From Nitrospirota bacterium (GTDB lineage Bacteria; Nitrospirota; UBA9217), in contig CAWIYV010000004.1 of NCBI GenBank assembly GCA_963840455.1, positions 42,770 through 74,769 of the forward strand: 32,000 nt of DNA, written 5' to 3'. Each line of letters opens with the position of its first letter. Position 1 is the first letter of the stretch. The notes below the pieces were generated by a model. The model was given only the letters and a program-made list of their open reading frames with translations, had not been told where the DNA came from and did not search any database. A program made the position numbers and the translations under genes. This document shows, in pieces, positions 1 through 32,000 of the stretch.

Positions 1-1056
1 GCGGATCTCTTCGGCGTGTACGGCATATCCTTCCTGATCGTGCTCGCGAACATTGGCATCGCCGAGGTGCTCGCGGACCGGAAGAGATATCGTCCGCTGT
101 TGGCCGCGGCGATCATGACGGCAGTTGTTGTCGGCTATGGATACTATCGTCTGAACGCGCCAGAAAGCGCAGGAAGCATCAGGATAGCGGTTGTCCAGGG
201 GAACATCGAGCAGGACAAGAAGTGGGACCCGTCCTATCAGGGCGAGGTCATCGCGACCTATAAACGCCTTACGCTCAAAGCACTGGAGCAAAAACCAGAC
301 CTCGTGATTTGGCCCGAAACCGCCACACCCTTCTACTTCGGCGGAGGCGGCGACAACGTAAAATGGACCGACGACCTCAGACAGTTCGTCAGGACAATGA
401 ACACCCCCCTGCTCTTCGGCAGCGCGACCTATGAGGTCAAGCCCGGCAGGGTCATCGATCTGTGGAATTCGGCGTTCCTGCTGGACCGTGACGGAGTAAC
501 CAGCGCCGTGTATCAGAAGATGCATCTGGTCCCCTACGGCGAATATATCCCCATGAAGAAGATCCTGTTCTTCGTGGAAAAACTGGTGCAGGCCATCGGC
601 GACTTCCAGACCGGTAGGGAGTACACGGTCATGAAGGTCCGGCCGCCGGCGGGAAATGATGTTGGCCTCAGCACGGTCATCTGCTACGAGATCATCTTCC
701 CCGACCTCGTCAGAAGGTTCGTGAACAACGGGGCAACGGTCATGACCACCATCACGAACGACGCCTGGTTCGGCAAGACCGGAGCGCCGTACCAGCATTT
801 CTCCATGGCAGTGCTGCGGGCGGTGGAGAACCATGTCCCGATCGCCCGCGCGGCGAACACCGGTATATCCGGTTTCATTGACGCAAAAGGCCGCATCCTC
901 GAGACCACAAGCATCTTCACCGAAGCGTATCTTACCCGCTCGCTTTCTCCTTCCACGCAGAAGACCATCTATACCCGCTATGGCGATATCTTTTCCTGGC
1001 TTTGTGTCATCGGATGTTTCCTGGCTGTCCTTCCCCTGCCGCGACCCAAACGATAG
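1..1056 (+). CDS. lnt: Apolipoprotein N-acyltransferase, C-terminal part (5' end outside window)
   Basis: Frame 1 is open from base 1 (ADLFGVYGISFL...); the listed ORF is 16..1056. CN-hydrolase signatures are present: IRIAVVQGNIEQDKKW, LVIWPETA, YQKMHLVPYGEYIP, VICYEIIFP and ITNDAWFG. There is a hydrophobic C-terminal helix. Confidence 0.85.
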   Translation, partial: ADLFGVYGISFLIVLANIGIAEVLADRKRYRPLLAAAIMTAVVVGYGYYRLNAPESAGSIRIAVVQGNIEQDKKWDPSYQGEVIATYKRLTLKALEQKPDLVIWPETATPFYFGGGGDNVKWTDDLRQFVRTMNTPLLFGSATYEVKPGRVIDLWNSAFLLDRDGVTSAVYQKMHLVPYGEYIPMKKILFFVEKLVQAIGDFQTGREYTVMKVRPPAGNDVGLSTVICYEIIFPDLVRRFVNNGATVMTTITNDAWFGKTGAPYQHFSMAVLRAVENHVPIARAANTGISGFIDAKGRILETTSIFTEAYLTRSLSPSTQKTIYTRYGDIFSWLCVIGCFLAVLPLPRPKR

Positions 1057-1084
1057 CGCCGGGCCGCCCGGGCAAGCGATCAAT

Positions 1085-1116
1085 AAAAAAGCCGCCGGAC
1101 CTCATGGTCCGGCGGC
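1085..1116 (-). terminator. Rho-independent terminator downstream of the OMP gene, also placed after lnt
   Basis: Perfect 11-bp stem GCCGCCGGACC (1091-1101), loop TCAT, GGTCCGGCGGC (1106-1116). The plus-strand A6 at 1085-1090 gives a U-tract after the hairpin on the minus strand. The site lies between the convergent lnt stop (1056) and OMP stop (1150). Confidence 0.6.
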
Positions 1117-1149
1117 AGATGCTTCACTTCTCTCGCTGCCCGCTCGCTC

Positions 1150-2145
1150 TCAGAACCGGAAGGCCGCGTACAGCCCGATACCGGTGTTCGTCGTCTTGAG
1201 CGTTTGCTCGCCGACGGGGTCAATGAACTTCTCCTCGCTGGATTCGGCATAGATCGGCACCTCCATGCCGAAACGTTCGCTGAACCAGTACCGGCCGGCA
1301 AGCGTCGTCCGCGCCGTCGTTATCTTGTGCTCGTTTCCAGCTGCCATCCCGGTTTCTTTTTCCTCTTCGGCCTCGAGCGCGAGCCAAAGCGTGAGCTGCT
1401 TTCCGATGTAGCCCGCGATCTCGAAGTTCACTGCCGCGATGTCGTACTTGGTCGTGCCCATGAATTCGACCTCACTTTTGCCGCCGCCGAATTCGAGCAC
1501 AAGGCCGACCACGTCAGCGATCACTCCCCGGCCCCCGAAATAGACCACACCGATGTCGCGCGTCGCATCCGGCAAGCCGCTTTGCGTGTTCTCCGTCGAT
1601 TCGCCATGGTACCGGAGATGGAGTTCCATGCTCGGGACAATGTACTGCCGGATACCCAGATCAAGCATGCTGTGTGCGATATCGATCTCCGGTTGAGAGA
1701 CCCCGTTCACGGTCTGATCGATTGTTCCGCCACCAAATCCGATGTTCAGGAACAGGCCGGTGTTCGTGGGAAAGAAATATTCGCCTCCGAACTGGAGAAC
1801 GGCTGCGCTTGCCTTGCTGTCGGTTTCGAATCCAGGGAACGTATTGTCCTTGTCCTTCGCCCCGATGAACACCAGGCCGGCTGATAGGGTGGACGGATGC
1901 TGGTAGAACTGCCGGAGATCGATGGGCTTGTCATCGTCCTTCAGGGGTGTGAAGAAGTGAGTGTACTGCACTGTGAACAGCGAGTTCTTCGTGTCGATCT
2001 TGCTCTTCGGGTCCGTGATGACGTTTGACTCCACTTTGCTCGTCGAGTCGCCCTCCAGGCCCACGACCACTTCATTCGACACGTCTGCAAAGGCCGGAAC
2101 AGCAGCAAGACAGAAAAGCACTGCAATGACAATCAATTTCCTCAT
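1150..2145 (-). CDS. Uncharacterised outer-membrane beta-barrel (porin-like) protein
   Basis: Signal peptide MRKLIVIAVLFCLAAVPAFA. Alternating amphipathic beta-strand pattern with many G/Y/F residues. The C terminus ...GIGLYAAFRF ends in an aromatic Phe, typical of OMP insertion signals. GGAGG lies 9 nt upstream of the ATG. Confidence 0.7.
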   Translation of the reverse strand: MRKLIVIAVLFCLAAVPAFADVSNEVVVGLEGDSTSKVESNVITDPKSKIDTKNSLFTVQYTHFFTPLKDDDKPIDLRQFYQHPSTLSAGLVFIGAKDKDNTFPGFETDSKASAAVLQFGGEYFFPTNTGLFLNIGFGGGTIDQTVNGVSQPEIDIAHSMLDLGIRQYIVPSMELHLRYHGESTENTQSGLPDATRDIGVVYFGGRGVIADVVGLVLEFGGGKSEVEFMGTTKYDIAAVNFEIAGYIGKQLTLWLALEAEEEKETGMAAGNEHKITTARTTLAGRYWFSERFGMEVPIYAESSEEKFIDPVGEQTLKTTNTGIGLYAAFRF

Positions 2146-2263
2146 GCGTCATACCTCCTCAGGGCTAGGCTTAAATGCAGGATGCATTGCGATGAAGATA
2201 GCAGAGGGGTCCGGGGACGTCAAGGTACTATTCACCATGGGAAACCGGCGCAGCACGAACTGG

Positions 2264-3016
2264 TCAGAGCGTGCAGACCGACCGCAGGAATGCCGCTGAC
2301 TTAAGCCGCTTGCCGAGGATATGGAGAGTGTGGGAGGTGAACGCCTGGTCAAGTTCCCGCATGATGTCCACGGAGGGTTTGAGACGGGTGACCTTGTCGA
2401 GGTCCATTCGGAGGGCATGATAATAGAAACCGATGGCGCCGGGGGAAAGCCGTATCTGGTCCTCGCCGGACGAGATGAGGCAGTCAGGGCAGAGCACGCC
2501 GCCCTTGAGGCCATAGAAGACCATGGGGCGCTCGGCGCCGCAGCCGCAGGAAAGGCACTTATCGAGTTTGGGCTGGAAGCCGAGGAGCGACAGGAACCGG
2601 ATCTCGAAGATCCGGAGCAGGAACAGCGGATCGACCCCTTCATTCAACAGGTGAAGGACATGGGCGAGCAGAAGGAATGCCTGCGGGTTCCGCTCTCCTT
2701 CCGGGGCGACCTCACGCACCAGTTCAACGATGACGGAGCCAACGGCCATGCGGTCGAGGTCTCCGGCGATATCGAAATGCTGGCTGATGATATCGCTGGA
2801 TTCTATCCGGATCAGCTCCTGGTGCTCTTTCTCATACAGGTGCAGGCGCGCGTGGGTGAACAGTTCAAGCCCCGCGCCAAAGCGACGAAAAGACTTCCGG
2901 GCATTCTTGGCAACGCCGCGGAGCCTGCCCCGGTCCAGGGAAAAGAAGGTGACGAGCTTGTCCGCCTCCCCCAGGTTCATGCTGCCAATGATGACGGCTT
3001 CGGTCTTGGACTTCAT
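2264..3016 (-). CDS. recO: DNA repair protein RecO
   Basis: N-terminal OB-fold motif: EAVIIGSMNLGEADKLVTFFSLDRGRLRGVAKNARKS.RRF. Zinc-finger cysteines: CLSCGC...VLCPDC. Length 250 aa. Same strand as era, matching the classical era-recO linkage. Confidence 0.9.
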   Translation of the reverse strand: MKSKTEAVIIGSMNLGEADKLVTFFSLDRGRLRGVAKNARKSFRRFGAGLELFTHARLHLYEKEHQELIRIESSDIISQHFDIAGDLDRMAVGSVIVELVREVAPEGERNPQAFLLLAHVLHLLNEGVDPLFLLRIFEIRFLSLLGFQPKLDKCLSCGCGAERPMVFYGLKGGVLCPDCLISSGEDQIRLSPGAIGFYYHALRMDLDKVTRLKPSVDIMRELDQAFTSHTLHILGKRLKSAAFLRSVCTL

Positions 3017-3035
3017 GATCGGAGCAAAATAGAGG

Positions 3036-3773
3036 TTACTGCATCCTGCGGATCCGCACCTCGACCCCCTTCTGGTCCCTCATGAGCGCAGTGAGCTTCG
3101 CGATGTCGGTCTCGCCAGTATGATAGGGATAAAGCACCCTGGGCTTGAACATCTTCGCGGCGTCCGCGACCATTTCCGGCGTCATGGTGTAGGGCAGGTT
3201 CATCGGCAGGAAAGCGATTTCGATGTTCTTGAGGGACTTCATTTCCGGGACATTCTCTGTGTCGCCCGCCACATAGACCCGCTTGTCAGCGAGGGTGATG
3301 ATGTAGCCGTTCCCAACACCCTTGGGATGATAGGGCTGCCCGTTCTCGCGCTTGCTTACCATATTATATGCCGGGACCGCTTCGACCGTCATTCCCTTGA
3401 TCGCTTTCACGTCGCCGTTCTTCATGACCACGCCGCCGCTCACCTGTCCTGCGCCGGCTTCGGTCAGGACGATCGTCGTCTTCTCTGTTCGGACCTTCTC
3501 GATCGCAGCAGGATCAAGATGGTCCCGATGCTCGTGGGTGATCAGAATGACGTCTGCTTTGGGCAGTTTGGCGTAGTCCGTAAGCTTGCTGTAGGGATCA
3601 ACATAGATCGTTGCTCCGCCAAGCGTGAACAGCAGCGATCCATGTCCGATGAAGGTGATCACAAGATCACCGGCCGAGGTCTTGATAGTGTCCGGAGGGG
3701 ACTGTTCCTGCGCCGCGGCCGCAGACGCAAGGACCAGGCTAAACAGCATCAAGGACAGGGAAGAGCGGAACAT
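3036..3773 (-). CDS. Secreted MBL-fold metallo-hydrolase
   Basis: Signal peptide MFRSSLSLMLFSLVLASAAAAQE. HxHxDH motif ITHEHRDHLD. A later YVAGDTE metal ligand region. Confidence 0.8.
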   Translation of the reverse strand: MFRSSLSLMLFSLVLASAAAAQEQSPPDTIKTSAGDLVITFIGHGSLLFTLGGATIYVDPYSKLTDYAKLPKADVILITHEHRDHLDPAAIEKVRTEKTTIVLTEAGAGQVSGGVVMKNGDVKAIKGMTVEAVPAYNMVSKRENGQPYHPKGVGNGYIITLADKRVYVAGDTENVPEMKSLKNIEIAFLPMNLPYTMTPEMVADAAKMFKPRVLYPYHTGETDIAKLTALMRDQKGVEVRIRRMQ

Positions 3774-3787
3774 GGCGACCCTCCTGA

Positions 3788-4414
3788 CTATTTCTCCGGA
3801 CCTGCTGAAATTGCGCTGAGCTTTTTCTTCTTATGGTTCCGCACATAGAGCGCGATAATGACCGCACTCACGATAACAACACCGATCACTGCCTGATGGG
3901 AATACTGCATGATCAGTTCCCGGTTCGCGCCGATGAAGTAGCCGATGAAAGTAAGAATGGTGACCCAGATGCCTGCTCCCGCGAGCGTGTAGAGTGAGAA
4001 CTTGACGTGGTTCATGCCTGCCAGCCCGGCCGGGAGCGAGATAAGATGCCGCACAACAGGCAGGAGCCTGCCGATGAAGGTCGATATCTCGCCATGGTCA
4101 CGGAAATACCGCTCCACCTTGGCGAATTTCTCTTCCGTGATCCAGACGTACTTACCGTACTTGAGCAGCAGCGGCCTGCCGAGATAGTGCGCCGCATAGT
4201 AGTTCGCGTAGGCGCCCACCAGGCTTCCCAGCGTGCCGCACAGAATGGCGACGAGCGCGTTCATCTGGCCTTGCTGGGCAAGGTATCCCGCCGGCGGCAT
4301 CACCAATTCGCTCGGGATGGGGATGATGGAGCTCTCCATGGCCATGAGCAGGAAGATGCCCGGGTAGCCCAGGGCGCCGATGGTCAGGAGCAGCCAGTCG
4401 ATCAGTGCATGCAT
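3788..4414 (-). CDS. DedA family inner-membrane protein
   Basis: GYPGIFLLMAMESSIIPIPSELVMPPAGYL and the FIGRLLPVVRHLISLPAG motif are typical of DedA/SNARE-associated proteins. Multiple TM helices. Confidence 0.9.
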   Translation of the reverse strand: MHALIDWLLLTIGALGYPGIFLLMAMESSIIPIPSELVMPPAGYLAQQGQMNALVAILCGTLGSLVGAYANYYAAHYLGRPLLLKYGKYVWITEEKFAKVERYFRDHGEISTFIGRLLPVVRHLISLPAGLAGMNHVKFSLYTLAGAGIWVTILTFIGYFIGANRELIMQYSHQAVIGVVIVSAVIIALYVRNHKKKKLSAISAGPEK

Positions 4415-4457
4415 TGTTACACGCTCCCCTTGACAGATTTTTGGAAAACCGTATTTT

Positions 4458-4543
4458 CACCGCAGAGTTCGCTGAGACCGCTGAGTTTTGACGCTTTTTA
4501 AATATCAGATCTATTTCTCTGCGTGCTCTGCGCTCTCAGCGGT
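4458..4543. repeat. 9-nt-periodic inverted-repeat element (canonical copy R1)
   Basis: Left arm: CGCAGAGTT CGCTGAGAC CGCTGAG (4461-4485), preceded by CAC. Right arm: CTCTGCGTG CTCTGCGCT CTCAGCGGT (4517-4543). An AT-rich spacer separates the arms. It lies between the era stop and the dedA start. Confidence 0.75.
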
Positions 4544-4587
4544 ATATCTCGTTCCATCTTAACGTCTTACGCCTTATGCTGTTTCTA

Positions 4588-4622
4588 TTCCGTAATCTAA
4601 AATCTGCAATCCGCAATGCTGC
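4588..4622. repeat. Heptad tandem array (ATCYGCA-like x5) abutting the era stop codon
   Basis: TTCCGTA ATCTAAA ATCTGCA ATCCGCA ATGCTGC. The last unit ends 1 nt before the era stop codon (4623-4625). Confidence 0.65.
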
Positions 4623-5531
4623 CTATTCTTCTTCAATGATCCCGACGTTCCTGAGCATCCGGTTGTCGTCACGCCAGCCCTTCTTCACCTTCACCCAGAG
4701 CTGGAGGAACACCTTCACTCCCAGGAGCTTTTCCGCATCCAGCCGCGCCCGGGTGCCGATCTCCTTCAGCAGGGCGCCGTTCTTGCCGATGACGATCCCC
4801 TTCTGCGAATCGCGGTCCACGAAGATGGTGGCATCGATGCGCGTCAGGCCCGGCTCCTCCTTCACCTGGTCGATCATCACTGCCGTGGAGTACGGGATCT
4901 CCTCCTTGGTGAGCTCGAAGATCTTTTCGCGGATGATCTCGGAGACAACGAACCGCTCCGGCTGGTCCGTCAGCTGGTCGTCGGGAAAGTACTTTGGCCC
5001 CTTGGGCATCCGCTTCAGGAGGGCGTCCACAAGGCCGCCCAGGTCCTGCTTCAGGGCCGATACGGGGATGATCTCGGCAAAGGAGTAGAGCGTGCTGTAT
5101 TCCTGCATGAGCGGCAGGAGCCGCTCCTTGTTGATGAGGTCCACCTTGTTGATGATCAGCAGGACCGGGGTCCTGACCTTTGCAAGGGAGTCGATGATGA
5201 AGCGGTCACCGCCTCCCGGCTTCTCCGTGGCCTCCACGAGCAGCATGATGACGTCCACTTCGCTGTACGTGCCAAGCGCCATGTTCACCATGATCTCGTT
5301 CATCTTATGCAGCGGTTTGTGGATGCCCGGCGTGTCGATAAACACCAGCTGGGCGTCCGGCCGGCTCAGGATGCCGCGAATGCGATTCCGCGTGGTCTGG
5401 GGTTTGTCGGAAATGATGGATATTTTCTCGCCCAGGAGGCAGTTCATGAGCGTGGACTTGCCCACGTTCGGCCTTCCGATGATAGCGATGAAGCCGGATC
5501 GGAAATCCCTCTCGTTCTTCGCCTCAGTCAT
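4623..5531 (-). CDS. era: GTPase Era
   Basis: MTEAKNERDFRSGFIAIIGRPNVGKSTLMN (G1), DTPGIH (G3), NKVD (G4), and a C-terminal KH domain (VIGKNGALLKEIG). The listed ORF extends to 5711, but that N-terminal 60 aa is Cys/His-rich junk. The ATG at 5531 gives a canonical 302-aa Era. Confidence 0.9.
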   Translation of the reverse strand: MTEAKNERDFRSGFIAIIGRPNVGKSTLMNCLLGEKISIISDKPQTTRNRIRGILSRPDAQLVFIDTPGIHKPLHKMNEIMVNMALGTYSEVDVIMLLVEATEKPGGGDRFIIDSLAKVRTPVLLIINKVDLINKERLLPLMQEYSTLYSFAEIIPVSALKQDLGGLVDALLKRMPKGPKYFPDDQLTDQPERFVVSEIIREKIFELTKEEIPYSTAVMIDQVKEEPGLTRIDATIFVDRDSQKGIVIGKNGALLKEIGTRARLDAEKLLGVKVFLQLWVKVKKGWRDDNRMLRNVGIIEEE

Positions 5532-6026
5532 GGCGGTAGCATACCCGAAAGAGGCATGCGACGCAAGAAAAAGCGGATCTCTTGTTGGGCAACACGGGGG
5601 GAGGTGGGAAAAGCAACTGCAACGACCTTGGTTATGGCAGTTCCAAAAGCCCCTGCAGCCCGTGAGCACTGACGATGCGTAGGCATGCGTCACAGAAGCA
5701 TGGCAAATCACCGCGTCGTTTCCAGCACGCGCGTCAGCGGAAGTGCTGAGGATAGGACAGAGCGGACAAGAAAACCGCGGACAAACTGCATGCCTGCAGC
5801 GCAGTGCGAATGGGCTGCAGAAAAAAGGAGATTTGCTTTTTTGGGCAGCCCGGGCTGCTGGAAAGGCAAAGGCTTACGTCTTTACCCAAACTCCGCAGGT
5901 CTCACCGGAGCGGACCTACACCCTGCCTTGCGATGCCGCGGGTGCAAGAGATTGAAGCTCTCTGCTCCTGGTCTTCTCCATGTCTCAATGGTCATCCTCT
6001 CTTCTGCCCGACATTTTAAATATCAT

Positions 6027-6056
6027 TTGACAATCTCCCGACGTTATCGGTATTAT
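6027..6056 (+). promoter_or_regulatory. Sigma70-type promoter for nadA (near-leaderless transcript predicted)
   Basis: TTGACA (6027-6032), 18-nt spacer, TATTAT (6051-6056). Only 10 nt (CAACCTACCT, no Shine-Dalgarno) separate the -10 box from the nadA ATG at 6067. Confidence 0.5.
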
Positions 6057-6066
6057 CAACCTACCT

Positions 6067-7053
6067 ATGACCGACCAGACCGTCATCCGCGAACGGATCA
6101 TCAGGCTCAAGAAGGACCTGAACGCCATCATCCTGGCCCACAATTACCAGCGGCCCGAGGTCCAGGACATCGCGGACATCACCGGCGATTCGCTTGAGCT
6201 CTCCCGCGCCGCTGCACGGACGGACTTCAAGGTCATCGTGTTCTGCGGCGTCCATTTCATGGCCGAGAGCGCCTCCATCCTCTCGCCCGACAAGACCGTG
6301 CTGCTGCCTGAGATCACGTCGGGCTGTCCCATGGCGGACATGATCACCGTGGATGGCCCCCGCACAACAAAGCGGGATCTTTTCCGGGAGCTCTACGGCG
6401 TCACTTTTCAGTTCGCCGATGAATTCACGCTCCTGGACATCAAGCGGCAGCATCCCGGTGTTCCCGTGGTCGCCTACGTGAACACCTCGGCAGCAGTCAA
6501 GGCGGAGAGCGACATCTGCTGCACCTCGTCAAATGTGGTGAAGGTCGTCGAGTCCCTGAAGGAAGATACCGTCATCTGCGTCCCCGACCGGAACCTCTCG
6601 GCTTACGCTGCCAAGCGTACGAAGAAGAAGATCATCTCCTGGGACGGGTTCTGCAACGTCCATCAGGTCCAGCTCACTATGGACGACGTGACGCACGCCA
6701 AGTCCGAACACCCCAAAGCACTGCTCGTGGTCCATCCCGAATGCCCTCCCGGGATCCAGGACCTTGCTGACCACATCACCAGCACCTCCGGCATGCTGCG
6801 CTATTGCAAGGAGTCGCCCAACAAGGAGTTCATCATTGGAACCGAGGAAGGCCTCCTTCACCGGCTGAAGAAGGAAAGCCCGGACAAACGGTTTTATCTT
6901 CTCTCCCGCAAGATGGTCTGCCCGAACATGAAGCGCACGAAGATCGAGAGCGTCCTCACGGCCATGGAGAAGATGCAGTACGTCATCAAGGTGCCGGACG
7001 AGATCCGTGTCAGGGCAAAGCGGGCGCTGGACCGGATGCTGGAGATCACATAG
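6067..7053 (+). CDS. nadA: Quinolinate synthase NadA (with an unusual internal insertion)
   Basis: [88 protein letters not shown]. The protein is 328 aa. Confidence 0.92.
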
Positions 7054-7057
7054 TGCT

Positions 7058-7151
7058 GACGCGGAGAAACGGGGACAGGGAGACAGGGGGACAAAAGCAC
7101 GCCACTTCAATCATCCCTCTCCGCGTCACCGCGTCACCGCGTTCTCCCGTC
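7058..7151. repeat. Degenerate member of the periodic inverted-repeat family (R8)
   Basis: Left arm GACGCGGAGAAACGGGGACAGGGAGACAGGGGGAC (7058-7092). Right arm CCCTCTCCGCGTCACCGCGTCACCGCGTTCTCCCGTC (7115-7151). The arms are approximately reverse-complementary with 8-9-nt periodicity. It lies between the nadA stop and the rmuC start. Confidence 0.45.
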
Positions 7152-7162
7152 GAGATTTAACC

Positions 7163-8290
7163 ATGCTCACTGCCATCCTCATACTCCTCGCCGTCACTCT
7201 GCTGGTCCTGATCTGGTTCATCTTCCAGTCGCAGAAGCGTACTGCGGATCCGGCCGTCTCGCTCCTCCAGCAGGAGGTCCAGTCGCTGCGCGGCCAGCTC
7301 TCGGACGCCATGATCAAGAGTCAGGACGCGGTGAACCATCAGCTTGTCCACGTCGTGCAGCAGGTGAACTCGCAGCTCGGGCAGGTCACCTCACAGGTGA
7401 ACACGCGGCTCGGCCAGGTCACCGATCAGCTTCAGAAGTCCACGGGGGACCTCAATACGCGGCTGGACAACGCGGCAAAGGTCGTTTCCGAGGTGAGCAA
7501 GGGTCTGGGCGGGCTGTCCGAAGCAACGAAGAAGGTCTTCGAGGTGGGCAAGGACATAGCGAGCCTGCAGGAGATCCTGCGCTCGCCCAAGCTCCGGGGC
7601 GGCCTCGGCGAGCTGTTCCTGGGCGACCTGCTGGCCCAGATCCTGCCGCCCGCCCACTTCACGCTGCAGCACCGGTTCAAGAGCGGTGAGGCCGTGGACG
7701 CGGTCATCCGGCTCGGCCAGAACCTGGTGCCCGTAGACGCGAAGTTCCCGCTCGAGAACTTCCGGCGGGTCATTGAGGTTTCTTCGGAAGAGGAGCGGAA
7801 GGCGGCGAAGCGGAAGTTTCTGGCCGACGTAAAGAAACATGTTGACGCGATCAGCGGTAAGTATATCCTGCCGGACGAGGGTACGTTCGACTTCGCCCTC
7901 ATGTACATCCCGGCGGAGAACGTATACTACGAACTGATCATCAAGGACGAGGCCATGGACTCGGACAAGGGCCTGCTCAACTACTCATTCGCCAAGCGGG
8001 TCATCCCGGTCTCGCCGAACAGCTTCTATGCCTACCTTCAGACGATCCTCCTCGGCCTGAAGGGACTGCACATCGAAGAGCGGGCCCAGGAGATCCTGAC
8101 CAATCTTGCCCGTCTTTCAGGCGACTTCCGGAAGTTCCGGGAGGAATTTGATACGGTGGGAAAGCATATCACGAACACGAAGTCGCGTTACGATGACGCC
8201 GACAAACGGCTCGAAAAGTTCAGTGACAAGCTTGAGTCTCTTAGTGAAGCCTCCCCCGCCATCGAGGAGACCCGGAAGCTACCGCTCTAG
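7163..8290 (+). CDS. rmuC: DNA recombination protein RmuC
   Basis: N-terminal TM helix MLTAILILLAVTLLVLIWFIF, a coiled-coil, then the RmuC core (LRSPKLRGGLGELFLGDLL, VDAKFPLENF, ALMYIPAENVYYE). The listed ORF start at 7007 overlaps nadA and the repeat. The ATG at 7163 is preferred. Confidence 0.85.
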   Translation: MLTAILILLAVTLLVLIWFIFQSQKRTADPAVSLLQQEVQSLRGQLSDAMIKSQDAVNHQLVHVVQQVNSQLGQVTSQVNTRLGQVTDQLQKSTGDLNTRLDNAAKVVSEVSKGLGGLSEATKKVFEVGKDIASLQEILRSPKLRGGLGELFLGDLLAQILPPAHFTLQHRFKSGEAVDAVIRLGQNLVPVDAKFPLENFRRVIEVSSEEERKAAKRKFLADVKKHVDAISGKYILPDEGTFDFALMYIPAENVYYELIIKDEAMDSDKGLLNYSFAKRVIPVSPNSFYAYLQTILLGLKGLHIEERAQEILTNLARLSGDFRKFREEFDTVGKHITNTKSRYDDADKRLEKFSDKLESLSEASPAIEETRKLPL

Positions 8291-8340
8291 TGGTTGGAGT
8301 TGTTCCTGCGCCTTCTGCCTTCAGACCTCAGCCTCCTGCC

Positions 8341-8673
8341 TCAATGGTCATGGCCTGACGCGCTATGCCCTCCCGAGATCACATACACGGCCTCTGAGCC
8401 GGTCCTGTTCTCCGCAATGCACATTTCCTCTCCTTTGAGATGGATGGCCTGGCCCTGCTTCAGCGTCACCGTGACCGCTCCCGTTAAGGTCAGGCCGCCT
8501 GTTATAACCATGATCATCTCCTCGTGGCCCCTGCCCGGCCTCAGCTCGCGCCCCTTTTCGCCGGCCCTGAGCACGCCGTAGATAAGATAGCACGCGTGGC
8601 TGCCGGTCTCATCAAAACCCAGGATGTACTCCCCAGACCCCGCGATCCTGCTGGCCACTTCGAACACCTTCAT
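8341..8673 (-). CDS. Small cupin-fold protein
   Basis: 110 aa. The pattern GHEEMIMVITGGLTLTG...LKQGQAIHL is consistent with a single cupin barrel. No specific family was recognised. Confidence 0.55.
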   Translation of the reverse strand: MKVFEVASRIAGSGEYILGFDETGSHACYLIYGVLRAGEKGRELRPGRGHEEMIMVITGGLTLTGAVTVTLKQGQAIHLKGEEMCIAENRTGSEAVYVISGGHSASGHDH

Positions 8674-8860
8674 ATACGCACCTCACTGACACCTCAATGA
8701 TGTCGATCACGTCACAACGACTCTATCACAGGATATAGCATAGTGCAATACAGCGAAGGTACCGTTTGTCAGGTCCTGCCGCCCTGTGTGATGCGAGCAA
8801 GGTCCTTTTCATCTGGTTTGAGCTCTGGTACTATGACATGGCCAGAATGAGGAGGGAACA

Positions 8861-9472
8861 ATGGCAGCAACGACTGATGCCGGAGAACGGAAGGCCTGGG
8901 AGACCCTGGCAACGCTCAAGACTGCCGACGTTTGCAGGGCAGCGGCCGTGAGCTATGATGCTGCGTCGGGGCTCTATACGGTCAGGTCGTTCGGACAGGA
9001 CATCGTTGTATCGCCAAAGTACCGGACGGTGTCGGGCTTGCTTCCGGTGACCGGCTGCCTTCCCGGCGAATACGGGGAATTGTTCCCGCTGGCGGTCCTC
9101 TGGTACCTGGTGCTCGCGAAGGACATTGTCCCAACGGGGAAGCTCGTCCACCTGGAGGACCTCCGCGGCGGGGACATCTTCGCCCGGGGGTCCCATGTAC
9201 TGCCGCTGGAAAAGGTGGCCAAAAGATACGAAAATGACCGGGAAGGCTTCCTGAAGAAAGGGCTTGATCAGGGAGGTGAAACAATTCCGCTCGCAGACGC
9301 GGCGGTCCGGCTCACCCCCCTGCCGCGCGTGCCAATGACCATGACGTTCTGGCTTGCCGACGAGGAGTTCCCGGCGCGGGCGGGACTCTTTTTTGATTCC
9401 ACCTGCAGTCTGCAGCTTCCCACCGACATCCTGTGGTCCCTTGCCAGGCTCTGCTGCCTCGCCCTGTTGTAA
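8861..9472 (+). CDS. Hypothetical protein, resembles the DUF3786 family
   Basis: Strong RBS GGAGG (8851-8855) 5 nt before the ATG. 203 aa. The N-terminal W..L......CR.A.V.YD......Y.V..FG pattern recalls DUF3786. This is assigned from memory only. Confidence 0.45.
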   Translation: MAATTDAGERKAWETLATLKTADVCRAAAVSYDAASGLYTVRSFGQDIVVSPKYRTVSGLLPVTGCLPGEYGELFPLAVLWYLVLAKDIVPTGKLVHLEDLRGGDIFARGSHVLPLEKVAKRYENDREGFLKKGLDQGGETIPLADAAVRLTPLPRVPMTMTFWLADEEFPARAGLFFDSTCSLQLPTDILWSLARLCCLALL

Positions 9473-9476
9473 GCTC

Positions 9477-11306
9477 CTACATCTCCACCCGCGTTACCAC
9501 GCCGTGCAGTTTGTTCGCCGGAAGCTTGAAGAACTGCACGATGTTCGGCGTCAGCTTCTTGATGACCGAGAACGCCTGCCAGCAGATGTTCGTTGCCGTG
9601 ATGTCCTCGACCCCGTAGAAGATCGTCTTCTCCCTGATGTCCGCTTCCCGAAGGATCTCCTCCACGTCGGGGATCTCCATGTACCCCATCTGGATCTCGA
9701 AGGACCGGAGCCCCGGCGCAAGGTCCTCCTTGAAGTAGCCGGTCACGCCGAAGGGATCGTCACGCCGGACGATCGAGACGATGATATTGTCCTCGTAGAG
9801 GATGTTGTTCTTGAACATGGTGTGGACCACATAAGGGGGGATCTCTTTCGCGTCCTTGGCGAAGAACAGCGCCGTGCCGCTGATCTTGTTCACGGCCTGG
9901 TAGATCTGATTATAGCTCAGCAGGAACACATCCAGCTGCAGCGGCTGGAGCGCATTATAGAGCTTCTTCTGTCCCCGCGTGTACAGCATGATCATGCTGA
10001 ACGGCATCGAAGCGATGATGAGCGACCAGAACCCGCCGTGGGGGATCTTGTAGGTGTTGGACACGAGGAAGGCAATGTTCACCACGGTCACGAAGATCGA
10101 AACGGCAGCGTGCCCGTATTTCCCGCGACGCAGGAAGATCCAGGTCATCATGAAACCGGTCAGCGTCATGGTCCCCGTGACCGCCAGGCCGTAAGCTGCC
10201 GCCAGGTTGCTCGACCGCTGGAACTCGAACATGATGAACAGCACGGCGATCAGCAGGAACCAGTTGACGGACCCGATGTAGATCTGCGACTGGCGCTCGC
10301 GTGAAGTGTAGTCGATCCTGAACATGGGCATGACGCGGGTGGCGATGCCCTGGTACACGATGGAGAACATGCCGCTGATCATGGCCTGCGATGCAATGAC
10401 CGTGGCCATGATGCTGAGCACCAGGAACGGGATGTAGAGCGGCCGGGCCTGGTTGAACACCATTTCGAACAGCACGTTCTTGGCATCGGGATGGGCGATG
10501 ACGAAGGCGCCCTGACCCAGGTAGTTGATGATCAGTGCGAAGAACACGAAGTACCATGCACGGACGATGGGCGCCCTGCCCAGATGCCCCATGTCGGCAT
10601 ACAGCGCCTCGCCTCCCGTGGCGCAGAGGATGACCTCGGACAGGACAAAGAACCCGGTGATACCGTGATCCACCAGGAAGTTGACCGCATAGTACGGATT
10701 GACGGCCAGGACGACGTACGGGGCGTGGATAATGGACGCGAGACCGGACAGCGTGAGCGCCGCGAACCAGACGATCATGATCGGGCCGAACGCCGCAGCC
10801 ACCTTCTCCGTTCCCTTTTTCTGGACCGAGAAGAGGGCGATGGCTATGAGGCCGGCGATGGCGATCAGGGCCGCCTGTTTGGTCTCCTCGAGCCCCGGGA
10901 TCAGGAGCAGGCCTTCCACGGCGCTCAGGATACTGATTGCAGGAGTAATGACGCCGTCGCCGATGATGAGAGAGATGCCGATGAAGGAAAGCAGGGTGAT
11001 AAAGGTCACCTGCCTGCCGGACCGGAGGAGCGGGACGAGGATCTCCCGCAGCACGATCGTGCCGCCCTCGCCCCGGTGGCCGAGACTCATGGCAAGCCAG
11101 GCGTACTGGACCGTGACCAGGAGGATGAGTGTCCAGACGATGAGCGACAGGACACCGACCACATGCTCATCTGTTACCGGCTTCGGCATCAGCAGGAAGA
11201 TGACCGTGAGGGTGTAGATGGGGCTTGTGCCGATGTCGCCGAACACCAGGCCGAGCGACTGAACGATGCCGCGGAGAGAGATTTTTTTCTTCGTCATAGC
11301 GCCCAT
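9477..11306 (-). CDS. kup: KUP/HAK/KT family potassium transporter
   Basis: GLVFGDIGTSPIYTL signature near the N terminus, about 12 TM helices, and a cytoplasmic C-terminal domain. 609 aa. An alternative start is the ATG at 11297. Confidence 0.9.
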   Translation of the reverse strand: MGAMTKKKISLRGIVQSLGLVFGDIGTSPIYTLTVIFLLMPKPVTDEHVVGVLSLIVWTLILLVTVQYAWLAMSLGHRGEGGTIVLREILVPLLRSGRQVTFITLLSFIGISLIIGDGVITPAISILSAVEGLLLIPGLEETKQAALIAIAGLIAIALFSVQKKGTEKVAAAFGPIMIVWFAALTLSGLASIIHAPYVVLAVNPYYAVNFLVDHGITGFFVLSEVILCATGGEALYADMGHLGRAPIVRAWYFVFFALIINYLGQGAFVIAHPDAKNVLFEMVFNQARPLYIPFLVLSIMATVIASQAMISGMFSIVYQGIATRVMPMFRIDYTSRERQSQIYIGSVNWFLLIAVLFIMFEFQRSSNLAAAYGLAVTGTMTLTGFMMTWIFLRRGKYGHAAVSIFVTVVNIAFLVSNTYKIPHGGFWSLIIASMPFSMIMLYTRGQKKLYNALQPLQLDVFLLSYNQIYQAVNKISGTALFFAKDAKEIPPYVVHTMFKNNILYEDNIIVSIVRRDDPFGVTGYFKEDLAPGLRSFEIQMGYMEIPDVEEILREADIREKTIFYGVEDITATNICWQAFSVIKKLTPNIVQFFKLPANKLHGVVTRVEM

Positions 11307-11549
11307 CCCGGCAGGGCCCCCTTGAGATAGTGGAACACCTGGACCCTACCGTTCAACCGGCCAGCCACGTAGATGCGGTCGTTCCCATCGATGGCGATCC
11401 CCGCCGGGAGAGGAAAATATCCTGACCGGGGCCCAAACTGCCCGATAATGAGCAGAACATTCCCCTGATGGTCAAATTTGAACATTGCTGAAGGCCGCGT
11501 CGGTCACGATACTGGACAGTACCGCTATGAAGAATCGATTGTGGATCAT
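11294..11549 (-). pseudogene. NHL-repeat (beta-propeller) protein remnant, 5'-truncated and frameshifted
   Basis: ORF 11294..11485 encodes FKFDHQGNVLLIIGQFGPRSGYFPLPAGIAIDGNDRIYVAGRLNGRVQVFHYL, which is a typical NHL blade. A different frame (11472..11549) encodes ...SSIVTDAAFSNVQI*, the end of the preceding blade. The two join only by a 1-nt shift near 11472-11485. No further NHL blades lie upstream. Confidence 0.5.
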
Positions 11550-11647
11550 ATTGCAAAGGTATGCAGACAATGATCGACTGTTAGTATACCATAAAAACAG
11601 GTGTCCGCCTCTTACTTTCCAGGGTAATCCCGCAGAACACTGAAGAG

Positions 11648-11781
11648 TTAGCGCTCGCTCCTGGATTTAAGCTCCCTGCTGCAAGAGGCATGGAGCTTCG
11701 ATCCTCAGAGAACTCTGTTATTCTAATCGCTCGCTGGCCCCGCGGCAGACTGCGGGGAATGCGCTCGCTCCTGGATTTAAG
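11648..11781 (+). repeat. Modular hairpin-rich repeat, locus A (M3-M1-M2-M3)
   Basis: A perfect 21-bp direct repeat GCGCTCGCTCCTGGATTTAAG occurs at 11651-11671 and 11761-11781. It flanks M1 (11670-11707, AGCTCCCTGC...TTCGATCCTCA) and M2 (11720-11757, ATTCTAATCGCTCGCTGGCCCCGCGGCAGACTGCGGGG). The same modules recur at 15823-15981. Confidence 0.65.
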
Positions 11782-11848
11782 GTGAATTGTTGACTGCGAT
11801 GGCAGCTTCCCCGGGGCCATCGACCATCGCAGTACCGGTAAATATGTT

Positions 11849-11877
11849 CTTGACAGGCTATGCGATATTCGTTTAAA
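11849..11877 (+). promoter_or_regulatory. Candidate sigma70 promoter for the cytochrome gene
   Basis: TTGACA (11849-11854), 17-nt spacer, TTAAAT (11872-11877). It is followed by a leader of about 70 nt ending in the palindrome ATCCGG-CCTT-CCGGAT (11933-11948), just before the ATG at 11951. Confidence 0.45.
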
Positions 11878-11950
11878 TATACCCTATGAAAAATATCAGC
11901 TGCCAGCACTGCCAACTGAAAGAGATCTATTGATCCGGCCTTCCGGATGA

Positions 11951-12772
11951 ATGTCTGATATGGCACGGTACCCGGCAAGGCTGTGTATGCTCAGCGTAGA
12001 GATCATGACCGTCCTCATCATGGGTGCTGCGCTGGCCTGCGTGAGCGACACCACTTCGGAAGGCATTTCAGGGACGCAATTCGATCTCGTCTGGAAATAT
12101 CCAAAACTCCCCCCTCCGGCCCAGTACGGCAATATCCTGATCAGCCGCCTGACCCGCAGCAGCACGCACCTGCCGGTCGCCTTCTCACACTGGGTCCACC
12201 GGCGCTTCTATACGTGCCGTGTCTGCCATTTCGAGCTGAACTTCGCCATGAAGACGAACGCGTCGGACATCACGGAAGCAACGATCCGGAAGGGCGATTA
12301 CTGTGGGGCATGTCACAACGGCAAGATCGCGTTCGGCATCAACGATTCCACATGCGGGAACTGTCACACCGGCAAGATCAACTCGTCCGATGACCGCTTC
12401 TCTCTCCTGAAGGACTTCCCGAAGGCAAGATACGGTGACGAGATCAACTGGGTCAAAGCGCTCAAAAAGGGCCTCATTACGCCGAAGCAGAGTCTCTTTA
12501 ATCCGGACTATGAGCCGATCCAGTTCGAAAAGATCCTGCGTCTTGAGCCCGAAAGGAGGATGATTAAGACCCGGGCGATCTTCCCCCACCAGAAGCACAC
12601 CGATTGGCTCGACTGCGCCGATTGTCATCCCGGCATCTTCAACATCCAGAAGAAGGGCGCCCAGCGTTTCCGTATGGACTACATCAATAGCGGGATGTTC
12701 TGCGGCGTCTGCCACCTCACTGTCGCCTTCCCTGTCCAGGACTGCAGGAGATGCCACCCTGACCTGAATTGA
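11951..12772 (+). CDS. Hexahaem c-type cytochrome (two c7/c3-like trihaem modules), probable lipoprotein
   Basis: Six CxxCH motifs: CRVCH, CGACH, CGNCH, CADCH, CGVCH, CRRCH. The motif set is internally duplicated: F[SP]H..H..(4-5)C..CH ... G.[YF]CG.CH ... AF ... C..CH occurs twice. The N terminus ...IMTVLIMGAALAC looks like a signal or lipobox. The true start may be the ATG at 11960, 11987 or 12005. Confidence 0.8.
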   Translation: MSDMARYPARLCMLSVEIMTVLIMGAALACVSDTTSEGISGTQFDLVWKYPKLPPPAQYGNILISRLTRSSTHLPVAFSHWVHRRFYTCRVCHFELNFAMKTNASDITEATIRKGDYCGACHNGKIAFGINDSTCGNCHTGKINSSDDRFSLLKDFPKARYGDEINWVKALKKGLITPKQSLFNPDYEPIQFEKILRLEPERRMIKTRAIFPHQKHTDWLDCADCHPGIFNIQKKGAQRFRMDYINSGMFCGVCHLTVAFPVQDCRRCHPDLN

Positions 12773-13193
12773 CCCCACCCGATCCCCTGGCCGTGTGCAA
12801 TGAGCGCTCCCCGACGACCCTGTCCAGATCATGCTCGATCGCTGCAGTGACGCATGAACGAAAACGGTGGTTGAAACACAGATGAACACGGTTTAAAGAG
12901 CGGAGCAGAACCTTATGAGACGGAGGAACGTCACCCCACGGGTGATTCTTGTGTTTGGTTTATGATTCTGGAATATCCGTGTCGCTGAGAAGCGCCTGCT
13001 TTTGGTTATCCGTGTTGATGCGCGGCCAATGATTTTTCAGGATCAGAGACCTGACGAGCAGGGTCGGGCAATACGAGCGGGAGCGCTGTAGCGCGGTCAG
13101 CGGTACCGGAAACCGCGGAGTCAGCCTGCAAACGCTAGCCGCTGTAGCAGAGCAGCCGGGAGCACCATTCGCCTTCGGGTTCAACAGCAACGG

Positions 13194-13295
13194 TCAGATC
13201 AGACCAAACCGTTTCATGCGCCGGCGGAACGCGTCGCGGGGCATTTTCAGCAGCTGCGCAGCCCGGGTCTTAGTAATGCCATGGTTCAGGCGCTC
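13194..13295 (-). pseudogene. Orphan C-terminal Fis-type HTH (HTH_8) tail of a deleted sigma-54-dependent response regulator
   Basis: The minus-strand frame reads [33 protein letters not shown] (stop at 13194-13196). This matches the ..G(N)...AA..LG..R..L.RK.K..G. tail of NtrC-family activators. It begins immediately at the kinase stop, in another frame. No REC or AAA+ coding precedes it. Confidence 0.55.
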
Positions 13296-14776
13296 CTTGT
13301 TTGTTCTTCGTTCTTGGGCAAGGGAAGGGTGATCGTGAAGGTCGCTCCCCTGCCCGGCGCGCTCTCCACGCCGAGTTCGCCTTTGTGCTGCTCCACGATC
13401 CGTTGCGTAATGGACAGACCCAGCCCCGTGCCCTGATGGCGCGTGGTGAAGAAGGGGATGAATATCCTGCCCAGGTTCTCGGGCGTAATGCCATCCCCGG
13501 AGTCCGTGAAGACGATCTTGATCGCGCCGGGAATGTCGCCTTCACGCTCCTCGGCCCGCGTTTCGACCGAGAATTTTCCGCCCTCCGGCATGGCCTTGAT
13601 GGCGTTCAGGGAGATGTTCAAAAGGGCCTGCTGCATCAGGTCCGGATCAAGGACCAGCCACGGCAGGCCGACCGTGAGCTTCCGCTCGACAGTGATGCCG
13701 TGTTTGGCGAACTGCGGCGAAAGGAAGTCGATAAGCTTCCCGATGAGCTCGTTGATGTCCACGAGAGTCATCTTGGGTTCGGGCGGCCGGGCGAAGGAGA
13801 GGAGGTTCCGGACCGCCTTGTCCATGCGCTCCACCTGGGACAGCACCTCGTCCAATATGCCACGTTTCGGGTCACCGGCCGCGATGTCCTTCTTCAGCAC
13901 CTGGATCACACCGGCAATGCCCGCCAACGGGTTTTTGATCTCATGGGCGATGCCGGCCGCCATCTCGCCGATGGATGCCAGACGGTCCGCCCGTTTCATC
14001 TGCTCGTAATGGTATCGCTCCACCCGGCGCCGGGCACGCTCCAGCTTGGACAGGAGCGAGTTGAACGCCTCGCCGAGCCTCCCGATGTCGTCGGCGCTCC
14101 TTACCTGCACCCGCGCCTCCAGCCCCCGCTCGGCGCGCTCCATGGTAGCAATGAGGTCCTGGATGGGGTCCGTAACGAACCGGGTCAGGAAGAGCCCGAG
14201 GAGGAGCGCCAGCGTCGCGGTGATGCCTAAGGCCCAGAGTATCATGGTCTTGCTGAGCTCGCCTACCTTTTCCTGCGTCTGGACCATGGACACGTCCACG
14301 GCCAGGATGCCGTTCAGCTTCGTCGAGGACCCATGGCAGCGAACGCATTGTTCCGTGTTCGCGATCGGGAAGAGCACGGAAAACACGCCTTCGTCCCGCC
14401 GCTTGATGGGCTTCTTGAACTCGCCCTCCAGGAACCATTTCTGGGTGGCGGCATCGACCTTCCGGCCGATCAGCCACGGTTTCGATGACTTCAGGATCAC
14501 GCCGCTGGGGCTGAAGATCTTCAATTCCCGGATATTCTGGTAGGTGCCGACGGCTTCGAGGACGTGCTGGACCTCCTTGCTCATGCCGTCCAGCATGGCG
14601 TTCGCGAGGCTCTGCTCGATGGTATTGGAGATGATGAGGACGTTGTCCTCGAGTGCGGACTCCATCTGTGCACGCTGGTAGCCGATGTTGATCCACGTAC
14701 CCGTACCGATGATGACTGCCAGGATGGCGGACACCGAGATGATGATCTTGCTCTTGAGGCTCGAGACGAATCTCAC
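13286..14776 (-). CDS. Sensor histidine kinase (TM, periplasmic domain with CxxCH, TM, HAMP, HisKA, HATPase_c)
   Basis: H-box [16 protein letters not shown]-box [13 protein letters not shown]-boxes DSGDGI and GTGLGLSI, and a HAMP after the second TM. The periplasmic segment contains CVRCH, a c-type haem attachment motif. The GTG start at 14776 overlaps the pyrD TGA (GTGA). Confidence 0.9.
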
Positions 14777-15708
14777 GCCGTCCTCACCTGCCCGACCAGC
14801 TCCCGCACGCTGCCGACACCCTGCTGCTCCAGGAACGCCCTGATGCCTTCCGCCACATCAACGGTCGCGCGGGGGTTCACAAAGTTCGCCGTCCCTACGG
14901 CGACCGCGGAGGCCCCTGCCAGGATGAACTCCAGGGCGTCCTCGGCCGTCATGATGCCGCCCATGCCGATGATCGGCAGGCTGACCGCTTTCGCCGCCTG
15001 CCAGACCATGCGCACGGCGACCGGCCTGATCGCCGGGCCGGAGAGCCCGCCCGTGCAGTTCGCCAGCCTCGGCCTCCGGCTCCGCACGTCGATGGCCATG
15101 CCGAGGAGCGTGTTGATGAGGGACAACCCATCGCACCCTGCATCGCGCGCCGCCTTCGCGAACTCGGTGATGTCCGTCACGTTCGGGGAAAGCTTGGCGA
15201 TGACCGGGAGCTTCGTGGCCTTCCGCACGGCCGAAAGGAGCTCAAAAGCGGCCGTGAGGTTCGTGCCGAACACGATGCCGCCGGCCTTCACGTTGGGGCA
15301 CGAGATGTTCACCTCGAGGCCGGACACGCCGGGCACACCGTCCAACCGCTCCGCCACGCCCACGTACTCCTCGAGACTGTAGCCGAAGATGTTCACGATG
15401 ACCGCCGTATCATAGATCCTGAGGAATGGGAGCTTGTCCCGGAGAAAGACGTCCACGCCCGGGTTCTCAAGGCCGATGGCGTTCAGCATGCCCGCCGGAG
15501 TCTCCCAGATGCGCGGCGGCGGGTTTCCGTTGATCGGTTTGAGGGAGATCCCTTTGACGATCACGCCGCCGAGCCGGTTCAGGTCGACGATATCGGCGTA
15601 CTCCTCACCGTAACCGAAGGTCCCCGACGCGGTCAGCACCGGGTTCTTCAGCTTGATCCCGGCGAAGTCGATGGCGAGATCGATGCTCATTTTTTTCTTT
15701 GGCTGCAT
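14773..15708 (-). CDS. pyrD: Dihydroorotate dehydrogenase (class 1B) catalytic subunit
   Basis: [51 protein letters not shown] and IGMGGI motifs. Paired with pyrK upstream. The ATG at 15708 (GGAAG 8 nt upstream) or at 15690 is preferred over the listed 15753. Confidence 0.9.
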
Positions 15709-15822
15709 AGACGCGCTTCCGTTGATACGGACACTGTTGGCGGCAAGGATCATGAAGAGGAAAAAAGATATGCTGTCTTACGGGCCCAGCCTGCGCTCTT
15801 ACCCTTGTACCGCCTCGTGTTG

Positions 15823-15981
15823 AAGCTCCCTGCAGTAAGCTGCAGGGAATCTTCGGTCCTCAAGGTAGTAATAGATCATTCTAATCGCTCGCTAACCCGC
15901 TGCACTCGCGGGTCCACTCGTAAACGCTGGGGGCAGGACCCCGCAGCAAGCTGCGTGGTTAGCGTTCGTTCCTGGATTCAC
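15823..15981 (+). repeat. Modular hairpin-rich repeat, locus B (M1-M2-insert-M3)
   Basis: M1 at 15823-15862 (AGCTCCCTGCAG-TAAG-CTGCAGGGAATCTTCGGTCCTCA). M2 at 15878-15913 (ATTCTAATCGCTCGCTAACCCGCTGCACTCGCGGGT). M3 at 15959-15981 (TTAGCGTTCGTTCCTGGATTCAC). Module order and orientation match locus A. It lies in the pyrK-pyrD spacer. Confidence 0.65.
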
Positions 15982-16021
15982 CTTTCGACCAGGAACAGAG
16001 AATACGTTACGCCATAAAGTT

Positions 16022-16087
16022 CACCGGGGACACCGAGGAAAAAATCGGCAAGCATGTACGCACATTTTTTTGTGGTCTCTGTGGTAA
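16022..16087. repeat. Degenerate periodic inverted-repeat element (R9)
   Basis: Left arm CACCGGGGA CACCGAGGA (16022-16039). Right arm TGTGGTCT CTGTGGTAA (16071-16087). It is nested inside the GCAAGCAT (16048-16055) / ATGCTTGC (16091-16098) pairing, directly after the pyrK stop. Confidence 0.4.
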
Positions 16088-16097
16088 AAGATGCTTG

Positions 16098-16901
16098 CTA
16101 GAGTAATTTGACAGCCCACTCGACCTCGCGCGAGTCGAACACCGGTCCTTCCTTGCAGACGCGCTTGTATCCGCCCGCCTTCATGGCAATGGAGCAGCCC
16201 ATGCAAACGCCCAGGCCGCAGGCCATGCGCTCCTCCATAGAGACATAACAGGGTACTGCGTGCTCTGCGGCGAGCCTGCTTACCGCGGCGAGCATGGCAT
16301 GGGGACCGCAGGCGTAGATGACCGGCCGGCCGTCGCGCGCCTGACCGGAAAGATATTCCGCAAGGCTGTCGGTAACGAAACCGCAGGTGCCGCGGCTGCC
16401 GTCCTCGGTGGCGTAATGGATGGCCTTCACACGCGAACGGAAGTCCTTCATGGCCGACATCGGCGGCAGGCATTCTTTATCGCGGGACCCCGCGAACACC
16501 CGGGACTGTTTTCCGTACCGGGCCGCAAAATAGAGGAGCGGCGGGAACCCGCTGCCGCCTGCGATGAGAAGGGGCGTCGCGCCCTTTGCCGGTGCCGGGA
16601 AACCGTTGCCCAAGGGTCCAATAACGGACAGAATGCTTCCCTTCTTAACCGCCGTAAGCAGAGTCGTACCCCTGCCAACCACCCGGTAGTAAAGTTCAAG
16701 GGACCTCTTTGCGATGATCGAGGAAATGCCGAAGGGACGGGCAAGGAGCGGGTCAAGGTTCTCCGACACCCTGAGCATGACGAAATGGCCGGGGACGGAG
16801 ACAGAGGCAAGCGCCGGCGCCTGGAGCACGAGCCGATAAAATCCCCTGCCTGCCGGCCGGTGATGGAGCACGGTCGCGCGGTGCAGCTTACTCGACGGCA
16901 A
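16098..16901 (-). CDS. pyrK: Dihydroorotate dehydrogenase electron-transfer subunit (FAD / 2Fe-2S)
   Basis: RPFGIS FAD-binding motif, a GGSGFPPL NAD-binding-like motif, and the C-terminal cluster MACGLGVCMGCSI. The listed start is a TTG that overlaps greA by 14 nt, so the start is uncertain. Confidence 0.9.
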   Translation of the reverse strand: MPSSKLHRATVLHHRPAGRGFYRLVLQAPALASVSVPGHFVMLRVSENLDPLLARPFGISSIIAKRSLELYYRVVGRGTTLLTAVKKGSILSVIGPLGNGFPAPAKGATPLLIAGGSGFPPLLYFAARYGKQSRVFAGSRDKECLPPMSAMKDFRSRVKAIHYATEDGSRGTCGFVTDSLAEYLSGQARDGRPVIYACGPHAMLAAVSRLAAEHAVPCYVSMEERMACGLGVCMGCSIAMKAGGYKRVCKEGPVFDSREVEWAVKLL

Positions 16902-17370
16902 TCTCGATCTCCTGGATCTCGTATTCCACGGTCTTGGCAGGCGTGGTGATGGTCACCACGTCGCCCACCTTGTGGCCGATGAGCGCCTTGCCCACGGGCG
17001 ACTGCACCGAGATCTTGCCTTTTTTCAGGTCGGCCTCTTCCTGGCCCACCAGGGTGTACTTCCTGATATCGCCGGATGACCTGTCCGCAAGCGTAACCGT
17101 CATGCCGAACACGACCTTTTCGTTCGTCAGTTTCGAGACATCGATGATCTGGGCGTGGGCAAGCTTGTGCTCCAGCTCGCGCTTCTTGGCGTCGATGTGG
17201 CCCTGGCGCTCCTTCGCAGCGTGGTACTCGGCGTTCTCCGAGAGGTCGCCATGTCCCCGGGCCTCCTCGATGTCCCTGATGTTCTTGGGGCGCTCCACTT
17301 TCATCAGGTGGTCGAGCTCCTTCTTGATCTTTTCGTAGCCCTCTCTGGTCATCGGAACTTTCTTGGTCAT
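16888..17370 (-). CDS. greA: Transcription elongation factor GreA
   Basis: [15 protein letters not shown]...[30 protein letters not shown], plus a C-terminal FKBP-like domain. 160 aa. ATGA overlap with the carB stop (17367-17370). Confidence 0.95.
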
Positions 17371-20300
17371 CGCTGTTGATACTCCTGAATGGATCGTACC
17401 TGGATCTGTTTCGCCTTGAGGGCCTCGATGCCGCGCACCGCCGCCTTGGCGGCGGACATGGTCGTAAAATACGGGATGCCCTGCGTCAGGGTCGTACGCC
17501 GTATCGAGTAGGAGTCCTTCTGGGACTCCGCTCCGTACACCGTGTTGATCACCAGGTCAACCTGCCGGTCCTTGATGCTGTCGACGATGTGAGGACGGCC
17601 TTCGAACACCTTGTTCACCGTCTCGACGGCGACGCCGCGCTTGGTGAGGTACTCGGCCGTTCCGCGCGTGGCAACCAGCGAGAAGCCGGCCCTCTCGAGG
17701 CCCGAGGCGACCTCATAGGCCGCTGGTTTGTCCTTGTCCTTCACGCTGATGAAGACCCTGCCCGAGGTCGGCATGGGGTTCCCCGCCGCGATCTGGGACT
17801 TGGCGAAGGACATGCCGAAGTCCGTGTCGATGCCCATCACCTCGCCGGTGGATTTCATCTCCGGGCCGAGCAGTGTGTCCACACCCGGGAACTTGGCGAA
17901 GGGAAAGACCGCTTCCTTCACCGCCACATGCTTGATGTTCACGCTCTCCGTGAACCCGATCTCGGCCAGCGTCTTTCCCGCCATGACCCGTGCCGCGAGC
18001 TTCGCAAGCGGCACCCCGATGGCCTTGCTCACGAAGGGCACGGTCCGGGAGGCCCGGGGGTTGACTTCCAGGACGTAGATGAGGCGGTCCTTTACTGCAA
18101 ACTGGATGTTCATGAGCCCGACGACCTTCAGGTCCAGCGCGAGCGCTGTCGTCTGCCGGGCGATCTCCGCGATGATGTCCTTCGGCAGGGAGAAGGGCGG
18201 AAGCGAGCAGGCAGAGTCGCCCGAATGCACCCCGGCCTCCTCGATGTGCTCCATGATGCCGGCGACCACGACGGTTGTGCCGTCCGAGATCGCATCCACG
18301 TCGATCTCCACGGCATCCTCGAGGTAGCGGTCGACCAGCACCGGACGGTCCGGCGAGGCCTTCACCGCCCGGGTCATGTAGTTCCTGATGCTCTCCTCGT
18401 CGTAGACGATCTCCATGGCCCGGCCGCCGAGCACATAGGACGGCCGCACCATGACCGGGTAACCGATGCTGTTCGCGGCGTCCACGGCCTCATCGCACGA
18501 AACCGCCGTGCCGCTCTCGGCCTGGCGCAGGCCCAGCCGGTCCAGGAGCTCCTTGAACCGCTTCCGGTCCTCGGCACGGTCGATGCTGTCAGGCGACGTG
18601 CCCAGGATGCGCACGCCGAGCCGTTCCAGCGGCACCGCGAGCTTGAGCGGTGTCTGGCCGCCGAACTGAACGATGACGCCCATGGGCTTCTCGCGCTTTA
18701 TAATATGGTAAACATCCTCGAGAGTCAAGGGTTCGAAGTACAGGCGGTCCGAGGTATCGTAGTCCGTGCTCACGGTCTCGGGGTTGCAGTTCACCATGAT
18801 GGTCTCGTACCCGTCGTCCTTGAGGGCGAAGGCCGCGTGCACACAGCAATAGTCGAACTCGATGCCCTGGCCGATGCGATTCGGCCCGCCTCCCAGGATG
18901 ATGACCTTCTTCCGGTCCGTAGGCTCCGCCTCGCACTCGGCCGTTCCCTGCCCCTGCTGTTCCTGGCTCCCGGCCCCTGGACCTGGGACCCTGAAGAACG
19001 GCTTCTCATAGGTCGAATACAAATACGGAGTGTGCGCAACGAACTCGGCGGCGCAGGTGTCCACCTTCTTGAACACCGGAATGATGCCCATCTCCGTCCG
19101 GGCCTTGCGGACAGCGTCCTCGGTGGCGGTGATCAGCTTCGCGATCCGCCGATCTGAGAAGCCATACTCCTTGGCCATGCGGAGCGGATGATCGAGCGCG
19201 GGGATGCCGTTCGAGAGTATGCTCGCCCCGTTCTTTTTGATCTCCATTTCCCTATCAGTGATCTGTTTGATCTGGTGCAGGAACCAGGGGTCGATCTTCG
19301 AGAGGTTGAATATCTCGTCCACGGTCATTCCGGCGCGGAACCCGTCGGCAATGTACCAGAGCCGTTCCCAGTTCGGCACACTGATCTTTTGCCGGATGTC
19401 TGCGATCCCGTGCTCGATGTCGCCGTCGCGTTCGCGACGCGATTCGAGGCCGTAACGGTCGATCTCGAGGGAGCGGAGCGCCTTCTGGAGGGACTCCTTG
19501 AAGGTCCTGCCGATGGACATGGCCTCGCCCACGGACTTCATCTGCGTGGTCAGCGTGGCATCGGCCTGGGGGAACTTCTCGAAGGCGAAGCGGGGAAACT
19601 TCGTTACCACGTAGTCGATGGTCGGCTCGAAGGACGCAGGCGTGGCCTTGGTGATGTCGTTCAGGATCTCGTCGAGCGTGTACCCGACGGCGAGCTTGGC
19701 CGCGAACTTGGCGATCGGGAAGCCCGTGGCCTTGGAGGCCAGCGCGGAGCTCCGGGAAACGCGGGGGTTCATCTCGATCACGATCATCCTTCCGTTCTTC
19801 GGATCGACGGCGAACTGGATGTTCGACCCACCCGTATCCACACCGATCTCCCGGATGATCTTCAGCGACGCGTCGCGCATGATCTGGTACTCTTTGTCGG
19901 TCAGCGTCTGGGCCGGCGCCACGGTTATGCTGTCTCCGGTATGGATGCCCATGGGGTCGAGGTTCTCGATGGAGCAGACGATCACCACGTTGTCCTTGGC
20001 GTCGCGCATCACCTCGAGCTCGTACTCCTTCCAGCCGACCACGGATTCCTCGACCAGCACCTGGCGGACCGGGCTCGCGTCCAGTCCGCGGTTGATCAGT
20101 TCGGTGAACTCTTCCCGATTATAGGCGATGCCGCCTCCCGTGCCGCCGAGGGTGAAGGCAGGCCGGAGGATGGTCGGGAAGCCGACCTGTTCGAGGATCT
20201 CATAGGCCGTCTCCATGCTTGTGGCGAAACCGCTCTTGGGCACCAAAAGTCCGATGGCCTCCATGGCCGTCTTGAAGAGCTCGCGGTCCTCGGCCTTCTT

Positions 20301-20669
20301 GATGGCAGGGAGCTTGGCGCCGATGAGCTCGACCTTGTATTTCTCCAGCACGCCGGTCTCGGCAAGCGCGACCGCAGTGTTCAGTGCGGTCTGGCCGCCC
20401 ATGGTCGGCAGCAATGCGTCGGGCCGCTCGCGTTCGATGATCTTCTCGACGACGGCGGGAGTGATGGGCTCGATATACGTGCGGTGCGCCATCTCCGGAT
20501 CTGTCATGATCGTGGCCGGGTTCGAGTTTACCAGGACGATCTCGTAGCCCTCTTCCTTCAGCGCCTTGCAGGCCTGCACGCCTGAATAGTCGAACTCGCA
20601 GGCCTGGCCGATCACGATCGGCCCTGCGCCGATGATCAGGATCTTTTTGATGTCGGTTCGTTTCGGCAT
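17367..20669 (-). CDS. carB: Carbamoyl-phosphate synthase large subunit
   Basis: [30 protein letters not shown]..., a second half [20 protein letters not shown], and an MGS-like C-terminal domain. The protein is 1100 aa and collinear with CarB throughout. Confidence 0.97.
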
Positions 20670-20707
20670 TCACATACCTCACAAAAAAAATTCTAAACCT
20701 TTTTTAA

Positions 20708-20790
20708 CGCAGAGGACGCCGAGTACGCGGAGAAGTGCCATGCCAATTCAAGGCTGTTCTTACCTCTGCGACCTCCGCGATCTCTGCGGT
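20708..20790. repeat. 9-nt-periodic inverted-repeat element (canonical copy R2)
   Basis: Left arm CGCAGAGGA CGCCGAGTA CGCGGAGAA (20708-20734). Right arm CTCTGCGAC CTCCGCGAT CTCTGCGGT (20764-20790), followed by GAAA. It lies between the radical SAM stop and the carB start. Confidence 0.8.
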
Positions 20791-20799
20791 GAAATTTAA

Positions 20800-21705
20800 T
20801 CACTCGAAGTTCTGCACCCAGCCGTTCTTCAATCCATACTTCATCTTGATGTCGTAGGCCTCGTCGTATTCTTGTTCACTGATCCGGCGGTTGATCTCGG
20901 GATGTTCCGCGGACTTGAACGCCGGAAAGTACTGCGACATGAGGCTGATGTACACATCTGCGGAGATCTCCGTTGCCAGGAATTTCATCACGGCTTCGGT
21001 CCCTGCCACACCATGGGGAAGCACCAGGTGCCTGACCAGGAGTCCGCGCTGCGCGATCCCGTGCTCATCCATGACCAGATTCCCTACCTGCCGGTACATC
21101 TCCTTGACCGCTGCCCGGTTCACCTCGACATAGTGCGGGGCCACGGAGTATCGCACGGCGGCCGCATTATCAGAGTACCGCATGTCCGGCATGTAGATAT
21201 CCACGATGCCGTCGAGCAGCTTGAGCATCTCCACGGAATCGTATCCGCTCGTGTTGTACACGATGGGCAGGTCGAAGCCCCGCTCCCGCGCGATGCCCAC
21301 CGCCTTCAGGATCTGGGGGACATAGTGCGTCGGGGTCACAAGGTTCAGGTTGTGGCAGCCCTGCTCCTGCATCCAGAGCATCTGGCAGGCCAGTTCCCCC
21401 GGCGTCCGCTCGGTGCCGTGTCCCATCTGGCTGATGGGATAGTTCTGGCAGTAGATGCAGCGGAGATTGCAGTTCGTGAAAAAGATCGTGCCCGAGCCTT
21501 TGATGCCCGAGAGCGGCGGTTCCTCGCCGTGGTGCGGGCTGACGCTCGCGATGGCCGGGTTGAGCCCCGAGCGGCAGAAGCCCAGCCTGCTGTCCTCGAG
21601 CCGGTTCACCCCGCACTCCCGGGGGCAGACAGTGCATTCCTCGAGATGACGGTACGCCGCCTCGATCCGAAGTTCCAGTTCTTCTTTTGAGATAACAACT
21701 GCCAC
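20800..21705 (-). CDS. Radical SAM protein, PflX-like (COG1313, PFL-activase homologue of unknown function)
   Basis: CTVCPRECGVNR N-terminal Cys motif. CNLRCIYCQN radical SAM CX3CX2C motif. The listed ORF start at 21756 is a TTG inside a repeat element. The GTG at 21705, preceded by GAAGAAGG, is preferred, but the start remains uncertain. Confidence 0.85.
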   Translation of the reverse strand: MAVVISKEELELRIEAAYRHLEECTVCPRECGVNRLEDSRLGFCRSGLNPAIASVSPHHGEEPPLSGIKGSGTIFFTNCNLRCIYCQNYPISQMGHGTERTPGELACQMLWMQEQGCHNLNLVTPTHYVPQILKAVGIARERGFDLPIVYNTSGYDSVEMLKLLDGIVDIYMPDMRYSDNAAAVRYSVAPHYVEVNRAAVKEMYRQVGNLVMDEHGIAQRGLLVRHLVLPHGVAGTEAVMKFLATEISADVYISLMSQYFPAFKSAEHPEINRRISEQEYDEAYDIKMKYGLKNGWVQNFE

Positions 21706-21723
21706 GGCCGAGCCTTCTTCAGC

Positions 21724-21798
21724 CACCGAGGTCACCGGGGTCACCGAGAAATTCAACGCGAGTGATTTTCTCTGTGTCCTCTGAGCGCTCTCTGCGGC
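21724..21798. repeat. Periodic inverted-repeat element (R3), left arm overlapping the longest radical SAM ORF
   Basis: Left arm CACCGAGGT CACCGGGGT CACCGAGAA (21724-21750). Right arm CTCTGTGTC CTCTGAGCG (ct) CTCTGCGGC (21770-21798). The spacer is 19 nt. Confidence 0.6.
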
Positions 21799-21807
21799 AA
21801 GGAGAAT

Positions 21808-22926
21808 TTATTTATGTTTTTCCATCATGTCCACAAAACGCTGGAACAGGTACCTGCTGTCGTGCGGTCCCGGCGACGACTCGGGGTGGTACTGGACGGA
21901 GAAGGCCGGCAGGGTCTTGTGCTGGATGCCCTCGCACGTCCTGTCGTTCAGGTTCATGTGGGTCATCTCCACGTGTTCCTTCACCGACTCCATGTCCACG
22001 GCGAAGCCATGGTTCTCGGCTGCGATCTCGACCTTGCGCGTCGTCAGGTCCATGATCGGCTGATTCCCGCCGCGGTGGCCGAACTTGAGCTTGTAGGTCC
22101 TCCCGCCGAGCGCCAGGCCCAGGAGCTGCTGGCCCAGGCAGATGCCGAAGATCGGTTTCTTGCCGAGGATCTTCTTGATGTTCTCGATGGCATAGGTCAC
22201 CGGCTCAGGATCTCCCGGACCATTCGAGAGAAACACCCCGTCTGGCTGCATGGCGAGCACCTCTTCCGCCGGCATGGTGGCAGGCACTACGGTGACATCG
22301 CAGCCCGCGCTCGTGAGCAGCCGCAGGATGTTCCGCTTGATGCCATAGTCGTAGGCCACGACCTTGTACCGCGACAGGGACTTCTTTCCGTAGCCGGTCT
22401 CGAGATCCCAGATGCCTTCGTCCCAGGCGTAAGGTTTTTTGCATGTAACGTCCTTTGCAAGGTCGAGTCCGTTCATCTTCGGCAGTTTCTTTGCTTTGGC
22501 GAATAAGCTCCCCGGGTCCAGGTCCTTCGTCGAGATGATCCCTGGCTGGGCGCCCACGTCGCGGATATGGCGCGTCAGTGCCCGCGTGTCGATGCCCTGG
22601 ATTCCTGCGATCTGATGCGCCTTCAGATAGGCGTCGAGCGATCGCTTCATCCGCCAGTTGCTCGGGAAGTCCAGGTACTCCTTCACGATGAACCCTTCCA
22701 CCTGTGGTTTCCCGGACTCCACGTCCTCGTCGTTCGTGCCATAGTTCCCGATCTGGGGATAGGTCATGGTGACGATCTGGCCCTTGTACGACGGGTCCGT
22801 CAGGATCTCCTGGTATCCCGTCATGCTGGTGTTGAAGACCACCTCGCCCGTGGCCTCGCCTTCCGCCCCGAAGGAGGAGCCTTCGAACACCATGCCGTCT
22901 GCCAATGCAAGGATCGCTTTTTTCAT
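21808..22926 (-). CDS. carA: Carbamoyl-phosphate synthase small (glutaminase) subunit
   Basis: [40 protein letters not shown]. Class I amidotransferase motifs [12 protein letters not shown] and QYHPES. 372 aa. Confidence 0.95.
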
Positions 22927-22944
22927 ATTCCACCTTCCCGCCTA

Positions 22945-23003
22945 CCCCCCTGTCATCCCCCTTGGCAAGGGGGGAACGAGGGGGGTGCAATCCGCAATCA
23001 TTT
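22945..23003. repeat. Nested C-run/G-run hairpin followed by a short ATCCGCA heptad stub, upstream of carA
   Basis: Sequence: CCCCCC tgtcat CCCCCTT ggc AAGGGGG g aacga GGGGGG (22945-22985). It is followed by GTGCA ATCCGCA ATCATTT (22986-23003). Confidence 0.6.
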
Positions 23004-23025
23004 TATATTGATAAACTTATTTTAC

Positions 23026-23109
23026 CGCTGAGCTCGCGGAGAACGCAGAGTTAATTCGTTATCTTGAATCAAGAATATATTTCTCAGCGCCCTCTGCGTC
23101 CTCTGCGGT
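23026..23109. repeat. 9-nt-periodic inverted-repeat element (canonical copy R4)
   Basis: Left arm CGCTGAGCT CGCGGAGAA CGCAGAGTT (23026-23052). Right arm CTCAGCGCC CTCTGCGTC CTCTGCGGT (23083-23109), followed by GAAA. The spacer contains the palindrome CTTGAATCAAG. Confidence 0.8.
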
Positions 23110-23116
23110 GAAAGAA

Positions 23117-24013
23117 CTAGAATCTGTCTCGTATCTTGCCGTTCACATCCACTACTTCTCCGCTCACCTTTTCGCCGTCAACTGTCACATATACATAATG
23201 ATGGAATCCGCCGTCCTCGTCCTTCGCGTACAGCGGCGCTCCCCCGCCTCCGGCGATGATGTGGGGGATCCCGTCCACTGTTTTCCTGAGATACAGGTGC
23301 TCATGCCCCGCGAATACGGCCGTGACCTGGTGTTTCACAAAGAGCGCCTGCAGCCGGTCCCGGTCCTCTTTGTACCGGTCGAGGCTGTTCCCGTGATGCT
23401 TCCCTTTTCCCTTCTCGGGATAGAGCGGGTGATGGACAAAGACGAATGTATGCTTCTGCTTCGATGCGGCCAGGACCTGCTCCAGCCATTTGAACTGTTC
23501 GCCGGTGATCCGTTTATCCTCTCCCTTGATATAGGAATCGAGCACAACGAACAGCGAGTTCCCCCCGACGAAAGAGTAGTAGAGCTCGTTCCCGGGCAGG
23601 TCCACCTGCGCCTTGTAGATATCCTCGCTCCCCGCGACCTCCCCATGGATGTCATGGTTCCCCACCGTCAGGAAATAGGGAACAGCCACGCTCTTCGACA
23701 ACTCCCAGAACCGCTTCCAGTGTTCGATATTGCCCGGCTTGTCGATCTGGTCGCCGGTATTTACGATGAAGGCCGGCTTTCGTTCAAGCGCCGCAGCAAG
23801 CACCTTTTGATAGACCGCATCGCATGCCGGGTCGCCCGCGCGGTTGTCACCGAACACGACAAAGGAGAACTTCGAAGAAAGCTTCTCATGCGAGGCGAGC
23901 TTCTGCTGAAGCAGCTGATCCTGTGCCGCAATGCCATTCGTGATCGTTGCAAAAAAGATCAGAAGCGGTAGTAACGGTTTTATAATCCGCAATCCACGAT
24001 CCGAAATCCGCAA
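23117..24013 (-). CDS. Secreted calcineurin-like metallophosphoesterase
   Basis: Motifs FGDNRAGD, NTGDQIDKPG, VGNHD, VHHPLYP and AGHEHLY. N-terminal signal peptide ...IIKPLLPLLIFFATITNGIAAQ. The listed start is a TTG at 24013. A second TTG at 23992 is equally plausible, and both lie inside the heptad array. Confidence 0.85.
   Translation of the reverse strand: MRISDRGLRIIKPLLPLLIFFATITNGIAAQDQLLQQKLASHEKLSSKFSFVVFGDNRAGDPACDAVYQKVLAAALERKPAFIVNTGDQIDKPGNIEHWKRFWELSKSVAVPYFLTVGNHDIHGEVAGSEDIYKAQVDLPGNELYYSFVGGNSLFVVLDSYIKGEDKRITGEQFKWLEQVLAASKQKHTFVFVHHPLYPEKGKGKHHGNSLDRYKEDRDRLQALFVKHQVTAVFAGHEHLYLRKTVDGIPHIIAGGGGAPLYAKDEDGGFHHYVYVTVDGEKVSGEVVDVNGKIRDRF
23985..24012. repeat. Heptad tandem array ATCCGCA ATCCACG ATCCGAA ATCCGCA abutting the pyrC stop codon
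   Basis: Four exact-phase 7-nt units end 1 nt before the pyrC stop codon (24014-24016). Confidence 0.7.
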
Positions 24014-25279
24014 TTAGATTCTTCCTTCCACAATCGTCCGCACGGCCTTCCCCTTCAATTTCCAGCCGTCGAACGGCGTGTTCTTCGACTTCGACAGGAA
24101 CTGCGAAGCATTCACGGTCCAGTCCAGGTCCGGGTCGATGATGGTGATGTCCGCTTCGGCTCCGACCGACAACATCCCGCCGCCGCTCTTGATGATCCGT
24201 GCAGGCGTCGTGCTCATACGGGTTATGAGGTCTGCCATCGAAAGGATGCCCTCCTGCACCAGTTTGAACGACAACCCGACGCTTGTCTCGAGCCCCACGA
24301 TACCGAAGGGCGCGGCGTCGAACTCCACCGACTTCTCGTCCAGGGCGTGGGGCGCGTGGTCCGTGGCGATCACGTCGAGCGTTCCGTCCTTGAGACCCTG
24401 CCTGATCGCCGCCACGTCATCGGCGGTCCGGAGCGGCGGGTTCATCTTTGCCATGGTATGGTACCCTCTCACTGCCTCGTCGGTGAGCGTAAAATAGTGC
24501 GGGCATGTCTCTGCGGTCACCTTGACGCCGCGCTGCTTTGCCTCGCGGATCATCCGGACGGAGCCTGCTGTGCTCACATGGCAGATATGGAGCCTCGCGC
24601 CGGTCAGTTCGGCAAGCTCGATGTCCCGGGCCGTCATCACGTCCTCGGCCGCGTTCGGAATGCCCCGGAGGCCGAGCTCCGTGGACACGAACCCTTCGTT
24701 CATAACGCCCTGTGCCGCGAGGCTTGCGTCCTCACAGTGCGAAATGACCGCGATGTCGAATATCGTAGAATATTCCATGGCTCGGCGCATGACCGCTGCC
24801 CTCATGACCGGTTTGCCGTCGTCGGAGATGCCTTTGCAGCCAGCCTCGTGCAGCTCGCCCATTTCGGCGAGTTCCTCGCCCTTTGAGCCTTTGGTGATGG
24901 CCCCGATGGGAAAGACCCGCGCCAAGGCCTTACTCGCCGCCTGGGAGAGGATGAACTCCGTCACCGACCGGGAATCGTTCACCGGGTTCGTGTTCGGCAT
25001 GCAGCAGACCGCCGTGAACCCGCCCGCCTTTGCCGCGGCAGTTCCGGTGGCAATGGTCTCCTTGTATTCGTATCCCGGCTCGCGAAGGTGGACGTGCATG
25101 TCGATCAAGCCCGGGACCACGAACTTGCCGCTCGCATCGATGATCTCTGCACCATTCGCTGGGAGTGAGCCCGGTTTGCCGAGCTTCGCGATCTTCCCGT
25201 CAGCGATGAGGAGATCGAGCTTCCCCTCCACCTTGTTCACGGGATCGATGATGTTGCCGTTCTTGATCAGTATATTCAT
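24014..25279 (-). CDS. pyrC: Dihydroorotase
   Basis: [13 protein letters not shown]..., [10 protein letters not shown] metal-binding motif, [20 protein letters not shown]. The ATG at 25279 (AAGGTG upstream) is preferred over the listed 25306. Confidence 0.93.
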
Positions 25280-25296
25280 AAACACACCTTTTTCAC

Positions 25297-25379
25297 CGCA
25301 GAGCACGCAGAGGTCGCAGAGTTTGGACCGTTAAGATCGGACCTTTCTCTTTCTCAGCGTTCTCAGCGATCTCCGCGGT
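25297..25379. repeat. 9-nt-periodic inverted-repeat element (canonical copy R5)
   Basis: Left arm CGCAGAGCA CGCAGAGGT CGCAGAGTT (25297-25323), preceded by TTTCAC. Right arm CTCAGCGTT CTCAGCGAT CTCCGCGGT (25353-25379), followed by AAAT. It lies between the pyrB stop and the pyrC start. Confidence 0.8.
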
Positions 25380-25385
25380 AAATAA

Positions 25386-26315
25386 TTAGTTTTCTGCTTT
25401 TGTCCCGCCCGACAGCAGGAACATCACCGCCATGCGGACCGCAACGCCGTTCGTCACCTGGTCGAGGATGACCGAATGATGGTCCGCCACGTCGGAAGCG
25501 ATCTCCACGCCGCGGTTCATGGGACCGGGATGCATCACGATAGCGTTCTGTGCCGCCTGCTCAAGCCGCGCCCGGTTGAGGCCGAACAGCCGCGCGTATT
25601 CCCGCACGCCGGGAAAGAGCCCCGCGGCCTGGCGCTCGAGCTGGAGCCTGAGCGTCATGATGACGTCGGCGCCCCTGACCGCTTCGTCCATGTCGTAGAA
25701 GACCGGGACCCCCAGCTTCTCGATGCCCCTTGGAAGCATGGTCGGCGGGCCGCATACGCGGACCTTCGCGCCCATGGTCGTGAGCCCGTAGATGTTCGAA
25801 CGGGCGACGCGGCTGTGCAGGATGTCTCCCACAATGGCCACGGTGACCCCCTCGAGCCTGCCGTGCTTCTCGCGTATGGTGAACATGTCGAGGAGGGCCT
25901 GGGTCGGATGCTCGTGGAACCCGTCGCCGGCGTTGATCACCGAGCTCTTAAGCCGCTGCGCAAGGTACTCGGGCGCACCCGAGCAGGAATGGCGCACGAT
26001 GATCATGTCGCTCTTCATGGCCTCGATGTTCCGCGCGGTGTCGAGGAGCGTCTCGCCTTTCACCACGCTGGAGGTCGAGGTCGAGATGTTGATCACATCT
26101 GCCGAGAGCCGCTTGCCGGCCAGCTCGAAGGACGTCCGGGTCCTCGTGCTCGCCTCGTAGAAGAGGTTGATGACCGTCTTGCCGCGGAGCGCGGGCACCT
26201 TCTTGATGTCCCGCTCCGATACGTCCTTGAACGTGGCGGCGGTGTCGAGGATGAGCTTGATCTCCTCCGCGGCCATGCCTTTGATCCCGAGCAGGTCCTT
26301 TGAGCTGAGCGCCAT
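25386..26315 (-). CDS. pyrB: Aspartate carbamoyltransferase catalytic subunit
   Basis: [20 protein letters not shown]-containing segment, [21 protein letters not shown]. 309 aa. Confidence 0.95.
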
Positions 26316-26345
26316 GGCTTTCCTCTCACATCAACGGCAGTCTGC

Positions 26346-26427
26346 CACAGAGGACACCGAGCACATCATAGGCTGAAGAAAGCCATAAGATCCGATGTCG
26401 TTCGGCGACCTCGATGCTCTCTGTGGC
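26346..26427. repeat. Periodic inverted-repeat element, diverged copy (R6)
   Basis: Left arm CACAGAGGA CACCGAGCA CATCATAGG (26346-26372). Right arm TTCGGCGAC CTCGATGCT CTCTGTGGC (26401-26427). The 9-nt phase is retained. It lies between the pyrR stop and the pyrB start. Confidence 0.6.
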
Positions 26428-26467
26428 GAATTGCTTCGTTCTTTCCTTCCGCATTCCGAACCCGATG

Positions 26468-27013
26468 CTATTCTTCGAAAATGACGACCTTCTCCTCCAC
26501 CCCGTCCTCGGCGAGCGTGACCTCGACCTTTTCCCTGGACGAGGTGGGAAGGTTCTTGCCGACAAAGTCGGCCCGGATCGGAAGCTCGCGGTGGCCGCGG
26601 TCAACCAGCACCGCCAGCTGGATGCGCTGCGGCCTGCCATAGTCCATGATGCTGTTCAGAGCAGCCCGGATGGTCCTGCCCGTGAAGACCACGTCATCCA
26701 CGAGGACGATGGACCGGTCCTTGATATCAAAGGTGATGTCCGTAGCCTGGGGCACGGGCTGGGATTTCCGGGTGTTCAGGTCGTCCCGGTACATGGTAAT
26801 GTCCAGGCTGCCGACCGGCACCTCGACGCCTTCGATGGCCTTGATCTTATCTGCCAGCCGCTTCGCCAAATGCACACCGCCGCGCTGGATGCCGATGAGG
26901 CCGAGGTGCTTTGCGCCTTTATTCTTCTCCAGGATCTCATGCGCCACCCGGGTGAGCGCCCGGTCAATGGCCGGACGGTCCAGGATCAGGGCTTTCTCTT
27001 TTGTTGTGCTCAC
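26468..27013 (-). CDS. pyrR: Bifunctional pyrimidine operon regulator / uracil phosphoribosyltransferase PyrR
   Basis: [10 protein letters not shown]...[33 protein letters not shown]-binding motif, [20 protein letters not shown]. The GTG at 27013 is preceded by AGGAG (27020-27024) with a 6-nt spacer. The listed TTG start at 27037 would lie inside the leader terminator. Confidence 0.9.
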
Positions 27014-27031
27014 CGTATTCTCCTTGAAAGG

Positions 27032-27072
27032 ACACAAAAAAACCTTCTCCCCCGAACATGGGGAAGAAGGTT
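27032..27072 (-). terminator. Intrinsic terminator (attenuator) in the pyrR leader
   Basis: The minus-strand RNA is AACCUUCUUCCCC-AUGUUC-GGGGGAGAAGGUU followed by UUUUUGUGU. The stem is 13 bp with one G-U pair. It ends about 20 nt upstream of the pyrR start. Confidence 0.75.
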
Positions 27073-27117
27073 GGCGTGTTCGTGATAAGACGTTCTCGTC
27101 TCGTTATACTTTTTCAT

Positions 27118-27144
27118 GTCCTGCCCTTTCTGGCCTCACAGGAC
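27118..27144 (-). promoter_or_regulatory. Candidate PyrR-binding stem-loop (anti-antiterminator)
   Basis: The RNA is GUCCUG-UGAG-GCC-AGAAA-GGC-CAGGAC. It has a lower stem, a purine-rich 5' bulge, an upper stem and an AGAAA loop. CCAGAAAGG resembles the CCAGAGAGG core of the Bacillus PyrR binding loops. Confidence 0.55.
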
Positions 27145-27176
27145 CAGACTTAAAGAGGATCGATTGATGCGGCGTT

Positions 27177-27205
27177 ACAATACTCCAACTGCCCGTTCCT
27201 GTCAA
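27177..27205 (-). promoter_or_regulatory. Sigma70-type promoter of the pyr supercluster
   Basis: On the minus strand: TTGACA (27205-27200), 17-nt spacer, TATTGT (27182-27177). The predicted leader is about 155 nt and contains the binding loop and the terminator. Confidence 0.6.
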
Positions 27206-27233
27206 GAGCTTTCTGTGGGCGGCGATGCAGGCC

Positions 27234-27422
27234 TTATGCTTTGGCCGGTGGATCGATCTTCTTCGCCTCCTGCTGTTCCTCGGTGCCCTCGCGCATCCCC
27301 TGCTTGAAGCTCTTGATGGCCTTGCCCAGGCCTTCACCGAGCTGCGGCAGCTTATTCGGGCCGAAGATGATCAGTGCGATCACCAGAATGACCATCATTT
27401 CAGGAAATCCCAGTCCGCCCAT
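27234..27422 (-). CDS. tatA: Twin-arginine translocase subunit TatA/E
   Basis: [43 protein letters not shown] is the canonical TatA TM plus amphipathic helix. [12 protein letters not shown] lies upstream. Confidence 0.9.
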
Positions 27423-27590
27423 AAATTTCTCCTCTCGAAGTTTTTCCCTGAACGTATGAAAAATCTGCGCCGACCATCGTTCACGGCTCTAAGCCCGATC
27501 GTCGGAATCCAGCGATCTCGGCACGATGGTGTCGTCGGTCCTCCGGCAGCGGACATGAGCATCCCACCTGCGGGAATCCCCGGCCTGAGA

Positions 27591-27619
27591 ATAGTACACC
27601 TCTTCAAAAACTGCATCAA
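27591..27619 (-). promoter_or_regulatory. Weak candidate promoter for tatA
   Basis: On the minus strand: TTGATG (27619-27614), 17-nt spacer, TACTAT (27596-27591). This would give a 5' UTR of about 160 nt. Confidence 0.3.
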
Positions 27620-27800
27620 GGCTTTTTTATGACTTCTCTGCAGGCACCGGGCTGGACGCATGACCGATGACCTGCGCACGTGTCTTGCTGGCGTAGCTCC
27701 TTGCAACGACGTTGCCACAGGGAATTGCGGCAGGACTGTATCGTGGGGAGGTGTTGCGCAGAAGCTGCCGATGAACTGCCCACGGAATCCGCCGTGTGCA

Positions 27801-28364
27801 TCAATTCATCTTCTTCAGATTCTGCAACTGGGCCGTGGCGCGGTCGATGGCCGTTTTTGCCTCCCCGTCGGAGGGATTGAAGACCAGGATCTTTTTCCAT
27901 ATCGCGATAGCCTGTTCAAGGTCCCCAGCCCGGTATTTCATGATGCCGAGCTCCATCAGCATTTTAGAGCAGGCTCCGATCCGCATGGCGAGATAATCGG
28001 CGTCGAAGGAAAGCGCCCTCTGGAGCCGCCGCTTCCCGAAACCGGATTTCAACAGCGTATGGTAGAGTTCGCCGGCCTTCGCATAGTCTCGTGCCTCATA
28101 TTCCTTATCGGCCTTTTCTTTGATGCTTTCCAGCGCCTCCGTGTATGCGTCCAGCAGGTCCTCGTTCCCGGGATGACTGTCAACGGCTGCAGCGTAGATC
28201 TCGATTGCCTTTTTGTAGTTTCCTGAAGACAGGTATGCTTTCGCCTGGTTCACGGTACTGACGTCCTCAGAGCTGGATGGCTGCGGGGGGTGAGCGCAGG
28301 ATGACGCGAGCGAGACGATGGCACTGAGGAGAATAGGACAGAGAATGGATTTCGCTTTGAACAT
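27801..28364 (-). CDS. TPR-repeat lipoprotein
   Basis: Signal/lipobox-like MFKAKSILCPILLSAIVSLASSC. Repeated A..Y..A......G pattern (NYKKAIEIYAAAV, DYAKAGELYHTLL, DLEQAIAIWKKIL), typical of TPR. It starts 3 nt after the HD-GYP stop. Confidence 0.75.
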   Translation of the reverse strand: MFKAKSILCPILLSAIVSLASSCAHPPQPSSSEDVSTVNQAKAYLSSGNYKKAIEIYAAAVDSHPGNEDLLDAYTEALESIKEKADKEYEARDYAKAGELYHTLLKSGFGKRRLQRALSFDADYLAMRIGACSKMLMELGIMKYRAGDLEQAIAIWKKILVFNPSDGEAKTAIDRATAQLQNLKKMN

Positions 28365-28367
28365 CGG

Positions 28368-29792
28368 TCAGATCCGGACGAACGACTGCTCGACGGAGGT
28401 CTTGAGCCGTTTCACGATCCGGACGAATATATCCACCAGGCGCGGATCGAACTGCGTGCCTGCGCAAAGGATGATCTCCCGCACGGCATCCGCCTGCGCC
28501 CGGGATGGCCGATAGGGCCGAATCGAGGTCATCGCATCGAAGGCATCGGCAACGGAGATGATGGCTGCATGGAGCGGGATATCTTCTCCACTCAGGCCGT
28601 CAGGATAGCCGTCCCCGTTGAACCACTCGTGGTGGTGTTTCACCGCGGGTATGTACTTGTGGAGAAATGCCGCCCTGCTCAGGATCTGGGCGCCATCTTC
28701 CGTGTGCCTCATGATCTCCTCGTGTTCGTCCCGGTTTAACCTGCCCTCTTTGAACAGCAAGTGGTCCGGCGTTCTCATCTTTCCCACATCATGGAAAAGG
28801 CATGCGATCTCGAGGTCCTCGAGCTCTTTTTTGGAAAGACCGAGCGCTTTGCCCATCTTGAGGGAAAGAACGGCGACGCGGGTCGAATGGCCGTGCGTAT
28901 AGGGATCGCGGGCATCGATCGCCGCTGACAGGACCTTGACCGTAGCAATATAGGCTTGTTCCAATTCCCTGGCATAGTCGCCGAGCTCTGTCCTCTGGCG
29001 TGATATCAGCTCCGTCATTTCATTAAAGCTTGTTGTCAGCGCGCCGAGTTCGTCCCCGGAATAGATCATCAGCGGACGGGTCTTCTTTCCCTCCTTCAGC
29101 TCTTCGACTCCTTTTGCAAGCTCCATGACCGGCCTGGTGATCAACGAAGACATGATGACGATGCTGAGGATCGACAAGGCCAGAACAGCCGCCAGCGCGC
29201 CCAGGATCTGCCGCCGGACCTGGCCCTTTGCCTCAAGCAGGGATGACTTGTTCATCCTGATGATGACGGTGCCGATCTGCTTCTTCTGGAATACGACGGG
29301 GTTGATGATATCGAAATAATCCGCAGTACCGCTCTTGATCTCGTTGACGATCGTATCGCCGCTGTTCCGCATCAGCACGCTGTCCGATACCGGAATGAAG
29401 ACCGTTTCCCGCTTGCCGATATCACTGTGCGCCAGGATCGTCATGCTGTTCCCGACGATCGCCACATACTCCACGTCCGGATTCGCGGACTTTATTTTCG
29501 TTGCGATGGTATCAAGGCCCAGCAGGTCATGAGAAAGGATATTGTAGGACGCCAGTTCGGCGGCGCTTTTGCCGAGAGATTCTGCCCGTTTCATTACCTC
29601 GTCCATGATATGCTGTTCCATGGTCCGCAGGGTAAGCAGGGAGAAAACAATGGTGGTTATGAGCACAAGGAACACGATGAGCATGGACAGTTTAAAGCTC
29701 AGCGTGAAGATGGAAGTCGGCCGCAAAGCCGTCACCTTCTCTTGGAGGAGATCTTTGTCCCTTTCGTGCGTTATCTTCTCAAGTAATCCCAT
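28368..29792 (-). CDS. HD-GYP domain c-di-GMP phosphodiesterase with periplasmic sensor and HAMP
   Basis: Architecture: TM, sensor segment of about 150 aa, TM, HAMP (ITRPVMELAKGVEEL...FNEM), then HD-GYP. The HD-GYP motifs are HGHSTRVA, LFHDVGK and HHEWFNGDGYPDGL. Confidence 0.9.
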   Translation of the reverse strand: MGLLEKITHERDKDLLQEKVTALRPTSIFTLSFKLSMLIVFLVLITTIVFSLLTLRTMEQHIMDEVMKRAESLGKSAAELASYNILSHDLLGLDTIATKIKSANPDVEYVAIVGNSMTILAHSDIGKRETVFIPVSDSVLMRNSGDTIVNEIKSGTADYFDIINPVVFQKKQIGTVIIRMNKSSLLEAKGQVRRQILGALAAVLALSILSIVIMSSLITRPVMELAKGVEELKEGKKTRPLMIYSGDELGALTTSFNEMTELISRQRTELGDYARELEQAYIATVKVLSAAIDARDPYTHGHSTRVAVLSLKMGKALGLSKKELEDLEIACLFHDVGKMRTPDHLLFKEGRLNRDEHEEIMRHTEDGAQILSRAAFLHKYIPAVKHHHEWFNGDGYPDGLSGEDIPLHAAIISVADAFDAMTSIRPYRPSRAQADAVREIILCAGTQFDPRLVDIFVRIVKRLKTSVEQSFVRI

Positions 29793-29868
29793 AGTATACA
29801 GGCTGATATCGGTCGATCTCTTTTCTGATGCGCGTAAATAAAAAAAGCTTCTTTCAGAGCAAGGATAG

Positions 29869-30075
29869 TTATCCCCTGTTCCCCATCGAAAGGATTATGG
29901 CGGTACTGATCGGATGAATGGCCATAACAACAAGAATAGCTCGCCCCATAGTGAGAGTCAAGAGAAAAACCCATATTTTTCGATCAAAAATAATAAAAAG
30001 AACAAGTAGATACGTCGTCCTGAAAAGCAGGATGCTCGGCCATGGCCAGTGAAGTAAGTTACCTGGAGTGCTCAT
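29869..30075 (-). CDS. Possible small two-TM membrane protein (weak)
   Basis: 68-aa ORF with two hydrophobic stretches (YLLVLFIIF, AILVVMAIHPISTAIIL). It sits in a visibly AT-rich spacer. No convincing RBS was found. Confidence 0.25.
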   Translation of the reverse strand: MSTPGNLLHWPWPSILLFRTTYLLVLFIIFDRKIWVFLLTLTMGRAILVVMAIHPISTAIILSMGNRG

Positions 30076-30091
30076 GCACCATTGGACGCGC

Positions 30092-31738
30092 CTATCCTAT
30101 CATTGTGGCGACCCTGTTCCTCCCCGCCTCTTTTGACGCGTAGAGCGCCGTGTCGGCGAGCGTTACGAAGGTGTCAATGTTCTCGACGGGAGCGCAGCAG
30201 CTGGCAACCCCCATGCTGAGCGTGACCCGTACCTGCTTGTTCCAGGGAATCTCGAGGTCCAGACCCTCGACCGTGCGGCGGATCTTTTCCGCAATACGCT
30301 TCGCTCCGGCGAGCGATGTCTCGGGTAGGATGATCATGAACTCGTCACCGCCGTACCGCCCCACGATGTCCGCCTTGCGCAGCGACTTCTGGAGCGCCAT
30401 GGCAACGGACAGGAGCGCACGGTCTCCCGCGGTATGGCCGAAGGAGTCGTTGATATGCTTGAACTTGTCGATGTCGCAAAGGACCAGCGAAAGGTTGGTA
30501 TTATACCGGGTTGCCCGGTCGATCTCGTGTTTCAGCGTGTCATTGAGCGCCCGGCGGTTGAGCAGTCCGGTAAGCCCATCGGTCGTCGACAAATGGTTCA
30601 AGGTGGCGATCATCCGCTTCTTCTCATCTTCCTCTTGCTTCCGGTCGGTGATGTTCCGGGTATATTCGATGACATGCGATACGTTCCCGGCGTGGTCGAA
30701 AATGGGATAGGTGAAGATCTCGATCCACAACGTTGAACCGTCCGACAGCGTCAGCTGCTTCTCCTTTGCGCAGGGATCCTTCGTCTGGAACGTCCTGTCA
30801 ACGATGCATTCATCGCACACGCCGGGCCTGTTGTGCAGCGCCTCGTAGCATTTCTTCCCGAAGAGGTCGCCCGATCGCTTTTCCCGCATGCGCGCGTAGG
30901 CGTCATTGAACTTGATGATCCTGTATTCGTGGTTCACGATGCTGAACGGGTCGTGAATGCTGTCGAAGATGGTGCTCAGAAAGTTCTCCGAACGGCAGAG
31001 CTCTTCCTCGGTCCGCGTCCGGTCGTTGATCTCCCTGCGCAGGACCTCATTGACCGCATGCAGTTCCTTGGTCCGCTCCGTCACCAGGTGCTCCAACTGC
31101 TCACGGTGTTTCCGCAGTTCCTTTTCCGATCTCTTGCGTTCGGTTATATCGCGCAGCAGTCCCACGGCGTGCCATTTCCCCTTGAGCAGAAGCGCGGAGA
31201 GAGAGATCTCGACGGGGAACTCCGGGCCTCCCTTGTGCACCGCCCTCAGTTCGAGCGTCCTGCCGGCGGTCGAATCCAGCCCCGATTCCCGGAACTTGAG
31301 GAAACTCTTCTGATAGGTCCGCAGGTATCGCTGCGGGGCCAGCAAGGCATGCAGTTCCCTGCCGATCGCCTCGTGTGAGGGATACCCAAAGATCCTTTCT
31401 GCAGCGCTGTTCCAGAACGAGATCCTCCCCTCGTGGTCCATCAGAACGATAGCATCGCTGGCCGCGTCGGCGAGTATGAGCAGGGTCTCATTGCTTTCCT
31501 GGGATGCCTTCTGGGCGCGGTTGCGTTTCAGAACGGTCCGGGCGAGGACCACGCCGACGGTGACGAGGCTGGCGATAAAGAGCGATCGGGAGTAGATCTC
31601 ATGGGCGGACAGGTGCAGCAGAAGGACGTCGGAGAAGGCGCCTGTTCGGAAAACAAAGGCATCCATGGCTGCGCCCCATACCCAGAGGGCAAGTGACGCA
31701 ATGCCGATAAGAACTATGGCGAGGCGCTTATTTTTCAT
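30092..31738 (-). CDS. Membrane-anchored PAS-PAS-GGDEF diguanylate cyclase
   Basis: Two N-terminal TM helices. Two PAS-like segments (ISFWNSAAERIFGY..., FSIVNHEYRIIKFNDAYA...). GGDEF domain with DGLTGLLNRR and active site RYGGDEF. Confidence 0.9.
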   Translation of the reverse strand: MKNKRLAIVLIGIASLALWVWGAAMDAFVFRTGAFSDVLLLHLSAHEIYSRSLFIASLVTVGVVLARTVLKRNRAQKASQESNETLLILADAASDAIVLMDHEGRISFWNSAAERIFGYPSHEAIGRELHALLAPQRYLRTYQKSFLKFRESGLDSTAGRTLELRAVHKGGPEFPVEISLSALLLKGKWHAVGLLRDITERKRSEKELRKHREQLEHLVTERTKELHAVNEVLRREINDRTRTEEELCRSENFLSTIFDSIHDPFSIVNHEYRIIKFNDAYARMREKRSGDLFGKKCYEALHNRPGVCDECIVDRTFQTKDPCAKEKQLTLSDGSTLWIEIFTYPIFDHAGNVSHVIEYTRNITDRKQEEDEKKRMIATLNHLSTTDGLTGLLNRRALNDTLKHEIDRATRYNTNLSLVLCDIDKFKHINDSFGHTAGDRALLSVAMALQKSLRKADIVGRYGGDEFMIILPETSLAGAKRIAEKIRRTVEGLDLEIPWNKQVRVTLSMGVASCCAPVENIDTFVTLADTALYASKEAGRNRVATMIG

Positions 31739-31919
31739 ATAACATTAAATACATGTTCATGCTAAATATTAAAGCATTAGTCATGCCAAGTTAAATCACT
31801 GTATTTATAGATGGTTAGCTGTTTGACAGCCAAGGAACATGTGGCTAAAAGGCTAATATTCGGTAATTATTGTAATAGTAAAGGCTTAGAAGGCGGGGAG
31901 AGACAGGGCTGGGGAAATG

Positions 31920-32000
31920 CTATTTTCTGCTCGCTTCCATCAATGCCTGGACCGGCTTGAGACTGTACGGGCTTCCATGCTCGATTGCCGTTAGCACGGT
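31920..32000 (-). CDS. 3' end of an unidentified CDS running into the window edge
   Basis: The minus-strand frame is open from base 32000: TVLTAIEHGSPYSLKPVQALMEASRK, then TAG at 31920-31922. It is too short to identify. Confidence 0.3.
   Translation of the reverse strand, partial: TVLTAIEHGSPYSLKPVQALMEASRK

Follow-up and report, generated by a model that had tools for sequence, protein, structure and literature searches.

Among the short palindromic repeats described in bacterial intergenic DNA, the REP and BIME sequences of Enterobacteria with their RAYT-mobilised REPIN doublets and the MITEs resemble most closely the elements considered here. The former are short, high-copy, extragenic palindromes that lie mostly just downstream of genes and within operons; they are co-transcribed, mosaic or nested, polymorphic between strains, and their arms are better conserved than their spacers. 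Bacterial MITEs (Correia/NEMIS, RUP, ERIC, Nezha and others) are noncoding intergenic elements of 70-200 bp with terminal inverted repeats, which show presence/absence polymorphism and bursts within single genomes. The elements of the present locus share all of these properties. Eukaryotic foldback (FB) elements have inverted terminal repeats made of short tandem sub-repeats in variable copy number, placed around a variable middle, and fold back on themselves; their length is in the hundreds to thousands of bp, and transposase genes are present in some of them. Here the likeness appears to be one of architecture, with no homology implied. Intergenic tandem heptamer repeats, namely the cyanobacterial STRR and the TAACTGA repeats of the Beggiatoaceae (PMC4679880), share with the elements short phased intergenic units near start or stop codons and a patchy distribution across phyla with no evident vector; unlike the elements, they are contiguous direct repeats that have neither variable linkers nor an inverted partner arm.

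The window, i.e., the whole 32-kb stretch of DNA analysed, with gene calls supported by Pfam, contains seven copies, four of them canonical and three degenerate CAC/GTG variants:

4454..4546: canonical copy between era (4623-5711, minus strand) and a DedA/VTT gene (3788-4414, minus strand); arms 4461-4485 and 4517-4541, spacer 31 nt.
16020..16089: degenerate copy (CAC/GTG variant, two units per arm) in the pyrK/pyrD gap, directly 3' of the pyrK stop codon; TTCAC-CGGGGA-CACCGAG ... CTCTGTG-GTAAAA.
20702..20794: canonical copy in the radical-SAM/carB gap; arms 20708-20732 and 20764-20788, spacer 31 nt; begins 5 nt past the radical-SAM stop codon in the mRNA sense.
21720..21802: degenerate copy in the carA/radical-SAM gap; units CACCGAG / CTCTGNG, with a 2-nt indel in one of them.
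23020..23113: canonical copy in the phosphoesterase/carA gap; spacer 32 nt.
25290..25382: canonical copy in the pyrB/pyrC gap; spacer 31 nt.
26342..26430: degenerate copy in the pyrR/pyrB gap; CACAGAG, CATCGAG, CGCCGAA ... CTCGGTG, CTCTGTG.

An earlier sequence-only reading had placed copies in five of the six gaps between pyrR and carB, and all five are present at the positions it gave. The sixth gap, between pyrC and the phosphoesterase gene, holds only a short ATTGCGG-type tandem array; one-armed ATTGCGG/GTGCGGA arrays of this lineage resemble the intergenic tandem heptamer repeat class. The era/DedA copy was absent from that reading. The arms of three 9-mers that the reading described are exact in three of the copies it listed, while those at 21724-21798 and 26346-26427 are degenerate CACNGAG/CTCNGTG variants, and its spacer range of about 19-31 nt becomes 31-32 nt for canonical copies, shorter spacers occurring only in degenerate ones.

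Across the family, an arm is a tandem array of two to five units repeated at a phase of 8-10 nt, with the heptamer core C-R-C-N-R-A-G. In the window there are three units at a phase of 9 nt and the core is CGCNGAG, so that the canonical layout is (CGCNGAGNN)x3, a spacer of 31-32 nt and (NNCTCNGCG)x3, the palindrome being closed by a foot of 4-5 nt (TTYAC...GTRAA). By exact heptamer mapping, three plus units are followed by three minus units in four clusters (4461-4541, 20708-20788, 23026-23107 and 25297-25377) with spacings of 9, 9, 38/39, 9 and 9, and a two-unit pattern search of the window gives 18 matches when 0.68 are expected and shuffled sequences reach at most 3. The motif is thus real and non-random, and the earlier claim of a true repeat family built from phased units is supported. 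The purine-core (GAG) arm is 5' and the complementary (CTC) arm 3' throughout: among 139 cases, 67 have a partner arm on the downstream side and 7 have one on the upstream side. The loop varies, small palindromes of other kinds are nested in the spacer, solo arms exist, and the collected copies are from 63 to about 220 nt long. In the four canonical window copies all 144 of 144 motif positions are intact and the spacers are nearly unrelated, an intactness that is partly an ascertainment effect, three decayed copies coexisting with them.

In the four canonical window copies the central N forms a Watson-Crick pair in 1 of 12 cases, a G.T pair in 2 and a mismatch in 9, and the earlier description of the helix as a ladder of 3-bp steps, and not a clean REP hairpin, is adequate for the window. 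That the elements are not clean REP hairpins is supported, but the ladder is not a rule of the family: among 37 elements of diverse taxa, 31 have a standard pair at the outermost N. It is furthermore the sequence itself that is conserved, at six positions of each 9-mer, and not structure alone, with N and the NN linkers free. The linkers are purine-rich on the left side and pyrimidine-rich on the right, and no covariation was found between them; the foot columns do covary (CG, AU, UG, UA, GC).

Consider now the possibility that the elements are cis-acting RNA of the pyr/car mRNA, their intercistronic hairpins setting the stability, processing or translational coupling of its segments, as the sequence-only reading had proposed. 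Predicted folding energies of -30 to -43 kcal/mol (z from -2.6 to -6.4) speak for it, as does the start of each pyr/car copy 3-15 nt past the upstream stop codon. A copy furthermore occupies every non-zero junction from pyrR to pyrD, apart from the pyrC/phosphoesterase gap with its tandem array, versus 1 of about 13 gaps elsewhere in the window. The two strands are nevertheless predicted to fold alike. In 59 of 78 gaps the sense strand has the more favourable fold, but shuffled sequences have the same bias (-4.46 versus -3.91 kcal/mol), so that the sense-antisense difference is one of base composition and selection specific to RNA can be rejected as its cause. Counted in the sense of the upstream gene, G.T pairs (43) exceed A.C (20); this asymmetry is suggestive as an RNA signal, yet transcription-linked mutation bias together with a G+T-rich sense strand can explain it, and we do not take it as such a signal.

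Rfam 15 has no gathering-score match in the window and no meaningful match at the elements or at a Bacteroides copy. The PyrR binding site (RF00515) does not match the elements even at E<=5; its only match is at the operon leader, 27034-27160, with 53.8 bits against a gathering score of 54. A mimic of the PyrR operator is rejected on the absence of a model match and on the unrelated sequences that relatives have in the same gaps. The only strong terminator of the cluster is the PyrR attenuator (27072-27041), and no element is flagged as a terminator: the hairpins are not followed by a U-tract, T-runs preceding and A-runs following the elements on both strands. Sequestration of a Shine-Dalgarno site in the base of the stem, to be opened by the terminating ribosome, is rejected because the downstream ribosome binding sites lie outside the hairpins; it is also contradicted by the AAAAAGG before pyrC, which is conserved in relatives that have no element there.

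A comparison of 87 orthologous pyr/car loci shows how the junctions vary. Their lengths range from -4 nt (a 4-nt overlap) to 278 nt, and they contain this family, other palindromes or nothing. The phosphoesterase (mpe)/carA copy is present in the relative L121 and absent from L124, L127, L128 and L122, where the empty site reads T(A/G)ATTGCGGATT; L124, at 98% PyrC identity, also has no copy in the pyrB/pyrC gap. In relatives, the pyrB/pyrC gap keeps none to two right-arm units or has a different palindrome, and the pyrR/pyrB gap has unrelated palindromes or is 3 nt long. Copies are thus gained and lost at orthologous junctions over short time scales, which is the presence/absence polymorphism by which MITEs are recognised. 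In the carA/radical-SAM gap, most relatives whose CarA is at least 81% identical have a CRCNRAG-type palindrome, a point in favour of a cis-acting RNA. When the window is compared with L121, about 10% of four-fold (synonymous) sites differ; the orthologous copy there is 6% different and has, in addition, an insertion of 23 nt and one change that breaks the motif; judged by these sequence differences, its evolution appears near-neutral. No target-site duplication was seen: the window copies have no flanking k-mer in common, and the filled mpe/carA site, set against the empty one, shows TAG...TGA only.

The same loci bear on a further possibility, that the elements are attC-like recombination sites and that the phosphoesterase and radical-SAM genes were inserted as gene cassettes. 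Integron attC sites are likewise imperfect palindromes, conserved in structure and variable in the centre, which lie behind co-oriented genes, past their stop codons; the ends of some copies are TTAAC...GTTAA, resembling the attC cores RYYYAAC/GTTRRRY, and mpe and the radical-SAM gene are lineage-specific inserts in the operon (the latter, with its start at 21708, has 78-80% identity to its relatives and is not a divergent replacement). However, most feet are TTCAC or TTTAC and not AAC (in the window TTTTCAC, TTTTAAC and TTTTACC), there are three phased heptamers to an arm in place of two integrase boxes, gene order is conserved with and without elements, the host is a conserved core operon with no integrase in the window, and copies also lie between ordinary housekeeping genes. 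We therefore reject this explanation as highly improbable.

The distribution of the motif is far wider than the operon. A genome scan gave at least 120 loci with the motif. The 37 distinct two-armed copies collected belong to Acidobacteriota, Planctomycetota, Verrucomicrobiota, Nitrospirota, Chloroflexota, Thermodesulfobacteriota, Pseudomonadota, Gemmatimonadota, Elusimicrobiota and Bacteroidota, and the family is dispersed over at least ten phyla, including cultured genomes such as Gemmatirosa, Bacteroides and cyanobacteria, and viral contigs. Placement is intergenic in all gene orientations, convergent and divergent ones included, and usually within 25 nt of a stop codon. Plasmid 1 of Gemmatirosa carries 15 elements in 250 kb, belonging to three subfamilies, with three to five units and nested composites. 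The core varies (CGCAGAG, CACGGAG, CGCAAAG, CACGAAG) even inside one genome. In the genome of the window there has been an unusually dense burst of the CGC subfamily, with four canonical copies in 32 kb compared with nine in about 900 kb of relatives.

Taken together, the convergent, divergent and unrelated contexts in so many phyla, the orthologous junctions that are empty or filled with other elements, the insertion and broken motif of the copy in L121, the missing strand-specific folding signal after composition control, the exposed Shine-Dalgarno sites and the Rfam and PyrR results make a cis-acting RNA function in the pyr/car mRNA distinctly unlikely, and the proposed segmentation of the transcript is not supported. 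The sequence-only reading had itself named an ordinary dispersed intergenic distribution of a catalogued REP/MITE family as what would speak against it; such a distribution is largely what was found, and a catalogued family was not, either in Rfam 15 or in the literature accessible to search. Its original observation is confirmed, and its interpretation partly supported.

The family indeed appears not to be catalogued. Searches of the accessible literature, by sequence strings and by concept, returned only primers and generic REP or MITE papers with no matching sequence, in agreement with the earlier reading, which did not recognise a named element family in them. Like REPs, which lie between co-directional or convergent ORFs, they are extragenic, high-copy and mostly downstream of genes (7 in the 32-kb window, 15 in 250 kb of Gemmatirosa). 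The foot of REP hairpins, 20-40 nt in size, has a 5' GTAG or CGTC tag (PMC3733652, PMC6006769); the elements differ in having no such tag, and their arms are phased heptamer arrays that form no hairpin on their own. REPs are, moreover, lineage-specific, while the elements are alike in sequence across phyla. Like MITEs, they have inverted arms and feet around a short noncoding core within 50-800 bp; unlike them, they have inverted repeats made of tandem sub-repeats and neither target-site duplication nor parent IS was found. MITE clusters are reported to be essentially genus-specific (PMC11602168), in contrast to an architecture and core shared by ten or more phyla.

Mobilising genes were sought close to the copies in the window and in about 1 Mb each of genome and of viral loci, and none was seen; nor did a RAYT (TnpA-REP) gene appear in the window or among the genes flanking about 240 loci. 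Long-range pairs of arms enclose housekeeping or phage genes and no transposases, and the idea of a neighbouring transposase or other common gene was rejected, none having been found near the copies in these loci. A link to the RAYT-like class 3 Y1 proteins of Acidobacteria and Planctomycetes was also rejected; their REP-like sequence, with a CnGA foot, is a different one (GAGCCGCGACCGTxAGGGAGCG; PMC6006769).

The best reading is that the elements behave as selfish or neutral repeat DNA and not as an operon-specific regulator. We put at about 0.6 the probability that they are a non-autonomous dispersed foldback repeat, similar to REP, BIME, REPIN and MITE elements but with an architecture of its own, whose junction copies are tolerated and whose effects on pyr/car are a by-product. 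Copies would have entered the junctions of an operon with ancestrally overlapping or tightly spaced genes and would be co-transcribed in the polycistronic mRNA as stable ladder hairpins. They would be tolerated because these hairpins are harmless, have no terminator U-tract and leave the ribosome binding site outside the stem. Protection of the 3' ends of upstream segments and loss of overlap coupling would then be side effects, and to spread, the copies would need to recombine with each other or to be acted on in trans by an activity that recognises heptamers in phase. Several observations weigh against repeat DNA of this kind: the missing mobilising gene and target-site duplication, intact motifs beside unrelated spacers, which are odd for simple copy-and-paste, the persistence of the CRCNRAG palindrome in the carA/radical-SAM gap across the clade, and the excess of G.T over A.C. 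The biased linkers that do not covary, and the solo arms of one orientation in a viral contig, fit a binding array that is read by its sequence.

Such an array had been suggested before, and it stands only as a minority rival. The arms would be phased recognition arrays for a conserved trans-acting DNA- or RNA-binding protein, three heptamers per arm being read in sequence and the palindrome bringing two arrays together, and the elements, more than repeat DNA alone, would serve the cell or a phage as operators or organisers. The six fixed positions in nine, the strict chirality and the common core in at least ten phyla agree with this, and so do solo arms that occur as independent modules: six in the viral contig L283, which share one orientation and closely follow stop codons, and, in L221 and L241, left arms that closely precede start codons. 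No candidate protein or gene family common to the neighbourhoods of the copies emerged, however; phase, unit number and core vary, even within one genome, orthologous copies decay, and close relatives do without the elements with no sign of replacement. We regard it as unlikely, although the heptamer array may be read by some conserved factor acting in trans. As a tentative minority proposal, the C-R-C-N-R-A-G arrays might be the recognition code of a widespread nucleic-acid enzyme or binding protein, in a new partnership of REP-RAYT type by which these foldback modules are built, moved or used across ten or more bacterial phyla and their phages. If true, this would account for the fixed chirality and the free N and NN, for the differences in unit number, and for loops that are hypervariable and arms that stand alone.

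On the conservative reading, the copies are to be taken as dispersed repeat DNA, and not as regulatory signals or small genes, and the locus illustrates how repeat invasion can pry apart a biosynthetic operon whose genes overlapped ancestrally. If, instead, a dedicated factor reads the heptamer arrays, the two would form a second system of REP type, its host range far wider than that of REP/RAYT, which would be directly testable in tractable Bacteroides, Gemmatirosa and PCC cyanobacteria.

All five palindromic elements that the sequence-only reading had reported are found where it placed them, and the family extends further. A two-unit pattern matches the window 18 times against 0.68 expected. 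When CGCNGAG and CTCNGCG are mapped exhaustively, four clusters appear that follow the layout +++--- exactly, their units starting 9, 9, 38/39, 9 and 9 nucleotides apart. Three of these clusters are canonical copies of that reading; its copies between carA and the radical-SAM gene and between pyrR and pyrB are degenerate, of the CAC/GTG variant. Two additional copies lie at 4461-4541 and 16020-16089. From pyrR to pyrD an element is thus present wherever a junction has non-zero length, compared with 1 of the approximately 13 remaining gaps of the window.

Features of the window in addition to the five reported copies
4461-4541: fourth canonical copy, between era and a DedA-family gene, outside the operon
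16020-16089: further degenerate 2+2 copy, directly 3' of pyrK
27205-27177, minus strand: promoter-like site TTGACA-17-TATTGT, upstream of the PyrR leader
27034-27160, minus strand: PyrR-binding leader (RF00515; score 53.8 bits, gathering score 54)
27072-27041, minus strand: attenuator terminator of the PyrR leader
25296-25269, minus strand: weak promoter-like site (9/12), formed by the GTGAAA foot of the pyrB/pyrC copy and a downstream TATACT
22941-22987: G/C-run hairpin, mRNA sense CACCCCCCTCGTTCCCCCCTTGCCAAGGGGGGATGACAGGGGGGTAGG, just upstream of carA
about 23990-24013, 22988-23001, 4600-4618 and 26440-26462: one-armed tandem heptamer arrays of ATTGCGG and GTGCGGA types
11629-11790 and 15820-15985: second dispersed repeat of about 165 nt, with blocks CCCGCAG...GCGCTCGCTCCTGGATTTAAG, ATTCTAATCGCTCGCT and AAGCTCCCTGC

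The minus-strand cluster, assigned from Pfam and from synteny in relatives, contains pyrR, pyrB, pyrC, a metallophosphoesterase gene (mpe), carA, a radical-SAM gene, carB, greA, pyrK and pyrD. Upstream of pyrR come a promoter-like site and, with its attenuator, a PyrR leader, so that the cluster is probably one operon. The cluster has no other PyrR site, and attenuation by PyrR therefore appears to act on the whole operon through this one leader. The mpe (23117-24013) and radical-SAM (20800-21708) genes are lineage-specific inserts; among loci L147-L174 the radical-SAM match is absent from relatives with CarA identity of 72% or less, and in several of these (L150, L152, L168, L171) carB directly follows carA.

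The most probable explanation, at roughly 0.6, is that the element is a dispersed, non-autonomous foldback repeat of undescribed architecture, which has invaded the junctions of this operon and is tolerated there. For comparison, 87 related pyr/car loci were retrieved (CarA identity 59-95%). Their orthologous junctions range from 4-nt overlaps to 278 nt, so that the tight arrangement is likely ancestral. Some contain members of this family, some other small palindromes or one-armed arrays of heptamers, and some none of these. In locus L124, with PyrC identity of 98%, the mpe/carA copy is missing and the gap is 41 nt versus 190 nt in the window, and the pyrB/pyrC gap holds a different palindrome. 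The empty mpe/carA site, T(A/G)ATTGCGGATTGCACC, is readable in L128 and L122; the window has the string intact, preceded by an insert of 118 nt. When two arms are required under relaxed conditions, 4 copies are counted in the 32 kb of the window and 9 in about 900 kb of relatives; there has therefore been a burst of the element in the window's genome.

Between the window and locus L121, four-fold sites differ by about 10% and the orthologous element by 6%, and the L121 element carries a 23-nt insertion in its first unit and one motif-breaking change, which amounts to roughly neutral evolution. The insertion (GCCAGAAGTAGGCGCCTCTAGGC, L121 12176-12198) has a similar string in another junction of L122, at about 14390-14415, which suggests that it may itself be a very small mobile sequence. 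At the carA/radical-SAM junction most relatives have a CRCNRAG palindrome, with units homogenised within each element as CACGGAG, CACGAAG, CGCAAAG or CGCGGAG and a matching right arm. This persistence is a puzzle: either different subfamilies have colonised the junction repeatedly, or the element there has evolved in concert without moving.

A canonical copy reads TTYAC-(CGCNGAGNN)x3, a spacer of 31-32 nt, and (NNCTCNGCG)x3-GTRAA. The T-run is 5' and the A-run 3' of the element, opposite to the arrangement in a terminator, and terminator prediction flags none of the elements. RNA of either strand is predicted to form a ladder hairpin with a folding energy of -30 to -43 kcal/mol (z from -2.6 to -6.4), and in the four canonical copies of the window the central N is, as had been observed, seldom paired, with a Watson-Crick pair in 1 of 12 cases. 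Now and then, the end of an element could give rise to an internal promoter. An RNA role specific to the operon is an unlikely explanation. In 78 junctions the fold is better in the sense orientation in 59 and in antisense in 17, but shuffled sequences have an equal bias, so that it is due to composition, and RNA-specific selection is rejected on this ground. Read in the sense of the upstream gene, G.T exceeds A.C by 43 to 20, which is suggestive but equally expected from a mutation bias, C to T and A to G, linked to transcription. The stems do not include the Shine-Dalgarno sites of the downstream genes.

A three-unit arm was scanned against genomes, one per species, which gave at least 120 loci. 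With chance Ala-Glu coding repeats in Actinobacteria set apart, the same architecture occurs in many phyla among the matches listed. In all, 37 distinct two-armed copies were gathered, with spacers of 13-162 nt. Counting the Nitrospirota source, two-armed copies are present in at least 10 phyla, and the element is not lineage-specific. Of 139 GAG-core arms, 67 are followed by a CTC-core partner within 250 nt and only 7 are preceded by one; chirality is fixed across the family. When the 37 elements are aligned, all 18 core columns of each arm are invariant or nearly so, partly because of how the set was selected, and the foot columns, which close the palindrome outside the arms, covary. The three central N positions form a standard pair in 31, 23 and 26 of the 37 copies. 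The linkers between heptamers, purine-rich on the left and pyrimidine-rich on the right, pair in standard fashion (Watson-Crick or G.U) in no more than about half of the copies and do not covary. The core is therefore conserved as sequence and not for its helix alone. This bears on a second alternative, that the heptamers are a binding array read as sequence, which is rather improbable, though less so than the RNA role.

Returning to the foldback repeat, cultured carriers were found by Blast against plasmid records. In Bacteroides finegoldii a clean 3+3 copy follows a terminator, and plasmid 1 of Gemmatirosa kalamazoonensis has 15 elements in 250 kb, with 3-5 units at an 8-10 nt phase; they belong to three subfamilies (CGCAGAG, CGCGGAG and CACGGAG) that differ in their feet. 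Here, one subfamily is repeatedly nested within the spacer of another.

Nested composites in Gemmatirosa plasmid 1, NZ_CP007129.1 (loci L327, L329-L332)
220697-220876: nested composite
279709-279862: nested composite
381534-381707: nested composite
389450-389672: nested composite

In the composites a CACGGAG-type element sits precisely inside a CGCAGAG-type spacer, with 3-5 units per arm, and a third palindrome (CTGGGGAT...ATCCCCAG) is nested in other Gemmatirosa copies. Viral contigs have full copies, nested copies and solo arms. Contig L283 (IMG/VR 3300024287_000138) has six solo (CTCTGCGTT)x3-GTTAAT arms over 13 kb in one orientation, at least one of them about 10 nt past a stop codon, and L221 and L241 have GAG-core arms without a partner directly upstream of start codons. 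From this follows that arms can exist as independent modules.

Other repeats occur as well. The G/C-run hairpin upstream of carA, kept in L121, L122 and L128 and missing in L124 and L127, may be a signal specific to carA or one more mobile palindrome. The one-armed arrays begin at a stop codon or overlap it (T[AG]ATTGCGGATT...), are very common at gene 3' ends in the lineage, occur in many relatives (L121-L145), and recall STRR and TAACTGA heptamer repeats (PMC4679880). The 165-nt repeat has 72-90% identity between blocks and no Rfam match. A small palindrome, GTCATTCCCGCGnnnGCGGGAATCC, is found in the pyrB/pyrC gap of L122, in the pyrR/pyrB gap of L136, and also in L139 and L221; the carriers are several Nitrospirota relatives, which have it at gene junctions, and one viral contig.

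The arms of eukaryotic foldback elements are built of tandem sub-repeats, which those of the present element recall. In its behaviour the element resembles REP/BIME/REPIN and MITE repeats, but it lacks the defining REP tag GTAG or CGTC (PMC3733652) and is not the REP-like sequence associated with class 3 Y1 proteins (PMC6006769). MITEs have a target duplication and a parent IS; around the copies no target-site duplication is visible and no parent IS was found, nor was a transposase or other shared gene found in the window or among the flanking genes of the examined loci. MITE clusters are reported to be genus-specific (PMC11602168), whereas this family crosses phyla. No Rfam family matches the elements, and a literature search by sequence strings returned unrelated primers only. 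The interesting question is the factor that mobilises or binds the element, and it is testable now in the cultured carriers.
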